Below, piece by piece: positions 1-64,000 of a DNA stretch of 64,000 nucleotides. How positions within the stretch are numbered: the stretch's first letter is position 1; the number at the start of each line of letters is the position of its first letter. The DNA lies in NCBI GenBank assembly GCA_040755995.1, contig JBFMAF010000032.1, forward strand, positions 161,306 through 225,305, written 5' to 3'. The position numbers were made by a program, and so were the translations under genes. Under the pieces are notes generated by a model. The model saw only the letters and a program-made list of their open reading frames with translations. It ran no database searches and had not been told where the DNA came from. The DNA is from Acidobacteriota bacterium (lineage in GTDB: Bacteria; Acidobacteriota; CAIWXX01).

Positions 1-1204
1 GCGCATATATGCGTCCCACCTTGCGGTCGGGCAGCAGCGAGCCGTCCTCGGCACGCACCTCGATCTCGGCACCGTAGATCGGTGTGCCCACCGAGACGAT
101 TTCTCGCGCGCCCGCGACCGCCTCGCCCGTGGGAGCCAACCGCACGGGGTCAACTGTCACGGATTGGACCCGGCGATCAGCGGGAGCGCACGTGACGGCC
201 AGCGATGCCTCGGCCAGGCCGTAGGCGGGCCTCAATGCGCGCGGATCGAACCCGAATCGGGAGAAGCGGGCTGCGAAACGCCGCAGCCCTTCGATCGAAA
301 CCGGCTCGGCTCCGCAGAGCGCCATTTGCCAGCTGGAAAGGTCTGCGCCGTCGAGGTCCTCGTCTCGCACGCGCTTTGCGCACAGGGCGTAGGCGAAGCT
401 CGGCGCGGGGGAGATCGTTGCTCGATGGCGAGCCACGGCCCGCAGCCACATCACCGGGCGCGCCAGGAAGCACTCGGGTGGTATCAGCACGAGCGGCCCC
501 GGGTAGTACACGGCGCTCAGCAGGCAGCCTATCAGGCCCATGTCATGGTAGAGCGGCAGCCACGAAACGCCAAGCTGAGGGAACTGGCGCTCCGGAGGCA
601 TCAGCGCTTTCAGTGCCGCGCACTGCGCCACGAGGTTAAGGTGAGTCAGCGCGACCGGCCTGGGATCGACCGTCGAGCCCGACGAGAACTGGATGAGTGC
701 CAGCGAACCCGGCTCGACGCGCGCGTCGAACGAATCCGGCGGGCCGGCAGTGATCCCTTCGACAGTCAGGCAGCCGAGATCGGGCCGGGCTCGCTCCACC
801 GCGCGCCCCAGCAGCCGGCGGATCCGCGCATCGGTCAGAATCAGACGCGCGCCGGCGCAGCTCAGCATTCGAGCCGTGGAGACATGGTACTCTGCGAGTC
901 TCCCCAGGCGCACAGGCGGGTAGAGCGGCACAGGGATGGCGCCCGCGAGCAGCACCCCGAAGAACGCATCCACGAATGCGGGCGACGTGGGAAGCACCAG
1001 CGCCACTCGATCTCCAACCAGGACTCCTGCATGGCGAAGTCCACCCGCACAGACGGCTGCACGCTCCAGCACGTCGCTCCACGGCACGAGGATCTCGCGC
1101 TCGTGAAGATCGACAAAGGTGAGCCCGGATCGGGTGCGCGCGGCCGCCGCCAGAGCTTCGTTCACAGTGGCGAACCGGGGCTCGGGGAGCGGCGGGCCCT
1201 TCAT
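1..1204 (-). CDS. Fatty acyl-AMP ligase (FAAL)-like adenylation enzyme, 3' end outside the window
   Basis: Manual minus-strand translation from ATG at 1204 (overlaps ACP stop, ATGA): LIQFSSGSTVDPRPVALTH, SWLPLYHDMGLIG, SPAPSFAYALC, ALCGAEPV. Absent from the ORF track because it runs off the edge. Confidence 0.9.
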   Translation of the reverse strand, partial: MKGPPLPEPRFATVNEALAAAARTRSGLTFVDLHEREILVPWSDVLERAAVCAGGLRHAGVLVGDRVALVLPTSPAFVDAFFGVLLAGAIPVPLYPPVRLGRLAEYHVSTARMLSCAGARLILTDARIRRLLGRAVERARPDLGCLTVEGITAGPPDSFDARVEPGSLALIQFSSGSTVDPRPVALTHLNLVAQCAALKALMPPERQFPQLGVSWLPLYHDMGLIGCLLSAVYYPGPLVLIPPECFLARPVMWLRAVARHRATISPAPSFAYALCAKRVRDEDLDGADLSSWQMALCGAEPVSIEGLRRFAARFSRFGFDPRALRPAYGLAEASLAVTCAPADRRVQSVTVDPVRLAPTGEAVAGAREIVSVGTPIYGAEIEVRAEDGSLLPDRKVGRIYA

Positions 1205-1458
1205 CTCGATGACCTTGACATACAGGACGCGACCATCCGCACGAGATCCCCGACCGTGACCAGGCCCGCCGTCTCTTCGTCCGGCAGTTTCACACGGAAG
1301 CGATCCTCGAGCCCCACCGCCAGCACCAGCGCCCGCACGGAATCGAGATCGAGCGCGCTGACGAGCTCATCGCCCGGCTCGATCGGGCGGGTCACTTCGA
1401 GCTCGCGTGACGCGATCTTGCGTATCTCGCCGAGGATTTCGGTCTCGACGTCAGGCAT
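1201..1458 (-). CDS. Acyl carrier protein
   Basis: MPDVETEILGEIRKI...LDLDSVRALVLAVGLEDRF...; DS phosphopantetheine site; overlaps both neighbouring genes. Confidence 0.9.
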   Translation of the reverse strand: MPDVETEILGEIRKIASRELEVTRPIEPGDELVSALDLDSVRALVLAVGLEDRFRVKLPDEETAGLVTVGDLVRMVASCMSRSSR

Positions 1459-2023
1459 GACGACCTCGCGGCAGGAAGCGCGGGCGTCCGGCAAACGCCT
1501 CCGCGTACACCGGACCCAGCGCACGCTCCTCCGTCCGTATCCTCACGCCCAGCAGGGCCGCATTGCCGGCGGAGAACACGAGAGCAGTGATCCAGGCGCC
1601 GTGGATCACCGGAATGGCGATCATCTCCAGGACAACCGCAAGGTAGTTGGGATGGCGGATGTGGCGATAGGGGCCTCCGGTCACGGGCGCAGCTCCAGGA
1701 AGCACCAGGACGCGGGTGTTCCATCGCCAGCCCAGGACTGATACGGCCCACCAGCGCAGCCCCTGGGCCGCGAGCGCCACGAGCAACGCCGCAATCCCGG
1801 CGACTCCCGGAAAAGGCCGCCGCAGCGCGATGACCTCCGTCGCGCACGCAATGGGGAAGACCACATGGAACAAGGCCATGACCACGTAGTGCCGTCGCCC
1901 CACCTCCACTGCGCCTGCCGCAACGGCGCGACGCGCGTTGCGGCGCGACACTATGAGCTCGACACCACGCTCGCAGTAGAGGAGCCCTAGCAGAACGACG
2001 TACAGAGATACCGATGTCACCAC
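1451..2023 (-). CDS. Isoprenylcysteine carboxyl methyltransferase family protein (SrsB/BpsB-like)
   Basis: Hydrophobic; GPYRHIRHPNY and RIRTEERAL ICMT motifs; directly downstream of a type III PKS. Confidence 0.9.
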   Translation of the reverse strand: MVTSVSLYVVLLGLLYCERGVELIVSRRNARRAVAAGAVEVGRRHYVVMALFHVVFPIACATEVIALRRPFPGVAGIAALLVALAAQGLRWWAVSVLGWRWNTRVLVLPGAAPVTGGPYRHIRHPNYLAVVLEMIAIPVIHGAWITALVFSAGNAALLGVRIRTEERALGPVYAEAFAGRPRFLPRGRHA

Positions 2024-3090
2024 TGCAGGAGTACCAATTCTGAACAGAAACCGGGCCCCATCGCCATGAGCAGGCCGTAGTCTCCAGGCCTCGCCTCACC
2101 CGCATCCAGTAGGTCTCCGAGGACGAACAGGACCGAGGCGGACGAGAGGTTGCCCGTGCCGGCCAGGGATATCCACGAACGATCGAGAGCGCCGGGAGGA
2201 AGCTCCAGCGCCTCCTCGAATGCCTTGAGCACCTTGGGACCGCCGGTGTGAGCGATCCAGTGCCGTATCCGGGATCGATCCAGTCCATGCCTGGACAGGA
2301 ATGCATCGACATCGTTGCGGACGTGTTCGCGCACCACGTCCGGCACCTTCGCCGAGAGCACGACCTTGAATCCGCTTTCGACAATGTCCCAACCCATGAT
2401 CCGCTCTGTGTTCGGATAGAAGGCCGAGCCCGTTGCGACAGTGCGCGGCCCCGATTGCCCTCGATTCCGCGCGCCCGCAATGATCGCTGCCGCGGCACCA
2501 TCGCCGAAAAGGCCCGATGCGATGATGTTGGGAATCGAGAGATCTTCGCGCTGTAGAGTAAGCGAACAGATCTCCACTGAAACCACCGCGGCGACCTGCT
2601 CCGGGTACACGCGCAGCGTGTCGGAGGCTCGGGCCAGCCCGCCTGCGCCCGCGGCGCATCCAAGGCCGAACACCGGTGTCCGCTTCACGTCGGTCCGAAG
2701 CCCAAGTCGGTTGACCAGGTGCGCATCGATGCTCGGAGTGGCGATGCCCGTGGTGGAAACGAAGTAGAGATGGTCCACGTCGTGCGCGCGCAGGCCGGCG
2801 CGGCCCAGTGCATCGCGCAGCGCCTCGGCTCCCAGATCCACTGCGCACCGAGTCCACGCGTCGTTGCGAGCGGAAAAGGAAACCAGTTTCTTGTAGTCGC
2901 CCATCGGGAGCGCCAGATATCGGCCGGATACCTGAACGGCGCGGTGCAGCTCCTCCAGTCGCTCGACGTTGTAGTGCGAGCTCCCCCAGAGCGCGCGGAA
3001 TGCAGCGATGATCGTCTCTTGATCGACATAGTGCGGCGGCAACGCACGCCCTACGGCGCGGATGACTGGGTGCTGGGTTTCTTCAGGCAT
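2017..3090 (-). CDS. Type III polyketide synthase (chalcone synthase-like)
   Basis: Catalytic triad GLGCAAG, HTGG, GNLSS; LFGDGAAA; MGPGF. Start placed at MPEETQHP; the ORF extends to 3159. Confidence 0.93.
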   Translation of the reverse strand: MPEETQHPVIRAVGRALPPHYVDQETIIAAFRALWGSSHYNVERLEELHRAVQVSGRYLALPMGDYKKLVSFSARNDAWTRCAVDLGAEALRDALGRAGLRAHDVDHLYFVSTTGIATPSIDAHLVNRLGLRTDVKRTPVFGLGCAAGAGGLARASDTLRVYPEQVAAVVSVEICSLTLQREDLSIPNIIASGLFGDGAAAAIIAGARNRGQSGPRTVATGSAFYPNTERIMGWDIVESGFKVVLSAKVPDVVREHVRNDVDAFLSRHGLDRSRIRHWIAHTGGPKVLKAFEEALELPPGALDRSWISLAGTGNLSSASVLFVLGDLLDAGEARPGDYGLLMAMGPGFCSELVLLQW

Positions 3091-3384
3091 TGGACCTGCC
3101 CGACGCACGCCGGCAGTGTTGAGGCACCCAGCGTTCGACCGCGTCTCCTGTCTGACCACCCACGAAGGCCCTTGGAACCGACCGGGGTCGTTCCTGCATC
3201 AACGTCAATCAACCTGTCGCCAGTCCGTCCTTCCGCCCCCCAAAATCATAGCAGATCGTGGACAGCCGATCGGGAGCCGGCGTCGTGTGATCCGCTCGTC
3301 GATTGGTCCACTCGCACGAAGCTCTCGCTCCACTGCTCTCAGCGACGCAAGGGAGACCAGGAGCCCGGCCCGCGGTGTTGTCCA

Positions 3385-4923
3385 TCAGACCGCGGCGTGG
3401 GCGGCCTGCTCCGCCGCTTGTCTCTCGCGAAGGTGCTTCGGGACTCGGTCGCGGCGAAACACATCCTCCTCGCTCTCGCGCTGGCGGATGATCTCGGCCC
3501 GAGAGCCAGTCACCAGTATGGTTGCGGGCCGTGGCATCGCGTTGAAGTTGCTCATTGAGACCTCCTGATATGCGCCGGTGTCGAGCATGGCGAGGATGTC
3601 GCCAACCTCCACCTCCGGTATCGGCACCAGGGGGTAAAGCCGGTCGCCGTAGCAGCTCCGTCCGATGATGTCGGCCTTCCTGATCATGGGCGCGTCGACC
3701 TTGTTCGCGAACATGTAGTCGTGCAGGTGATGCTCGTAGCGCCCGCCCGTGAACCAGAACTCGGTGGTGTCCACGATGATGACGTTGTAGCGGATCGGCG
3801 AGGTGATGCGCTTGACGTTGCAGACCGTCGTCAGGTGAATGCCGGTGTTTCCGTGGAGGCCGCGTCCGGGTTCGAGCTGCAACATCACGCCATCGAGCCT
3901 GATCCCGCTGTTCGCAAGCTCCCGGCGCAATGATCGCGTGCAGGCCTCGGCGTAGTCCTCGATAGCCGGCGCGAGCTTGCGATTGGGGTGGGCCACGAGC
4001 ATGTCGACGATCCAGGCCACGACTGCGTAACGCGCGCGCGCCCCGAATGCGCTCAGCATCCTGGACACGCCGTGAAGCGCCGCGTACTGCAGAGGCTCCG
4101 AGTAGTGAGTCGCCTTGTTGAACGGATCGCGCGGAATAGCAAAGCCTCCGCCGATGTCGATCTCGCGCGGCTGATACCCACCCAGCGCCTTTGAGACGCG
4201 CCCGATCGCCTCGGCGTATGCCCGCATCTGCTCCTCCCAGTATCGCGCCGATGCGCTATGCCGCCCGTGGTGCTGGTGGAATCCCACCAATTCCACGCGC
4301 TTCATGCCGAGAATGCGCTGCCCGATCGAGATCGCCAGATCGATTGGCAGGCCGCCTTTATAGGCGAGCGCCGCAAGATCGGTGGGCACCAACCCCTCGG
4401 CCACAAAATCGCTATGGCGGATGAAGCGCGGAAGCGGCGGCTTGAGCCGCAACCGGACTCTGGCCGTCACGCCAAGCTCGCCGGCCGCCTTCTCGATCAC
4501 GTCGACCTCTTCGCTGCTGTCGATAGTGATCCTCGCCCCGGCCTTGATGCTGCGGTAGATATGCGCATCATCCTTCGGGACTCCGTTTACGGAAATGAGC
4601 GTCGGATCGACGCCGGCATCGAGAGCCGCGGTGAGCTCGCCGCTCGAGTACACATCGCAGCCGCAGCCCTCGTTCGCCAGGATATGTTGCACTGCAAGCA
4701 CCCAGTTTGCCTTGGCCGCCGGCAGCACCTTGACCGGGCCGTCGGGCCAGCCGCGCTGGAACGCCTGCTGGAACCGGCGCACATTGCGGCGAATCTGGTC
4801 CTCGGAGAGAACGAAGATCGGCGAGCCGAACTGCCGCACAAGCTCGATCGTGTCGCAGTCCTCGACGAAGAGGCGACCGTCGCGCTTGGAGAGACAGTCA
4901 TCGAGACGTGTCATCGTGACCAT
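3385..4923 (-). CDS. LysA/ornithine decarboxylase family (fold type III PLP) enzyme, divergent
   Basis: FGSPIFV, AAKAN (PLP lysine), IDIGGGF, EPGR, GRSCYGD, DTGAY; AGGAGG RBS upstream of ATG 4923. Confidence 0.85.
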   Translation of the reverse strand: MVTMTRLDDCLSKRDGRLFVEDCDTIELVRQFGSPIFVLSEDQIRRNVRRFQQAFQRGWPDGPVKVLPAAKANWVLAVQHILANEGCGCDVYSSGELTAALDAGVDPTLISVNGVPKDDAHIYRSIKAGARITIDSSEEVDVIEKAAGELGVTARVRLRLKPPLPRFIRHSDFVAEGLVPTDLAALAYKGGLPIDLAISIGQRILGMKRVELVGFHQHHGRHSASARYWEEQMRAYAEAIGRVSKALGGYQPREIDIGGGFAIPRDPFNKATHYSEPLQYAALHGVSRMLSAFGARARYAVVAWIVDMLVAHPNRKLAPAIEDYAEACTRSLRRELANSGIRLDGVMLQLEPGRGLHGNTGIHLTTVCNVKRITSPIRYNVIIVDTTEFWFTGGRYEHHLHDYMFANKVDAPMIRKADIIGRSCYGDRLYPLVPIPEVEVGDILAMLDTGAYQEVSMSNFNAMPRPATILVTGSRAEIIRQRESEEDVFRRDRVPKHLRERQAAEQAAHAAV

Positions 4924-5135
4924 GTATGCCTCCTGGTGAACAAGAGTGAAGGCCCTCGAATCGCCGCAGGTCCCGCGCTTCTCAACGTGATACCGCTCGA
5001 TACTAGGTCCAGCCGCCCTGCGGGTCAAGTGAGACGCGACGATGACCGGGCGAGGGAATAACCGGCGGACCGCTCATCCGTATAATCCTCGTGTGCGCAG
5101 ATTTCGAGTCCGACCCCACACGGAGAAGAACTGAA

Positions 5136-6932
5136 ATGACAACCCCTCTCAGGCACGTCCTCTTAACATCGCTCCTGACAATCATCCTCGCCGGCAAGCC
5201 GGCTTCTACCGACACGGACGCGGCTCCCGACGGCTCCCCGCCTGCGGGCGCCGCCATCGCGCTCGCCCCATGCCAGGCGGCGGGTGTTGAGGGCGAGGTG
5301 AAGTGCGGGACGCTCGAAGTCTACGAGAACCGCGCTGCGAAGTCCGGACGGAAAATCGCCTTGAAGGTCATGGTCCTTCCGGCGACCGGGACCGACAGTG
5401 CACCGGATCCGGTCTTCTTCGTCGTGCCAGGCGGCCCTGGCGGATCGGCCTGCGAGTCTGCGGCCTGGGTGGCGACGGCGTGGGCGGATTTGAGGAAGAG
5501 GCGGGATCTGGTGCTCGTGGATCAGCGAGGTACGGGTGGCTCCCATCCGCTCAACATCGATCTCTTCGGCCCGCCGGAGAACGTCCAGAACTACCTCGGA
5601 GAGTTCATCCCGCATGATGTGGCCTGCAAGGCCCGCGGGACGCTGGCGCAGGAGTCGGACCTGACGCAGTACACCACGCCGATCGCGATGGACGACCTGG
5701 ATGATGTGCGAGCCGCTCTGGGATACGAGCGTATCAACCTGCTCGGGACCTCTTACGGCGGCCGCGCCGTGATGGTCTACATGCGGCAGCATCCCGAGCG
5801 CGTGCGTGCGGCGATCCTCGAGGGTGCCGCGCCGTTGGACGACTTTCTCCCGGCTGGATTCCCATTGTACGCCGAACGGGCCGTGGACGGAGTTTTCTCG
5901 GAATGCGAAAGCGATGCGGGCTGCCACGCAGCGTTCCCGAACCTGCGAGCCGAGTTCGAGCAGGTGTTCGCCAAGCTGGAGAAGGGTCCAGTGCAGACCG
6001 AGATCATTCATCCGAAGACAGGGGAACTGGCGAGAGTCTCACTCAGCCGGAACGTCGCTGCGGAGGCCGTGAGGTATCTGCTGTACTACCCGAACCTCAC
6101 GCGACAGCTGCCCGTCCTGATTCATGAGGCGGCGCAAGGCGACTACTCGCCGCTCGCCGAGTTCGCTCTGTGGTGCAGGATGAACATCGTCGCATCGGGC
6201 AGCATGGGAATGTTTCTCGCCGTGACCTGCGCCGAGGACCTGCCTTGGATCAAGCCGGGCGAAGGAGAGCGGATGGCGCGGGGGACGTTTCTCGGCGACT
6301 ACCGGTTGCAGCAGCAGCGGGCGGCCTGCGACTGCTGGCCGCGCGGATGGCTCCCGCCTCACTACAGCGAGCCGCTGCGATCGGATGCGCCGGTGCTGAT
6401 CATCACCGGCGCCTTGGATCCGGCGACACCTCCGTCGCTCGCGGACGGCTTTGCAAAGTACCTGCCGGGGAGCCTACACGTCGTCGTGCCCCACGGCGGC
6501 CATTCAGCCGACGGCCTCATCAACGCGGATTGCATCAGCAGGCTCGAGACCGCCTTCATCGAACGCGGCACAGCAGTAGGGTTGGATACAACCTGCGTGT
6601 CATCGATCCAGCGGCCCCCATTCGCAGTGAAAGCCCTGGAGACGAAGGTCGTGACGCTGAGCGAGGAAGAGCTCGAGAGGCTCACAGGCGACTATGTCAT
6701 CGAAGGTACGACATTCCCCATGGTAGTCCTGCATGAGGACCGGCGATTGTCGGCGCTGGCGCCGGACGGCCCCATTCTGCTCGTTCCCGTGTCCGAGACG
6801 AAGTTCAAGGCGGTTGGGATTCCGGGGATGTACGCTACTTTCGAGCTGGAAGAAGACATGGTTGCTCGAGTGGTGTTCGAGCGTGGAGGCTCGACGTCCT
6901 TCGTGCTGGTCCCGGCGCTCGCCGAACGCTGA
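5136..6932 (+). CDS. Secreted alpha/beta hydrolase (TAP-like/peptidase S33) with C-terminal beta domain
   Basis: Signal peptide; GGPG, DQRGTG, GTSYGG nucleophile, DPATP, GGH motifs. Confidence 0.88.
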   Translation: MTTPLRHVLLTSLLTIILAGKPASTDTDAAPDGSPPAGAAIALAPCQAAGVEGEVKCGTLEVYENRAAKSGRKIALKVMVLPATGTDSAPDPVFFVVPGGPGGSACESAAWVATAWADLRKRRDLVLVDQRGTGGSHPLNIDLFGPPENVQNYLGEFIPHDVACKARGTLAQESDLTQYTTPIAMDDLDDVRAALGYERINLLGTSYGGRAVMVYMRQHPERVRAAILEGAAPLDDFLPAGFPLYAERAVDGVFSECESDAGCHAAFPNLRAEFEQVFAKLEKGPVQTEIIHPKTGELARVSLSRNVAAEAVRYLLYYPNLTRQLPVLIHEAAQGDYSPLAEFALWCRMNIVASGSMGMFLAVTCAEDLPWIKPGEGERMARGTFLGDYRLQQQRAACDCWPRGWLPPHYSEPLRSDAPVLIITGALDPATPPSLADGFAKYLPGSLHVVVPHGGHSADGLINADCISRLETAFIERGTAVGLDTTCVSSIQRPPFAVKALETKVVTLSEEELERLTGDYVIEGTTFPMVVLHEDRRLSALAPDGPILLVPVSETKFKAVGIPGMYATFELEEDMVARVVFERGGSTSFVLVPALAER

Positions 6933-7007
6933 GCCACCCGCGCCCCGCGCCCAGACGATCTCTCCCTCGCGTGCCTTGACCACGCCTCAGGGCGGCGCGA
7001 GGTCGGG

Positions 7008-7979
7008 CTACAGGATCTTGTCCGCACGCCGGCGCATGTCATCGGTGATTGTCAGACCCTGTTGCTGGCATGCGGCTTGATTGAGGAAGAGCTGGTATCT
7101 CGTGTACGGGCGCAGCGGGAGCTCACTGAGCGGCGTCCCGCGCAGGAGCTGAGCGGCCACGGTCCCGCTCTGATAGCCCCAGTCGTAGTAGTCGAGCCCC
7201 CAGCCCACCGCCGCACCTGACTGCACTATGCCGGCCTCGGAGGCGAACACCGGCAGCTTGAATTCCTCGGCAACCTTGGCGAGCATCGGCATGGAGTTGT
7301 AGAGGGTGTTGTCCGCGGCGGTGATGAAGGCCTGCACATCCTGGCCGGCGAGTGCCCGTGCCGCGTCAGGCACCTCATTCAGCGAAGAGACCGGCATGCG
7401 GCGGAGGTCGATCCCCGCCGCCGCGCAGGCCCTGGCCAACGCTTCCGCGGCCGCCAGCGCGTTGGGTTCCGCAGGGTTCGTCAGCAGACCCAGGCGCTGC
7501 ACGGGCCCGGGCAAGCAGGAGACGATGACGCGCAAGTACTCCGCCATGTCGTTCGGGTTGTAGTAGCCCGTCATGTTCGCCGGCACCACGCGCAAGCCGA
7601 CGTCGCCAGGCGGCGAGACGATAGTAATGACTATGGGCACGGGGTCACCTGCGCCGCTGGTCACGTTCGCCGCCGCGAGCATACAGGGGGTGGTGTTCGT
7701 CGCGATCAGTCGCACGCGGTCCGTGAGAAACCCCTGGACGATTGTGGGCAGCAGAGTCTGGTCCCCCTGCGCGCAGCGATACTCCAGAACGTAATCGCGA
7801 TCCTGATTGAACCCTCCGTCCTGCAACGCCTGGAGGAAGCCGCGCCGCCCCTCGTCGAGCTGCGGGTCCTCCAACAGCTGCATGTACCCGATTCGCGGAA
7901 TCGAGTCGGGGAGCCTGCCGCGGCATGTCAGGCCCAGAGCCATGCCTGTTAGAATTGCCATCAGACGCCATGCAGTCAT
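7008..7979 (-). CDS. ABC transporter substrate-binding protein (ABC_sub_bind family), probable lipoprotein
   Basis: N-terminal hydrophobic stretch plus Cys; AQGD, NPAEPN, DYYDWGYQSG motifs. No permease or ATPase gene adjacent. Confidence 0.8.
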   Translation of the reverse strand: MTAWRLMAILTGMALGLTCRGRLPDSIPRIGYMQLLEDPQLDEGRRGFLQALQDGGFNQDRDYVLEYRCAQGDQTLLPTIVQGFLTDRVRLIATNTTPCMLAAANVTSGAGDPVPIVITIVSPPGDVGLRVVPANMTGYYNPNDMAEYLRVIVSCLPGPVQRLGLLTNPAEPNALAAAEALARACAAAGIDLRRMPVSSLNEVPDAARALAGQDVQAFITAADNTLYNSMPMLAKVAEEFKLPVFASEAGIVQSGAAVGWGLDYYDWGYQSGTVAAQLLRGTPLSELPLRPYTRYQLFLNQAACQQQGLTITDDMRRRADKIL

Positions 7980-8503
7980 CGAATTAACCTCCTGTTGGAA
8001 GCGCGCGGGACGAATCCTGAGAGACGGTAGCACTGGAATCTGGTCAGGTCAATGGACTTTGCGGCAAGGCGGCAAGGCGGCCAGGTGGCGTTGCGATAGT
8101 ATTGGGTGGAACCGGACGGCCGAAGGTCGGTTCCTATGTCTTTACGCCGGAGAGCCACATCTGGTCTGCGTGCTCGAATCCGCATGCGCCGAACTGAGCG
8201 CGCCTCCTCTTGCTGGCCGTTGAGACAGCGGTGACTGAATACGACCCCCCGTCATGGCTCGCGGGCAGTATAGCGAGTACCGCTATCCGCCCGTGGGAAG
8301 ATTGTTCGACGACACTGCCCGATGTCGAGCCGGCTGGGAGCTGCACTACCTCTTGGCTGGCGCCTGTCGCTCGCAGGGCGACCGCCTCCAACAAGCCCGC
8401 CCTGATGCCGCTCGAATCCAGCTGGCAGAAGCTGACCACCTGGAACATGGCTGCGCCAGTCAGGCGTATGAGCCCAGGCCGCGCGCTGCTGCTACCGCTC
8501 GTT

Positions 8504-9802
8504 TCAGTCGCTCTTCTGCGCTCCGACTCTCTGCACCGCGCCGAACAGCTTCAGCGTCTCCTGCCACGGGTAGCGGTTCATGAACATGGTCACCTGCGAG
8601 CTGATCTTGCCCTGTTTGTTCAAGCCCATCACTTCGCGCCAGAGGTTGGCGGGTGAATCGGGATTGAAGTCAACCGTCTCGCTGTAGCGGGCGCTGAGGA
8701 ATCCCTCCAGGTATGCCTTGTTCAGCGGCAGGGTCTTCGGGATCTCCGAGCGGTTGCCCTTGGCGCTTGCGATCGTGAGATCGCCGAACTGGGCGGCGAA
8801 GAGGTTGAGTTTGGAGTTGCTGGCCGGGCTGAATTCGAGGTCGGCCTGCTTGTTGACGAAGAACACGTTGTCGTCGATCCGCAGCCATTCATTCTTGTTG
8901 AATCGCGTGTGGTCGATGGCGGCGAGCACGCTGCCACCGATCAGGTTGTGATGTACGTTGTACTCGCACTTGGTCATGACCCGCACGCCGTAGCCCATGT
9001 CGAGGAAGTCCTTTAGCCGGCTCCAGGTGAACAGGATCGTGTTGTAGCCGATCTCGACGGTGCCACACATGGGCAGCGATCCCGGCCCGCCGGTGGCCGC
9101 GCACGTGCCGAAGATCTCGATTGCAGCCATGCGGTTCGCAACGAAGACGTTGTTCAGCACGCGGAAGGCACCGCTGCGGTGACCGGCCTGGAGCCCGAAG
9201 CTGGCACCGTTGACGAACACGCAGTTCTGGATTGTAACGTCACCTCCTGCGGCGGCACTGGCGATCTGAATGATCGGCTCCTCCACAGTGCTGTTGCCTG
9301 TCGCCGGGCGCTCAGTCGATCTCAGCATGCGGCCGGTGTCCAGTCCGGGGACCATCCCCTCGTTGGCGCTGTAAGCGTTGCGCATACCCATATCGAAGAC
9401 GATGCTCTCGACAAGGGTCCCCTGTACCCCGCGAGTGAATTTCAGAAACGCCTTGCGCGCCTTGCCACCGCTCGCGTTGTCGGGCTGGAACACGGTTGGG
9501 TGAGCGACGATGTCCTGTTTCGCGAAGCCCTCGTCGAAGCTGCCGCGCAGCCGCAACGGCTTGTCGCTTTCCAGACAGCCGATGCCGAACGTCCCGCTGT
9601 ATGTGCCGCTGGCGATCCTGATCTCGTCGCCGGGCGCGGCCATCGCAATCGCCCTGTCGATCTCCTGGACCGGGCTCTGTGGGGAACCTGGATTCTGGTT
9701 GCCGCCCTTGGCCTTGGATACGTGGATCGTGGCGGAGAAAGCGGTCCCCGTCACGCTTGCGAGGGCGACGATCAGCGAAGCATTGAGAATACCTTTCTTC
9801 AT
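8504..9802 (-). CDS. Secreted right-handed beta-helix (DUF1565/pectate-lyase-like) protein
   Basis: Signal peptide; GSPQSPVQEIDRAIAMAAPGDEIRIASGTY N-cap; repeated IxNxVFxxN turns; AGGAGG RBS. Confidence 0.75.
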   Translation of the reverse strand: MKKGILNASLIVALASVTGTAFSATIHVSKAKGGNQNPGSPQSPVQEIDRAIAMAAPGDEIRIASGTYSGTFGIGCLESDKPLRLRGSFDEGFAKQDIVAHPTVFQPDNASGGKARKAFLKFTRGVQGTLVESIVFDMGMRNAYSANEGMVPGLDTGRMLRSTERPATGNSTVEEPIIQIASAAAGGDVTIQNCVFVNGASFGLQAGHRSGAFRVLNNVFVANRMAAIEIFGTCAATGGPGSLPMCGTVEIGYNTILFTWSRLKDFLDMGYGVRVMTKCEYNVHHNLIGGSVLAAIDHTRFNKNEWLRIDDNVFFVNKQADLEFSPASNSKLNLFAAQFGDLTIASAKGNRSEIPKTLPLNKAYLEGFLSARYSETVDFNPDSPANLWREVMGLNKQGKISSQVTMFMNRYPWQETLKLFGAVQRVGAQKSD

Positions 9803-9901
9803 TGCGGCCCCTCCTGTTCTAGTGTCTACAGATGATTGTCATCCACGTCCGTTCCCTTGTCATTCCTCTGACCGGGTCGGACAGAAATCCCACTTGCATG
9901 C

Positions 9902-10957
9902 TCAGGCCTTCTCGAACAAGCTGCCGGTCAGCGCGAAGCGCGACGCAAGCGATGATGCCATGGAGGTGAGCTTGATGACGGCGACATCCATGGTGGAGAC
10001 CCTCACGTGCAGGTGAAGGGCGTTCGCCCGCTGCTGCATCTTGTGCAGGAGCGTCGCCGCCTGGGCGGGTGTTACGCCGGCGTTCTTCACGAGCGCCTCG
10101 GCGATGGGCCGCGAATGCGCGGCGACCACCTCGGCCAGCGGGATCATCCCCGATGGTGATGGATTCGGCCTGAAGCGCCCGATCCGCCTCAGCAGCGGAT
10201 CGATGTAGCCGGTGGCTCTGCGTCGGTACTTGACGAGCGAGGTCCCGAGGACCTCGCCGACCGTCCGCTTGATCGATTCGACCGGAGAATCACGTTCCGC
10301 TGGATTCAAAGGCATGGCCGGCGCAGCGCGACCGTAGCGCTCGACGAGCTCCGACACGAACCCGAGCTTGCGGAGCGCTCCCCTCTTGTTCCTATAGACC
10401 TGCCGCCAGTTGGACCTCGGATCCAGCCAGACGCTGAAGGTCTCGGCGAAGTCGTCGTCCGGGTGCTTCTGCGCGTAGTGATCGAGGTTGGGGTTGACGA
10501 AATCGCGGCTCCATGGACGGGGCTTGTAGCGATCCGTGCTGGGGTAAGTATCGTAGAAGCTGCCTTTGACGCTGAAGACCGTGCGGAACTCGGGCTCCTT
10601 GTACAGGCGGTGGGCGTAGCAGAAGGCGTGGCCGGTTTCGTGCCTGAGGAGGTAGTCGATCGTCCAGGCGTCGTGCGCCCATCCCCGCGCCTCCTTGTTG
10701 AGCCTCCTCAGGAGCGGATCGGCATCATAGAACCCCACCTCGATATTCGCGGTTCCGGTCACACACCCCCAGTCCTCCCCCATGTAGAACAGCGGTCTCA
10801 GCCGAATCCCGCGCCTCTTCAGACGCGCCATGTGCCTGTTGACATGCATCTGTAGCGGCGATTGGCGCAGGTCGAGCTCGAGCCGGCAGACCGGTGCCGT
10901 GAGAAGCTCCAGCTTCTTCGTGGCCTCGTTGAAGAGCAGCCGTCGAAGCTCCGTCAT
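9902..10957 (-). CDS. Putative zinc-binding metallopeptidase
   Basis: LLRHETGHA (HExxH) and HYAQKHPDDDFAETF motifs. Confidence 0.82.
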   Translation of the reverse strand: MTELRRLLFNEATKKLELLTAPVCRLELDLRQSPLQMHVNRHMARLKRRGIRLRPLFYMGEDWGCVTGTANIEVGFYDADPLLRRLNKEARGWAHDAWTIDYLLRHETGHAFCYAHRLYKEPEFRTVFSVKGSFYDTYPSTDRYKPRPWSRDFVNPNLDHYAQKHPDDDFAETFSVWLDPRSNWRQVYRNKRGALRKLGFVSELVERYGRAAPAMPLNPAERDSPVESIKRTVGEVLGTSLVKYRRRATGYIDPLLRRIGRFRPNPSPSGMIPLAEVVAAHSRPIAEALVKNAGVTPAQAATLLHKMQQRANALHLHVRVSTMDVAVIKLTSMASSLASRFALTGSLFEKA

Positions 10958-10973
10958 GCAACCCCCCCCGCAA

Positions 10974-12098
10974 TCACTCCTGGACTAGAATCGACTCGTC
11001 CGGCCGCGACTCCGCCGCGGCCCGGTCGGTCTTCCGCCCCCTCGCCAGAGCCTCCTCCACGATCCGCCGCAGGGTAGCACCGAAGGTCAGCCCGGCGGCA
11101 GCAGCAGATGCCATGAACGCCACTCCCTCGGTGAGGTCCGGGTTCGGATTAACCTCCAGTACATAAAGCCGGCTCTCCTTGTCGAGACGCATGTCGATCC
11201 GCGCATAGTCGCGGCATCCGAGGATCTGATACGTGCGCAGAGCGACATCTCGTACCCTGCGCTTGACGACCCGCGGCAGCCTGGCCGGGCATATCAGGTC
11301 GGCCTTGTGGAACACCTCATGCAGCGGGTTCCACTTCGATTCGAATGTGACGATTCCCCAGTACTCGGGCGGCAGTCCCGAGAAATCCACCTCCTCCACC
11401 GGCAGCACCTGGGGGCCGCGATTGCCCAGAACGGAAATGCCGAGCTCGCGCCCGGCGACGAATTCCTCGATCAAGGCCGGCTGCCGGTATTGCGTGAGCA
11501 CCAGGTTGACTCGATTCTCGAGCTGCTCGCGGTTCTCCACGATCGACTTCTCGTGAATACCGAGGCTCGCATCCTCCGAGGACGGCTTCACGATGAGCGG
11601 ATAGCGCAGTCCCGACAGGCGCGGTATCGGCCTGCGCGCGACGAGCTTGTATCGCGGGGTCGGTATGCCGTTGGCCTTCAGAATCTGCTTGGTCAGACCC
11701 TTTCGCTGGCAAACGGCGAGCGTCAGAGGCGGCGAGCCCGTATACGGTATCCCCAGTAGCTCGTAGAGCGCCGCCACTCGAGCCTCCTGTCTGGCATCGT
11801 AGCGAAAGGACTCCACCAGATTGAACACGGCGTCCGGACGAGGCTCCTTCAGCGCCCCCAGCAGGCGCTCGAAGTCATCCTGGATGTTGATGATCCTTGT
11901 GGCGAAGCCCTCGCACTCCAGGGCGCTCGCGATGGCCCGGATTTCGTCGCGAACTGTCGCAATCTGCGCAATGTCATCCAGCCTCCCCGTCGGCGATTCG
12001 ATACTCCCGTCCTGGACCTTCCTGCGAAGAACCTCATACTCATCCTCGCCGACGAAATTGTGGATGACCGCTACTGATGCCTGCTCTGAGCGCGCCAT
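10974..12098 (-). CDS. D-Ala-D-Ala ligase-like ATP-grasp protein
   Basis: PDAVFNLVE, YPLIVKPSSEDASLGI, EEFVAGRE, DYARIDMR, LEVNPNP. Confidence 0.88.
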   Translation of the reverse strand: MARSEQASVAVIHNFVGEDEYEVLRRKVQDGSIESPTGRLDDIAQIATVRDEIRAIASALECEGFATRIINIQDDFERLLGALKEPRPDAVFNLVESFRYDARQEARVAALYELLGIPYTGSPPLTLAVCQRKGLTKQILKANGIPTPRYKLVARRPIPRLSGLRYPLIVKPSSEDASLGIHEKSIVENREQLENRVNLVLTQYRQPALIEEFVAGRELGISVLGNRGPQVLPVEEVDFSGLPPEYWGIVTFESKWNPLHEVFHKADLICPARLPRVVKRRVRDVALRTYQILGCRDYARIDMRLDKESRLYVLEVNPNPDLTEGVAFMASAAAAGLTFGATLRRIVEEALARGRKTDRAAAESRPDESILVQE

Positions 12099-12315
12099 GC
12101 GGTGAGCCCTAGTTCAACATGCCGGGCGAGAGCCGGCGGATCAACACGACGTCAAACTGCGCCGAGGGGCGCACGGTGCCCGGATCGACAGTCGTCATGC
12201 TGCGATGATGGCCGGTCGGGAGCATGATGTCAAGCGAAGGTTCACGTTGACACCGGCCTCGATTCTCCCGAATGCAAGGGAGATGCGGCCGCGGTGGCGT
12301 CTGCCTCGCCGCAAC

Positions 12316-12344
12316 TTGACATGATGCTGGTCGCGGCCTACATT
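12316..12344 (+). promoter_or_regulatory. Sigma70-like promoter, probably leaderless
   Basis: TTGACA-17 bp-TACATT, 6 nt before ATG 12351; no Shine-Dalgarno. Confidence 0.55.
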
Positions 12345-12350
12345 GCCCCC

Positions 12351-13970
12351 ATGACCGCCGGAAGTAGCGGCTCTCCGACGCGCGCCTCAGCCCCGGTCGG
12401 TGCTATCCCTCCGCCGGCAGGCGAAGAGGCGATGTCGCAAGTCGGCTACGCCGGGTTCCTGGCGCTGATCAGCGTCCTCGCAACCATTCTCATCCTCTAC
12501 TTCTTCTGCCCGCATTTTGCATCTTGGCGCGAGCTGAAGCTCGTGGATGATCCCGACTTCCCTCTCTCCCCCACCACACAACGAGCAGCGGATACACTGG
12601 ACCAGTTGAAGCATCCGTTCGCGCCGACACCTCAGAGGTATCCCGACTGCAACAGAGTCATCACGTGGCGCATCCTGTTCCCTGTGATTTGGCATTACCT
12701 GTCCCTGCCTGTGTGGCTTCTTCTGCTGATGCCATACCTGGGTTGCCTGCTCACCCTGGGATCGGCCACACACATCGTCTACCAGCGGACAAGGAGCCGC
12801 CGCTGGGCCTTCTATGCCGCGGCTTTGACGGGTGCCAGCCCCTGGTTCTTTGTCAGCACAGGATGGCTCGCATATTTCGATTCCTGGCTGATGATGGGCC
12901 TCTTGACACTTGCATTCGCCAGATCACGAGTAGCCCTGACGATCGCCTGCCTGTGCGTTCCCTGGATCGACGAACGCCTGCTGACGGCCGTCCCCCTATG
13001 CATCACCATCCGTGCAGTTGAGATAGCCATTCAAGATCGTGACAGAGCCAAGGGGCTGATCCGGGATAGTCTGGCCATTCTCGTGCCCTGCATGGTCTAT
13101 CCCTTTCTCCGGCTTCTGCTGGCGTCCGGGGGAATAGGGGGCGTTGAGACCGCTGAGTACGTGCACTACCACCTCAGCTGGACGAGATTGACATCGGTCA
13201 GCCTGCTTCGCTATGTGGACGGCCTCTGGTCCGCCCTGCGGGCCGGATGGTTCTTCGTCGTCGCGTTGCTCTGGCTGCTCTGGGTGGCGGGTCGCCGGCT
13301 GCTCTGTTGTGTCCTCACCGCATGCCTGGTCTGCTCGATCATGGTGTGGTTGGTTATCGCGATCGATCTCAGCCGATCTCTCGGCATGCTCGCGCTGGTC
13401 TCTCTCACTGGCATTCTGTATATGGCCAGGCAGAAGCCCGGATTACTGAGAACCGCCCTGCCGGTTGTGGCGACAGCCAATCTCCTATTGCCGGCGACGC
13501 ACGTACTGACGATCTACCGGATTCCGATCCTCTATGTCTATTCCGAGGTATTCAACTGGCAGCACCCCTCACCTTACCTCGATCCGAACTCTTACACCGA
13601 ACAGGGGGTAGAGTGTCTGAGGAGGGGACAATCGGCCGAAGGAAGGTCCAATCTCGACCGGGCCCTCAAGCTTGACGGGGAATCGGGACCGGCATATCTG
13701 GCTCGATCGACTGCGCGGCTTCAGACCGGCGACATCAGGGGCGCCATGGCGGATGCGGAGCAAGCCATACGTTACGGTCCGCAGGATGTTGAGGCTTACT
13801 ACATCCGGGCCTTGGCGCGCCTCGCCTCTCGCAATCCGGTGGGCGCCGCATCTGACCTGCGGCATGCCCTGCAGCTTGCACCGCCCGACTGGCCCCGTCA
13901 TAGGGAAGTGCAAGAGATGCTGGCCAGGGTGGGACAGTCGTCTCCGAAAGCACCGCCGAACCCTCGGTGA
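12351..13970 (+). CDS. Multi-pass membrane protein with C-terminal TPR repeats
   Basis: Many hydrophobic segments followed by TPR-like helices (AYLARSTARLQTGDIRGAMADAEQAIRYGP). Confidence 0.75.
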   Translation: MTAGSSGSPTRASAPVGAIPPPAGEEAMSQVGYAGFLALISVLATILILYFFCPHFASWRELKLVDDPDFPLSPTTQRAADTLDQLKHPFAPTPQRYPDCNRVITWRILFPVIWHYLSLPVWLLLLMPYLGCLLTLGSATHIVYQRTRSRRWAFYAAALTGASPWFFVSTGWLAYFDSWLMMGLLTLAFARSRVALTIACLCVPWIDERLLTAVPLCITIRAVEIAIQDRDRAKGLIRDSLAILVPCMVYPFLRLLLASGGIGGVETAEYVHYHLSWTRLTSVSLLRYVDGLWSALRAGWFFVVALLWLLWVAGRRLLCCVLTACLVCSIMVWLVIAIDLSRSLGMLALVSLTGILYMARQKPGLLRTALPVVATANLLLPATHVLTIYRIPILYVYSEVFNWQHPSPYLDPNSYTEQGVECLRRGQSAEGRSNLDRALKLDGESGPAYLARSTARLQTGDIRGAMADAEQAIRYGPQDVEAYYIRALARLASRNPVGAASDLRHALQLAPPDWPRHREVQEMLARVGQSSPKAPPNPR

Positions 13971-13984
13971 CGCTGGACGCCCGC

Positions 13985-14115
13985 CTCAGCGCACCGGTCG
14001 CATGGCAGGAATTCGGCTCGCATCGGCGCGCCGTCAAGGTCGCCTACTCGATCGGCGGCCTTTCATACGGTTTCTCGCTCGGCGAATTCGATCGCGACGC
14101 GCCTGTATACATCGG
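13985..14115 (+). pseudogene. Fragment resembling the N-terminal domain of SBBP beta-propeller surface proteins
   Basis: APVAWQEFGSHRRAVKVAYSIGGLSYGFSLGEFDRDAPVYI resembles the PxAYQ...GFxxGxYDxxxPLxIDP segment; the rest of the gene is absent. Confidence 0.45.
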
Positions 14116-14244
14116 GTTCGCGGTATTGCTCTCGGCGGCCCTGACCGGATGCGAGCCCCCTTCCATCACAGCACAGCCTCAGAGCCGATCGCCCGTGCCG
14201 GCGCCCCGGGGCTCTCGCTCGCGCGCCCGCGCCGCGCCCTTTGA

Positions 14245-16970
14245 TTGTCGATCGCAAGGCGAGTAGAATCCGCTCGGCATCCTGGGAGCGTTTTCTTGGA
14301 TCCCGATGAATCACGTGTGGAGTCGAGCAGGCCGGCTGAGGCGCCTGCAGATCACAGCAGGCCCACCGAGTCTGCCGACCTGCTGAAGACAGGAGGCGTG
14401 CTGGCTTGGTGCCTCGACGCCGCGACCGGCCCCGCCGGAGCCGCAGAGGGCGCGTGGCGCCCCGGCGACCGCGTCGGGCGGCTGACGATCCAGTCTCTCA
14501 TCGGACGCGGCGGAATGGGCGAGGTCTATCGCGGTGTCGACGAGAAGCTGGGCCGCCCTGTCGCCATCAAGAGACTGCGGCCGGACTGGCGCCTGGATTC
14601 CGCCAGCAGGGAGAGGATGCTGCGCGAGGCGCAGATCCTGTCGAAGCTTCAACACCCCGGGATCTGTCAGATCTTCGACCTGATCGAGGCCGAAGACGCC
14701 GACGTCCTCGTGATGGAGTTCGTCGAGGGGGCAACCCTCTCGGCGGCGCGGCCCGGCCTGGGCCGCGAGCAGAAGCTCGTAGTGGCCGAGAGGATTGCCG
14801 ATGCCATCGCCGCGGCACACCGCCGCGGCGTGATTCATCGCGATCTCAAGGCGGACAACGTAATGGTGTCATCTGATGGCTCGGTCAAGGTACTGGACTT
14901 CGGGATCGCCTTCTCTCTCGCCGGTCCCGCTCCGGTGACCCTCCCGGATGGTGCGGCCGCTCTCGAGACGCCTGGTGCAGATGAGACCCAGATTGGCTGG
15001 GGCTCCCGCCTGACTACCCGGGGTATGATCGTCGGCACGCCGAGATACATGAGCCCCGAACAGGTGGGGGGCACGGCTCTGACCACGGCGAGCGACATCT
15101 ACTCGCTGGGGATTATGCTCCAGGAATTCTTCACGGGAACGCCCGCCTACGGCGATGTTGAGGCACAGGAGTTGGTGCGGCGAGTCCTTCGAGGCGACTC
15201 GGCGAGCCCTTCGGGACTGGATCCCGACCTGGCACGTCTGCTCGTACAGATGAAAGACCGCTCGCCAGAGAAACGGCCGACGGCCGAGCAGGTCGCTGCA
15301 CGGCTCAGACAGGTCCGTGCCAAGCCGGCGCGGCGCCGGTTCATCGCGGCCGCCGTAGTTGTCTGCCTGGCGCTCGTCGGCATCACCGCAGTCGTTTCGC
15401 TGAGACTCGGACACGAAGCCCCGTTGATTCCGGCCGGGCAGCGTGGTCGAGTCGTGCTGCTGCCGTTCGAGAACGATACCGGCGAGGCAAGACTCGCCTG
15501 GGTCTCCAGCGGCCTCCGCGATCTGGTCGCCCAGACACTGGACGGGGTAGAAGGGATCGAGGTCGTCTCTCCGGAGCGCGTGGATCGCCTCTTCGGCGAT
15601 GTTGCGAGAGCATCCGCAGACATCGCGGCGCTCCAGCGCCTCGTATCCGACCTTGGTGCCGAGGTCCTCGTCCATACAGTGGTCCGCAAGGACGAAGGCG
15701 TATACGTGTTCGAATCGGAGATCATGACGCGCGGGGGCCGTGCCGGGAAACGCACGATTCGTCAACCCGATTTGAGCAAAGCCGCTTCCGCTCTCTCAGA
15801 TCGTCTCGTCCACCGACTGGTACCGGTCGCCGCATACTCGGGGCTCGAAGACCGGTTCTCAGACGACCCGCTCGCCAATCGGCTGTATGCGATGGGGTTG
15901 GACTCGTATCGGAAAGAAGGAGCTGGCGGGGCGAGCGATTGTTTCCGAGTGGCCCTGCGAGTAGACCCCGAGCTCCAGTGGGCCCGTGTGATGCTCGGTG
16001 AGTGCGCCGACAGGCTAGCCTCGTGGGACGAATCCCGGCGATACCTCGATGAGGCCCTTGCATACGCACGGAAGACCCAGGACTTGCAAATGATCTCGGC
16101 TTGCACGAGTCGCATGGCACGTCTGGCGATTCATCGGAACGAGTTCGACGAAGCCGAGCGCCTCGCGCAGTCCGCGCTGCGCATGGCGCGCGACCTGGGG
16201 GATCGCGAACGCGAAACCGAGGCGCTTGCGCAGCTCGGTGAAGTGATGCGGTCGCGTGAGGAATGGAAGAAAGCCGAGGAGTACTATCGAGAGGCGCTGG
16301 CTATCAGGAGGCAGCTCGGCGACAGAATCGGGGAGGCGATTGCGCTGCACAACGTTGGTGTGGCCATCGCCTCCCAGCATGGCCGGCTCGACGAGGCTCG
16401 AAGCGTCCTCGATGAGTCATTGAAGCTCAAGCGATCGCTCAACATGATGGCCTTCGAAGCAATGACGCTGAACAGCCTGGCCTACATCGCGATGAAACAG
16501 GGAAGGCTCGACGAGGCCACCCGTCTCTATGAGCAGGCACTGCAGAGCTATCGAGAAATGCGTGACCCCAGCTCCGCCAGCCAGTGCTCTCGAACCTGGG
16601 CAACGTCGAGCAGGAACGGCAGAACTACGACGCAGCGCGTGGGTACTATGAACAAGCATGCAGGCTGGCCAAGGAAATAGGTGATCAGAACTCGCTGACG
16701 ACAAATGCCTTCAACCTGGCATTCCTCCTCAGCTTGATGGGCCGCGCCGATGAGGCCGAGCCGTACCTTGCGATCGCCAAGAGCAGGTACGGTGAGGGAT
16801 GGGATGTCATGCTCATCGAGGCCCGGCTGGCGTGGGTCCGAGGTGACGCGCACCGGGCCCGGGCACTCGCAGCGCAGGCGCGGAAGCTGGCCGGGGATGA
16901 GTGGATGCCAGCATACGAGGGCGAGATCTTCGGGCCGATTGCGGGGCAGCAAGCCAGCAGGGACAAATGA
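14245..16970 (+). pseudogene. Ser/Thr protein kinase - TM - TolB-N-like - TPR protein with a frameshift near 16575
   Basis: IGRGGMGEVY, VAIK, HRDLKADN, DFG, GTPRYMSPE. The TPR array continues in another frame (ORF 16584..16970, VLSNLGNVEQERQNYDAARGYYEQA). True start uncertain (possibly TTG 14296). Confidence 0.8.
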
Positions 16971-17085
16971 AACAGAGCCGCGCGCGCTGTATGGCGCCGA
17001 TTTCGAGGCAACTCGCTCTCGCTCCGGTTCCTTCGCGACGAGCACCCGGAGTAAAATACGCAATGGGACGGCGCAGGAGCGGCGA

Positions 17086-17649
17086 ATGAAGGAAGGTCAG
17101 GGCGGTTTCACCGAAATGCTGCACGCATACTCGCGCGGCCACGCCGAGGCATTCGATCAGCTGTTCGCTCTGGTATACGACCAGTTAAAGATGCTCGCGC
17201 GGCGCCAACTCAGAGGCCGCCGGCCGGGCCAGACCCTCTGCACGACCGCGCTGGTACATGAAGCGTACCTGAAGCTGTCCGGAGGCGCCGCCGTGGACTA
17301 TCAGGATCGCGGACATTTCTTCGCAGTGGCTGCGCGCGCGATGCGCCAGATCGCGGTCGACTTCGCGCGCCGTAAGCTGGCGGGCCGGCGAGGCGGTGGA
17401 GCCGCAACCGTGCCGGCCGATGAGATCGAGCTGCCGGTCCAGGCGGAAGCCGACCGGGTTCTGCGGTTGGACCGTGCGCTGGACCGTCTCGGCGAGACGC
17501 ACGAACGGATGGCTCGAATCGTCGAGTGCCGCTGTTTTGCCGGGTTCACGGAGGAGGAGACCGCTTCGAGCCTCGGCCTCTCGCTGCGCACCGTCCAACG
17601 CGACTGGTTGGAAGCCAAGAGGATTCTCCGCGACGAGCTGTCGCGCTGA
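17086..17649 (+). CDS. ECF sigma factor of the kinase-associated type
   Basis: VYDQLKMLARRQL, TLCTTALVHEAYLKL, HFFAVAARAMRQI, SLRTVQRDW; GGAG RBS. Confidence 0.9.
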   Translation: MKEGQGGFTEMLHAYSRGHAEAFDQLFALVYDQLKMLARRQLRGRRPGQTLCTTALVHEAYLKLSGGAAVDYQDRGHFFAVAARAMRQIAVDFARRKLAGRRGGGAATVPADEIELPVQAEADRVLRLDRALDRLGETHERMARIVECRCFAGFTEEETASSLGLSLRTVQRDWLEAKRILRDELSR

Positions 17650-17735
17650 CGCAGGCCACTTCATACTCTCCACCCTCTACGCGAGCCGCGGCCATGGCGG
17701 CCTTGCATGTTCCATCGGGCCGAGGCCGCGCCTCG

Positions 17736-19175
17736 CTAGTAGCGGATCACGTGTTGCGTCAGGAACCGGCTTATCGCTTCGGCGGCCAATTGGTTGCCAC
17801 GTTCGCTGTAGTGAGTGTCGTCGGTGAGGTACAGCCCGCCGCCGCTGCCGGCCTGGTGGAAGGCGGGGAGCAGGTCTATGATCGGTATCTGTCGCGCAGC
17901 CGCGTAGCTCAACAGGAACTGCTGAGGCTGCTCCAGATCATACGCCCGCAGGTTGAGCTGGTATGCCCGCGCGAGTTCCTGCAGGAGGGCAGGTTCCACT
18001 TGAAACTGGTCGGGATGAATCACGATGATGTACCTCGCTCCGATCCGCCTCGCCTTTTCGGCCAGCCGGTCCAGCAAGCTGGAGGCGTTAGTCCAGACGG
18101 GATCCTCGGGGGAGATGTTCGCCTGGCAGATCGTAAGCCGCCTGCGTTCGATCCTGAGGAACTCGCTGTGCGCGAACGTGCCGGCGGGTACCTCCGATGA
18201 CTGCTGCGCGGTCCTTTGGCGGGCGTCGCGCAGAGCGACCGCCGTGTTGGCGAGCCACTGCCGCAGGAGGAAGTGGTGGGGCAGCCAACCAGCCGGACCT
18301 TTGGTGTACTCCATGTCGATGCCTCGCCACGCAGCCGGCTCCTCACGCGGATTGCCCCAGAAATCGTTCCCGATGAAGATGCCGTGCAGGACTACATCGG
18401 GACCGTACCGTGGCCCGAAACGTTCGAACAGCTCGACCTCTTCCGGCAGGTCGTAGGCTCCCACGGAGAAATTCAGCACTTCTACTTTCCGGCTGTCCGC
18501 CTGCAGGAGCTCCTCGAGTAGAAAGTGATAGTTCTTGTCGCCTCCCGCCCTGCCGAAGGAATCCGATAGGCCGAGGATGCGGAACGTGTTTGGCGGCTTC
18601 GCGAAAGCTACCGGATGTGGCCAGGAGGCCGATACGATGCTGTTGAATGCAGCCTCGTCACGCGGCACACGGAACTCGACGAGATAGAGGCGCATGACGA
18701 CCTCGATGCCGCACACGCACATTGTGACTGCGAGCAAGGCCAGCGCGAGGTTCTGCAGTGTCGCCCTGGGCCTTGTGCTCGCAAGCGAAAGCATAGTCGC
18801 GATTGCCAGGAGCAGGCCCAGAACGACGAAAAGCAGCAGGTGCTGCGGGAGAAGGCTCCCCACATCATCCAGCAGCGTGGTGGTGAAATCCACGAGCAGA
18901 AGCGCCCCGATGCCTAGGACCGCCGGGAGGATCAGAGGCACCTGACGCAAACGCGCCGTCATACGCTCCCAGCGCTCCGGCACAGCCACCACCCAGGACG
19001 CCGCGATTGCCATGATCGTCAGGGCGCCAAAGAGAATCACTGCGTCCCAGGCATATCTCCCAGGTATCGCAGGTGTGTCGCTCTTCGGTATCAACGACGC
19101 GATGGCCACCAGGAAGAGCGTGATGGGCAGCAACCAGCGGCCGGGAATCTGGCGAGGTGGCCCCATCCGGGTCAC
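17736..19175 (-). CDS. Membrane-anchored SGNH/GDSL hydrolase (AlgX/AlgJ-like)
   Basis: N-terminal TM helices; ILGLSDSFG, FIGND, DDTHYSERGN motifs. Confidence 0.78.
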   Translation of the reverse strand: MTRMGPPRQIPGRWLLPITLFLVAIASLIPKSDTPAIPGRYAWDAVILFGALTIMAIAASWVVAVPERWERMTARLRQVPLILPAVLGIGALLLVDFTTTLLDDVGSLLPQHLLLFVVLGLLLAIATMLSLASTRPRATLQNLALALLAVTMCVCGIEVVMRLYLVEFRVPRDEAAFNSIVSASWPHPVAFAKPPNTFRILGLSDSFGRAGGDKNYHFLLEELLQADSRKVEVLNFSVGAYDLPEEVELFERFGPRYGPDVVLHGIFIGNDFWGNPREEPAAWRGIDMEYTKGPAGWLPHHFLLRQWLANTAVALRDARQRTAQQSSEVPAGTFAHSEFLRIERRRLTICQANISPEDPVWTNASSLLDRLAEKARRIGARYIIVIHPDQFQVEPALLQELARAYQLNLRAYDLEQPQQFLLSYAAARQIPIIDLLPAFHQAGSGGGLYLTDDTHYSERGNQLAAEAISRFLTQHVIRY

Positions 19176-19481
19176 GCCCCTCCCGCGACCGTGCCGACGT
19201 CACAACCTCCGACACGGGAACGGAGCTCACGCATCTCCAGGCGCAGCTTCTTCACCGGCCCATTGTAGAGCCGTCACCGCCCATTAGCAACGGGCGTTTC
19301 CCTCGAGTCCGCGACAATCCGGCGCGGCGTCGATGCCCTACCCAGTTAGTTGCCGATCATGACCCTAGGCGTGGGCGGAACCGCAGACCTGAATTCCTTC
19401 ACCCACGCAAGGTCGACGCCGCCGGACCTCCGCGGTTCCCGCCCACTTGACAACAAGAGGCGGTTGAGAGACTATTGCCGC

Positions 19482-19500
19482 GATAATGATAATGAATTTC
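19482..19500 (+). promoter_or_regulatory. Fur box
   Basis: GATAATGATAATGAATTTC matches 16/19 of GATAATGATAATCATTATC; TTGACA at 19447-19452; AT-rich patch in GC-rich DNA. Confidence 0.75.
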
Positions 19501-19525
19501 ACTTTCGAATGATGAAAGGAGACCC

Positions 19526-20368
19526 ATGTTACGACGAGCGACGAAACGATCGGGGCATCCCATCCGCCTCGGAACAGTTGCGGGCATCGCGCTGGCGATC
19601 GGGGCCTTGGACGCCGAGGCGACCGAGCGCTACTTCACGTACACGTACGAGCCGGAGACCATGCCGCAGGGTGCGGGAGAGTTAGAGCAGTGGGTGACGC
19701 TTCGGGCCGGGCGCAGCACAGAGGCCGGTGCCGAACGCTACACGCGATGGGTGATCCGCGAGGAGTTCGAGTACGGTGTGACCGATAGCTACACGGCCGC
19801 CATATATCTCAACGCAGCGAGCACATCGTATCGTGATCCGTCCAGCCGCGAGGGGCACAACGAGTTCGAGTTCGCCGGGATTTCGGTAGAGAACCGGGTG
19901 ATGGTGTTCAATCCCACGGAGCATACAGTCGGGCTGGCCCTTTATGTAGAGCCGTCGTACTCGGGGGAGGAGGCGGAGCTCGAGGAGAAGGTGATCTTCG
20001 GCCAGCGCGTGGGCGACTGGAAATGGGCGCTCAACGCCACACACGCCACTGAGTGGGATCTGTTTGACGACGAGTCCGAGGGGGAGCTGGAATTCACCTT
20101 CGGTCTGACTCGACACCTTGGAGACCATTGGTCGATCGGCTTCGAAGTCCGCAATCACAGTGATTTCCCCGGTTACGACGAGTGGGAGCATTCGGCCTTC
20201 TTCGCCGGCCCGGTGATCAGCCATCGCCGCGAGAACTGGTGGGCCGCCCTCACGATCCTTCCGCAGGTCTACGGCAAGGAGGCCCAGGATCAGGATTCCG
20301 ATGGATCCGGCACCCTCGTGCTAGACGGTCACGAACGGTTGGAGGTGCGTCTGATCCTCGGCATATAG
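19526..20368 (+). CDS. Putative outer-membrane beta-barrel protein (DUF6662-like)
   Basis: Signal peptide; ERYFTYTYEPETMPQG, EFEYGVTD, amphipathic beta-strands. Confidence 0.7.
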   Translation: MLRRATKRSGHPIRLGTVAGIALAIGALDAEATERYFTYTYEPETMPQGAGELEQWVTLRAGRSTEAGAERYTRWVIREEFEYGVTDSYTAAIYLNAASTSYRDPSSREGHNEFEFAGISVENRVMVFNPTEHTVGLALYVEPSYSGEEAELEEKVIFGQRVGDWKWALNATHATEWDLFDDESEGELEFTFGLTRHLGDHWSIGFEVRNHSDFPGYDEWEHSAFFAGPVISHRRENWWAALTILPQVYGKEAQDQDSDGSGTLVLDGHERLEVRLILGI

Positions 20369-20376
20369 GAGGCGTC

Positions 20377-20664
20377 ATGGGATTCACCGGATTCCTCCTG
20401 ATCATGTGGCTGGCGGCCGCAGCACCCGATGACGGCGGAACCACGGCGCAGCAAGCCGACGGGGCCCGCCGATTGATGAAAGCCAAGTGCGGGCGCTGTC
20501 ACAGGCTGCACGAGCCTGCGGAGTACTCGACCGAAGAGTGGAAGCAGTGGCTGGACAAGATGCGCAAGAAGGTACCACTGACGCCCGATCAATACGACAC
20601 GCTCATGAGCAGTCACCACTCCGCTCCATCGGCTCCGGCTACCCAGACCGCGCCGTCACGATGA
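20377..20664 (+). CDS. Small periplasmic c-type cytochrome
   Basis: Signal peptide, single CGRCH heme motif, distal Met (WLDKM); AGGAGG RBS. Confidence 0.8.
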   Translation: MGFTGFLLIMWLAAAAPDDGGTTAQQADGARRLMKAKCGRCHRLHEPAEYSTEEWKQWLDKMRKKVPLTPDQYDTLMSSHHSAPSAPATQTAPSR

Positions 20665-20839
20665 CCCGTGCGTGGCGGCCCGCCGGATCGCAGCACTGAG
20701 CTACGCCATCAACGCACTCGCCGGCTCCAACTCGCCCATACGACTCGGCGGCAAACAATTTCGAGACCTGCCCGTGCCGCCGCGCGTCCTGGTAATCGAA
20801 GAGACGGTGGGCTAGAATCGCTCTTCGCTGAGGTCTAGA

Positions 20840-22879
20840 ATGAGATTACGAAGCCGGCTCGCGCTGATCCTGTTCGCTCTCGCCGTCATCCCGTTGACCG
20901 GGGTCACGGTCTACTCCTACTACACCTCCCTTCGAGCGTTTCACCGGGCTGTGGAGGCCGAGCAATGGGCGCTGGCAGATGAGGTCGGCCGGCGTCTGAC
21001 CGGCGTCACGTCCGACCTCGAGCGCAGGATCCACAAGCTCAGCGATCTGCCGTACACAGTGGTGCTGGCATCGGACCCAAAGGAACGCGACCAGTTCAAG
21101 AAGCTGCTGATGACCAGAGTCCGCGAGGAGATGGGCGGAGCCGCGGGATTTGTAGATCAGTTCGAGTTGGCTCCGGCGCCTCCCGGCGCTCCGGCTCCAC
21201 CTGCGCCAGTGGCCGGCGAGCATCAGCGCCGGACGCCAGAGCCCCCTGAGGCGGGGCACCTGCGGGTCGACACACGGGAGGCGAAGATCGCCACGACAGT
21301 CGAGGTGCTGGAAACCGGGGCTCCGGCTGCCTTTACGTTCCGCATGGATGAGCCCGAATCGGTGGTCGAGGTTGCGCCGGTGCCCGACGTGTCGGGCCTC
21401 GATGAGGAGAAAGCGAGACTTCTCCAAGAGAAGGCGCGGCATCTCGAGGAGGTGGCGCGCGTGACTCAGGAAGTGGTGAGGAGAGCACAGGAGGTGGCTG
21501 CCAGAAAAGCAGCCACAGCGGAAGAGCACAAGAAGAGGCTGGGGCGGGACTTCTCCTGCACGTTGAAGGCAGGGGAGGCGGTTGCCACGCTCCGCGCAAA
21601 CGTGCGCACGGGCGAGATCCTGCGGTCGGTGCTGTCCGCGACTGAGAGCCGCCATGACGACATCGTGTTCGCAGTCGACCCAGATGGGCAGATATACACG
21701 GCGAAGCCCGAAGACGCGGATGCCATTCGCGCGCACGCGCTCGTTCCCGCATCGACGCCGGCAGGTGGCGGCCAAACGCAGCGCCGCAGCGAAGATTGGG
21801 TCATGGTCTCACGCAAGGACGAGGCCTCGGGGCTCACGCTCGGGATCGCCCGGCCCGTGGCCGAGTCCCTGAAGGAAATCAGGCGCACCGCCGCTTGGAA
21901 CTTCGGCCTCGGGTTGGGTGTCGTCGGGCTGGCGCTGCTGGGAATCGGCCCGCTCTCAAGGAGCATGACCCGCAAACTCAGCCAGCTCGCCGAGGGCGCC
22001 GAGAAGCTGGCACATGGGGATCTGAGCGTGAGGGTTCCCGTGAGCGGCCCTGATGAGTTCGGCCGGCTATCCGAGACGTTCAACAGGATGGCGGAGGATC
22101 TGCAAGAGCATCAGCAGACGCTGCTGGAACGAGAGAGACTGAAGCGAGATCTCGAGATGTGCAGGCGGATACAGGATGAGCTCCTGCCTCACGTCGCGCT
22201 ACGCTGCCCAATCGCCGAAGTGAAAGGCGTTTCGATCCCCGCACGGGAAGTCGGCGGCGACTTCTTCAACTACTTCCAGCTGCCCGGCGGCAACATCGCG
22301 ATCCTGGTCGGCGATGTATCAGGAAAGGGCGTCTCTGCCGCGCTCATGATGGCCAACCTCCAGGCCACACTGCGCGCCAGGCTGCCGATCGAGAGAGACT
22401 TGGCCGCTCTGGCCGCGTGCCTGGACAGCGAGATCCACGCCACGACACCGCCTGAAGTGTATCTGACGCTGTTCATGGGGGTGCTGGACGTCGGCGGCCG
22501 GATGCTTCGATGGGTGAACGCCGGACACAACCCGCAGTACGTGCTGCGCGGCGGAGACGGAATCGAAGCGCTCGATTCGACAGGGAGACCCATGGGACTT
22601 CTGCCCGGCGGGACCTACGAGGAGCGCGCCGTGGAGCTCCATCCCGGCGACTCCCTGTTCCTCTACACGGATGGGCTCGTGGAGTGCGAGAACGAGGCCG
22701 GCGAAGCCTTCGGGTCGGAGCGCCTGCGTGAGGCGTTGTCGCGGGAGAGGCAGGCCGGTCTGGATGTGCTGCTGGCGCACGTCGAGGAGACCGTGCGGAG
22801 TTTCCGCGGATCAGTCGAGGCGTCCGATGATGCCACCCTGGTGATCCTGCGCGCCGGCCCGCTTACCCCAGCGGCCTGA
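20840..22879 (+). CDS. Membrane sensor with HAMP and SpoIIE/PP2C phosphatase domains (RsbU-like)
   Basis: Two TM helices, HAMP (DEFGRLSETFNRM), VGGDFF, GDVSGKG, NAGH, YTDGL, DDAT. Confidence 0.92.
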   Translation: MRLRSRLALILFALAVIPLTGVTVYSYYTSLRAFHRAVEAEQWALADEVGRRLTGVTSDLERRIHKLSDLPYTVVLASDPKERDQFKKLLMTRVREEMGGAAGFVDQFELAPAPPGAPAPPAPVAGEHQRRTPEPPEAGHLRVDTREAKIATTVEVLETGAPAAFTFRMDEPESVVEVAPVPDVSGLDEEKARLLQEKARHLEEVARVTQEVVRRAQEVAARKAATAEEHKKRLGRDFSCTLKAGEAVATLRANVRTGEILRSVLSATESRHDDIVFAVDPDGQIYTAKPEDADAIRAHALVPASTPAGGGQTQRRSEDWVMVSRKDEASGLTLGIARPVAESLKEIRRTAAWNFGLGLGVVGLALLGIGPLSRSMTRKLSQLAEGAEKLAHGDLSVRVPVSGPDEFGRLSETFNRMAEDLQEHQQTLLERERLKRDLEMCRRIQDELLPHVALRCPIAEVKGVSIPAREVGGDFFNYFQLPGGNIAILVGDVSGKGVSAALMMANLQATLRARLPIERDLAALAACLDSEIHATTPPEVYLTLFMGVLDVGGRMLRWVNAGHNPQYVLRGGDGIEALDSTGRPMGLLPGGTYEERAVELHPGDSLFLYTDGLVECENEAGEAFGSERLREALSRERQAGLDVLLAHVEETVRSFRGSVEASDDATLVILRAGPLTPAA

Positions 22880-23362
22880 GCGCCGCGAGCCGCTCGGAGA
22901 GCACCCGGCAGCGCCCGAGCAACAGGTAGCGAGTCACTCGCTTCTCGCGTATCAAAGAGACAAGCGCGGTACAGTCTGCCGGACAGCTGCCCGTGTGGAA
23001 ATTGTAGCTGCTACCAGCCGAGGCAGAATGCGAGACCCGTATCGCAAGGTCTGTTTCAGCATCCAGATCGACATTGGGAACTCTATCGAGACCGTCTGCT
23101 CGCGGGCCCGCGCAAGCGAGCTCAACAGCACCATGCGGCCTATGCCTCCAACCACACCGAACGAATTCTCCACCATCCTTCTAACCTCACGACTCGCAAG
23201 CGCGTCACCAAGAGAGTACGCATTGCGCAGCCATGTGGTTCCGATACTTGTGGGCGAGTATACGGCCCTCTCGATCTTGTCACGGGCGCGCCTCGGGAGC
23301 GGCTACCGAGCCCGTCCGGCGTTTGTGTCATGGCCCGCGACAGTTATAGAGTGAATGAAGAG

Positions 23363-26200
23363 ATGGCAGAGACGAGAACGCAGCCGGCGGCTGCGCTTGA
23401 AGCCGCACAAGAGAGGGTGCTGGAGATCGTACGGGAGCTGGCCGCCGAGATCCGGGGATATCGCGCGCTTCAAGCTGTGCGCGCCGAAGCCTCTCTCGAA
23501 CGGGACATCGGCTTCGGCAGCCTCGAACGAGTCGAGCTGATCGTGCGACTGGAGGCGGCGTTCGGGCGGGCGCTGGATGACCACTTCATCCAGATCGATA
23601 CGCCCGGCGACCTCGCGCGGGCAATCCTGGACACGGCTGAAGGCGAGCCTGCTGCATACTCCCCCGCACCCGCACAGTCGGTCGCCGAGGCGACCTTCAT
23701 CGACCTGGGCTCGACAACGATCTCCGAGGTGCTCTGGCGGCGGGCCCAAGCCGATCCCGATCGCCCGCACGTCTTCATGCGCGAAGATGACGGACACGAG
23801 GAGACGATCACATACGAGATGCTGTCGGTGGACGCGCGTGCCGTTGCCGGCGGGCTCCGTGACAGAGGTGTCGTCAAAGGTGACACGGTCGCACTGATGC
23901 TCCCCACGAGCCGCGGATTCCTCGCGGCGTTTCAGGGGATACTGATGGCCGGAGCGATCCCGGTGCCGATCTATCCGCCGATGCGATTCGACAGGCTCGA
24001 AGAGTACGCCCAGCGGCAATCTGCCATCCTTGCCGATGCCGGGGCCGTGTTGATGGTGACCATCCAGAAGGCTCTCCCCATCGCAGGGCTGCTGCGCCCG
24101 CTCGTTCCCTCCATGCGCCACGTCACTACCGTCGATGAGCTCAGGGCGACAGGAGCCCCCTGGCGCACTCCGAAGAGCGATCCGTCGGACCCGGCGCTCA
24201 TCCAATACACCTCGGGTAGCACAGGGAGCCCAAAGGGCGTACTGCTCACGCACGCCAACCTGGTGGCAAACATCAAGGCGATCGGAACGGCGGTCGAGCT
24301 ACGGCCCGACGACGTTACGGTGAGCTGGCTGCCCCTCTACCACGACATGGGCCTGATCGGATCGTGGCTCTTCTCGCTGGTCCACGGAATCCCGATCGAC
24401 GTCCAGTCGCCGATCGCTTTTCTGACGCGGCCCGAACGCTGGCTCTGGGCGCTGCACCGGCGGCGCGGTACGCTCTCGCCGGCTCCCAACTTCGCCTACG
24501 AGCTCTGCGTGAGGAAGGTACCCGATTCGGCTCTCGAAGGCCTCGATCTATCGACGTGGCGGTCGGCGCTCAACGGCGCCGAGCCGGTGAATCCGGACAC
24601 GATAGAGCGGTTCGCCCGCCGGTTCGTTCCGTGCGGCTTTCGCCGCGAGGCCTGTCTGCCGGTGTACGGTCTGGCCGAGACCTCGGTGGCTCTCTGCTTC
24701 CCGCCTGTCAACCGCCAGCCTCTGATCGATCGGGTGGACCGCGGGGACTACGAACGCGACGGGAGAGCCGAGCCGGCCGCTGCGAACGACCATCGGCCGC
24801 TGCGATTCGTCTCGGTCGGGAAGGCGCTGCCGGATCACGAAGTTCGCATTGTCGATGAAGCGGGCACGGATCTGCCCGAGCGGCACGTTGGCCGTCTCAT
24901 CTTCCGAGGCCCTTCGGTGATGCCCGGGTACTACAAGAAGCCCGAGGCCACCGCCGCAATCACCCTGCCCGGAGGATGGTTCGACAGCGGCGACCTGGCG
25001 TACCTGGCGGACGGCGAGATCTACATCGCAGGCCGGGTGAAGGACCTTATCATCAAGGCAGGCCGCAACCTGGTGCCGCAGGAAATCGAGGAAGTGGCGG
25101 CCTGTGTTGACGGTGTCCGCCGGGGATGCGTCGTTGCGTTCGGCGTAGCTCATCAAGAGACCGGCACGGAGAGTCTGGTGATCGTCGCCGAGACGCGCGC
25201 GACGGAGGCGGCCGAGTGGGAACGGATCGCCGCCGCCGTGATCAGCCACGTGGCCGGTACGATCGGTGTTCCACCGGATGTCGTGACGATGGTGCCGCCG
25301 GGATCCGTCCCGAAGACCTCCAGCGGCAAGATTCGCCGGACGGCCACGAAGGACCTGTACCTCCGCGGTGCCCTCGGGCGGCCTCCGCGCACGCCGCTTG
25401 CGACTCGGCTGCGCCTCGCGGCCGGTGTGGCGTGGGGCGAGCTGCGGCCCTGGCTGGCATTGCTGCCGCGCGGCGTCTACACCGCATATCTCGCGACCGT
25501 CCTGCCGCCGGTGGCTCTCCTCTCCTGGGCGCTGGCCTCGATCTTGCCGGGGCGGCGTTCCGTCCGCATCCTCGAACGCGTCACGTCGCGACTCGCCATG
25601 AGGCTCGCCGGTTGCAGGCTCTCGGTGGAGGGCCGAGAGAATCTGTCGATGGTGGGCCCCGTGCTTCTCGCCGTGAATCATACCTCCTACGCGGACGTCA
25701 CCTCGCTGCTGGCGCTGGTTCCCCGCCCGTTCGTGTTCGTCGCCAAGAGGGAAGTCCTCCGCTGGCCGATGGTGGCGACCTTCGTGAGACGGGCGGGGCA
25801 CCTGACGGTCGAACGTCGAGAGGTACAGCAGAGCGTTGCCGATGCCGGCCAGGTGGCTCCCGCCTTGCGCGACGGGGAAGCCGTGCTCGTCTTCCCCGAG
25901 GCGACCTTCACGGGCGCGGCGGGGCTCCGGCCGTTCCGGCTCGGCGTATTCAAGACATCCGTCGACACTGGCATTCCGATCGTCCCGATGGCCTTGCGCG
26001 GCGTGCGCCACGTGCTGCCGGAAGGGCGTTGGATTCCGCGGCCGGGGAGAGTCCATCTGTGGATCGGGCGTCCAGTTGCTCCCAACGGGACTGATTTCGC
26101 AGCCATGCTGGCTCTGCGGGACCAGGTCAGCGCGGAGATCGCGGCGCACTGCGGTGAGCCCGTGTTGGACCTGGTGGTCGGCGGCCCTAAGAAATCGTGA
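23363..26200 (+). CDS. ACP-FAAL-PlsC acyltransferase fusion
   Basis: N-terminal ACP (GFGSLERVEL), YTSGSTGSPKG, WLPLYHDMGLIG, PKTSSGK, C-terminal NHTSYAD and FPEATF. Confidence 0.9.
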   Translation: MAETRTQPAAALEAAQERVLEIVRELAAEIRGYRALQAVRAEASLERDIGFGSLERVELIVRLEAAFGRALDDHFIQIDTPGDLARAILDTAEGEPAAYSPAPAQSVAEATFIDLGSTTISEVLWRRAQADPDRPHVFMREDDGHEETITYEMLSVDARAVAGGLRDRGVVKGDTVALMLPTSRGFLAAFQGILMAGAIPVPIYPPMRFDRLEEYAQRQSAILADAGAVLMVTIQKALPIAGLLRPLVPSMRHVTTVDELRATGAPWRTPKSDPSDPALIQYTSGSTGSPKGVLLTHANLVANIKAIGTAVELRPDDVTVSWLPLYHDMGLIGSWLFSLVHGIPIDVQSPIAFLTRPERWLWALHRRRGTLSPAPNFAYELCVRKVPDSALEGLDLSTWRSALNGAEPVNPDTIERFARRFVPCGFRREACLPVYGLAETSVALCFPPVNRQPLIDRVDRGDYERDGRAEPAAANDHRPLRFVSVGKALPDHEVRIVDEAGTDLPERHVGRLIFRGPSVMPGYYKKPEATAAITLPGGWFDSGDLAYLADGEIYIAGRVKDLIIKAGRNLVPQEIEEVAACVDGVRRGCVVAFGVAHQETGTESLVIVAETRATEAAEWERIAAAVISHVAGTIGVPPDVVTMVPPGSVPKTSSGKIRRTATKDLYLRGALGRPPRTPLATRLRLAAGVAWGELRPWLALLPRGVYTAYLATVLPPVALLSWALASILPGRRSVRILERVTSRLAMRLAGCRLSVEGRENLSMVGPVLLAVNHTSYADVTSLLALVPRPFVFVAKREVLRWPMVATFVRRAGHLTVERREVQQSVADAGQVAPALRDGEAVLVFPEATFTGAAGLRPFRLGVFKTSVDTGIPIVPMALRGVRHVLPEGRWIPRPGRVHLWIGRPVAPNGTDFAAMLALRDQVSAEIAAHCGEPVLDLVVGGPKKS

Positions 26201-26323
26201 TCGCGCGGGCGCACATGCGCGGTGCTCCCGGCGGCGGTGAGCCCTCGCATCGGCTGTTTGACATCCCCAGTGCCAAGCGAATACAAGAATGCTGCGAGTA
26301 CCGAACGAATTCCCGGGAAACTG

Positions 26324-29128
26324 ATGATGCGAGAGAGGCGTAGTCCCAAGACCCCCGAGGACCCCGCTACGACCATCTCTCGCTGGACGGAGCGAGATCT
26401 GACGGCCGCCGCGAAGGACCTGTGCCCTGCCTTTCAGGTCGACGAGATCGTCGGGCAGGTCTCGGAATTGCTGGACAGCGACTTGTGTCCGATCGTCGCG
26501 GGGCCGGCTGGAGTAGGGAAGTCGGCCGTCGTGCACGAGCTCGTTCGTCGTGCAGCGGCGGGCGAGGGCCCCATGTCGCTCCACGGCAGGCGCGTCCTAC
26601 AGATGTCACTTTCGCGTGTTCGTTCGACGCTCCGAACTCCGGATCTGTTGGGCAGGGAGATGCGCGGATTGGTGGCCGCTCTTTCGGCCGAGGACGGCAT
26701 CTGCGTGTTCTTCCGTGACATGCACCTGGCATACTGGCAGAGCATCGAGCCGCAGTTCAGTGCGCTCGCTCTGCAGTTCAGAGGGCCCATCATCTGCGAA
26801 GGGGAGGCTGGTCTCGTGGCTGCGATGTTCGAGGAGAATCCGGAGCTTGCGGAGCGCTACGTGGTTGTGGGCCTGGATGAGCCGTCGCTCGCGAAGGCGA
26901 CAGAGATGTTGCAGTCGTGGGCCGAGGAACAGGCCCGCCGCGGGCAGTTCGCGTTCACAACGGAGGCCGTGCGGGAGGGCGTTCTGTTGTCGCATCGGTT
27001 CCTCGTCCGAAGCAGGTTCCCCAGGAAGGCTATTGACCTCCTCCAGCACGTGGCACGCCTCGCAGGCGGGCGAACGGTGACGGATGCCGACGTCTTCGAA
27101 CGGTTCTGCAGGACCCACAGGATTCCACGCGACCTGGTGGACCCTGCGGTGCCTCTCGACCTGGATGCACTGAAGGACAGATTCGAGGCCCTCATACTGG
27201 GACAGAACGAGGCGGTCGAATCCGCCATACAGATGATCAGCCGCATCAAGTCGGGGCTGACGGACGTGCGCCGGCCGTTCGGCGTGTACTTGTATGCCGG
27301 GCCCACCGGCGTCGGCAAGACCCTGCTGGCCCAGTGCCTGGCCGAATACCTCTTCGGTAGTCGCGACCGGATGATCCGCCTGAACATGGCAGATTACCGT
27401 GACGAAAGGGCCTTTCATTCGCTCTTTGGCAATCCGGATGCCCACACCAACAGCCTTCGGCGAGGCCTGTTGACGCAGAGGCTGATGGGGCAGTCCCTGG
27501 CGGTGCTCCTTCTGGACGAGTTCGAAAAGGCTCACGAACGCGTCCACGACGGCTTCCTCCAGCTTTTCGACGAGGGTTCTTTCATCAACGGCGACGGAGA
27601 GGTGGTCTCCTGCCGTTCCTGTCTCATCATCGCCACGACGAATGCGGGCTCGGACGTCTACCGCCGGCAGGCGCTGGGGTTCACCAATCCCGTCGAGCTT
27701 GATGCCACGGACCGGGAGCTCGACCGCCGTCTCCACCAGGTTTTCCGATTTGAGTTCCTCAACCGGTTTGACGAGATTGTCCATTTCCATCCACTCACGC
27801 GGGAAGACATCCGGACGATTGCGCGGCGTGAGCTGTCCATGCTCGCTGAGCGCACGGGCCTCAAGCAGCGACGGCTCGCCGTCGAAGTGGACGAGTCGTT
27901 GCTCGACTGGCTGATGCTTCACGGGTACGACCCGCTATACGGAGCGCGGTTTCTGCGGCGGACGGTGGAGCGGCGGGTGGCCAGCGAGCTTGCAGAGGCG
28001 ATCGTCCGTTCGGCTCCATGCGAAGGCGCCCGCATCGTGCTCGGCGTCCAGCGCCATCGTGTGACTGCCAGAGTTGCCCAATCGCAGCAGGCCTCACCAG
28101 CTCAGAGGGAGTCAGTCATACTACCGGTCGGCACGACCGAGGTCACGCGCCGGCTTGAGAAAGCTGCCATCCTCCAGGAGGTCGGCCGTCTGATCGAAAG
28201 AGCGAGCCGGCATCTTTCGACGCTCGAGCTCAAGAGAGCCGAGCGCAGTCGATTGCTCGCTCACATCAACCAGGCCGGGTTCTGGGACAACGCGAGGGAA
28301 TCCAAGTCGGTCGTTGACCGCTACCGTGAGGTGGACCTCGAGATACAGGCGGAGCAACGTCTCGCCGACCCTGTCCAGCGACTGGTCGAGCTGCGGAGCA
28401 TCGACGCGGACAGGCAGGAGGACCTCCGCAGCCTCGCCCGCGCCTGGGAGGTGGCGGCGCGGGCAGTGGGCGAGTGGGAGAGCCGAGCGGTGGAACAGGA
28501 GTCGGCCAGCGCCATTTGGCTGCTGGTCTCGAACGCCGACCCGCTCAGAGTTGCAGGCAAGTGGGTGAGGGACGTCGCCCAGATGGAGCTCCACTGGTGT
28601 GCCAGGCTGGAGCTGGCGGCTGCGGTCGTCGGCTACGAAGCCACCGCCGACGAGTGCCATCGCGTGGCCATAGAAATAGAAGGACCGGGGGCCGAGGGCT
28701 ACCTCACAATGGAGGAGGGCATACATCGACTGCGGTGCCAGGGAGACCATGACGCGCGCGCCCGCGTCGAGATCGTCACACGCAGTCAGACGCCCCCAGA
28801 CGGGCAGTCGTCGTTTATCTCCGTGGCACGCCGCACAGGCCTCTTCGGAATCGAGATCACATGCCGTGGCCGCCTGGTGCTGCCGGAGAGGGGGCTCTCG
28901 GCCGAGTTCCTGGCAGGCAATCCGGCTACGCTCAACCATCTTCTCTGCGACCTCGACAGGGCCTGGAGAAACGCCAAAGCGGAGTCATCGCAGGTGGCCC
29001 GGGTCTACGCAGAGGCCGGCGGCGCGCGCGATCATCGGACAGGCGCATTCGTTCCGCGCCTGAAGGACGTCCTCAGAGGCAATCTGGATCGCTTCCTCGA
29101 AGCGCACCGGCGGAACCGAGCGCAGTAG
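26324..29128 (+). CDS. ClpA/B-type AAA+ ATPase fused to a degenerate peptide-chain release factor (RF2/PCRF-like) module
   Basis: GPAGVGKS; GPTGVGKT, LLLDEFEKAH, EFLNRFDE, YGARFLRR. C-terminal GFWDN, EGPGAEGYLTMEEGIHRL, RDHRTG...VLRGNLDRFLEA. The ORF extends to 26222; TTGACA at 26258 favours the later start. Confidence 0.82.
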   Translation: MMRERRSPKTPEDPATTISRWTERDLTAAAKDLCPAFQVDEIVGQVSELLDSDLCPIVAGPAGVGKSAVVHELVRRAAAGEGPMSLHGRRVLQMSLSRVRSTLRTPDLLGREMRGLVAALSAEDGICVFFRDMHLAYWQSIEPQFSALALQFRGPIICEGEAGLVAAMFEENPELAERYVVVGLDEPSLAKATEMLQSWAEEQARRGQFAFTTEAVREGVLLSHRFLVRSRFPRKAIDLLQHVARLAGGRTVTDADVFERFCRTHRIPRDLVDPAVPLDLDALKDRFEALILGQNEAVESAIQMISRIKSGLTDVRRPFGVYLYAGPTGVGKTLLAQCLAEYLFGSRDRMIRLNMADYRDERAFHSLFGNPDAHTNSLRRGLLTQRLMGQSLAVLLLDEFEKAHERVHDGFLQLFDEGSFINGDGEVVSCRSCLIIATTNAGSDVYRRQALGFTNPVELDATDRELDRRLHQVFRFEFLNRFDEIVHFHPLTREDIRTIARRELSMLAERTGLKQRRLAVEVDESLLDWLMLHGYDPLYGARFLRRTVERRVASELAEAIVRSAPCEGARIVLGVQRHRVTARVAQSQQASPAQRESVILPVGTTEVTRRLEKAAILQEVGRLIERASRHLSTLELKRAERSRLLAHINQAGFWDNARESKSVVDRYREVDLEIQAEQRLADPVQRLVELRSIDADRQEDLRSLARAWEVAARAVGEWESRAVEQESASAIWLLVSNADPLRVAGKWVRDVAQMELHWCARLELAAAVVGYEATADECHRVAIEIEGPGAEGYLTMEEGIHRLRCQGDHDARARVEIVTRSQTPPDGQSSFISVARRTGLFGIEITCRGRLVLPERGLSAEFLAGNPATLNHLLCDLDRAWRNAKAESSQVARVYAEAGGARDHRTGAFVPRLKDVLRGNLDRFLEAHRRNRAQ

Positions 29129-29236
29129 CGGCCCGGTCACAGGTGATGCCCGCGGCGACCACGACCTCGGAATGTCTTGATTTCGTGAAATGCATGTAAT
29201 ACGCTGATGGCAGTTGGGTAATACGGAGGTGCCGCG

Positions 29237-29476
29237 ATGAAAACAGTCTCATTGAAAGTCAGTGAAGATCTTGACGCACGACTTTGGCTGCTGGCAAGAC
29301 GGAGCCGGTCCACGAAATCGGCAGTATTGCGGCAGGCGATCGAGAATCATCTGGCGCGTGGCAAGCGAGCGCCGGCCGGCGTCTTCCTGGAGCTCGCACG
29401 GGATCTGGCCGGGTGCGTTGAGGGGCCTAGGGATCTGTCCACGAACAAGGGGTACATGAGGCGGTACGGCCGGTGA
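29237..29476 (+). CDS. CopG/RHH antitoxin (VapB-like)
   Basis: MKTVSLKVSEDL...KSAVLRQAIE RHH pattern; 4-bp overlap with the PIN gene. Confidence 0.85.
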   Translation: MKTVSLKVSEDLDARLWLLARRSRSTKSAVLRQAIENHLARGKRAPAGVFLELARDLAGCVEGPRDLSTNKGYMRRYGR

Positions 29477-29895
29477 AACAGGTCGTTCTGTTCGATACCG
29501 GGCCCCTGGTGGCTTTCATCAACGCTCGGGACAAGTACCACGAGTGGGCGAAGGCCCAGTTGGCGGAGATTCGGCCGCCTCTCTGGACATGCGAGGCGGT
29601 GTTGTCAGAGGCGTGTTTTCTCCTGCGGGAAACGCCGCGGGGGCCAGCCGCCGTTCTGGAGCTGCTGGAGCGCGGGCTGGTCGAGGTGCCGTTTCACATC
29701 GGAATGGACCCGCGTGCTGTCCGAAACCTCCTGGCACGCTACGCGTCAGTCCCGATGTCACTGGCGGACGCCTGCCTCGTGCGAATGTCGGAGGCTCACA
29801 CCGGCAGCACTGTGTTTACACTCGACGGCGACTTCAGGATCTACCGCCGGAGTGGCCGGCAGGTAATCCCGCTCAGAATTCCCGACGATCTTTGA
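29473..29895 (+). CDS. PIN-domain toxin (VapC-like)
   Basis: LFDTGPLVA, VLSEA, SLADA, FTLDGDF acidic PIN residues. Confidence 0.9.
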   Translation: MKQVVLFDTGPLVAFINARDKYHEWAKAQLAEIRPPLWTCEAVLSEACFLLRETPRGPAAVLELLERGLVEVPFHIGMDPRAVRNLLARYASVPMSLADACLVRMSEAHTGSTVFTLDGDFRIYRRSGRQVIPLRIPDDL

Positions 29896-30040
29896 GTCCA
29901 CGCGAGGCGATGCGGGCGTCGTTTGAAGCCGAACGGCCTGTGGTGCTCGGCGCTGTAGCAGGGACCGGTCAAATCGGCTAACATCTTTGTAGCCGGGGTG
30001 GGGCAAGGAAGGGGCCTCACACTCGCTTGGCGCAGTTGGG

Positions 30041-30064
30041 CGCCGCTCAACTCCGGCGCTAGCG
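30041..30064 (+). mobile_element. Degenerate attC-like right arm
   Basis: CGCCGCTCAACTCCGGCGCTAGCG resembles the attC L'/R' end (GCGGCTTAACTCAAGCGTTAG) with GTT changed to GCT; lies just before a small ORF. Confidence 0.4.
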
Positions 30065-30086
30065 AATCGAGAAAAGGAGAGCAGGT

Positions 30087-30512
30087 ATGGACGATTCCAG
30101 GCGTCGGTTGTTGTGGCACGGGATGTTCCTGTTTCTGCTCGGCCTCATCACCGGGCTCTTTGAGGCCAAGTTCACGAATCCTCGCATGGGCCTTGCTGCT
30201 CATCTCGAAGGGGTGATGAACGGGATACTCCTCGTCGCACTCGGCGCGATCTGGGCAGAGGTCAACCTCTCCGCTACACTGAAACGGACGGCATACTGGA
30301 CTGCCCTCTATGGCACATACGTGAATTGGGCGGTGACGATCCTGGCAGCGGTGTTCGGGACTGGCGCCCTGACGCCCATTGCCGCGCCGGGCCGCTCAGC
30401 TCGACCCTGGCAGGAGGGATTGGTTACCGCGGGATTCATTAGCGTGGGGCTCGCGATAATCGCCGCCGCCGTTCTGGTCCTCTGGGGCCTGCGGCGAAAA
30501 GCCAGCTCATGA
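30087..30512 (+). CDS. Styrene-oxide-isomerase (StyC)-like small membrane protein
   Basis: Four TM helices; HGMFLFLLGL and AAHLEGVMNG motifs. Confidence 0.6.
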   Translation: MDDSRRRLLWHGMFLFLLGLITGLFEAKFTNPRMGLAAHLEGVMNGILLVALGAIWAEVNLSATLKRTAYWTALYGTYVNWAVTILAAVFGTGALTPIAAPGRSARPWQEGLVTAGFISVGLAIIAAAVLVLWGLRRKASS

Positions 30513-30728
30513 TCGCATGCAAGGCGGCCTCGGCGTGGGGCTGATGCCCTGAGTTCAGGGGTGGACAGTGTCGATGATCACAATCCTCAAAGAACCTACT
30601 ACAGGCGTATACAAAGCCAGTCACGCCGGTTGCACTAAGTTGAGACGACCGCACCACTCGTCACGAGGCGGCCAGTGCGGTGGTATATAATCAAGGCAGG
30701 CTAGATCACTCGTGCAGGAGATAGGAGG

Positions 30729-31091
30729 ATGGGAGCAACACAGGTAACAGTAACGGTTCGCAATCCGGCAGACCCGGAGAAGGCGTGGGAGGGTCTTTTC
30801 CTGGTAGATACGGGCGCGGTCGATTCACTTGTCCCGGGCAAGGCGCTTCGAAGCATCGGGCTGGCTCCGAAAGCGAAGCGCACGTTTGAGCTCGCAGATG
30901 GGTCAGAGGTAAAGCTGGACATCACCACGGGGGATTTGGAGTTCATGGGAGAGGTCGTAGGTTCCACCCTCATCTTTGGCGGCGACGATGCCGAACCAAT
31001 CCTCGGTGTGACGGCACTTGAATCCGTCGGCATCGAGGTAGACCCCCGCAGCCAGCGGCTCAAGCGACTTCCTGCAGCACGGCTCAAGTAG
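30729..31091 (+). CDS. Clan AA (retropepsin-like) aspartyl protease
   Basis: LVDTGA active-site motif and ILGVTALE; AGGAGG RBS. Confidence 0.85.
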   Translation: MGATQVTVTVRNPADPEKAWEGLFLVDTGAVDSLVPGKALRSIGLAPKAKRTFELADGSEVKLDITTGDLEFMGEVVGSTLIFGGDDAEPILGVTALESVGIEVDPRSQRLKRLPAARLK

Positions 31092-31092
31092 A

Positions 31093-31128
31093 GTCTCAAC
31101 GCGAAGCTGAAGACCGCACGCGTTGGGC
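31093..31128 (+). mobile_element. Truncated attC-like site
   Basis: Directly after the stop codon: GTCTCAAC...AGCTGAAGACCGCACGCGTTGGGC (AAC...GTTRRRY), shorter than a functional attC. Confidence 0.35.
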
Positions 31129-31145
31129 GTCCCCCTATCCGAGCC

Positions 31146-31511
31146 ATGCGACTGCACTACGGGCTTGAGGACGCAGGCTGGGCAACGGTGACCCTCCAGT
31201 GTGAGGACCAGTTCGTCAGCATGACCGCTTCGTACTTTCGTGACTCCCTGCGGGATCTTGCCTCCGCTGCTCGTGCCCTTGTTGGCGGTGCAAGCGAAGC
31301 AAGGGTTATCTTCATGAGCGAGCCGGGCGAGCACGAGCTCATCATGCGCCAGACCTCGCTCGGCTTCCGCGCCTACCGTATCCTGTCTCCGGAAGCCTGG
31401 GGTGGCTTCGTGGCTGAGGTCACATTTGGAGGCTGGGTTGTGATCGCCCTCGCCTGGTGGCGGTCCAGCGTCTTCCACCGCTCCCTTGCAGTCGATACCG
31501 GGGCCGACTGA
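31146..31511 (+). CDS. Hypothetical protein, possibly a chimera of two cassette genes
   Basis: Soluble N-half (GWATV...SYFRDSL...EPGEH) joined abruptly to a hydrophobic C-half. Confidence 0.45.
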   Translation: MRLHYGLEDAGWATVTLQCEDQFVSMTASYFRDSLRDLASAARALVGGASEARVIFMSEPGEHELIMRQTSLGFRAYRILSPEAWGGFVAEVTFGGWVVIALAWWRSSVFHRSLAVDTGAD

Positions 31512-31542
31512 CCGGGCGTTCAAGCCGACACGGCGGGCGGCC
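31506..31542 (+). mobile_element. Degenerate attC-like left arm
   Basis: GACTGACCGGGCGTTCAAGCCGAC overlaps the stop codon and resembles the aadA-type attC start TCTAACAATTCGTTCAAGCCGAC. Confidence 0.45.
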
Positions 31543-31748
31543 TGCTTACCGAGCCTCACCGGGGAGTGCGACAGCCTTGCCAGCCAACCTACGCCCTTGA
31601 GGACACCCGATGAATGTGGTTGAATCCGATCAGGTGATTCTCAGTGCGATCAGTCGGCTATCGATGGGCAGCCGGAGCTGCTGCAACTACGGTGGCTGTT
31701 GGCCTGACAGGGTTCGCTCCGGCCGGAGATTCAGCGTAGCAGTACGAA

Positions 31749-32285
31749 GTGCTCCAGGCGATCGGGTCGCGCTGCCAGGATGGAGACGAAGACGCCTGCC
31801 GTAGCCTTGCCTTGGTCGCTCGGGATAGCGAAGAACCGGATGCCAGGTGGGACGCGGTGGAGTACTTGCGCGCTGAGCAGGTGCTGGCCCAGGTTGCGAT
31901 GGAGGAGTCTCTTCCGGGCATCCGAGAAGCGGCCTTGGCCAAGCTGTCAGGCCTCATTCTCGACACCTTCTGGCGCCGGCTAAACGGACTGCCCCTTGAA
32001 GTGGAAAAGCAACTCGCGCCCTCCGTAGCGTACTGGCGGCAGCAGACCACCCCTGACCCGGCACGGTGCCCGAGCTGCAAGCGGCGCAGTGAGATGACGT
32101 TGAGCCGGTCCAGGCAGGAGCTGGACGACCAAGAGGGAGCGGTCCACTACGGACGCTGCTGTCGCGAAGGGACGATCTGGGGCTCGAACGTGGATCTAGG
32201 CTGGTTCACTCCCGAAGGAGAACAGCTCGAAGGGCTCCGTAGGGCTCTTGCCGGCTCCTGGGATCCGTGCAACCGAAAGGACTGA
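31749..32285 (+). CDS. Hypothetical protein (HEAT-like helices plus CPSC zinc knuckle), possibly 5'-truncated
   Basis: ORF track; ARWDAVEYL...IREAALAKL; CPSC and CC residues. Confidence 0.4.
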   Translation: MLQAIGSRCQDGDEDACRSLALVARDSEEPDARWDAVEYLRAEQVLAQVAMEESLPGIREAALAKLSGLILDTFWRRLNGLPLEVEKQLAPSVAYWRQQTTPDPARCPSCKRRSEMTLSRSRQELDDQEGAVHYGRCCREGTIWGSNVDLGWFTPEGEQLEGLRRALAGSWDPCNRKD

Positions 32286-32355
32286 GCTGTCTTGATCCCG
32301 ATTGTGGGATTGTGGTTGTGGTGCATTCTGATGCCAAATGGTGTATACTTGTGAC

Positions 32356-32613
32356 ATGGCCATGATTGAAAAAGCGATCCGCCAGAGCGTCTCGCTCCCT
32401 TCTCCACTGGCGAAGCGGGTGAAGGCCCTGGCAAGGCGTCGAAAAGTCAGTTCCAATCGGATACTTGTTGAACTTGTCGAAACGGGGCTGCGAACAAAAG
32501 AAGACGAGAAGCGCAGATTCTTCGAATTGGCAGATAGGCTAAGCAAGTCAAGCGACGTGCGGGAACAGCGAGAACTGAAAGAACACCTTGCCCGAATGAC
32601 TTTCGGGGAATGA
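32356..32613 (+). CDS. RHH-type putative antitoxin
   Basis: IRQSVSLPSPLAKRVKALA...SSNRILVELVETGL; abuts the next small gene. Confidence 0.7.
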   Translation: MAMIEKAIRQSVSLPSPLAKRVKALARRRKVSSNRILVELVETGLRTKEDEKRRFFELADRLSKSSDVREQRELKEHLARMTFGE

Positions 32614-32856
32614 GTGCCGAAGATCCAGTGGACCGATCTGCCTCCCACTCTGCGCGATCACCTCTTTGAGCGGCTTCGAGAGCGTCGAATCACCGCCGAG
32701 GATCTGTATCAGCTGAAACTCCGGCGAGAATCTGAGCCCGACGCCCCGAATGGTGATTGGTACAAGGATTTCGGATCATTCAAGGTCTGTGGCAGGGGGA
32801 AATATCCCAAGACGTTCCTTCTTCGAGGGCAACCCGCCAAGGGCCAGGAACTGTGA
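32614..32856 (+). CDS. Small basic protein, putative toxin
   Basis: 80 aa, starts at the base after the RHH stop; WYKDFGSFKVCG motif. Confidence 0.6.
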   Translation: MPKIQWTDLPPTLRDHLFERLRERRITAEDLYQLKLRRESEPDAPNGDWYKDFGSFKVCGRGKYPKTFLLRGQPAKGQEL

Positions 32857-33020
32857 ATCGCGTCGTCTAGATCTGACAGTCACAAGTTCGTTTGCACGAA
32901 GTGCCGGCCGAATGCACTTCGAGAATCCGCGGTCGCACTCGAAACGCGGCGAAAGGGCATAGGGCCGAGTTGCGATCGGCATGAGGCCTCGCGTAAAATT
33001 CATGGCAGCGGGGACGCGAA

Positions 33021-33290
33021 ATGGACCTGAAGTCTCGGTACTCAAAGGATGAGTTTGCCCGACGCGGCGACGCGCTATACGAGCAGGAGATCGGTCCGCA
33101 AGTAGAAGCTAGGAACCAGGGCAAGTTCGTTGCCATTGATATCGATAGCGGTGCCTACGAGATCGATGCGGACGAACTGGCTGCATCCGACCGACTCCTT
33201 GCACGCAAACCCGAGGCGCAGGTGTGGCTGCGGAGGATCGGCTCCAGGCACGTGCGTCACTTCGGTCCGCGGCAACGCCGCGTCGCATGA
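33021..33290 (+). CDS. Small hypothetical protein (DUF5678-like) coupled to an aspartyl protease
   Basis: RRGDALYE...GKFVAIDIDSGAY; ATGA overlap with the protease. Confidence 0.7.
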   Translation: MDLKSRYSKDEFARRGDALYEQEIGPQVEARNQGKFVAIDIDSGAYEIDADELAASDRLLARKPEAQVWLRRIGSRHVRHFGPRQRRVA

Positions 33291-33658
33291 TCACGGGTTT
33301 CGTTACTCAGGATCTCGAAGCCATCGTGCGCGTGACCGTCCACGATCGTGACGGAAGAGGCCACGAGATGGAGTCGGTCGTGGATACCGGCTTCGATGGC
33401 TCCTTGACTCTCCCGGCCTCGGTCATCGCTTTGTTGGGGCTGCGCTGGTGTCGACGTGGCCGACCCCTGCTGGCAGACGGCCGTGAGAGCGTCTGCGACA
33501 TCTTCGAAGCAACCATCAGCTGGGATGGAAGTACTCGTCGCATTCCTGTGGACGCGGCAGAAACCGCACCCCTGATCGGCATGTCCCTTCTGCACGGCTA
33601 CGAGCTGATCATACGGATCGTGGATGGTGGCGACGTGACAATCACCGCGCTCCCATGA
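33287..33658 (+). CDS. Clan AA aspartyl protease (AF_0612-like)
   Basis: MITGFV...VVDTGFDGSLTLP...PLIGMSLL. Confidence 0.85.
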   Translation: MITGFVTQDLEAIVRVTVHDRDGRGHEMESVVDTGFDGSLTLPASVIALLGLRWCRRGRPLLADGRESVCDIFEATISWDGSTRRIPVDAAETAPLIGMSLLHGYELIIRIVDGGDVTITALP

Positions 33659-33736
33659 GGCGGAGACGCCTAGAGCGGATTCTGCCATGACGAACGAGTC
33701 GAGTGTGACAATACCAGCCGGACAAGACAGCGATCC

Positions 33737-34048
33737 ATGTTCGACCAATCTCTTGTGAAGAAATCCGGGCAAGTGTGGAAGCTCCACTTATTCTTGGTCC
33801 TACCTGTCGCAGGCTTTCTACTTATCCTGTATGCGCTCCGAAGCACCACAGACCACTTCCCCGCCGTCCTTCTGTTCTCAGGCTTCGCACTAGCCCTCCT
33901 GGGTGTGGCATTTCCCTCCGTCTCAATCGCCTGCCCCGAATGCAGAACGCGCTTGCTGTGGAAAGCCCTCCGTGAGCGGCCTGTACATGCCTGGTTGTTC
34001 TGGCTTGTCGGGCTTCGCCAATGTCCGAAATGCGGGAGGGGAGGTTGA
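33737..34048 (+). CDS. Small membrane protein with zinc ribbon
   Basis: Two TM helices, CPEC...CPKC. Confidence 0.55.
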   Translation: MFDQSLVKKSGQVWKLHLFLVLPVAGFLLILYALRSTTDHFPAVLLFSGFALALLGVAFPSVSIACPECRTRLLWKALRERPVHAWLFWLVGLRQCPKCGRGG

Positions 34049-34141
34049 CAGGCAGCCGGCCCACACGTCGTACAAGGTGTGTGACCCGGGGTTCGCTAGC
34101 AGGCCTCGCGCCATCGGTTGTGCAGATCGCACCCAAACGAC

Positions 34142-37100
34142 CTACGGCCCACGGGCGTTCCGCGGCGGGCGCGGGAACTTCAGGTAGGGCACGATCACGT
34201 CGTTCTTGAAGGCGCCGGTGCCGTCGTAGGTCAGCGTCACTACCGGCACGCCGGTTGCGCGGCGGATCTCGTTTGCCATCGCTTCGGTCACCAGCGACGG
34301 GCAGCAGAACACGGGGTTGGTCTGCACGAACAGCGCCACGTCCGGGTGCGCCTTGAGAATGTGCGAGATCTTCAGAAGATTGTCGAACGACTCGCCTCCG
34401 TGCTCCAGGCGCACGTGGAAGCGATCGAGGATCGCCTCGGTCTCGGCGTCGCTCGGCAGGCTCAGCGGCGGCAGATACTTCTCGTAGCGCTGCCGGCAGC
34501 GCTTCTCGACCGCGCCGATTGCGGCGAGCAACAGGCGGTTCTTCGCCAGGTCACCGTATCGCCTCTCGATGACCCACCGCCTGAAATACGCCTTCGAGAT
34601 GATGCGCAGGTAGTGGCTGTAAGGCGTGGTGATCACCTGCCCGCCGGCCGCCTCGATCGTCTCGATGAGGTTCTGGTTCATCACATCGTTGTCGCGAACG
34701 TACAGGTCGCCGAATATCGCCACCTTGGGACGCGTTCCGTCATGGCGAGGGATCGCGTCGAAGAGGTCCATCGCCCGCTCCAGCGCATCCTCCTTCGAGA
34801 GCCCGTTCTCGAGCGCCTGAGCAAACATCGCAAGGGCCTTGCTGGTCGCAGCGGTCGTAGTTCCTGGTGTCTTCTCATAGGGCCGGATGGCGCAGCCGAT
34901 GCGGCGGAGCAGCCCGCCGAAGAGGTACGCGAAGTAGGTGTTTACGGCTGCCACCAGCGATATCTCCATGTGTGAGAGATCGCCGCGATACACGCTCGCC
35001 TTCTCCATCCCCTCTCCGTGCGCCTCGAGAAGGGTCTTGATGTAGTACGGGTACATCCGAAGACCGCAGGCGACACGACCGCGCGCGATCCATAGTGCCG
35101 TTCGCGCCGGGTCGAGGTCGTGCTTCCGGACGTAGTCGATGAACTCCTGCGTCATCGCATTGATCGGGATGCACTGGCCCGAGTTCTGCCGCATGCTGCG
35201 CTGGATCGTCAGGGGATCTTCCTCGAGCACCCGCGCGTCCACACCGGCACGCCGCAGGTTGGCGACCAGCAGCGGAGCGGTCAGGGGGTCCCAGTTGGGG
35301 TAGAGCAGCGTCATCCCGTCGAGACGATTCGCCAGTCGGGGATTGACAGGGAGGGCGCGGGGGGGTGATGGGCGAGTGCCGACCAGCGCGGGGCGGCTCG
35401 ACTGCGCCGCATAGTGGTTCGCAAACGCCCGCACAGCAGCTTCGATCCGGGTCTCGTAGCCTGCGTTCGAGTCGTGCTCGTCAATCTGCAGGATCAGGTA
35501 GGGCTTGCCGTGAGAGTCGAGAATGCGGCAGAAGTACTCGCTCAGGAAAGAGTCTGGCGCGCACTTGAACGATGTGACGAGCACGGGATAGAGCTGCTCG
35601 GATCGGGCACAGGTCTGCGCCGTCTCGAGGATGCGCGCGCCGTAGCTCCAGTTGACCGCGTCCAACAACGGATCGATCTCTGCGCGCGACTCGGGACTCG
35701 ACGGAATCATATCCAGGAAAAAGGCCTTGACGCCGAGCGCCGAGAAGAGGTCCGGAATGCTCTTGTTCATGTGCGGCGAGAGCACCACATATGGGCGGCC
35801 GCTCAGCACGACACAGAAGCCCTCCGCTGCGCGCACTTCTCGTTGTACCACGCCGGCCAGCCTGCGCTGCCCCTCTTGCTTGAACCTGAGTGCCTGCCCG
35901 TAGGCCCGTACAACACCATCGAGCTCCACCTGGACGCCTCGGATCCGTTGCAGAGCCTGATGGAGCTCCCGGCAGATCTGCTTCCGCGACCTCCAGTGGT
36001 CGAGCAGCGGCAGGAGACACCTTGAACGAACTTCTGCGTCGTCGATCATGGCCACCAGCGATGGCGCGTATTGCGTGTAGTAGCAGTAGTCGCGGAGGCG
36101 CGCACGGTCGTGCGGCTGCCGCACGGCGTGGAGGACCACCGGTACGAACACGTAGTCTGCGCGCGACGCGAGATGATGAACGTGGCCGTGCAGCGCCGTG
36201 ATGGGCGCGCAGAATTCGGCCCCGGCCAGCCGCCGGCCCAGCTTCACCCCATCGCGACAGTCCTCGCTGGTCACCGTACGGATGTCGAGCGCACCGAAGA
36301 ACCGCCTCCACATCGCCAGGTCCTCGAAAAGATGCAACGCCGCGGGAATCCCGACCGTGGGGCCGGACGCTGGCCTGGGTCCGGGCAGCTGAAAGCACTT
36401 CTTGTGCTCGCGAATCAGATCGAATCCGCTTCGATTGGCGCTCACGTGGTGATGCACGTCGTAGTCGCGCCCGCACATGAAGCCGAACGCAACCGCTTCG
36501 CCGTGCACATCGGCCACACGGATCCGACATCTGTTGGTGCACAGCTCGCACACCTCCGCCCGGATCGGGATCTCTACGCGATGCAGGCCCAATCCCCGGA
36601 AGCGGCTCTCGCCCCTGTGATCGCGTGCCACGAGGATGGCTGCGCCGATGGCGCCGCTGAGATGGCAGTACCGAGAGACCAGGATCTCCCGGCCCAGATC
36701 TTGTTCGAATGCCGCCACGAGCGCCCTGTTCTTCGCCGTGGCCCCCTGGAAACAGACTCGCTCGCCGATGGCCGGCCGGTTCGCCACCTTGTGGAGGTAG
36801 TTCTCGCGCACGGAGAAAAGCACGGCGGCGAGGATCTCCTCGACGGAATGGCCGAGGCTCATCAGGTGATTGATGTCACGCTCCATGAACACAGCGCACC
36901 GATCGCTTGCGAGCGGCGCCCTCACCCCCTCGGCGCGGCGCGCGACCTCGCCGAGCGGCACACCCAGCCGCGCCGCCTGCTCCTCGATGAAGCTCCCCGT
37001 GCCGGCAGCGCACACGGTGTTCATCTGCGCGAAGGTGACGCGGCCGTCGCGCAGCGTCGTGAACTTCGCGTCCTGACCGCCGATCTCGATGATCGTATCG

Positions 37101-38377
37101 ACGCGAGGGTCGAGCTCGCAGGCCGCTCGAGCGTGCGCCGTGATCTCGTCCACGATCAAGTCGGCGCCGATGAGCTTCCCGATGAACTTGCGGCCCGATC
37201 CGGTCGTGCTGACGGCCGCGATCGAGAACGACGCGAGCTCGGGTGTAGATTCGATCGCCTCGAAGATTGCCTGTGTTGCCGCGAGAGGCCGGCCAGCAGT
37301 GCGAGTGTAGTATCCGGAGAGAACTCGGCCCTGTGCATCGACCAGCGCCGCCTTCGTGCTGGTCGAACCGACGTCGAGACCCAGGTATCTGGGCGCGGGT
37401 GCCTCGCGCGGGCTCTCGACGAAGATGTCGACTTCGACCGGGTTGGCGGGTCCGGTATGCGCCGAGACGTGGATCCGGCGCGGGTGATCTTCGAAATCTG
37501 GGAAACGAGATCTGACGAGCTTCAGGGGCTCGTAGAAGGACTGCTTCGACTGAGCGGTGGTGGTGAGAAGATCCCGTGCTTCCAGGCGCCGCAAGCGCGA
37601 GGTCCCGAATTCGTCGAGGTAGGCCAGGGCCGCTCCGATGGCGCCGTACAGGTGCGATCGCTCGCCCACTGTCAGGGGCTGCGCGAGAAGTTGCTCGAGG
37701 TGTCTGCCGACGGCGCGGTTGCGCGAGACTCCGCCGGCGAACACGATCGGCTCACGGGCCGTCGCTCCGCAGAACAGCGCGCCCGCGATGTTTCGCGCCA
37801 GCCCCTGGCAAAGCCCATCGCAGATCTCCTTGATGGAGTAGCCCTCTTGCTGAGCGTGGATCAGGTCGGTCTTGGCGAAGACGGAGCAGCGCGAGGCGAT
37901 CGGCGGGATCGGGCCTGCATTGAGAAGAGCGATGTCGCTCAGCTCGGCGCTGCTGGATAGCCCGAGGCGCAGGGCCTGCAGATCGAGGAAGCTTCCGGTG
38001 CCGGCCGCGCAGCTCGTATTGCCTCGCATGCCCTCGTAGTGCCCATCGGCATCGAATGCGACCAGGCCGAATTTCTCGCCACCGACAACGAGCAGCGACC
38101 CGGTGGGCGAGTGTAGGCGTTTGGCCGCAGTGATGTACGCAACCACTGTGTCGACCTGGTGCGCGTCCCTGAGCGCGGGGGCGGCGGCCGTCGTTTGCGC
38201 GACGGCCCCGAGGCTCGCGACAGGCAGCCCCGACAGCATCTCTCGGAGTACAGGGCCGACCGTCCCCCGGTGAAATCGGTAGCTCGTCCACAGAACCCGT
38301 CCTTCTCGGTCCACCACCGCAATTGAGATCGCCACCGATCCGATATCAACTCCACAGATGCCGTCGTTGTCTTTCAT
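34142..38377 (-). CDS. 2-hydroxyacyl-CoA dehydratase activator-like multidomain protein (two BcrAD/BadFG ATPase domains plus DUF2229-like region)
   Basis: GVDIGS and GLDVGSTSTK, two CAAGTGSF, RCSVF/RCAVF Fe-S Cys, EIGGQD, SFKCAPD, QIDEH. Confidence 0.9.
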   Translation of the reverse strand: MKDNDGICGVDIGSVAISIAVVDREGRVLWTSYRFHRGTVGPVLREMLSGLPVASLGAVAQTTAAAPALRDAHQVDTVVAYITAAKRLHSPTGSLLVVGGEKFGLVAFDADGHYEGMRGNTSCAAGTGSFLDLQALRLGLSSSAELSDIALLNAGPIPPIASRCSVFAKTDLIHAQQEGYSIKEICDGLCQGLARNIAGALFCGATAREPIVFAGGVSRNRAVGRHLEQLLAQPLTVGERSHLYGAIGAALAYLDEFGTSRLRRLEARDLLTTTAQSKQSFYEPLKLVRSRFPDFEDHPRRIHVSAHTGPANPVEVDIFVESPREAPAPRYLGLDVGSTSTKAALVDAQGRVLSGYYTRTAGRPLAATQAIFEAIESTPELASFSIAAVSTTGSGRKFIGKLIGADLIVDEITAHARAACELDPRVDTIIEIGGQDAKFTTLRDGRVTFAQMNTVCAAGTGSFIEEQAARLGVPLGEVARRAEGVRAPLASDRCAVFMERDINHLMSLGHSVEEILAAVLFSVRENYLHKVANRPAIGERVCFQGATAKNRALVAAFEQDLGREILVSRYCHLSGAIGAAILVARDHRGESRFRGLGLHRVEIPIRAEVCELCTNRCRIRVADVHGEAVAFGFMCGRDYDVHHHVSANRSGFDLIREHKKCFQLPGPRPASGPTVGIPAALHLFEDLAMWRRFFGALDIRTVTSEDCRDGVKLGRRLAGAEFCAPITALHGHVHHLASRADYVFVPVVLHAVRQPHDRARLRDYCYYTQYAPSLVAMIDDAEVRSRCLLPLLDHWRSRKQICRELHQALQRIRGVQVELDGVVRAYGQALRFKQEGQRRLAGVVQREVRAAEGFCVVLSGRPYVVLSPHMNKSIPDLFSALGVKAFFLDMIPSSPESRAEIDPLLDAVNWSYGARILETAQTCARSEQLYPVLVTSFKCAPDSFLSEYFCRILDSHGKPYLILQIDEHDSNAGYETRIEAAVRAFANHYAAQSSRPALVGTRPSPPRALPVNPRLANRLDGMTLLYPNWDPLTAPLLVANLRRAGVDARVLEEDPLTIQRSMRQNSGQCIPINAMTQEFIDYVRKHDLDPARTALWIARGRVACGLRMYPYYIKTLLEAHGEGMEKASVYRGDLSHMEISLVAAVNTYFAYLFGGLLRRIGCAIRPYEKTPGTTTAATSKALAMFAQALENGLSKEDALERAMDLFDAIPRHDGTRPKVAIFGDLYVRDNDVMNQNLIETIEAAGGQVITTPYSHYLRIISKAYFRRWVIERRYGDLAKNRLLLAAIGAVEKRCRQRYEKYLPPLSLPSDAETEAILDRFHVRLEHGGESFDNLLKISHILKAHPDVALFVQTNPVFCCPSLVTEAMANEIRRATGVPVVTLTYDGTGAFKNDVIVPYLKFPRPPRNARGP

Positions 38378-38426
38378 CTGGTGGCCTCAGGTCCCTTCAC
38401 CGGGGGGCTCGGAGAGCGATTCCGGC

Positions 38427-38999
38427 TCAGGGCTCATCCAGTCGACGTCGTGGCCGGTCATGCTTCAGTTGCGCGTAGCTGCGTTCGAGGTAGAACTCGT
38501 GGGGCACGACCAGCGGCGTATAGTCGAGGGGCAGGCGCAAGTTCGGCTCGACGTACCAGTCGGCGGCAGCGGCCTGCACCACGTGCGCGGCGTCGAGGTT
38601 CACGAGCTCCCACGCGATGATGCGCTGGAGCCTGCAGAGCGCCTCGATGACAGTGTCCCCCGAAGACGTCCGCGTCCAGAGGCAGACGAAGCCGTTGCGA
38701 GGATCGACGTTCGGGTGGAAGATTGGGTCAGTCAGGTAGGCTTCGGTGGGCATTGCTGGGTAGAACCGCGGGAACAACAGTCTCACATCGTGTTCGTGTG
38801 AGAGCGCGCACGGTGGACCCAGGCTCGTGATGCCGCACGTGCGGCGGAGGGAGACTCGAACGGCGTCCGCGGACTGCTCCGCCCCACTGAAAGCCAGAGT
38901 CTCCGGATTGAGATCGATCAGGCGCCAAAGCAGCTCGCGTTCGCTCCGCAATCGCCGCCCGCGTACGCTCAGGGCCGAGGGCCGGTCGGGATCAACCAT
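38427..38999 (-). CDS. Ubiquitin-conjugating (E2/UBC-fold) enzyme
   Basis: RRLRSE helix 1; FPRFYPAMP; PIFHPNVDPRNGFVCL (HPN motif plus catalytic Cys at 38682-38684). Confidence 0.88.
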   Translation of the reverse strand: MVDPDRPSALSVRGRRLRSERELLWRLIDLNPETLAFSGAEQSADAVRVSLRRTCGITSLGPPCALSHEHDVRLLFPRFYPAMPTEAYLTDPIFHPNVDPRNGFVCLWTRTSSGDTVIEALCRLQRIIAWELVNLDAAHVVQAAAADWYVEPNLRLPLDYTPLVVPHEFYLERSYAQLKHDRPRRRLDEP

Positions 39000-39252
39000 T
39001 GATGGCGATCGTCGATACCCTCAGGACATCGTTCGGGCGGACACCTTGCTCCGGCAGCGCCCGGCCGAACTCGAGCATCTGCCCGCTCCAGATCACCTGC
39101 GGCTCTCCGTCCCCGCGCAGCACGTCGCCGCGTTCGCGGAGCTCATAAAGGATCTCGCCGATCACCGTCTCGAGAGCCTCGTTCTCGTCGATGTCCACGT
39201 TGTAACGCTTCTCGCCGCCTATCGTGTCGAAGTAGATCTGGTACTTGGGCAT
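38992..39252 (-). CDS. Ubiquitin-like (beta-grasp, YukD/EsaB-like) protein ending in Gly
   Basis: 86 aa; ...GQMLEFGRALPEQGVRPNDVLRVSTIAING*; GAGGGA RBS; overlaps the E2 start by 8 bp. Confidence 0.8.
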   Translation of the reverse strand: MPKYQIYFDTIGGEKRYNVDIDENEALETVIGEILYELRERGDVLRGDGEPQVIWSGQMLEFGRALPEQGVRPNDVLRVSTIAING

Positions 39253-39259
39253 GCGTCCC

Positions 39260-40009
39260 TCACAGGCGATATCGAGCCTGCCGGCGTTCCGCGCGGCCGG
39301 GCCGTTCACCGCCGTCATCACGGATGATATAGGGCTCGAGCTGTGGAGGCAAGTCGTCGATGACCCAGTTGCACCGGCTGCAGGCGCCGTTGTTGAAGTC
39401 CCAGCAGCCCTTGCACTGCGGGCGGCCGCATTGCCCGCACGCGCGTAGGTCCACCTCGGCGGCCACGGCGAGACAGATCTGGCAGCGGCCGGCGTGCACG
39501 CGCGGGCCCAATTGAGCCTCCCACCAGCGGCTGTCTGGGCTGAATATCGGGACGCGATTCTCGGCGCAGAGCCGGCAGCGGCACTGCTCGAACACCCAGC
39601 ACTCCCGATCGCAGACCCGCAGCCCGCACCGCGGGCAGTCGAAGATGAGGTCGCGGTCGAACCCGCGGTTGCACAATGCGCACCGCGGCCTCTGGATCAT
39701 GAACAGCACCACGATGCCCGCCGTCGCCGCGGCGATCAAAGGCGATGTCCACGCCAGGTGCATCACGCTCGCCGGATCGCCAAGGTATCGCACGCCCAGC
39801 CCCGCGAGCGACGACAGCGCCGCAAGCAGCATCGGTGACCACCATCGCTGTAGCCCGAGGTGGAAGAGCCGAGCCAGAGCGAATACGAGGAGACCGATTG
39901 CCGCCGCAGCGCCGAAGGCCGCGCGCGGATCGAGGTATGATCCGAGGAGTTGGAGGATCCCCAGCAGGAACCAGCAAGCTACAAGAGTCGCGGGCTTTCT
40001 GATGCTCAC
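39260..40009 (-). CDS. Membrane protein with two tandem C8 zinc fingers (candidate RING-like E3)
   Basis: About four TM helices, then two copies of C-x2-C-x11-C-x2-C-x4-C-x2/3-C-W-x6-C-x2-C. Confidence 0.72.
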   Translation of the reverse strand: MSIRKPATLVACWFLLGILQLLGSYLDPRAAFGAAAAIGLLVFALARLFHLGLQRWWSPMLLAALSSLAGLGVRYLGDPASVMHLAWTSPLIAAATAGIVVLFMIQRPRCALCNRGFDRDLIFDCPRCGLRVCDRECWVFEQCRCRLCAENRVPIFSPDSRWWEAQLGPRVHAGRCQICLAVAAEVDLRACGQCGRPQCKGCWDFNNGACSRCNWVIDDLPPQLEPYIIRDDGGERPGRAERRQARYRL

Positions 40010-40018
40010 GAGCGCATC

Positions 40019-41191
40019 TTACCAGAAACGGAACGTGTGGAGGTGTCGATCGGGGAGGTCTAGCTGTGCCAACGTCGAAGCGGCCCACGCGGAGGTCCGT
40101 TCGACCTCGCGGATGACCTGCTCCGGGCGTATGTTCACAGACGCGCAGCCCGGGCAGACTCCCGATTCCCGCAGAGCAGCGAGCCTGCGCATGGGCGCCC
40201 AGGTGTGGCCGCAGGCGGCGCACCGTGCGCGCGTGCAGATGGGCCAGTCGAGCACGAGCGCGGCGCGCCTGGCGGACGTCGCTTCAGCGGACTGTATGAG
40301 ATCCACCACGGTTACCCGATCGGAGGGACCCGGAGATGGTAGCATGGTGTCGGCGGCGTCATGAAACGGGCAGAAGGAGCTGAGCGCCAGACCGATCGTC
40401 TCCATCTTCGGCTGCGCCTGACTCAGGTCCACTTCCGCGCTCCACGCGACACTCGGCGGGTCTCGGCGTCCCTCGTAGAGCCACCGAAGACCGATCTCGA
40501 CTTGCATGGCGCCGACGATGGCGGACATTGTGGGGGTGCTGGGATAGGCCGGTGCATGCGGGCCGGCAGGCTCGATCCAGCACGGGTGCGATTCCGATTC
40601 CCACCGAGTCAGCAATTCCCGCCGGCGCCCTTCGGTCAGAAGACAGCAGAAGCAGGCCGCGTCCCTGCCCGGGAATACCGTCACGCGGCCGCGCGAGTAG
40701 CTGCTGCCGCCGAGTCCGCCGTCTACCTGCGGCACGTTCAGCTTGGTGACGATGTAGGCTATCTCGAGGCGCGCGAGATCGCTGTCGACGCAGCCGAACA
40801 AGAGATGCGCCTCGGCGATGTCCTGAAAGCCCACGCCGGCAACCTCGCGCGGAATCGCCGTCCATCGAGTATCCGGGAAGAGCCGCTCAGCGGACTCAAC
40901 GATGGCCAGCGCCTTGTTGCGGCCGATCGCATCTTGCGCACGGAAAAACAGCGAGCGCGTAAGGTTGCTCGGCTCGACGGCGTCGTGATCGATGACGAGC
41001 ACTCGCGCCGCACCCAGCAGCCCCAGCGCTCTCACCACTTCGTTGCCGAGCGCCCCGGCGCCGACGACGACGGCGTTCAGCTGCGAGACACGCTGAGGAG
41101 CGAAGATGGTGCCGTCGAGACGCGAGTAGTCGACCGCGGGAGCTTGAATCGATTCACCAGGGGACTCTGGCTGCATTTGGGCCGGCGACAC
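40019..41191 (-). CDS. ThiF/E1-like ubiquitin-activating enzyme with C-terminal zinc finger
   Basis: VGAGALGNE, DHDAVEPSNLTRS, DSDLAR, ACFCC, candidate catalytic Cys in SHPCW, CPFH, CAAC...CPGC. No rhodanese domain. Confidence 0.9.
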   Translation of the reverse strand: MSPAQMQPESPGESIQAPAVDYSRLDGTIFAPQRVSQLNAVVVGAGALGNEVVRALGLLGAARVLVIDHDAVEPSNLTRSLFFRAQDAIGRNKALAIVESAERLFPDTRWTAIPREVAGVGFQDIAEAHLLFGCVDSDLARLEIAYIVTKLNVPQVDGGLGGSSYSRGRVTVFPGRDAACFCCLLTEGRRRELLTRWESESHPCWIEPAGPHAPAYPSTPTMSAIVGAMQVEIGLRWLYEGRRDPPSVAWSAEVDLSQAQPKMETIGLALSSFCPFHDAADTMLPSPGPSDRVTVVDLIQSAEATSARRAALVLDWPICTRARCAACGHTWAPMRRLAALRESGVCPGCASVNIRPEQVIREVERTSAWAASTLAQLDLPDRHLHTFRFW

Positions 41192-41302
41192 CTCGAGACG
41201 AGTCTATCACACGACGCGTCACGTGAAGGGAATCCGTGATCCGGCGGCCCGAAAGGTGAATGGAGTTTCACTTTCATCGTAGTTGTCAGTTGTCAGAGAG
41301 AG

Positions 41303-41902
41303 TTATGCACATCCGATCACCATCACTGATACGCGTCGCTCTTTCGGCCGGTCCAGCTCCAGCAGGAATATCCGCTGCCATCGCCCGAGGTTCATTCTGC
41401 CCTGGACGATGTTGATCACCTCGGAGGTGCGCAGGAGCGATGCCTTGCAGTGCGCGTGACCGTTCGGGCGCTCGTCCGGGGTCATGTTGACAGTGCGGAT
41501 GTCGAATCGGTCGTGACGATAGCCCCGCCGGCGAGGGGCGAACACCTCCAGCGCCCAGCCGATGTCCTCGAAGAGCAACGGCTCGGCCTCGTTCACGAGC
41601 ACCGCTGCGGTCGTGTGCATGCTCTGAACGTTCGCCATCCCGCTTCTGACTCCGGATGCAGACACGATCGCACGTACCTCGTCCGTGATGTCGACAAACT
41701 CGTGACACCGGCTTGTCTCCACACGAATGGTGTCGTGCAGGCTTCTGAATTCGGCCCGCGCCAGCCGGCGCGCACGACTCCGGCCTCTTGGGATGCCGCG
41801 AGGCGGAATGAGAGGAAAAGGCGCGACGGGCGGCGCGATCACGGGCCCGGTCGAGGTCGGATCCCTGCGCGCCCATGTTGTCTGCGCGTTCACTTCTGAC
41901 AT
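41303..41902 (-). CDS. yjbQ: YjbQ/UPF0047 family protein
   Basis: FVDITDEV, HTTAAVLVNE, NGHAHCKASLL, LGRWQRIFLLELD; GGAGG RBS. Confidence 0.88.
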   Translation of the reverse strand: MSEVNAQTTWARRDPTSTGPVIAPPVAPFPLIPPRGIPRGRSRARRLARAEFRSLHDTIRVETSRCHEFVDITDEVRAIVSASGVRSGMANVQSMHTTAAVLVNEAEPLLFEDIGWALEVFAPRRRGYRHDRFDIRTVNMTPDERPNGHAHCKASLLRTSEVINIVQGRMNLGRWQRIFLLELDRPKERRVSVMVIGCA

Positions 41903-41965
41903 ACTCTGACCTCCATTTGCATGCCATGCGTCATTTCGGAGAAGGACAGGTCCAATTACGACAAG

Positions 41966-41984
41966 TACTTTGTGACACAAAGTA
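41966..41984. promoter_or_regulatory. Palindromic operator, copy 1
   Basis: TACTTTGTG-A-CACAAAGTA perfect inverted repeat upstream of yjbQ. Confidence 0.75.
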
Positions 41985-42010
41985 TACCCGCAAGAAAATA
42001 GAGGGCATTC

Positions 42011-42364
42011 TCACCGCCTGCGGATTGCACGAATGACGGCTTCCATGTGATCGAGGTAGCGTTCCAGTGCCTGCCGGCCAGCGGCAGTCAGGCGAAAGGT
42101 GGTCTGCGGGTAGCGTCCCGCGAATGCCTTGTTGCATAGGATGTAGCCGGCCTCCTCGAGCTTACGCGCGTGGATGCTGAGGTTGCCGTCGCTTGTCTGC
42201 AGCAGCCGCTTGAGATCGGGGAAGGTCATCGAGTCTGTAGCTGCCAGCGCGCTCACGATGGTCAGCCGCACGCGTTCGTGGATGAGCGGGTCGAGAGCGG
42301 CTGGCCGTCCGTTCGATGGCTCCCTGCGAAGACCGCGCAGCGCGGCTGGCCTTCTTTCGATCAT
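42011..42364 (-). CDS. Winged-HTH transcriptional regulator (MarR/ArsR-like, HTH_34)
   Basis: LDPLIHERVRLTIVSAL, SDGNLSIHARKLEEAGYI, LTAAGR. Confidence 0.88.
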   Translation of the reverse strand: MIERRPAALRGLRREPSNGRPAALDPLIHERVRLTIVSALAATDSMTFPDLKRLLQTSDGNLSIHARKLEEAGYILCNKAFAGRYPQTTFRLTAAGRQALERYLDHMEAVIRAIRRR

Positions 42365-42377
42365 GCGCGCTCCAGCT

Positions 42378-42992
42378 CTAGCCACCGTGCCTCCGCGCAA
42401 TGAGCAGTCCGAATATGATGTGCAGGCCGCCGAAGCCGGCCGCCATGAAGTAGTCTCCCCAGGCCGGCGGAGCAAGCAGAAAGAGGGCGCCCAGAATCAT
42501 GAAGCAGACGCCCATCAACGGAAGCGTCTTCACCGAATAAGCGCCGCCGGTAATGACACCGGCTCCGTATAGCAGAAGCCAGCCGGCCGGAAGTACGCCG
42601 ACCGAGCCGTCCCTGTAGACTGGAACCGTCAGGAGTGCCCCGGCGACCAGCGGTGGAGCCAGGCTCAGCACGAACTTGCGCCCGGGCGCCGACACAAGGA
42701 GATGCAGGGATGATCGAGACTTCCACAGAATCGATCCCACGCCGATCGCCATTGCGAGCACGGCCTCGCCGATCCAGACCGCCATCCACTCGTGCGGTGC
42801 CGTCCGTGTCCACGCAATGAAGGATGCCACGATTGCCGTAAGGCCGACCAGAGCGATCCCGCGCCCGGAGACCGCGGTGAATGACGACGCCCGTTCCATC
42901 GTATCGCGGATGAACCGCAGGTTCTCGGCCGCGTGAGCATGCAACGACTGCGGCTCCTCGCGCGGCTGCCGGATCGGGTGCACCGTACCCAT
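42378..42992 (-). CDS. Six-TM membrane protein
   Basis: AAENLRFIRDTMERAS N-terminus, hydrophobic helices, FGGLHIIFG; directly upstream of the regulator. Confidence 0.8.
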   Translation of the reverse strand: MGTVHPIRQPREEPQSLHAHAAENLRFIRDTMERASSFTAVSGRGIALVGLTAIVASFIAWTRTAPHEWMAVWIGEAVLAMAIGVGSILWKSRSSLHLLVSAPGRKFVLSLAPPLVAGALLTVPVYRDGSVGVLPAGWLLLYGAGVITGGAYSVKTLPLMGVCFMILGALFLLAPPAWGDYFMAAGFGGLHIIFGLLIARRHGG

Positions 42993-42998
42993 GCGTAC

Positions 42999-43047
42999 AA
43001 TATAGAGCACGACTTCATTTCTGTCAAGTACTTTGTGATACAAAGCA
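42999..43047 (-). promoter_or_regulatory. Sigma70 promoter (leaderless) with operator copy 2
   Basis: Minus strand TTGACA (43022-43027)-17 bp-TATATT, 6 nt before ATG 42992; TACTTTGTGATACAAAGCA at 43029-43047 next to the -35. Confidence 0.75.
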
Positions 43048-43325
43048 TGGCTGCCCCTCAGCCGGTCTCAGTGGTCTGTCCCGGCCTTCTCGCCCGCCTG
43101 CTGCGCCTCCACCGGCCCCTCCACCTCCATCATGCTGGCCTCGGCGCCATCCTTTGCGTGGTAGCAGACCATCGAGCGCTCCAGAGCCTCCCGATCGCAT
43201 CACTCCGCCGTCGCGGAATCCCAGGTTAGGCAGGCGAGCGGCGAGGCGAGTGGGCGCGCGGGCGCAGAGACCTTGACCCGTGCATGGGACCTTGGTAAGG
43301 TATGTATAATATAAAAGGAGTGACG

Positions 43326-43679
43326 TTGCCTAAGGGGAATGCGGCTTTGCTCACGAGAGGCGTGAGAGATGTAGCCATCCTATTGGCCAGGATGCACGTC
43401 CAATCTGCACCGGAGATCACCGAGATATATCTGTTTCCGTCCGGGCCGGCAAGAGAAGAAATCCGTCTGATAGAGATAGATCCCACTACTACACCCAGCG
43501 AAGGGATAACTCCTTACTACTTCAAACCTGACTTGGCCAATGGAATTCCGTACGTCTCTGCGATCGCCCTGATCCGTCCCGAGGAAAGAAAGCGCTTGCC
43601 ACTGCCCCGCGACTGGGGAAGTTGGCAGGACGCCGAGAAGATCTGGCCCACTCGATCTCCAAGAAAGCACGGCGACTGA
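43326..43679 (+). CDS. Hypothetical protein, possible degenerate MNT-like antitoxin
   Basis: TATAAT at 43305, AAGGAG RBS, TTG start; ITEIYLFP...EIRLIEI pattern; coupled to a HEPN-like gene. Confidence 0.5.
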   Translation: MPKGNAALLTRGVRDVAILLARMHVQSAPEITEIYLFPSGPAREEIRLIEIDPTTTPSEGITPYYFKPDLANGIPYVSAIALIRPEERKRLPLPRDWGSWQDAEKIWPTRSPRKHGD

Positions 43680-44169
43680 CTGGCGGAGTGCATACGCCAA
43701 GCAGGCCCAGTCTGATTTCGGCATGCTGAAACGGCTTCTTGATGATTACCCGGTCCGCTCGAAGCAATGCGATATTCTCCACTACGTTCAGACGGTGACG
43801 GAGAAGATCTCCAAGGCTCTCACCACGCCCCCGGGTTCGCCAGACCCGCCCCAGATGGTGCACAGGGCATTTCTTGATTTCATTCGGCGGGCTAGAACGA
43901 ACATGCAACTCCAGAGGGTTTGTGGATTTGGCGGGCATCGACAGTATGGCCAGTACCTGCAGTCCCTCGATGCCATTGCCCGCGAGATCGAGGACTTGAT
44001 GCCAATCAAGGATCGCTATCATGCAAACCCGGAATACCCGTGGGAAATCAAGGCAAGTCACAGGGTGATTGCGCCCTCCGAGCACTACTTCGGTGATCTC
44101 TGGAATCCAGCATCGCCGAAAATGAGGAAGCTCCGGACGTTCATTGAGAGCTGTATCGATATCCTCTGA
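43669..44169 (+). CDS. HEPN-like protein
   Basis: W..AY..QA.SD...LHYVQTVTEKISKA and NPEYPW. The homology-like N-terminus begins at an ACG codon (43669); first ATG is at 43723. Confidence 0.55.
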   Translation, partial: TATDWRSAYAKQAQSDFGMLKRLLDDYPVRSKQCDILHYVQTVTEKISKALTTPPGSPDPPQMVHRAFLDFIRRARTNMQLQRVCGFGGHRQYGQYLQSLDAIAREIEDLMPIKDRYHANPEYPWEIKASHRVIAPSEHYFGDLWNPASPKMRKLRTFIESCIDIL

Positions 44170-44343
44170 CTTAGTCCGCTACGCCGAATGTCCGCGGGGG
44201 CGTCTCCGCCGGATTCCGGTGTTCTGGTGAGCATCTACGATTCACACAGGTCAGACGCCTGCCCCGCTCACCACTTGACCGTGCCATAGCGCCCCTATGC
44301 CAGTGGCGGTGAGGCACGCACGGATCAGCAGCAAGGAGGCCGA

Positions 44344-45030
44344 ATGCACAAGATCAAGGCGAAGGGATATGCAATCGAACGGTGGTCAGACGCTGAGAGG
44401 CGACTCCTCTGGTCGCTCCGTTCGCCGGTCGAAGTGCAGGCTTTCCTCGACGACATTCCATACAGCACGGACTCGAGATATCGGTGCCCGAGGAGTGTCG
44501 TTCAGGATCGCGTGGCGCACTGCTTTGACGGAGCCGTGTTCGCCGCGGCGGCGCTCAGCACGACCGGTCACAGGCCACTGCTCATGGATCTATTCGCTGT
44601 GCGCGACGACGATCACGTCGTGGCGCTCTTCCGAAAAAACGGGCACTGGGGGGCCGTCGCAAAGTCGAACTGCAGTGGCTTGCGATTCCGCGAGCCGATC
44701 TTTCGGAGCCTGCGCGAGCTTGCGCTGTCGTACTTCGAGTTCTACTTCAACCTGGATTCCGAGAAGACGCTCAGGTCATACTCTGTGCCCGTCGACCTGC
44801 GATCGCTCGACTCGGAGCACTGGATTTCTCGCGATGAGACGATGAAGCTCATCGCCGAGCGTCTGAACGCGGCCCGCCACTGGCCTCTCCTCACGCGCTC
44901 GATGGCCCGCGCGCTCAGCATCACTGATCCGCGCACCTACGCCGCCGGATTCTACGGCGCAGACGAAAGAGGGCTCTACAAGCCCGAGCCGACGAGTAGG
45001 CTCCGCGGCGGGGCAGCGGGAGTACCGTAG
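44344..45030 (+). CDS. Conserved hypothetical protein, possibly transglutaminase/papain-like fold
   Basis: AHCFDGA (Cys), DDDHVVA (His), WGAVAKSN; AAGGAGG RBS. Confidence 0.65.
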   Translation: MHKIKAKGYAIERWSDAERRLLWSLRSPVEVQAFLDDIPYSTDSRYRCPRSVVQDRVAHCFDGAVFAAAALSTTGHRPLLMDLFAVRDDDHVVALFRKNGHWGAVAKSNCSGLRFREPIFRSLRELALSYFEFYFNLDSEKTLRSYSVPVDLRSLDSEHWISRDETMKLIAERLNAARHWPLLTRSMARALSITDPRTYAAGFYGADERGLYKPEPTSRLRGGAAGVP

Positions 45031-45213
45031 TTTCTACCCTCCGGCTTCTGGACTCGGAACCGAAAACATCATATACTCGCCGCGTTGGAGGAGGAGCGCT
45101 CATTCGGAAGAGTGCATTCATACAGATCGGCCCCGATCGGCTGAGTTCGACACTGTCTATACCATTCCTCCAGAACCCAGTCCGGCCGCATCGCCGGAGC
45201 ATGAAAGGGCGTC

Positions 45214-47991
45214 ATGCAGAAGCTGTTGGTGTGTCTTCTCTACGCATTCATCCTGTTGCCATGTTGCTCGCCCGCTATTGCCACGGAGGTCAGCGCGAAT
45301 GACAGGGTCGCTGGCGCCCTGAGCGCACTCTGCGCTCCTTCGGATCCACCTCCGGACGAGTCGCTCTACCACCGGCATCTAGCGGGGATGACCGCGGATG
45401 ATGTCCCGGCGCTGGTCTCGGCTCTGGCCGATTCGGAGCCTTGCCGGCGCGTCTATGCCGCCGCTCTCCTGTGGCGGCTGGATCGATCGCGTGCGCCCGA
45501 TCTGATTCCCGTGCTCACGGACGGAATCACGCAGCCGGACGAGCGGCTCCGCCTGCGCTCGCTGCGTACGATCGCGGAGATCGGTCCGGCCGCCTCCTCG
45601 CTGGAGGCATCGGTCCGCGAGGTGGCCGAGAAAGACCCGAGCGGGGCGGTCAGGGATGCAGCCGCCAACGCCCTGGCGAACATCAGCAAGAGCAAAGAAG
45701 CCGCCAAGAAGGACAAGCTGTTCCTCATGGGTATCGGGATGGTCCGCCTCAACTGGACCAACGTGAAGGGCGACGAGATCCGCTTCCGCTACAGCGACCT
45801 CGGGCTTCCGGCCGAGTTCTCGACGCGCGAGCGCGCATCTTTCTTGCTGGACGGTACCTTCGGGCAGGGGAAGTACAACCTGGACGGGCATCTGGACTAT
45901 GATCCCGAGAACCGCATCACCGAGCCGCCGCTGGACTTCTTGATCACCGCCGGCAACGAGGAAACGTACGCATCGGTGGGCGACTTCCGGACGGGCGTTT
46001 TTCTCAACTCGATCTTCTCGCAGTACTACCACCCGTTCCGCGGCGGAGTCGTCGGCAAGAGGTGGGAGACGTTCGGGGCTGAGGTTGTCGCGGGGATGGC
46101 GCGCGGCGAATCCGGGATAGACGAGTTCCCGGCCGATAGCGGGGCCGGGCCGTACTACATCAAGGACTCGCCGATTCTGCGCGGCAGCGAGGTAGTGTTC
46201 CTCATCACGAAGAGCGCGATCGACCCGTCGGTCGAGCTGAAGCGCACGCAGCTTACGCGAGGCGCCGACTACTTCCTCGACTACGACCGCGGAGCGATCC
46301 TGTTCAGCTACCCGCTCCTCCCGACCGACGACCTGGGGAACCCGAACTACATCTTCATCACGTACCAGTTCGAATCGCTCTCGGGACGGTTCACGCGGGA
46401 CCTGCTTGGGTTCAGGGCGTTCGTCACGCCTGTGAAGCCTCTGACCGCCACGCTGGCCTACATCGCCGATGCCGATAGTTCCCTCGACTTCGGCGAGGCC
46501 TTTGACCAGCGACGGGGCATCACGACTCTCGGGCTGACGCTCGACACCGACCGCGTATTCCTCCGCGGCGAGTTCTCCACCAGCGACGGCCCGGCCGTAA
46601 GCCGCAGCAAGGGGCTCTTCGGCGGCGGGCGGATCAACATCAAGGATTCTCTTCGACTCTATGTCAACTCCTGGAACGTCGACACGGAGTTCTCTACGTT
46701 TGCCAACACGCAGCTCCAGTACGGCTGCAGCCTGCAGCAGGTCTTCCCAGCCTATGCCGACAGAAACATCTTTCTGTCGCCGTTCCAGTTCAGTCGAAAC
46801 CTCGGGACCGAGCTCTACCCGTTCTCGCTCTCCCAGGTCTCGGTCGACGAGAAGGAGGCCAACGGATTCGTCGAATGGGAGCACGGGGTGACGAGGGTGA
46901 GCGGCGGCTACGGTGTCGACGATCGGACATCTTCCGATCTCCGCGATTCCATCTCTTATGCATCTGTCTTCCACGACGGGGATCGGACGAAATACTGGGG
47001 ACTGCTCGATGTGCACGACGCCACCGGCACGGGCACCGTCGATCGCGACTCGCGCGATATCGAGATGCTGCTCGGCGCGCGCCGCAGGCTCTGGACGGGT
47101 TCCTCAGGCGATCTGTGGGTCCAGGGGGACTACGACACTCAGTCATTCGACGATTTCCTGGATCTTACGTCAGACACGCGTTCGCACTCGTTCTCGCTCG
47201 CCGCCGAGTATCTGACCGGCCAGGAGGGCTACTTCGCGGGGTACCGCGGTGAACGCCTGATCGACCGCGACAGCGACGAGACGATCCGCAACATCGACAT
47301 ATTCGAGGCGGGCATCCGGAAGCACTTCCGCACGATCTTCTTCGTCGACTCGAGGATACGCGAGGAGCGGGGGAGAAGCGGCGAGCTCAGGAGCGACAAT
47401 CAGCTCATCTCGATCGGCGGCGGCATCGAGCGCAAGGACTTCCGCGCGCAGGCCCGCTACGAGATCCAGCTCAACGACTCGGGCGCCGACGAGGGCCGCC
47501 GGCAGCTATGGTCGATTTTCGTTTTCGGCGCGCCGATCCAGGCGATGAACTTGAGCCTCCGGTACTATCAGCAGAAGGGGAGGAACGAATCGGATTTTCT
47601 GGTGACGGAGTCGGGAGAGGAGGAGCTGAATTTCCGGCTGCTCTGGAAGTTGACCCGCCGCTCGTCGGTTTACTCGCAATGGCGCTACGACACGAATATC
47701 GAGATCTACCCGCCGCTCGACCGCACTAAGAGCAACACGCTTGCGTCGGTCCAGGGCCTGGACCTGAAGCTCACCCAGAAGCTGGATTTCTTGGCCAACT
47801 ACAAGCTGCTCAAGGTCTACGGACCGATTGACAACAGGAAGGAGTCGGCCACCGGGGAGTTCGGCTACCTCGTGTTCCGGCATTTCCGATTCGCGGTCGG
47901 GGGCGAGTACATCGACTTCCGCGACCCGCAGAACCCATCCGAGAACTACACATCGCGGGTGGGGTACTTCAAGCTCGTGGCTCTCTTCTGA
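45214..47991 (+). CDS. Secreted HEAT-repeat plus large outer-membrane beta-barrel protein
   Basis: Signal peptide; HEAT repeats (VRDAAANALANI); GADYFLDYDRGAILF motif; amphipathic strands; C-terminal Phe (YFKLVALF). Confidence 0.75.
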   Translation: MQKLLVCLLYAFILLPCCSPAIATEVSANDRVAGALSALCAPSDPPPDESLYHRHLAGMTADDVPALVSALADSEPCRRVYAAALLWRLDRSRAPDLIPVLTDGITQPDERLRLRSLRTIAEIGPAASSLEASVREVAEKDPSGAVRDAAANALANISKSKEAAKKDKLFLMGIGMVRLNWTNVKGDEIRFRYSDLGLPAEFSTRERASFLLDGTFGQGKYNLDGHLDYDPENRITEPPLDFLITAGNEETYASVGDFRTGVFLNSIFSQYYHPFRGGVVGKRWETFGAEVVAGMARGESGIDEFPADSGAGPYYIKDSPILRGSEVVFLITKSAIDPSVELKRTQLTRGADYFLDYDRGAILFSYPLLPTDDLGNPNYIFITYQFESLSGRFTRDLLGFRAFVTPVKPLTATLAYIADADSSLDFGEAFDQRRGITTLGLTLDTDRVFLRGEFSTSDGPAVSRSKGLFGGGRINIKDSLRLYVNSWNVDTEFSTFANTQLQYGCSLQQVFPAYADRNIFLSPFQFSRNLGTELYPFSLSQVSVDEKEANGFVEWEHGVTRVSGGYGVDDRTSSDLRDSISYASVFHDGDRTKYWGLLDVHDATGTGTVDRDSRDIEMLLGARRRLWTGSSGDLWVQGDYDTQSFDDFLDLTSDTRSHSFSLAAEYLTGQEGYFAGYRGERLIDRDSDETIRNIDIFEAGIRKHFRTIFFVDSRIREERGRSGELRSDNQLISIGGGIERKDFRAQARYEIQLNDSGADEGRRQLWSIFVFGAPIQAMNLSLRYYQQKGRNESDFLVTESGEEELNFRLLWKLTRRSSVYSQWRYDTNIEIYPPLDRTKSNTLASVQGLDLKLTQKLDFLANYKLLKVYGPIDNRKESATGEFGYLVFRHFRFAVGGEYIDFRDPQNPSENYTSRVGYFKLVALF

Positions 47992-48002
47992 AGGAGGAAG
48001 AG

Positions 48003-51000
48003 ATGAGACGTCCGCTCATTCATGCCGCTTTTCTCGCAGTCTTCATCGCGTGCCTCGCCGGCGGCGCCTATGCAGCCGACGAGGTCCTTTGCTATACGGA
48101 GCGCATCACGGGCGTTCCGTCATTCGACATCTACACGGGCAGGCACGATCCCAACAATCCCATCCTGTGGACCCACACCGTTCCGCCGGGGATTCTCGAC
48201 TCGGTCGTGCGGGTCGGCCTGTTCATCGAGGCCTATGACGTGGACTACCCGGCAAACGACGAGCACGACAGGGTCTACTGGAACGGGCACGATCTCGGAC
48301 TGCTGGAGGGGCTCAACAACCAGTGGGGAACGGTCGAGAAGACGGTGCCTCCGGAGTTCATTATCGAGGGCGTCAACCAGCTGAAGGTGGACGTCGACGA
48401 GCTTGACCACGGGTGGAAAGTCACGATCCGGGCGAGCGAGATCCGGTTCTACTGCTCGACGGCCACACCCGACTTCTCCATCGGTGCGCTCCCCGAATCC
48501 CGCACGGTGACCGCAGGCGACTCGACCGAATACACCGTCTCGCTCACTGCATTGAATCGATTCAACTCCCCGGTCACGCTGGCGGTCTCCGGGCTCCCGA
48601 ACGGGGCCACCGCGGAGTTCGCTCCAAATCCTGTCACTCCCACGGCGGAGTCCACCCTCACGGTGAAGACATCGGAGCAGACTCCTTCGGGCGAGTACAA
48701 GCTGACGATAACCGGCACGAGTGGTGACCTGTCACATTCGACCGATGTCACGCTGATCGTCCGGCCGGCACCGGATTTCACGCTTACCGCAGAGCCCGAA
48801 AGCCAGACGGCGCCGCAAGGGACGACCGTGCAGTACGACGTCGTGATCGAGGCGCTCAACGGTTTCGAGTCATCCGTCGATCTCTCGGTCACCGGTCTGC
48901 CGCCCGGCGCGAATGCCGACTTCGCCGAAGCCCCGATAACACCGCCTGCCACGACGAAGCTCGAGGTCACGACCTCCACTGAGACGCCGGTCGGTGTCTA
49001 CACACTCTCGATCGCGGGCAAGGGAGGCGGCAAGACACACACCGCCGAAGTGACGCTCGAGGTGACCCCCGAGCCCGACTTCGAGATATCGGTTTCGCCC
49101 CCGAGCCAGACGATCATGCGGACGGGGACGGCATCGTACACGGTGACCATCGCCCCGATCGGCGGCTTCGCGCTCCCGGTCGACCTCGCAGCCGGCGGCC
49201 TGCCCGCTGGCGCCGCGCTCGCCTTCTCCATCGACCCTGCGACCGCTCCAGGCGAGAGCATCCTCACAATCACGACGGTCGCGGGAACACCGGTCGGAAC
49301 TTTCACGATTACGATCAACGCAGCGGGTGGAAACAAGCAGCACTCTGCGAGCGTGACACTCGTGATCACGGCCGAGCCCGATTTCTCGATGACAGTGACT
49401 CCGGCAAGCCGGGAGTACGTTGCCGGACTGCCCGCGGTCTACGACGTCTCGCTCCTACCTCTCAACGGTTTCGACTCATCGGTCGAGCTTTCGGTGACAG
49501 GATTGCCCGAGGGTGCCGAGTCCGAGCTCACCAGGAAGCGGGTGACGCCGCCCGGCAAGTCGACTCTCAGCGTAGTCGCGGCGGTCCCGCCACTTGCGGG
49601 GACGTACACCTTGACCGTGGTCGGCGTCGGCGGCGGCAAGTCGCACACGGTTCCTATCGAGCTCATCGTCCCAGAAGAAGCCTGTCCAGGCTTCACCGTC
49701 ATGGCTGTCGCCCAGCCCGCGTCAGGCCCGGCGCCGCTGGAGGTGCGATTCAAGGCGGTGATCACCGAGGATGCTCCGTACGCAGGCGAGTATCGCCATG
49801 CATGGGATTTCGGAGACGGGCAGACCTCGACGGATGCGGCGCCGTCGCATTCGTTCAAAGATCCTGGAACATACAACGTGAGGGTGCGCGTCACCAACGT
49901 GTGCGAAGCTGCCGAGGACGCTTCCGTGGTCGTCGACGCCGGCACGTTCCGGGCGACGATCGGCAAGTTGTTCGAGCCGGCAGAGGCACTTCCCGGCGAT
50001 GAGGTCAAGATGAGAATCGACCTCAAGAACGAAGCCGGGATGGTGTTCAGCGATGTGTCGGTCTGGGACGAGCTTTCGCCGCATCTCGAGTACGTGAGCG
50101 ATACGGCGCCGGTGACGCCCGTCTGGAAAGGGAGGAGGATCGAATGGACCTTCCCCGCCATCCAGAAGAAACAGCGAGTCGTCTTCGACGTGACGCTCAG
50201 GGTCTCCGAGAAGGCGCCGGCCGGAAAGATCGTGAACACAGCTTTCATTGACCATGAGAGCCTGCGATCGCCGATAGCATCCAACCGCGCAACGCTCGAT
50301 GTCTCCAGGATCAAGGCCACGATCCGGAAGAGTGTCGACCGGACGGAGGCGAAGCCGGGAGACAGAATCGTCTATCGAATCGTAGTCAAGAACAGATCCA
50401 CGGTCCCGCTGACCGGGGTGCAGGTGGAGGACGAGCTCAGCCCGTACCTCGACTTTCTGTCTCAGAAGAGCGATCTCACATTTTCGCAGTCGGGCGGGAA
50501 GCTTCTCTGGAAAGGGGCGCTCGACGAGGGCAAGGACGCGGCAATCGAGGTCCACGCGACGATCAAGGAGACGACTTCTTCCGGCGTGCAGATCGTGAAC
50601 AAGTCATCGCTCGCAGCCCGGGAGCTCGTCCAGCGCATAGAGTCGAACGCCGTCGCTACGCTCGTGCAGTCCGAGCCCATCCCGGCAACGCAGGTCGTCT
50701 TCCGGAAAGAGGCCGAGATTCCGCAGGCCGACGTCGGGCACATAATCCGGTTCCGGCTGACCGTCGAGAATCGGTCCAGCTCGGTGCTCCTTGCGCCGCG
50801 CGTCGAGGATTCTCTCCCGCAGGGGTTCTCCTATGTTGCCGGATCGAGCCTGCTCAACGACCGGCATTTCGCCGATCCCGACGGCACCAGAACGATCACC
50901 TGGTCGCTGCCCGGCATCGCGCCGCGCCAGACGATGACGCTGCGCTTCGAGATCGTCATCGGCGCCGACGCGCGCCGCGGCAAGAACGTCAACCGCGCGG

Positions 51001-51695
51001 TCCTGCGAACGACCGACACGTCGGGGCAGACGATCGTACTGCAGGCGGAGGACTTCGTGAACGTCTCGGCGTCGAGCTTCACGTTTTACAGCGGGGTCGA
51101 AGGAACGGTCTTCCTCGATCGCGACGAAGACGATCTGCTCACGCCGAGCGACACGCCTCTTGACGGAATCGAGGTGCGGATGTCGAGCGGCCAGCAGAGC
51201 TACACCGACACGGCCGGCCGCTACTCGTTCGAGGGTCTCTTCCCGGGCGACTACGCGGTCGGCGTGAACCGTGCCACGCTTCCCGAGAAGTACACCCTCT
51301 CAGATCCGCTCCCCAGGGTCGTCGTCCTGATGGACGGGCTCACGGAGACAGTCGACTTCCCTGTCCGGTTCTCCGGCGATGATACGGAATCGGCGCGCCT
51401 CGAGGGGCGCGTCTTCTTCGATGTCAATCTGAACCAGGCGTGGGACGACGGCGAGCCGCTTGTGGGCGAGTTCAAGGCCGGCCTGGACGGCACGATAGTT
51501 ACCGGCGGCCGCGACGGCGTCTTCGTCATGACTCATCTCCAGCCGGGACCCCACACGCTGGAGATCTCCTACGAGTCAGGATCAAGGGTGCTGGCGCGGG
51601 AGATCCAGCTGAGCAAGGGCGACAACAAGATCGACATACCGCTGCGGTTCACGGGCATCAAGGTTGTCATCGACACGGACCGGCAGAGGCCTTAG
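48003..51695 (+). CDS. Secreted Ig-like repeat protein with PKD, DUF11 and SdrD-B-like domains
   Basis: Four PDF...V.GLP.G Ig-like repeats, WDFGDG (PKD), three DUF11-like units, GTVFLDRDED and GRVFFDVNLN SdrD-B-like motifs. Confidence 0.85.
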   Translation: MRRPLIHAAFLAVFIACLAGGAYAADEVLCYTERITGVPSFDIYTGRHDPNNPILWTHTVPPGILDSVVRVGLFIEAYDVDYPANDEHDRVYWNGHDLGLLEGLNNQWGTVEKTVPPEFIIEGVNQLKVDVDELDHGWKVTIRASEIRFYCSTATPDFSIGALPESRTVTAGDSTEYTVSLTALNRFNSPVTLAVSGLPNGATAEFAPNPVTPTAESTLTVKTSEQTPSGEYKLTITGTSGDLSHSTDVTLIVRPAPDFTLTAEPESQTAPQGTTVQYDVVIEALNGFESSVDLSVTGLPPGANADFAEAPITPPATTKLEVTTSTETPVGVYTLSIAGKGGGKTHTAEVTLEVTPEPDFEISVSPPSQTIMRTGTASYTVTIAPIGGFALPVDLAAGGLPAGAALAFSIDPATAPGESILTITTVAGTPVGTFTITINAAGGNKQHSASVTLVITAEPDFSMTVTPASREYVAGLPAVYDVSLLPLNGFDSSVELSVTGLPEGAESELTRKRVTPPGKSTLSVVAAVPPLAGTYTLTVVGVGGGKSHTVPIELIVPEEACPGFTVMAVAQPASGPAPLEVRFKAVITEDAPYAGEYRHAWDFGDGQTSTDAAPSHSFKDPGTYNVRVRVTNVCEAAEDASVVVDAGTFRATIGKLFEPAEALPGDEVKMRIDLKNEAGMVFSDVSVWDELSPHLEYVSDTAPVTPVWKGRRIEWTFPAIQKKQRVVFDVTLRVSEKAPAGKIVNTAFIDHESLRSPIASNRATLDVSRIKATIRKSVDRTEAKPGDRIVYRIVVKNRSTVPLTGVQVEDELSPYLDFLSQKSDLTFSQSGGKLLWKGALDEGKDAAIEVHATIKETTSSGVQIVNKSSLAARELVQRIESNAVATLVQSEPIPATQVVFRKEAEIPQADVGHIIRFRLTVENRSSSVLLAPRVEDSLPQGFSYVAGSSLLNDRHFADPDGTRTITWSLPGIAPRQTMTLRFEIVIGADARRGKNVNRAVLRTTDTSGQTIVLQAEDFVNVSASSFTFYSGVEGTVFLDRDEDDLLTPSDTPLDGIEVRMSSGQQSYTDTAGRYSFEGLFPGDYAVGVNRATLPEKYTLSDPLPRVVVLMDGLTETVDFPVRFSGDDTESARLEGRVFFDVNLNQAWDDGEPLVGEFKAGLDGTIVTGGRDGVFVMTHLQPGPHTLEISYESGSRVLAREIQLSKGDNKIDIPLRFTGIKVVIDTDRQRP

Positions 51696-51764
51696 ACCAT
51701 GCAAGAGAGAGAAAGAATCCGCGTGTTGGTTCCATCCGCTGTCTTTCGGGGAGGGCGTCCGGCG

Positions 51765-54700
51765 ATGATCTCAAGAAAACCCGCACTGATCCTTGCATGC
51801 CTCCTTGGGCTCACCCGCATTCTGCCCGCGCAGGGCGTGAGTGTCGGAGGTGACAGTACGATCAACAAGTGCGAAACCAAGGCGTACTACATCGAGATCC
51901 AGAACAACTCGGGCAATCCGCTCACCAGCATCGTCGTGACTGCCCGCCTTGGGAACCTCACCGGTTTCTCCTACGTGAACGGCACATCCATTCTGCAGAT
52001 CAACGGCGGCCCGGCCTTCTGCACCGTCGATCCGACGCCCTCCGGCACCAACATCGTCTGGGACATCGACACGGACTGCGGAGGCGGCCCCTACACTCTG
52101 AACAACGGCGACAGCCTTCGGGTGACGTTCGGCCTCGCAACCGACTGCACCGCCGTATCGGGCTCGCTCAACTCGCGAATCGACTACGAGATCTCGGGCA
52201 CGCCGATGTTCGACGAGACCGGTGTTCACAGCATACAGGTGCTGCCGGGCGGCGTGACGATCAAGAAGACGCCGAACGTCATTCCTCAGCGAGTCGGCCA
52301 GAACGTCACGTGGACGTTGACCGTCGAGAACTCGGGCCTCGGCATGATCGAAAACGTCGAGGTCACCGACGTGCTCGGCGCCGGCCTGCTCTACGTCTCG
52401 TCCAATCCCGCGGGCGTCAACGCGGCGCAGACGACGATGTGGAGCTCCACCGAGATACCCGGATTCGCATCGATGACGCCCGGGGAGACGATCACAATCG
52501 ACATCACGGCCACGGTCATTGCCTGCGAGAACCTGGACAACACGGCCGACGTGCGTTGGGGCTGCAGCTCCAGCGAGATCTGCTTCGACACCGCCACCGA
52601 CGGCGGAACGGCGACGGCTTCTGTGCAGCGGATCCCGCAGACGCCGAACCTCAGCTTCACACCGCCCGACATCACCTTCACATATTGCGAGAACACCAGC
52701 GCCGACAGCGTTACGATCACCAACGTCGGAGACGGTGTCGCCTACGACGTGCGCCTGTGCGTCGATTTCAGCCCGCTGACGGTCGTCGGCTCCTCGGCTC
52801 CGTACAACATAGGCTGCTTCGAGATCCCGGATATCCCGGCGGGCGGGAGCTACGTCCTGGATTTCACGCTCGGGTACTCGACCTGGTGCGGCGGCGCCAC
52901 GATCGCCAAGACGCTGATCTGGATACCCACCTACGCCGACGAATGCGGTAACGCCTTCTACCCGCCGATTGCGATCAGTTCGGTAAACTCCGTGGCCGAC
53001 CAGCCCAGCCTGTCCGTGACGAAGACCGGCGGGCCCGCCGAGATCCAGATAGGCGCCCAGGTGACATACACCATCACCTCGGCGTACGCGGGCCCGCTGA
53101 GCTGCGGGACCGGCGGCTCGGTCGGTATCGTGACCGTTGTCGACACGGTTCCGAACGGATTCACGGTTGTGGATGCGGGCGGCGGCACGTGGGTGCCCGG
53201 AGGGGGAGGGACCGGCGGGACGATCACATGGACTTACATGCCCCCGGCGTCGCTCTCGACGTCGATCACACTACAGGCGCCGGATGTCACCCAGTGCGAG
53301 ACTTACTGCTTCACGACGTTCACCAACTCCGTCACAGCCACCGTGGTCGACTGCTGCGGCTGCACGCTGAACGCATCGGCCTCACAGACGACGGCCATCG
53401 AGTGCGAGGAGCAGGTCGACTCGAACAAGACGGCCAACCCGGCCACGGTCGAACGCTGCGACGAAGTCCAGTACACCAACACCTACGACTTCTCTGCCGG
53501 GGCGACGATGAATCTGAACACGCTCGTGTTCGAGGAGCATGCCGAGAACCAGCAGGATTACGTCCCGGGTTCGCTGTCGGTCGTCTTCGACGGGAGCGAC
53601 ATCACAGGCTGTGTGAGCATCACCGACGCCACTCCGGGCGGCTACCTGCTGCTGGACTTCTCCGGGTGCGCGGCGAGCGCCGTGGCGGGGCGCAATCTGA
53701 CTATCGTCTACCGGCTCGCCATTACGGAGGCGACGGTGGGAGCGTGCAGCGGGACGAGCTTCTACAGCTGGTCAGGCTTGGACATCGGCACGTCAGGCAA
53801 CCAGTGCCTGCAGGACGGCGTGATCTATGAGACGACGGTTGTCAACGTGGAAGCGCCGGCGATGTCGGTCGCGCTCAGCGGGCTCGACGCGATCATCGAC
53901 AAGTGCAAGACCGAGTCGGTCACGCTCACGCTGAGCCAGACATCCGCTGTCGCCAATCCCCGCGACGTCCGGCTCGTGCTCTCCGGGCTGAACTACTATA
54001 TCGTCAATCCAGCCGCGGTCATTTGCAGCGGCGCGGTCGCTCCCACCTCATGCACTCCAGCCATCGTAGGCGACGACTACGTCTGGTACTTCGCAGACGG
54101 CTTCACGGGCTCGGGACAGTCTGCCACACTCCAGATGGACGTCCAGAAGCGGTGCACGGGCGGCGGCGATCTGACGGCGACAGCCTACTTCGACGACCAG
54201 TGCAACGACGACGCCACCTACGACGACATGTGCTCGGTGTCGGGCACCGATTCGCCGCTGGTCCTGCTGAGCGGAGACCTGCTGATCGAGAAGACCCCCG
54301 AGGTCTACTACGCGGCCACGAACACGATCGTGTGGAAAATCTATCTCACGAACCGCGGGACCGGTGTCGCCTACAACGTCTGGGTGGATGACGTGCTCGG
54401 CTCGGGACTCGATTACGTCAGTGCGGTCGTCGACAACATGACCGGTGTGACGATCACGGCCGACCAGGATCACAATGGGGGCGCGATCAACGGGGCGACG
54501 ATTTCGATCGCCCAGATTACGGCCGGCGCCCGGCGCGAGATCACCTTCACGGCGCTCCTCATCGACTGCGACAACCTCACCAACGACGTCACCTCGTCCT
54601 GGGGCTGCGGCGGCCTGGATTGCCAGACGGCCGTTAGCGACAGCTCCACGGTCGAAATCCCGGCGCCGCTCCTTGTGAACACCAACGTCGTCACGACACC

Positions 54701-57700
54701 CGCCGACTCCTGCTCGAGCCCCAGCGGCATGATCACCGTGAAGAACGCAGGGCAGACCACCACCTACAACGTCCAGCTCACGGAAACCCTCCCGGCGGGG
54801 CTCCTCTACGTATCGGGTACGACCCGTTGGCGGCTCAACGGCGGCGCCTGGAACGGCCCGGATCCCGCATACGACCCCGATCCGACCACCTCGCCTATCC
54901 TGTGGACGCCGGCGGAGATCCCCGGGCTGGCCGAGCTCGACGCCGGCGACACGGTCGAGATCGACTACGACCTGCTGGCATCCTGTCTTTTCACCGGCGG
55001 GAACACCGTGCTCTCCACATCCTACGAGAACCCCTGCGGCCAGGTCTTCACGAACGCGGACAGCGTCTTCACCGTCGCGCTTCGCGCGCCGCAGATCACG
55101 GTCACCAAGACCCGCGTCGACGAGCCGATCGATTGCGGGCAACTGGTCGAATGGACCATCACGGTCCAGAACACCAGCGGCTACACGCTGCCGATCATCT
55201 GGGTTGAAGACACGATGGACGCCGCGTACACATACAGCTCGTCGGTCGGCGACCCGCCGTTCACGTCGGACGACGGCACCTTCGACGGCGTCAACACAGT
55301 GGCGTGGGAGCTGCTGAACGTCAATCACAACGATACGGTCACGCTGATTCTGCGCGCTACATCGGATTCGTCGCCCTGCAGCCCCGACCTGGACAACACC
55401 GTCCTGGCCTGGTGGGGGTGCGGCGCCGCCGACGGATCGTCGGCGACCAAGCCGGGCGCGGATCCGCCTGACGACAACCTCTGCCTCACTTCGACCTCCG
55501 TCAGCGCGGTGCGCACCGAGACGCGCGAGCCCGATCTGGCCGTCCTGAGCGTGCAAATGACTCCTTCCGATATCGACTCCTGCAATGACTCGACAACGGT
55601 GAGGATCGTCATCGAGAACTCCGGGCCGACCGATGCCAGCGACCTCGACCTCGTGACGACACTCCCCGCCGGCCTGTCCTACAACGCCGGCAGCTCTCAG
55701 ACGTGCATCGGCACGGACGACACTTGCGCGCTCGCCCCTGTCCTCGATCCTGCCCCCGCGGGGAGTCAGCTCACATATTACAACTTGGGTGACAAGAGCA
55801 GCGATATCGCGAACGTCCTCCAGGCCGCCGGCGGCAACGACACGCTCGTCCTGGAGCTCGACCTCAGGTCGAACTGCTACACAACGGCCAACATGGGCAT
55901 TCGCCTCTACTACTACGACTGCTGCGGCGATACGCAGTACAACACGAACCTCAACCAGACCATCACCGCCGTGCAGCCATCGCTCACCATCACCAAGACC
56001 CCGCTCACGTCCCAGGTGGACTGCGGCGATCCTCAGACCTGGACCATCACAGTCACTAACACAGGAACCGGGAATGCGCAGGTGATCCGCGTCGAAGATA
56101 CCCCGGGAGACTGGATCGACGTGAACATCGGTGCCTCATCGCCGGGCCTCTACGACATGGGCGGCGGTGTATATGGATGGGAGTTCAACAACCTGGCCGG
56201 CGGCGCCAGCCAGTCGTTCAGTCTCGTCGGAGCCCTCAACCCTGACGGCTTCCCCAACCAGGCCGACTGCGCGGCCGCACTGAGGCAGAATGTGGCGGCC
56301 ACGGTCTGGGGCTGCGGCACCAGCGGTGACGCCACCGACGGCGACCCGAGAACTCAGGGCTACGACTGCACGTACGGGACGGCGACATCGGCCACGGCGA
56401 CGCTGCAGATGCCCGACCTGGTCATGGATTCCATATCGCCGTCGATCTCCTGCACGAGCGACGGGACGTTTTCGGGCAGCATCTCCGTCACGGTCCGCAA
56501 CTCGGGCGACGGCATCGCTTACGGCCCGTTCACGGTCCAGGTCACCGACGGAACCGGCTGGACGGGCACGGGGACGTACGCCGGGAACCTCGGCTCCGGT
56601 TCCTCGGCAAACGTAACGATCGACACCAGCACCTGGAACCCGGACTGCTCCCCCTGCACCTACAACATCACCGCCACTGCCGATAGCGCTGCGGACGTGT
56701 GCGAATGCAACGAAGCCAACAACTCGCTCGGGCCGCAGGCCTACACGCCCTCGGTCCCGGACGTGCAGGTGGACGGCGACACCCTCGCCATGACCTGTGT
56801 AGTCGACGGGCAGTACCGCATCTCGGGCCAGGTGACGCTGCGGAACGCCGGCTGTGCCGGCACTCTGACTCAGAACGTGCCGATGCGGTTCACGTTGCAC
56901 AGTGGCGCCGGCTGCACCGGTGCGCAGGTCGCCCAGTGGACCGAAACCTTCACAGGGGTCAGCATCGCCGCCGGCGCGACTCAGGCCTTCACGATCACTA
57001 ACTACACGATCACCGGCAATGCATGCACGAGCGCCACGGCATGCGAGATGTCCGTCCTTGCCGAGGCGGATTACACGAACGCGATCTGCGAGAGCGACGG
57101 CACGAACAACACGCGGTGCAGCGACAAGACCTTCACCATACCCGACCTGCGTGTGGACAGCGACACGCTGGCCATCTCCTGCTCGGCCGACGGCCAGATC
57201 CGCATCCAGGGCAACCTGGTCATCGCCAACGACGGCTGCGGGGCCAATCTCGTCACCAACATTCCGATCCGCATCCGTGTGTACAACAGCGACGCCGCGT
57301 GCAGTGGAGCCAACGGGGTGATCACGTTCACCCAGGCCGGCGTCAACATCCCGGCGGGCGGAACACAAGCCTTCGCCATCAACAGAACGCTGAACCGCAA
57401 CCTGTGCACCAACTCGACAGGTTGTCAGGTGGCTGTCGGCGTCGAGCTCGACTACACCGACGTCATCTGCGAGTGCACCAACACGAACAACAATTACTGC
57501 TCCCCCAACAAGACGGTCTCCATTCCGGATCTGCAGGTGACCGGCGACACGCTGGCGGTCTCATGTCTGCAGGATGGGCAGGTTCGCGTGTCCGGGGACG
57601 TGACAGTGGCCAACACCGGCTGCAACGCAGCCGTGGCCGGAAACCTGCCCGTCCGGTTCACGCTCTTCTCCAACATTAACTGCGGCGGCGCTCAGCTCGC

Positions 57701-60700
57701 CCAGTGGACCGAGACCTTCGCAGGCGCGAACATCGCAGCCGGTGCCAGCCAGGTGTTCACCATCACCAACCGCGACATCATCACCAACATCTGTGCCAAC
57801 TCGACCGGCTGCCAGGTGTCGCTGCGGATCGAGGCGGATCCGGCGCCGAGCACAATCTGCGAGTGCAACGGCGGGAACAACTCGCGCTGTGCCAACAAGA
57901 ACGTGAGCGTGCCCGACCTGCGGATCACTGCCCTAACGCCGCTCGTCAGCTGCGCCTCCGACGGCAGCCTCAGCGGCACCGTGCAGGTGACGGTCAACAA
58001 CAACGGATGCGGCGCCGCCAACAACGTGCCAGTCCGGCTCGTTTCCGACTGCGGCTACACGTTCACCGACCAGACGGTCGTCGCCCTCGCCGCCGGCGCT
58101 TCCACAACACTGACCTTCGCATTCACACCGGATATCTCGCGCTGCACATGTGCATTCACCGCGACGGCAGATCCTGACAACGTCGTATGCGAGTGCGACG
58201 GTACCGACAACAGCCTGGCCTCCGCGCCCTACACGTCACCAGTCCCCGACCTGACGATCACCGATATCGACTTCAGCGGGATCATATGCGCAAACGACAA
58301 CGTCTCTGGCAGCGTGTCCGTGACGGTGCGCAACGAGGGCTGTGGGACGGCCGGCAACTTCCAGGTCGCCCTCGCGACCGACGGCTGCCTGAGCTTCTCG
58401 AACCAGGTCGTCGGCTCGCTTGCCGCCGGCGCGTCGACTACGCTGACGTTCAACGTGAGCGGGTCGTGGGCCGACTGCGCCGACGGCTCGTGCGACTTCA
58501 CGGCCACGGCCGACTCCACGGGCACCGTGTGCGAATACGACGGCACGAACAACAACCGCACCGAGACTTACTCATTGTCGCTGCCCGACCTGGTCGTAAG
58601 CGATATCGATTTCAGTGGCATCGGCTGCGCCAATGACAACATCTCCGGCAGCGTCTCGGTCACGGTCGAGAACCGGGGGTCCGGCGCGGCCAACAACTTC
58701 CAGGTCGCCCTGGCGACCGACGGCTGCCTGACCTTCACCAACCAGACCGTGGCCGCGCTCGCGGCCGGCGCCTCGACGACGGTCACGTTCAACGTGAGCG
58801 GCTCGTGGCCGGACTGCACGGATTGCAGCTGCGACTTCACGGCCACCGTGGATCCCACTAACGCCGTCTGCGAGTGCGACGGGACGAACAACAGTCGCAC
58901 GGAGACTTACAGCTTCGATCTGCCCGACCTGACGGTGAACAGTGTGACGCCGCAGGCGAGCTGCACCAGTGACGGCAGTCTCAGCGGTACCGTGACCGTC
59001 AACGTCTCCAACATCGGCTGCGGCGCCGCTAACAGCGTAGTCGTGCGGCTGACGTCCGACTGCGGCCACACCTTCAGCGACCAGACGATCAACCTGGCCG
59101 CTGGCGCCGGCACCAACGTGGTCTTCAACTACACGCCGACCGGCACGGCCTGCACGTGCACATTCGCCGCTGCGATCGACCCGGATAACGCGATCTGCGA
59201 GTGCAACGGGACCAACAACTCCGCATCGGCGGCTCCATACACGCACACCACCCCGGATCTGACAGTGACCGACATCGACTTCAGCGGGATCACCTGCGCG
59301 GCCGACAACGTCGCCGGCAGCGTCTCGGTCACGATTGCCAACCAGGGCTGCGGCACCGCCGCCAACTTCGAGGTCTCTCTCGGCACCGACGGCTGCCTGA
59401 CGTTCTCGAATCAGGCCGTGGGTTCGCTGGCGGCCGGCGCGTCGACGACGCTGACCTTCAACGTGAGCGGGTCGTGGGCCGACTGCGCCGATGGCTCGTG
59501 CGACTTCACGGCCACCGTGGATGCGACCGGCGTAGTCTGCGAGCTAGACGGCGGGAACAACGCCCGCACCGAAACGTACTCGTCCACGATGCCTGACCTC
59601 GTGGTCAACGACATCGACTTCAGCGGAATCGCGTGCACCAACGACAGCATCTCCGGCAGCGTCTCCGTTACGATCCAGAATCGCGGCTTCGGCCCTGCGA
59701 ACAATTTCGAAGTCGCGCTAGCGACCGACGGTTGCCTCACGTTCACGAGCCAGACCATCAGCCTGGCGGCGGGCGCCACAACGACGCTCACGTTTCCCGT
59801 GAGCGGCAGCTGGAACGGATGCAGCGATTGCGACTGCGTGTTCACGGCCAGCGTGGATCCCACCAACGTTGTCTGCGAGTGCGACGGAACGAACAACACG
59901 CGCACGGAGACCCACACCTCCAACCTGCCGAACCTCGTAGTCAGCGCCGTTGCCACAAACGTCATCTGTCTTGCGGACGGCTCCGCCACAGGGACCAACG
60001 TCACAGTCGCCAACACCGGCTGCGCCGGCGCGAGCAACGTGGTCGTGCGACTCTTCTCCGATTGCGGCCTCACGTTCGCCGATCGGGTCGTCAACCTGGC
60101 CGCAGGCGAGACGCGGGATGTGATCTTCTTGTTCACACCGGGGATTGTGAGCTGCACGTGCAACTTCACGGCGACAATCGACCCGGACAACACGATCTGC
60201 GAGTGTGACGGCACTGACAACACCCTTTCGGGCGCGGCCGCCATGGAGATTCCGGATATCGAAGTCCAGACCGAGGCGATCACGGTCGCGTGCGCCGGCG
60301 ACGGGCAGTACGAGGTCTCGGGCACGGTCAGCCTGGTCAACAACGGCTGCGGCCCGGCGCTGACCGCGAACATCCCCATCAGAATGACTCTGTTCGGCGG
60401 TAGCGGCTGCACCGGCACGGTCCTCGCGCAGTGGACCGAGACGCTCACATCCGTGAACACGCCGTCGGCGGGTGGAACGCAATCCTTCACGATCACACCT
60501 AGCGTCTTCTCTGGCGATTTCTGCGCGGGCTCGTCCAACTGCGGCGTGTCGCTCCTGATCGAGGCTGACTACAACGAGAGCATCTGCGAGTGGGACGGCA
60601 CCGACAATACGCTCTGTGTCGAGAAGACTATCTCGGTGCCTGACGTAGCGTTGACGAGCCTCGTGCCGTCGATCGCTTGCAACACCGACGGTGACGTGAG

Positions 60701-63700
60701 CGGGACCCTGACGGCTGTGGCTGCCAACAACGGCTGCGCGCCGGTCACGGACGATTTCCGGATCAGTGTGGACGACGGCCAGGGGTGGACCGCCTCCTTG
60801 TGGTACAACGCGCAGCTCGGCGGCCCACTGCCGCTCGCCCGGGGTGCCTCGGCCACGCTCACGATCGACTGGGCGAGAGACTGGACCCCGCAACCGTACG
60901 TATGCAGCTTCCCGTCTGTCACCGTCACCCTTGACTCGGAGAGGACCCTCTGCGAGTGCACCGATGACAACAACACTGCGACAACCTCGATCGCGGTCGC
61001 CCTGCCGGACCTGGCCGTCCAGGCCATGTCGGCCGAATGCCAGTCCGACGGGATGCTCGATCTTCAGATCACGGTCGCCAACCTGGGGTGCGCCGACATC
61101 ACATCCGATTTCGACCTGACGATCGCCGCGTCGCACCAGTCGAAGACGGTGTCCTTCAAGAGCCTCGGCGGGGCTCTACCGCTGCGCGCCGGCGTCCCGC
61201 AAACGCTCACCGTCACGAAGTGGGCGTTCGACTGCGGCGCCGCGCGACTCGATTTCACCATCACCGCCGATCCGGACGAAAGCGTCTGCGAGCTCTCGTC
61301 GGCAAACAACGTGCTCAGCTGGACGTACCCGATCGGATCCCCCGACCTTCTCTTCGGTGACATCAGCTGGACCTGCAATGCCGACGGGTCGATCAACTTC
61401 ACGATCGTGGTGAAAAACGACGGCCACGCCGGGGCCCCGGGGGCCACCCTGAGTGTCTATGACGAGCGCGGGACGCTGATCCATTCCGAGAAAGTCAGCC
61501 CCAACGGCGGCGGTCAGAGCACCGTGACATTCACGACACCGCCCTATTCCCAAAACCAGGGCCACACATTCAGGTTCCGTCTCGACGGATCGGACGATGT
61601 CTGCGAGTGCGACGGTGCGAACAACGAAGAATCGACTGTCGTCAAGTGCCCGTACACGCCGGAGCCGGTGGCACTGATCACGGGCAAGACGACATCGGGC
61701 GGGAGCAACGTCAACGCGTGCGGCGAGGTCGAGTTTGTTCTGACAGTGCAGAACGTGGGCTCGGGGTACGCCTATGATGTCGTCATCACCGACATTCTCC
61801 CCCCAGGGTTCGAGTATGTCCTCGGATCCACGCGGGCCGAGTGGCCGGCCGGTTCGAGCACTGCCGACCCGTCGACCAGCGGCCGGCAGCTCGTATGGAA
61901 GACCGGCGCGGATCTCGCCGGGGGTGTCCCGGTCGGCGACACGCTCACGCTGCGGTTCAGGGCGAAGGCGCCGTCGTGCGGATCCGGAGGCAGGGATCTT
62001 ACCGACACCATCAAGGCGACTGCGAATGACGCAGGCGGCGATCCCGTTCCGCCTAGAACCGATGATCCCGACGACGTGGACCCGGACGATTCGTCGTCAT
62101 ACACCGTGCACCTCCTCTGCCCGCACCTCAAGGTCACGCGCCAGTGCCCGCCGGTGAGCGAGATAGGGGATGGCGGTGTCGTCGAGTACACGATCGTGAT
62201 AGCGAACGACGGCGATCCGGGCTCCGAGCTCACCATGATCGAAGTGATCGACCGGCTGCCTGCCGGTTGGACGCTGCAGTCCTTCACCAGCGACCCGGCG
62301 CAGCCGGTCAGCGCTCCGTCGCCGGGCAGCGCGGGAACGCTCCATTGGGACTACGGCGACTACCGCCTGCAGCCCGGTTCGCCGATCCGCCTCACCGTCC
62401 GCATAACCGCCGGTTCGGCGGCATGCGGGACCACGCTGGATGACCCGGTCACCGTCACGGCCAGGGATGACTGCGGGACGACGCCGTACTCGGCGGAGCC
62501 CGCGACGTGCCCGGTCCGTGTAACCTGTGGCGAGCCGCTGCTCGAGTTCGGCAAGATCTGCCCGGTCGCCGAACAGCCCGGCGGGATTTTCGTGTTCGAG
62601 CTTGTCGTCAGGAATCCGGGTGATGCCGCGCTGGATGACGTTCGCGTGCACGACAACCTGCCGGACAACTTCCAGTACGTCCCCGGATCGACGGCCGTCG
62701 ATGGATCGGCCGCAGCAGACCCGACGATCGACGGGCAGCTGCTCAAGTGGAGCCTCGGGCGTCTCGACGCACACACCGAGATCCATCTGATCTTCAGCGC
62801 CGTCGTTCCGGCGGACACCGATCCGGGTCGGTACTGCAACCTGGGCTGGGCCGAAGGGACCTGGTCTGCAGGGAAGAGACTGGTGTCCGACCAGAAGGAG
62901 TGCTGCGTGATCACGCGGCGGGAGTCCGTCGAGTGCTGCATCGAGGTTGACCAGACGCCGATATCATGGGACCAGCCGCCCGACAACTACATCTCGATGA
63001 TCGACCCGTACTTCCGGACAGAACCGGCCATGCTAGCTTCCTACGCCGCACTCGACCTTTGGGAGAAGATCGCGGCAGAGCCCGAGACGCCGGCCCACTT
63101 CGTGAAAGAACGCCTGCGGAACTACGCGCTGGCCACCGTCGAGGAGTTCTATCTGCGGTCGAGGCTTGGTGTCGTTCTCGATGACGGGACACTCCGCCTG
63201 TCGGCCGGCGGCGCGTACCCGGAGAGTGGGGACGAAGGCTGGACAGCTTCACGCGAGGATTCGGAGATGACCGCCTCGCAGATCGCAATCGAGCTCCTCG
63301 CCCTCAATCGCGCGGTGCGCGCGGAAGAGGAGCCGGATGCCAGGACGAAGCTCGATAAGCTCATCGAGGAAAGGCTCGCCTTCGTGCGCGCCGCCATCTC
63401 CGACCTGCCGCATTCCTGGAAGATCGACCGCGAGAAGGCGGACCGGCAGGACGAGGACGCGACGCTACACGACCGAGCAGTGCTCTATCTGAGCATGTCT
63501 GAGCTGAGCCGGGCGGGACGCGCGGGTGCAGACCTGCTGGCCGGAGAACTGCTGAAGAGCCTGAAGCCGGTCGACACGGAGGGCTTCGACCGGGAGAGGC
63601 CGCTCGAGGAGCTCTTCTTCACGCTCGCCCTGCTTGAAAACGGGCGCGCAGAACAGGCGGCTCTCAAGATCCGCGAGTTCGAGAAACTGTACGCGGCAGG

Positions 63701-64000
63701 CGAGGTCAAGCCCGATACGATAGGCACGCGAGCGCTCGCCTCGTTTGTGGATGCTCGCGCGGGCGGGACGCTGGCACGCGAGATCCTCTCGCGCGTGGAA
63801 AAGGACTTCCTCGTGCCGGACGCAGGGATACTCGCCGAGCCGCAGTCAGACATGACCTACTCGATCAGCCTTCGCGACTACGCAGCGCTGCTGCTGGCCT
63901 ACCAGACTCGGTTCGGGGACCGCCCGGAAGAGACGGCCGGGATCCTCTACCGGATGACCGAGGACACCGGCCTGTTCCTGAGAGAGAAGAACCTGGCGGT
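51765..64000 (+). CDS. Giant (>4000 aa) Cys-rich secreted DUF11/CARDB repeat protein (putative adhesin), truncated by the window end
   Basis: ATG 51765 (or 51699) with a signal-like peptide; the same frame translates sensibly at spot checks (58200, 63960). Its absence from the ORF track is consistent with no stop before the edge. Confidence 0.85.
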   Translation, partial: MISRKPALILACLLGLTRILPAQGVSVGGDSTINKCETKAYYIEIQNNSGNPLTSIVVTARLGNLTGFSYVNGTSILQINGGPAFCTVDPTPSGTNIVWDIDTDCGGGPYTLNNGDSLRVTFGLATDCTAVSGSLNSRIDYEISGTPMFDETGVHSIQVLPGGVTIKKTPNVIPQRVGQNVTWTLTVENSGLGMIENVEVTDVLGAGLLYVSSNPAGVNAAQTTMWSSTEIPGFASMTPGETITIDITATVIACENLDNTADVRWGCSSSEICFDTATDGGTATASVQRIPQTPNLSFTPPDITFTYCENTSADSVTITNVGDGVAYDVRLCVDFSPLTVVGSSAPYNIGCFEIPDIPAGGSYVLDFTLGYSTWCGGATIAKTLIWIPTYADECGNAFYPPIAISSVNSVADQPSLSVTKTGGPAEIQIGAQVTYTITSAYAGPLSCGTGGSVGIVTVVDTVPNGFTVVDAGGGTWVPGGGGTGGTITWTYMPPASLSTSITLQAPDVTQCETYCFTTFTNSVTATVVDCCGCTLNASASQTTAIECEEQVDSNKTANPATVERCDEVQYTNTYDFSAGATMNLNTLVFEEHAENQQDYVPGSLSVVFDGSDITGCVSITDATPGGYLLLDFSGCAASAVAGRNLTIVYRLAITEATVGACSGTSFYSWSGLDIGTSGNQCLQDGVIYETTVVNVEAPAMSVALSGLDAIIDKCKTESVTLTLSQTSAVANPRDVRLVLSGLNYYIVNPAAVICSGAVAPTSCTPAIVGDDYVWYFADGFTGSGQSATLQMDVQKRCTGGGDLTATAYFDDQCNDDATYDDMCSVSGTDSPLVLLSGDLLIEKTPEVYYAATNTIVWKIYLTNRGTGVAYNVWVDDVLGSGLDYVSAVVDNMTGVTITADQDHNGGAINGATISIAQITAGARREITFTALLIDCDNLTNDVTSSWGCGGLDCQTAVSDSSTVEIPAPLLVNTNVVTTPADSCSSPSGMITVKNAGQTTTYNVQLTETLPAGLLYVSGTTRWRLNGGAWNGPDPAYDPDPTTSPILWTPAEIPGLAELDAGDTVEIDYDLLASCLFTGGNTVLSTSYENPCGQVFTNADSVFTVALRAPQITVTKTRVDEPIDCGQLVEWTITVQNTSGYTLPIIWVEDTMDAAYTYSSSVGDPPFTSDDGTFDGVNTVAWELLNVNHNDTVTLILRATSDSSPCSPDLDNTVLAWWGCGAADGSSATKPGADPPDDNLCLTSTSVSAVRTETREPDLAVLSVQMTPSDIDSCNDSTTVRIVIENSGPTDASDLDLVTTLPAGLSYNAGSSQTCIGTDDTCALAPVLDPAPAGSQLTYYNLGDKSSDIANVLQAAGGNDTLVLELDLRSNCYTTANMGIRLYYYDCCGDTQYNTNLNQTITAVQPSLTITKTPLTSQVDCGDPQTWTITVTNTGTGNAQVIRVEDTPGDWIDVNIGASSPGLYDMGGGVYGWEFNNLAGGASQSFSLVGALNPDGFPNQADCAAALRQNVAATVWGCGTSGDATDGDPRTQGYDCTYGTATSATATLQMPDLVMDSISPSISCTSDGTFSGSISVTVRNSGDGIAYGPFTVQVTDGTGWTGTGTYAGNLGSGSSANVTIDTSTWNPDCSPCTYNITATADSAADVCECNEANNSLGPQAYTPSVPDVQVDGDTLAMTCVVDGQYRISGQVTLRNAGCAGTLTQNVPMRFTLHSGAGCTGAQVAQWTETFTGVSIAAGATQAFTITNYTITGNACTSATACEMSVLAEADYTNAICESDGTNNTRCSDKTFTIPDLRVDSDTLAISCSADGQIRIQGNLVIANDGCGANLVTNIPIRIRVYNSDAACSGANGVITFTQAGVNIPAGGTQAFAINRTLNRNLCTNSTGCQVAVGVELDYTDVICECTNTNNNYCSPNKTVSIPDLQVTGDTLAVSCLQDGQVRVSGDVTVANTGCNAAVAGNLPVRFTLFSNINCGGAQLAQWTETFAGANIAAGASQVFTITNRDIITNICANSTGCQVSLRIEADPAPSTICECNGGNNSRCANKNVSVPDLRITALTPLVSCASDGSLSGTVQVTVNNNGCGAANNVPVRLVSDCGYTFTDQTVVALAAGASTTLTFAFTPDISRCTCAFTATADPDNVVCECDGTDNSLASAPYTSPVPDLTITDIDFSGIICANDNVSGSVSVTVRNEGCGTAGNFQVALATDGCLSFSNQVVGSLAAGASTTLTFNVSGSWADCADGSCDFTATADSTGTVCEYDGTNNNRTETYSLSLPDLVVSDIDFSGIGCANDNISGSVSVTVENRGSGAANNFQVALATDGCLTFTNQTVAALAAGASTTVTFNVSGSWPDCTDCSCDFTATVDPTNAVCECDGTNNSRTETYSFDLPDLTVNSVTPQASCTSDGSLSGTVTVNVSNIGCGAANSVVVRLTSDCGHTFSDQTINLAAGAGTNVVFNYTPTGTACTCTFAAAIDPDNAICECNGTNNSASAAPYTHTTPDLTVTDIDFSGITCAADNVAGSVSVTIANQGCGTAANFEVSLGTDGCLTFSNQAVGSLAAGASTTLTFNVSGSWADCADGSCDFTATVDATGVVCELDGGNNARTETYSSTMPDLVVNDIDFSGIACTNDSISGSVSVTIQNRGFGPANNFEVALATDGCLTFTSQTISLAAGATTTLTFPVSGSWNGCSDCDCVFTASVDPTNVVCECDGTNNTRTETHTSNLPNLVVSAVATNVICLADGSATGTNVTVANTGCAGASNVVVRLFSDCGLTFADRVVNLAAGETRDVIFLFTPGIVSCTCNFTATIDPDNTICECDGTDNTLSGAAAMEIPDIEVQTEAITVACAGDGQYEVSGTVSLVNNGCGPALTANIPIRMTLFGGSGCTGTVLAQWTETLTSVNTPSAGGTQSFTITPSVFSGDFCAGSSNCGVSLLIEADYNESICEWDGTDNTLCVEKTISVPDVALTSLVPSIACNTDGDVSGTLTAVAANNGCAPVTDDFRISVDDGQGWTASLWYNAQLGGPLPLARGASATLTIDWARDWTPQPYVCSFPSVTVTLDSERTLCECTDDNNTATTSIAVALPDLAVQAMSAECQSDGMLDLQITVANLGCADITSDFDLTIAASHQSKTVSFKSLGGALPLRAGVPQTLTVTKWAFDCGAARLDFTITADPDESVCELSSANNVLSWTYPIGSPDLLFGDISWTCNADGSINFTIVVKNDGHAGAPGATLSVYDERGTLIHSEKVSPNGGGQSTVTFTTPPYSQNQGHTFRFRLDGSDDVCECDGANNEESTVVKCPYTPEPVALITGKTTSGGSNVNACGEVEFVLTVQNVGSGYAYDVVITDILPPGFEYVLGSTRAEWPAGSSTADPSTSGRQLVWKTGADLAGGVPVGDTLTLRFRAKAPSCGSGGRDLTDTIKATANDAGGDPVPPRTDDPDDVDPDDSSSYTVHLLCPHLKVTRQCPPVSEIGDGGVVEYTIVIANDGDPGSELTMIEVIDRLPAGWTLQSFTSDPAQPVSAPSPGSAGTLHWDYGDYRLQPGSPIRLTVRITAGSAACGTTLDDPVTVTARDDCGTTPYSAEPATCPVRVTCGEPLLEFGKICPVAEQPGGIFVFELVVRNPGDAALDDVRVHDNLPDNFQYVPGSTAVDGSAAADPTIDGQLLKWSLGRLDAHTEIHLIFSAVVPADTDPGRYCNLGWAEGTWSAGKRLVSDQKECCVITRRESVECCIEVDQTPISWDQPPDNYISMIDPYFRTEPAMLASYAALDLWEKIAAEPETPAHFVKERLRNYALATVEEFYLRSRLGVVLDDGTLRLSAGGAYPESGDEGWTASREDSEMTASQIAIELLALNRAVRAEEEPDARTKLDKLIEERLAFVRAAISDLPHSWKIDREKADRQDEDATLHDRAVLYLSMSELSRAGRAGADLLAGELLKSLKPVDTEGFDRERPLEELFFTLALLENGRAEQAALKIREFEKLYAAGEVKPDTIGTRALASFVDARAGGTLAREILSRVEKDFLVPDAGILAEPQSDMTYSISLRDYAALLLAYQTRFGDRPEETAGILYRMTEDTGLFLREKNLA
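56400..61650 (+). repeat. About 15 tandem Cys-rich CARDB-like coding repeats (~330-390 bp each)
   Basis: Recurring PDL...D....CE(C)xGxNN motif, TGCGAR at about 56699, 57087, 57468, 57858, 58188, 58530, 58869, 59196, 59538, 59874, 60198, 60585, 60951, 61287, 61602. Confidence 0.85.

Follow-up and report, generated by a model that had tools for sequence, protein, structure and literature searches.

The window analysed here comprises 64,000 nucleotides. One gene on its plus strand encodes a Clp-type double AAA+ protein whose C-terminus has the fold of the release factor RF2. Its features are:

26324..29128, plus strand: whole gene, 934 aa from ATG; double AAA+ protein of Clp type with a dead RF2 fold attached, without N-domain and M-domain
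26366..27133, plus strand: D1 AAA+ module, predicted catalytically dead; without sensor-1 Thr, arginine fingers and KYR pore loop
26501-26524, plus strand: D1 Walker A, GPAGVGKS, kept
26705-26722, plus strand: D1 Walker B, DE replaced by RD
27146..28093, plus strand: D2 AAA+ module with intact ATPase site (GPTGVGKT, LLLDE, sensor 1 N440, Arg finger R481, sensor 2 R542)
27428..27466, plus strand: degenerate D2 pore-1 loop, GNPDAHTNSLRRG instead of a GYVG-type loop, with His374 in place of Tyr
27674..27682, plus strand: LGF motif (L451-G452-F453), same position as the ClpP-docking loop
28157..28501, plus strand: RF2 domain 1-like helical bundle, FW tip at 28280-28285
28502..28783, plus strand: RF2 domain 2-like; core ExGxHR kept (28712-28729), alpha5-tip GxGG, SPF and RRHTSF lost
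28784..28978, plus strand: domain 3 in shortened form, with three strands and one short helix
28811-28864, plus strand: ex-GGQ hairpin, basic, with TGL where GGQ stood
28979..29113, plus strand: RF2 domain 4-like; RxY, DxRTG and GxL core kept

Pfam, NCBIfam and an AlphaFold model agree that this fusion, proposed in a preliminary description, is real and conserved. Pfam assigns AAA_lid_9 (residues 189-243), AAA_2 (318-485), ClpB_D2-small (491-564) and PCRF (641-815; E 3.1e-8, 34.1 bits against a cut-off of 24) to the 934-aa protein; such a tandem of AAA+ modules, with lid and D2-small domains of Clp type, characterises class-1 Hsp100/Clp ATPases. Neither RF-1 (GGQ) nor Clp_N matched at E<=1, the latter in agreement with the missing Clp N-domain already noted. 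In NCBIfam the C-terminal 342 aa match prfB (E 1e-13) better than prfA (E 4.6e-3). All motifs quoted earlier (FFRDMH, GFWDN, IEGPGAEGYLTMEEGIHRL, DHRTG and VLRGNLDRFLEA) are present in the translation, and intact prfA and prfB were found elsewhere in the same genome. A promoter and terminator scan gave nothing exceeding shuffled sequences.

Our family set consists of 89 representatives (E<=1e-30) from a library clustered at 50% identity. About 20 residues precede D1 in the 934-aa protein and at most 66 in 52 of 55 full-length members, compared to approximately 180 in the Clps of its own genome. The spacer between the D1 lid and D2 measures 21-33 aa in 54/55 members (own ClpA 29, ClpC 74, ClpB 150).

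AAA+ modules and the putative ClpP-docking loop

The degenerate first Walker B, with RD in place of DE, is general in the family: among the 55 full-length members the Walker A Lys is kept in 52, the first Walker B residue (Asp) in one and the second (Glu) in three. The catalytic residues of D2 are each retained in 52-53 of the same 55 members. Its pore Tyr position is occupied by Tyr in 11, His in 8, Trp in 1 and Phe in 1 of these, and is a gap in 9. GYVG occurs in none of 77 members (0/42 in the own subfamily, 0/35 in other subfamilies), and a KY-type D1 pore loop in 0/42 members of the own subfamily and 25/35 of the others.

According to the relevant part of PMC8666677, ClpA requires its pore loops to unfold native proteins, and ClpA without D2 pore tyrosines still degrades unfolded substrates but not native ones. 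The loop pattern of the other subfamilies matches the behaviour of this ClpA variant. With both pore loops degenerate in the own subfamily, translocation into ClpP may fail altogether. The term "unfoldase" used previously thus appears doubtful, because D1 is dead (no Walker B DE, sensor 1, arginine fingers or pore tyrosine) and the tyrosine motifs of both pore loops, including GYVG in D2, are degenerate.

The LGF motif aligns with IGF of the own ClpA and VGF of the own ClpC, whereas both own ClpBs lack it. Gly is conserved in 53/55 and Phe in 50/55 members, which equals the conservation of the catalytic residues; by pattern, xGF is found in 33/35 members of other subfamilies, 11 of which are also among the 55. 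The cited section of PMC10149685 describes a role of LGF in ClpP partnership, and ClpP is present in 9 of the 10 carrier genomes searched. The kept loop indicates a protease partner and, judged from this motif only, the fusion protein is probably a partner of ClpP. The first reading had overlooked the loop.

Release factor-like module

The likeness of the C-terminus to RF2 extends from the PCRF profile to structure. A model based on a 112-sequence alignment (pLDDT 94.8, pTM 0.87) has the complete four-domain RF2 fold; it supersedes an earlier shallow run with 4 sequences (pLDDT 62), which was uninformative on domain 3. Among the Foldseek matches listed, every chain is RF1 or RF2 (best E 2.5e-15). 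VIA-align against 48,161 chains retrieved RF1 1zbt (Z 20.1, rmsd 4.7, 269 aligned), RF2 6szs (Z 20.0, rmsd 10.1, 273 aligned) and RF1 6osk (Z 18.4, rmsd 2.2, 148 aligned), followed by PrfH at Z 10.4 and the highest non-RF match at Z 8.8. The best structural matches are ribosomal A-site factors throughout (RF1, RF2, mtRF1, PrfH). SPF and GGQ are both absent, as first described, but domain 3 itself is degenerate rather than missing: G839 aligns opposite the second G of GGQ and L840 opposite Q.

GGQ is found in none of the 89 modules, and no GGQ-keeping fusion was detected among these or among 7 matches of a weak "longer" search. From 84 RF2-invariant residues 67 are lost, among them NERSQ, the switch-loop aromatic, the alpha5-tip glycines and the anticodon loop. 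The 17 kept look like the fold core of domains 2 and 4 plus the domain-1 Trp, their burial being presumed. In 80 non-redundant members the Trp of the domain-1 FW tip is retained in 78 and the domain 4 core as R in 80, Y in 77, D in 79 and G in 76; the Pro of SPF occurs in 5% and the three alpha5-tip Gly in 6-11%. An incidental PxT is present in 2/89 modules, within a loop of variable length. Helix alpha7 with the switch has shortened from 47 residues in RF2 to a median of 28. In the literature we found no paper on a residue-level L11 contact of the domain-1 Trp.

The acidity of RF2 is likewise lost (net charge -14 to -2). The ex-GGQ hairpin is net basic in 73/80 members (median +3) versus 11/25 RF2, and domain 4 net positive in 69/80 versus 5/25, while domain 1 and alpha7 are still acidic in the same proteins. 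The basicity of the hairpin is moderately exceptional, falling in the top 20% of same-length windows in 49/79 proteins; it is Arg-dominated, and the host genomes are mostly GC-rich. Domain 3, which bears the hairpin, is deleted or reduced in 5/89 modules.

From the earlier description of a non-hydrolytic release-factor mimic we retain the first part, a non-hydrolytic RF2-derived module in a genome with normal RF1 and RF2. The wording "release-factor mimic" is not supported: the alpha5-tip, anticodon-loop, NERSQ and switch features of an A-site factor are gone, together with the length of alpha7 and the acidity.

Family distribution and genomic context

The family occurs in Myxococcota, Planctomycetota, Chloroflexota and further phyla with a patchy presence (2/301, 14/201, 22/201 and 10/61 genomes). 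Mean pairwise identity is 25%, yet invariant residues persist. It forms a single clade in both module trees, and the D2 and RF trees yield similar subfamilies; the RF tree leaves the origin of the module undivided between RF2 and the RF1/RF2 stem. In three small sets dN/dS is 0.05-0.29 for domains 1, 2 and 4 of the RF module, which points to purifying selection, and 0.17-0.48 for domain 3, the most relaxed part. An intact 620-aa member without RF module is found in two genomes, nested within the own subfamily, and such members retain the ring and the xGF motif. Internally deleted or broken copies exist, and some members have added HEAT repeats. A split gene or stand-alone module was considered for the 364-aa protein P0141; as it shares 88% identity with the C-terminus of a fusion 970 aa long, it was classed as a fragment. 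Short family matches in the library are indistinguishable from fragments.

Public annotations name members ClpC, ClpA or "AAA family ATPase", with RF2 used for fragments, and these mixed names have therefore concealed the family, one member of which has a RefSeq/UniRef entry under the species name Rubinisphaera italica. No description of a Clp-RF2 fusion was found in the literature searched for it, and the family is apparently undescribed.

No conserved operon emerged from 302 neighbouring ORFs at 85 loci, many of them on short contigs or with flanks of just 1.5 kb. At these loci the fusion has no recurring neighbour for translation, rescue or proteolysis, nor an RtcB-like one; most neighbourhoods consist of ordinary metabolic or signalling genes. 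RF3 was rejected as a partner (above cut-off in 2/5 carrier genomes, own genome negative), as was complementarity with RqcH (NFACT_N in 3/5 carriers, own genome negative, no pattern).

Possible functions and relation to known systems

Our favoured interpretation, a tentative one, is an accessory stand-alone Clp ATPase that would partner ClpP, thread weakly and be directed to RNA or ribosomes by an RF2 fold put to new use. Its sequence basis is the dead D1, the intact D2 site, xGF and the degenerate pore loops, along with an RF2 fold that is complete but devoid of the residues for catalysis and codon reading, and whose ex-GGQ hairpin and domain 4 are basic. For RNA or ribosome targeting taken separately, we consider the chances to be about even. 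By what is known of Clp biology, the protein would assemble into a hexamer in which D1 binds nucleotide as a scaffold, and the xGF loops would dock on the ordinary ClpP of the cell and keep its gate open. The grip would be too weak to unfold native proteins, so that only already unfolded chains are admitted. The least secure steps are those in which six C-terminal modules of compact RF2-like shape might bind rRNA, tRNA or mRNA with their basic face and keep the protease close to translation complexes that have stalled or been damaged, with unfolded nascent chains or peptidyl-tRNA as likely substrates. The fusion protein would neither read stop codons nor hydrolyse peptidyl-tRNA. An analogy is the RF-like Vms1, which interacts with the AAA+ ATPase Cdc48 (relevant section of PMC6514570).

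We counted against this interpretation the loss of 67 of the 84 invariants with a core-like remainder, the moderate basicity of the hairpin and the dispensability of domain 3 (5/89, most relaxed), the RF-less 620-aa members, the want of a recurring translation, rescue or protease neighbour, and the degeneration of both pore loops in the own subfamily. It is possible, though on balance improbable, that the protein is a single-gene coupler of ribosome and protease, in which a ring that gates ClpP is docked, through the dead RF2 fold, on translation complexes that are stalled or damaged. If so, nascent chains would be degraded with neither tmRNA tags nor alanine tails from RqcH, and the protein would be the bacterial equivalent, in fused form, of the Vms1-Cdc48 principle, derived from the unrelated bacterial release-factor fold.

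Somewhat doubtful, in our judgement, is the view that the protein partners ClpP and that its RF2-derived module serves as an integral protein-binding adaptor in place of the missing N-domain, unrelated to translation and kept for its fold alone. The retention of just core residues (17/84), the absence of a Clp N-domain, the HEAT repeats of some members, the outright loss of the module in two genomes and the lack of ribosome-related neighbours would all fit such an adaptor, but the basic charge is specific to certain regions (ex-GGQ hairpin, domain 4) and non-ribosomal proteins score Z <=8.8 against the model.

We regard as unlikely a release-factor mimic that would occupy the A-site of stalled ribosomes and recruit a threading unfoldase there, either for pulling out the nascent chain or for splitting the complex. 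In its favour, the model contains all four RF2 domains, the domain-1 Trp is retained in 78/80, and the cited portion of 10.1101/091256 describes SPF as dispensable in ArfA-RF2 rescue and domain 1 as touching the L11 stalk. The model is also more similar to RF2 in the compact, pre-accommodated state (TM 0.50-0.54) than in the extended one (0.41-0.46), in a comparison that has no RF2 folded by the same method as control. The lost alpha5-tip Gly, switch-loop aromatic, NERSQ and acidity, the too short alpha7, the degenerate pore loops and the lack of RF3 above cut-off in the own genome speak against such a mimic.

A decoy or sensor in biological conflict, in which the dead RF2 fold baits release-factor-targeting phage or toxin proteins and feeds them to ClpP, is quite unlikely. 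Patchy presence, copies with internal deletions and TA-type genes downstream in this window and in one low-GC lineage are consistent with it, but a bait ought to preserve the RF2 surface, which is not preserved. Moreover, PADLOC-DB 2.0 matches of four members span AAA stretches only, with no full-length system match, nothing matched in 50,697 phage records, plasmid matches among those listed (20 of 70) share 26-28% identity and, where annotated, bear the name prfB, and the neighbourhoods are mostly ordinary.

Very unlikely is a ClpP-independent remodeller of RNA-protein complexes, with D2 hydrolysis moving the RF modules rather than threading a chain: the active-site-intact D2 alongside degenerate pore loops, the Arg-rich helix preceding the D1 pore (35/42 own-subfamily members) and the direct junction of the RF module with the D2 small domain speak for it, the xGF loop conserved like catalytic residues and the persistence of ring and xGF in RF-less members against it. 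That the RF2 part persists as a neutral leftover of an accidental fusion, or that the ORF is an assembly artefact, is hardly tenable despite secondary losses and broken copies, being largely refuted by 89 representatives (E<=1e-30, 50%-identity library), invariant residues at 25% mean pairwise identity, dN/dS well under 1 and the similarity of the subfamilies recovered from the D2 tree and the RF tree.

Among known Clp proteins, ClpI is likewise an accessory class defined by bioinformatics, in which LGF was used to infer ClpP partnership; unlike the fusion it has N- and M-domains, and "release factor", "PCRF" and "fusion" do not occur in PMC10149685. The fusion resembles ClpA and ClpC in its two AAA+ modules, intact D2 site and xGF position, and ClpA in its short D1-D2 spacer; it differs by lacking a Clp N-domain, by its dead D1, by the loss of KYR and GYVG and by the 340-aa C-terminal RF2 fold. 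NCBIfam ClpA gives E 2.4e-73 but 247.5 bits against a cut-off of 993. ClpB scores highest (E 1.3e-82, mostly D2; 278.5 bits against 1232), although the fusion lacks an M-domain (spacer 21-33 versus 150 aa) and has the xGF loop that ClpB lacks. The fusion D2 branches apart from the four own-genome Clps. The Clp classes compared choose their substrates via N-domains and adaptors.

With RF2 (PrfB) the module shares four domains in order, the core ExGxHR, RxY and DxRT and the domain-1 FW, and it is nearer to RF2 than to RF1 (mean identity 20.5% versus 17.9%, besides the prfB and prfA scores). It differs in lacking GGQ, SPF, the alpha5-tip GG and the switch aromatic, in its short alpha7, in being non-acidic and in its fusion to an ATPase. 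Like the PrfH-RtcB and ArfB rescue factors it is a sporadic RF paralogue, with a PrfH fold match of Z 10.4; PrfH and ArfB keep the catalytic Gln (PMC6514570, relevant section), which the fusion does not, and in contrast to PrfH-RtcB it lacks GGQ, keeps domain 1 and has no recurring adjacent rtcB. An RF-like domain tied to an AAA+ ATPase is known from Vms1/VLRF1-Cdc48, and RF without Gln in non-catalytic use from Dom34 and MRPS35 (same section). These are analogies rather than homologies: Vms1 and Dom34 are separate proteins of the unrelated aeRF1 fold, and MRPS35 has domain 3 only. The bacterial release-factor paralogues surveyed in that section retain the catalytic glutamine.

The fusion family departs from both patterns, with a dead yet selected RF2 fold on a motor with a ClpP-docking loop in several phyla. 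Binding to ribosomes or RNA, if it occurs, would open a tag-independent path that links stalled translation with proteolysis; in the absence of such binding, the family would still constitute a new Clp class and a release-factor fold recruited off the ribosome. The same genome also has a stand-alone RF-1-domain ORF of 165 aa.

Architecture, predicted fold and genomic background

The fusion of a Clp-type ATPase to an RF2-like module, as read in the preliminary description, is real according to Pfam, NCBIfam and the AlphaFold2 fold, and belongs to a conserved family: a kind of Clp ATPase outside ClpA, ClpB and ClpC and outside the active release factors. This Clp class with a pseudo-release factor is apparently undescribed. 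A full-text literature search, judged by titles and abstract openings and covering subscription journals thinly, yielded no description of a Clp-release-factor fusion. The accessible text of the release-factor survey PMC6514570, including section 2.4 on bacterial paralogues, has 0 occurrences of "clp", and its supplementary lists could mention the architecture.

Window 26324-29128, + strand: fusion gene, 934 aa encoded
Residues 189-243: AAA_lid_9 (Pfam)
Residues 318-485: AAA_2 (Pfam)
Residues 491-564: ClpB_D2-small (Pfam)
Residues 641-815: PCRF (Pfam, E 3.1e-8, exceeding the curated cut-off)

Pfam matched neither RF-1 nor Clp_N in the 934-aa protein. In NCBIfam the last 342 residues match prfB at E 1e-13 versus prfA at E 4.6e-3, which together with the Pfam match bears out the PCRF similarity of the C-terminus. 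The AlphaFold2 model of residues 593-934 (112-sequence alignment; pLDDT 94.8, pTM 0.87) has RF1 and RF2 as its top structural matches, a comparison recommended at the outset: all Foldseek matches listed are RF1 or RF2 chains, and a VIA-align scan of 48,161 chains scores RF1/RF2 with Z 18-20, ahead of PrfH (about 10) and of the highest-ranking unrelated chain (8.8). Foldseek TM-scores of 0.50-0.54 to compact (free or pre-accommodated) forms versus 0.41-0.46 to extended RF2 are weak evidence that the predicted fold is nearer the compact form. In the model, domain 3 consists of three strands plus a helix of 17 residues, with G839 aligned to the second Gly of GGQ and L840 to its Gln (a second alignment agrees roughly).

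The source genome (7.7 Mb, 99.8% complete) separately encodes intact RF1 and RF2, the presence of which had been raised as a check, along with a 165-aa RF-1-domain ORF, one full ClpP copy, one ClpA, one ClpC-like and two ClpB-like proteins (labels assigned from spacer length and motifs). The fusion gene thus comes in addition to these and is no damaged prfB.

Residues kept and lost

The ATPase modules of 55 full-length members were compared with the four Clps of the source genome. D1 retains the Walker A Lys in 52/55. Its Walker B pair is gone (first-position Asp in 1/55, second-position Glu in 3/55; RD in the window protein), and so are sensor 1 and the arginine fingers. In D2, both Walker motifs, both sensors and the arginine finger are each kept in 52-53/55. 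Neither an N-domain nor an M-domain was found in these members. An xGF motif (G 53/55, F 50/55), absent from the preliminary description, occupies the position of the ClpP-docking loop of ClpA and ClpC, where ClpB has none; in the available part of PMC10149685 a ClpP partnership is deduced from this motif.

The loops lining the pore are degenerate. None of 77 sequences has GYVG, and the D2 pore tyrosine position holds Tyr in 11/55, His in 8/55 (including the window protein) and a gap in 9/55. The KY-type D1 loop is found in 0/42 sequences of the window gene's subfamily versus 25/35 in the others, by a pattern that overlooked at least two further cases. In ClpA, according to the accessible part of PMC8666677, degradation is severely impaired once either pore tyrosine is lost, and hexamers lacking the D2 tyrosines process unfolded but not native substrates. 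The original label "unfoldase" is doubtful for this reason, and a ClpP gate-opener or a translocase of unfolded chains would be the better fit.

Longer members (P0127, P0135, P0145, locus L142:634-4404 and similar), with about 250 extra N-terminal residues and, in L142, a HEAT_2 match, keep the KY-type D1 loop and have a shortened D2 loop. In the second ClpB-like protein of the source genome (G000:C28:126232-128859), the D2 pore loop reads GLVG instead of GYVG.

For the C-terminal module, 89 sequences were aligned (58 via protein searches, 31 via genome loci), a set that excludes three near-duplicate loci, both RF-less members and two rows in the wrong frame. Thinned to 80 at <60% identity (25% mean pairwise identity), they were set against 25 RF2. 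Conservation in 70% or more of the modules is reached by 17 of 84 RF2-invariant residues and missed by the other 67. Kept are the domain-1 Trp (78/80), G-L-E-G-H of domain 2 (E, G and H each 80/80), R-x-Y (R 80/80, Y 77/80), an Asp (79/80) and the last Gly (76/80). Lost are SPF, RRHTSF, the catalytic Gln, NERSQ, the switch-loop aromatic (a gap in 76/80) and the alpha5-tip glycines, which touch the first stop-codon base (PMC1586002, accessible part). No module has GGQ (0/89), the absence of which the preliminary description noted in the window protein.

Distribution and history

A profile of four C-terminal sequences, searched against 1.84 billion cluster representatives, gave 638 matches with E<=0.001, of which 184 reach <=1e-10 and 89 reach <=1e-30. 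The listing covers the best 150 of these matches, and among 154 proteins collected by that stage 44 are 895-1000 aa long. By source name, members come from Hyalangium, Haliangium, Rubinisphaera italica, other Planctomycetota and Chloroflexota; Bacteroidota and Pseudomonadota are leads only, from Atlas look-alike clusters. The presence of the family is patchy, with carriers in at least 2/301 genomes of the source phylum (E<=1e-150; the denominator counts three genomes flagged unpublished, none of whose sequences was used), at least 1 of 3 genomes of its class, at least 14/201 in the phylum and 10/61 in the order of the Haliangium record, and, at E<=1e-135, at least 22/201 in the phylum of the Planctomycetota record. 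These counts are lower bounds, as cut-offs were placed above canonical Clp scores and many genomes are incomplete.

In the D2 tree 31 members stand together on one side of a branch versus only four canonical Clps (SH-aLRT 100), and in the RF-module tree 25 members stand opposite 10 RF2 and 4 RF1 (support 100/100). The subfamilies of the two trees resemble each other, which is consistent with one old fusion event. A 2018 phylogeny of proteobacterial ClpC proteins reportedly may cover the ATPase part of the family. Because public precomputed data already show the Pfam architecture, it is likely to exist there as unremarked database knowledge.

Possible function and genomic surroundings

As the most probable of the readings considered, though short of an even chance, we tentatively propose that D1 would serve as scaffold and D2 as motor of a hexamer that docks onto the housekeeping ClpP and is tethered by its own six dead RF2 folds to RNA or translation complexes; there, nascent chains that are unfolded would be degraded. 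The D1, D2, xGF, pore-loop and RF2 motifs are observed directly; hexamer formation, ClpP binding and weak threading would follow from Clp biology. ADEP-opened ClpP breaks down nascent chains. Targeting to RNA or the ribosome we infer from ancestry and charge only. Net charge shifts from -14 in RF2 to -2 in the modules; a basic former GGQ hairpin is present in 73/80 modules versus 11/25 RF2 and a basic domain 4 in 69/80 versus 5/25, and domain 1 and alpha7 remain acidic. Such a pattern points to a face that binds RNA rather than to a mimic of tRNA. The hairpin signal is moderate: in 49/79 proteins it ranks among the top fifth of windows, it is Arg-rich, and the hosts are mostly GC-rich.

Somewhat less probable is a built-in protein-binding adaptor with no connection to translation. 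An essential role of the module is counted against by the following loci.

L119:7964-10657, L120:7700-10663, L145:724-4086, L146:757-4101, L140:136-4281: domain 3 deleted or cut down (5/89 modules, two phyla), domains 1, 2 and 4 remaining
L126:1444-3306, L127:1441-3303 (genomes G598, G573): intact 620-aa members without RF module

The 620-aa members are nearly identical, lie on multi-megabase contigs and are nested in the window gene's subfamily; each genome has elsewhere only one RF2-sized match. They offer a natural control for the role of the RF module. Large internal deletions among L014, L018, L019, L025 and L047 (low-coverage or short-contig loci; two share one deletion) and the frameshifted copies L007 and L023 represent either decay or assembly error.

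The A-site mimic with nascent-chain extraction of the preliminary description is improbable. It would agree with the RF1/RF2-like fold, but alpha7 and the switch shrink from 47 residues in RF2 to a median of 28, and because alpha7 spans between the ribosomal subunits in RF2 (10.1101/091256, available part), the module is unlikely to reach the peptidyl-transferase centre. RF3 is above cut-off in 2/5 carrier genomes and was not found over cut-off in the source genome.

A decoy in biological conflict is slightly less credible still: toxin-antitoxin-type genes do recur as neighbours, but phage records gave no match to the family and PADLOC matches lie on AAA stretches only; the plasmid matches listed (20 of 70) are prfB wherever annotated. 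A remodeller acting without ClpP, which would suit the degenerate pore, has yet poorer prospects beside the conserved xGF. A relic is very improbable: purifying selection acts on all parts of the protein in three small gene sets (7, 2 and 2 genes), with dN/dS of 0.02-0.18 for D1/D2 and 0.05-0.29 for RF domains 1, 2 and 4; domain 3 has 0.17-0.48, and one value is saturated.

The neighbourhood survey covered 302 ORFs at 85 loci, many with short flanks. Only two groups recur, kinase-like ORFs (10 loci; classed by reading sequences) and the toxin-antitoxin-type genes, the latter beside closely related low-GC copies; a Pfam scan of 27 neighbours yielded miscellaneous functions. In the window the neighbours are:

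23330-26200, + strand: ACP/AMP-ligase/acyltransferase gene (956 aa; carrier, AMP-binding and acyltransferase domains), next to the fusion gene on its upstream side
29237-29895, + strand: RHH and PIN pair (VapBC-type), directly downstream
30729-31091, + strand: small aspartyl-protease-like ORF (below Pfam cut-off), amid several short downstream genes

The 956-aa gene is not conserved next to homologues of the fusion. Related low-GC loci have different toxin-antitoxin-type genes (Pol-beta nucleotidyltransferase and HepT-like) in place of the RHH-PIN pair. A protein of 180 aa that weakly matches DUF6847 lies just upstream of the gene and is confined to eight close low-GC relatives among the loci (L015:2-547 and seven others).

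What the first reader, a model, noticed from the sequence alone, without database searches (positions are those of the whole stretch)
38427..41191. Compact bacterial ubiquitination-like operon: E1 - membrane zinc-finger protein - Ubl - E2
Seen: four tightly coupled minus-strand genes (gaps of 9 and 7 bp, 8-bp overlap) encoding a ThiF/E1 enzyme, a membrane Cys-finger protein, a beta-grasp protein ending in Gly, and an E2 with the eukaryote-like FHPNV...GxVC active site. Established: E1-E2-Ubl cascades conjugate Ubl to proteins, and bacterial Bil, Bub and CBASS Cap2 systems do so in defence or stress. Inference: this is a complete minimal E1/E2/E3/Ubl protein-conjugation pathway at the membrane. 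The arrangement does not match Bil, Bub or Cap2 as I know them; whether it is undescribed needs a search.
Basis: partly seen in the sequence, partly recalled or inferred. Interest (0 to 1): 0.92.

Follow-up and report, generated by a model that had tools for sequence, protein, structure and literature searches.

The report
Ubiquitin-like tagging operon serving a T6SS
These four genes look like a complete bacterial ubiquitin-style tagging kit that travels with an unusual type VI injection machine and probably works by attaching its tag to one of that machine's membrane proteins, which would be a new job for ubiquitin-like chemistry in bacteria.

Summary
Observation confirmed. E1, membrane double-C8-finger protein, 86-aa Ubl and E2 lie together in 64 of 67 related genome loci (three cut by contig ends). 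The Ubl folds like ubiquitin and ends in Gly in 67 of 67; candidate catalytic cysteines are invariant. Ubl and its TssC occur in the same 7 of 401 and 6 of 301 genomes; here the T6SS is on another contig. Two natural variants point to mechanism. Ubl fused to E2 brings a JAB peptidase. Ubl fused to the T6SS-cluster TM-FHA protein goes with no E2 found in 6 of 6 genomes and decay of a lysine-containing motif. Best reading (0.55): the cascade attaches Ubl to TM-FHA to build or switch the T6SS membrane platform; no chemistry is shown. Not Bil, Bub or Cap2. Acidobacterial E1-E2-RING-Ubl operons were reported in 2011 (paper not readable here). The T6SS link was not found in my searches, but this scan noted it before on other DNA.

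The parts
40019..41191 (-). E1 (ThiF-family adenylation domain, crossover-loop Cys204 as candidate catalytic Cys, structural Zn site C180/C183 + C274/H277, C-terminal domain with Zn ribbon, possibly a ubiquitin-fold E2-binding domain)
   Evidence: Pfam ThiF 3.9e-26; G44, G46, K93, R141, C183, C204, C274, H277, C324, C346 invariant among aligned rows; C-terminal part only weakly like E2_bind/UAE_UbL clusters, score 0.76-0.78, a lead only
40580..40582 (-). E1 Cys204 codon, candidate catalytic cysteine (role inferred from position after the CxxC motif, recalled from MoeB/E1 enzymes)
   Evidence: 64 of 64 rows with a residue there
39260..40009 (-). Four-helix membrane protein with two tandem C8 treble-clef fingers; E3/adaptor candidate
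39566..39682 (-). Finger 1 (C110-C148), FYVE-like topology; hydrophobic L112, F123, L147 conserved only where E2 is present
   Evidence: VIA Z 5.2-6.2, rmsd 1.8-2.6, 46-47 aligned to FYVE/RIM/Slp fingers; relaxation in E2-less lineage
39371..39484 (-). Finger 2 (C176-C213), borderline Prok-RING_2 / RING-like
   Evidence: Pfam residues 176-217; Deltex1 RING Z 4.3 rmsd 3.5, RNF38 RING Z 4.1 rmsd 4.6, 66 aligned
38992..39252 (-). 86-aa beta-grasp Ubl (YukD/TmoB-like by features) with exposed C-terminal Gly, no pro-peptide
38427..38999 (-). E2 of eukaryote-like UBC type, HPN motif and Cys106
   Evidence: Pfam UQ_con; H95 P96 N97 C106 in 67 of 67 rows; best solved relatives UBE2L6/UBE2L3-type, E 8e-7

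Best explanation
A working ubiquitin-like conjugation cascade dedicated to a divergent Acidobacteriota T6SS. E1 adenylates the Ubl C-terminal Gly and takes it on Cys204; E2 receives it on Cys106; the membrane finger protein brings E2 to the inner membrane (all inferred from conserved residues and family knowledge). The main acceptor is the first gene product of the T6SS cluster, a polytopic membrane protein with a degenerate FHA domain (TM-FHA), probably at or near its only invariant lysine (K205) (inferred from fusions and motif decay). The attached Ubl then acts as an assembly or activation handle on a finger/TM-FHA/vWA membrane platform that may stand in for the TssL/TssM anchor this T6SS seems to lack (inferred, weakest step). 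Shown: genes, folds, conserved residues, co-occurrence, fusions. Not shown: any thioester, conjugate, binding or phenotype.
For: (1) Chemistry intact: Gly before stop in 67 of 67 Ubls; E2 Cys/HPN and E1 Cys204 invariant. (2) In 8 metagenome loci the Ubl is fused to E2 through a GG/GA junction; in the 4 that extend past E2 a JAB peptidase follows (Prok-JAB 5e-12), and this JAB query found no other of 139 loci: a free Gly is needed. Type I Bub uses the same logic (PMC11601596, passages). (3) T6SS link: a T6SS structural gene within 8 kb in 55 of 67 loci, 58 counting TM-FHA/vWA; 8 of the 9 others have the TssC elsewhere in the genome; same 7 of 401 and same 6 of 301 genomes. (4) Ubl::TM-FHA fusions come with no E1/E2 in 18 of 18 metagenome loci, no E2 in 6 of 6 genomes (control rang in 4 of 4) and only generic ThiF hits in 5 of 5. 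(5) K205 is the only invariant Lys in 72 of 72 E1/E2-linked TM-FHA rows; the 9 conserved columns around it are kept 1-4 of 9 in five fusion rows against 38-42 of 53 elsewhere. (6) Finger-1 hydrophobics relax in the E2-less lineage. (7) Precedent for Ubl + FHA + kinase-fold assembly: YukD in T7SSb (PMC12637312, abstract and passages). (8) TssL and TssM not found in 4 of 5 genomes.
Against: No biochemistry. The fusion proteins form one side of one branch (97/89), so fusion plus E2 loss may be one event, and kin are not independent in the co-occurrence counts. K205 itself is kept in 4 of the fusion proteins seen (P0068, P0082, L144, L145) and is Arg or absent in the others, so it may be structural. 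A fusion shows partnership, not covalent linkage; the Ubl is also fused to the finger protein, to E2 and to kinases. The finger protein keeps all 16 Cys without E2 and finger 1 is FYVE-like, not RING-like. In this genome the operon and T6SS are on different contigs. One genome with the operon (L061, G673, completeness not given) gave no TssC match. TssJ was not searched and the TssN search had no ringing control.
Confidence: 0.55

Rival explanations
1. The cascade is T6SS-dedicated, but its target is something else (finger protein, kinase, TssK/baseplate, sheath for ClpV recycling, or cargo), and TM-FHA is a non-covalent Ubl reader.
For: Ubl is also found fused to the finger protein (P0085) and to kinases (P0109, P0090); a kinase lies in the flank of 47 of 67 loci; ClpV is in the cluster; K205 is kept in several fusions.
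Against: Loss of E1/E2 coincides with the TM-FHA fusion while the T6SS core is kept; a cargo- or sheath-tagging role would not be replaced by one fixed fusion. The context of P0085 and P0109 is unknown.
Confidence: 0.2
2. The Ubl acts mainly non-covalently, like YukD, binding TM-FHA; E1/E2 only sequester, prime or autoconjugate it.
For: YukD-like features (score 0.93); EccD5 among fold hits; YukD works non-covalently on FHA domains as far as the passages read show; the fusion lineage works without a free Gly.
Against: Invariant terminal Gly, invariant cysteines, and JAB recruitment in precursor fusions are hard to explain without transfer to a target.
Confidence: 0.12
3. An independent protein-tagging or anti-phage system that merely rides on the same mobile island as the T6SS.
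For: Patchy distribution (7 of 401); Bil, Cap2 and predicted relatives act in defence (PMC10557695, passages); the operon is separated from the T6SS here.
Against: PADLOC hits only the generic E1 domain; co-occurrence persists when the two loci are unlinked; in-frame fusion to a T6SS-cluster gene with E1/E2 loss.
Confidence: 0.1
4. Sulfur-carrier or cofactor biosynthesis (ThiS/ThiF-like).
For: ThiF-family E1; single-Gly small beta-grasp protein.
Against: An E2 with intact Cys; top fold hits are ubiquitin; no biosynthetic genes recur among neighbours; all NCBIfam ThiF/MoeB scores far below cut-off.
Confidence: 0.03

Closest known systems
Prokaryotic E1-E2-RING-Ubl(-JAB) operons of Burroughs, Iyer & Aravind 2011 (PMC5938088; not held, content recalled or second-hand) and Pfam Prok-RING_2 (PF14445)
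   Same: E1, eukaryote-like E2, treble-clef finger with membrane helices, Ubl; Acidobacteria named as carriers (PMC4197634, passage). Orthologues reach the Prok-RING_2 cut-off in 2 of 4 genomes.
   Different: Tandem C8 fingers with finger 1 FYVE-like; no JAB in the canonical form; T6SS coupling, TM-FHA fusion and E1/E2-less variant not seen in any text I could read. I cannot exclude that the 2011 paper or its supplements show these neighbours.
Bil (BilABCD)
   Same: Ubl, Cys-dependent E1 and E2.
   Different: Order Ubl-E2-DUB-E1, IAD-containing E1, CEHH-type E2, no E3, anti-phage (PMC10557695). Here order E1-finger-Ubl-E2, 390-aa single-ThiF E1, HPN-type E2, no DUB.
Bub (type I/II)
   Same: Type I has a Ubl-E2 precursor cut by JAB, like variant A here.
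   Different: Bub uses Tyr/Ser oxyesters and BubE (PMC11601596); here Cys in both enzymes, no BubE seen, and a membrane finger protein.
CBASS Cap2
   Same: ThiF-type E1 domain (PADLOC E 2e-10).
   Different: No E1-E2 fusion, no CD-NTase among recurring neighbours, free Ubl present.
T7SSb YukD-YukB(FHA)-YukC core (PMC12637312)
   Same: Small Ubl organises a membrane FHA protein and a kinase-fold protein of a secretion machine.
   Different: T7SS, no E1/E2 described in the passages read; here a T6SS with a conjugation cascade.
T6SS threonine phosphorylation pathway (PpkA-Fha-PppA) and T6SSiii
   Same: FHA, kinase, PP2C beside TssB/C/E/F/G/K, Hcp, VgrG, ClpV; TssC matches PF17541.
   Different: FHA is membrane-embedded and weak-scoring; TssL/TssM not found; a 2026 review of T6SS accessory factors has 0 occurrences of ubiquitin, Acidobacter or VWA (PMC13584744).

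Membership tests
Ubl conjugation cascade (works-like) | Beta-grasp modifier | tested here: met
Ubl conjugation cascade (works-like) | Exposed C-terminal Gly | tested here: met
   67 of 67; JAB with precursor fusions
Ubl conjugation cascade (works-like) | E1 adenylation motifs and conserved crossover-loop Cys | tested here: met
Ubl conjugation cascade (works-like) | E2 with HPN and catalytic Cys | tested here: met
Ubl conjugation cascade (works-like) | Thioester and isopeptide formation | not testable with these tools
   needs biochemistry
RING E3 / Prok-RING_2 | Score above PF14445 cut-off | tested here: inconclusive
   window protein 15.2 bits against 22.4; 37 of 39 homologues match at E<=0.1; over cut-off in 2 of 4 genomes
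RING E3 / Prok-RING_2 | RING fold | tested here: inconclusive
   finger 2 Z 4.1-4.3 to RINGs; finger 1 Z 5-6 to FYVE-type; fingers were not modelled alone
RING E3 / Prok-RING_2 | Binds E2 and stimulates transfer | not testable with these tools
   only indirect: finger-1 hydrophobics relax without E2
Burroughs 2011 acidobacterial operon | Identity with the operon figured in that paper | not testable with these tools
   paper not held; the operon is present in a Granulicella mallensis strain (L046), the species I recall as that paper's acidobacterium
Bil | Order Ubl-E2-DUB-E1 with JAB DUB | tested here: not met
Bil | Anti-phage activity | not testable with these tools
Bub | Ser in E2 and Tyr in E1 in place of Cys | tested here: not met
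   Cys106 and Cys204 invariant
CBASS Cap2 | E1-E2 fusion next to a CD-NTase | tested here: not met
   separate ORFs; PADLOC hits only over the ThiF stretch
T6SS (partner locus) | Sheath, baseplate, spike, ClpV | tested here: met
   TssC 8.5e-20, TssG, TssK, VgrG, ClpB-type ATPase; TssB weak; Hcp, TssE, TssF named from position and resemblance only, no significant T6SS profile hit
T6SSi (partner locus) | TssL/TssM membrane complex | tested here: not met
   not found in 4 of 5 genomes, controls rang; the fifth has an adjacent TssL/TssM pair; TssJ not searched
T6SSiii (partner locus) | TssN-type membrane complex | tested here: inconclusive
   0 of 5, no control rang

The most novel reading that the evidence does not exclude
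A T6SS clade that has replaced the TssJLM anchor with a finger/TM-FHA/vWA membrane platform switched on by covalent ubiquitin-like modification through a eukaryote-like E1-E2-E3 cascade, with one lineage hard-wiring the modified state as a Ubl::TM-FHA gene fusion and discarding E1 and E2. It would be a bacterial ubiquitination pathway with a defined endogenous substrate and a role in machine assembly rather than defence.
Probability: 0.35. Interest if true: 0.95.

Novelty: new variant of a known kind. Interest (0 to 1): 0.82.

Why it matters
The characterised bacterial E1/E2 systems that I read about act in phage defence or have no known target, and bacterial RING-type E3 operons are called rare and uncharacterised (PMC10557695). 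This family offers a named candidate substrate, a candidate acceptor lysine and a simple read-out (Hcp secretion) in a culturable soil genus, so the question of what bacterial E1-E2-E3 operons do becomes directly testable. It also points to a T6SS type with a different membrane anchor and bears on how eukaryote-like E2/E3 chemistry was used before eukaryotes.

Tried and rejected
Single-protein genome scan with the finger protein found nothing; the alignment scan worked. PADLOC and NCBIfam name none of the finger protein, Ubl or E2. Sequence search of the Ubl profile against PDB gave no significant hit. Foldseek of the whole finger protein gave no E<=0.001 match; VIA lists were filled by the helical part. 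The E2: finger-domain complex prediction gave no verdict (score 0.17) and is used neither for nor against. A search for longer TM-FHA proteins, meant to test the vWA-RING-TM-FHA fusion of earlier notes, returned one 609-aa vWA-containing protein, not followed up. Expression: one RNA run with a 0.06 share gave four short contigs and shows nothing. Promoter/terminator scan at chance level. A rRNA-motif look in the genome printed no hit. JAB family genes exist elsewhere in 4 of 5 genomes, only a sub-cut-off hit in this one; not assigned to the system. TssA found in 1 of 5 genomes. Literature: searches returned 0 papers; listings of 17, 41, 108 and 125 showed no title on a T6SS-linked conjugation system (listings only, except the papers cited). 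Burroughs 2011, Burroughs 2012 and Maupin-Furlow 2012 are not held. Rejected: artefact or shadow ORFs (conserved in 67 loci); sulfur-carrier pathway; membership of Bil, Bub, Cap2; the downstream CoA-activase gene and upstream yjbQ as parts (not among recurring neighbours).
Full report
Observation. The four minus-strand ORFs, their spacing (9 bp, 7 bp, 8-bp overlap) and motifs are as reported. GC is like the rest of the window. Pfam gives ThiF (3.9e-26), UQ_con (1.5e-6) and a sub-threshold Prok-RING_2. A genome scan with the finger-protein alignment returned 67 loci, 63 titled as Acidobacteriota. The Ubl is in 67, E2 in 66, E1 in 65, all four in 64, in the same order; the three incomplete loci stop at contig ends.

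The parts. The Ubl is 86 aa in 66 of 67 and ends in Gly at the stop in 67 of 67 (65 Asn-Gly). Its model is a beta-grasp whose best matches are ubiquitin, with EccD5 further down; language-model look-alikes are TmoB and YukD clusters. The E2 keeps HPN and Cys106 in 67 of 67 rows; its profile hits eukaryote-type E2s best, and no Bil, Bub or Cap2 E2 is among the 60 rows shown of 130. The E1 keeps the nucleotide-binding residues, a Zn site and Cys204 (64 of 64); a ubiquitin-fold C-terminal domain is only a lead. The finger protein has four helices and two C8 fingers; finger 1 aligns to FYVE-type domains (Z 5-6), finger 2 to RINGs (Z about 4); 37 of 39 homologues match Prok-RING_2 weakly and 2 of 4 genomes pass its cut-off.

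The partner. Recurring neighbours are a TM-FHA protein, a vWA membrane protein, TssB, TssC, Hcp-, TssE- and TssF-like genes (these three named by position and resemblance), TssG, TssK, ClpV, VgrG, a Ser/Thr kinase and PP2C. A structural T6SS gene lies within 8 kb in 55 of 67 loci, 58 with TM-FHA/vWA. Of the 9 others, 8 genomes hold the TssC elsewhere and 1 does not. The window's genome has the cluster on contig C28. In 401 sampled genomes of the phylum the same 7 hold Ubl and TssC; in 301 of another class the same 6. Kin are not independent, so these are patterns, not statistics. TssL and TssM were not found in 4 of 5 genomes; the fifth has an adjacent pair, probably a second T6SS (inference). 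TssN is untested in effect; TssJ was not searched.

Natural variants. A profile search found this Ubl fused to E2, to TM-FHA, to the finger protein and to kinases. Metagenome loci (62) give context. Variant A, 8 loci: E1, finger, Ubl::E2 with a GG/GA junction; the 4 that extend past E2 have a JAB next, then in 3 TM-FHA, vWA, TssK, and in L082 ImpE and TssA. The JAB query hit no other of 139 loci. Variant B, 18 loci, nearly one lineage: finger, Ubl::TM-FHA with the last FHA strands moved behind the Ubl, vWA, then T6SS genes in the longer contigs; no E1 or E2 by profile. Six genomes carry variant B; E2 was not found in 6 of 6 (80-95% complete; control 4 of 4) and E1 gave only generic ThiF hits in the 5 tested.

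Candidate acceptor. In 72 E1/E2-linked TM-FHA rows (39-100% identical to this genome's copy, near-duplicates included, 9 fusion loci set apart), K205 is the only invariant lysine, inside a conserved loop motif. Five fusion rows keep 1-4 of its 9 columns against 38-42 of 53 elsewhere. Against: K itself survives in P0068, P0082, L144 and L145 and is Arg in L121, L130, L141-L143. In the finger protein, L112, F123, L147 and V153 are conserved in 87-94 of 98 E2-linked rows and vary in 5 rows shown of the 23 E2-less ones, while all cysteines stay; L112 and L147 sit where RINGs contact E2 (recalled). A TM-FHA tree (38 rows, a subset) puts the 7 fusions on one side of a branch (97/89), next to variant A; with a midpoint root, E1/E2 loss is derived, and may be one event.

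Mechanism. Best reading (0.55): E1 to E2 to TM-FHA conjugation at the membrane, with the finger protein as E3/adaptor that also has a structural role; the attached Ubl licenses or organises the T6SS membrane platform. YukD, which stabilises YukB FHA domains and recruits the pseudokinase YukC in T7SSb (PMC12637312, abstract and passages), shows how an FHA-bound Ubl can do this. Rivals: other T6SS target (0.2), non-covalent Ubl (0.12), hitch-hiking defence system (0.1), sulfur carrier (0.03). Nothing biochemical is shown.

Known and new. Not Bil (PMC10557695, passages), Bub (PMC11601596, passages; PMC11601603, two passages) or Cap2. PMC4197634 (passages) says Acidobacteria carry related operons, citing Burroughs 2011, which is not held; its text or supplements may show this operon and its neighbours. 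PMC3417536 (passages) treats such operons as selfish elements. Searches gave 0 papers; listings 17, 41, 108, 125 showed none on a T6SS link; PMC13584744 has no occurrence of ubiquitin. Three earlier notes of this scan report the same link on other DNA; I had reached the T6SS reading before seeing them, and they are not independent support.

Verdict. Real, conserved, probably catalytically active; a new variant of a known kind whose T6SS coupling and candidate substrate make it testable. Interest 0.82.

Noticed in passing
G000 C28 115581-about 128900 (L068, L069): The genome's divergent T6SS cluster (TM-FHA, vWA, TssB, TssC, Hcp, TssE, TssF, TssG, TssK, ClpV); where other genomes have the Ubl operon, this one has a small toxin-antitoxin-like pair and a Cas3-like helicase region upstream.
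   Followed up: partly
L070 6268-12712; L071 8078-12886: Two orphan VgrG loci; one with a conserved pair of unnamed 313/244-aa genes and a DUF1080-FHA protein, the other with a peptidoglycan-binding protein and a C39-like peptidase protein.
   Followed up: partly
L121 9346-10617 and relatives: FHA domain is circularly permuted across the membrane domain in the Ubl fusion (last strands placed before the helices).
   Followed up: partly
P0085, P0090, P0109, P0056, P0074: The same Ubl domain fused to the finger protein, to DUF4062-kinase, kinase-TPR-like and other proteins; genomic context unknown.
   Followed up: no
Ubl alignment A2: Lys3 is invariant in 48 of 48 Ubls, a possible chain-forming or self-conjugation site.
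   Followed up: no
window 34142-38377 (-): 1411-aa double CoA-activase/DUF2229 protein 50 bp downstream of E2; not a recurring neighbour.
   Followed up: partly
window 30700-33700: Run of small genes resembling aspartyl-protease-like and toxin-antitoxin cassettes with slightly lower GC.
   Followed up: no
L048, L054, L058: Records titled Verrucomicrobia or Janthinobacterium carry loci that look like the Acidobacteriaceae ones; possibly mislabelled or mis-binned assemblies.
   Followed up: no
P0112: 609-aa protein joining part of TM-FHA (67% identity over 38%) to a vWA domain.
   Followed up: no
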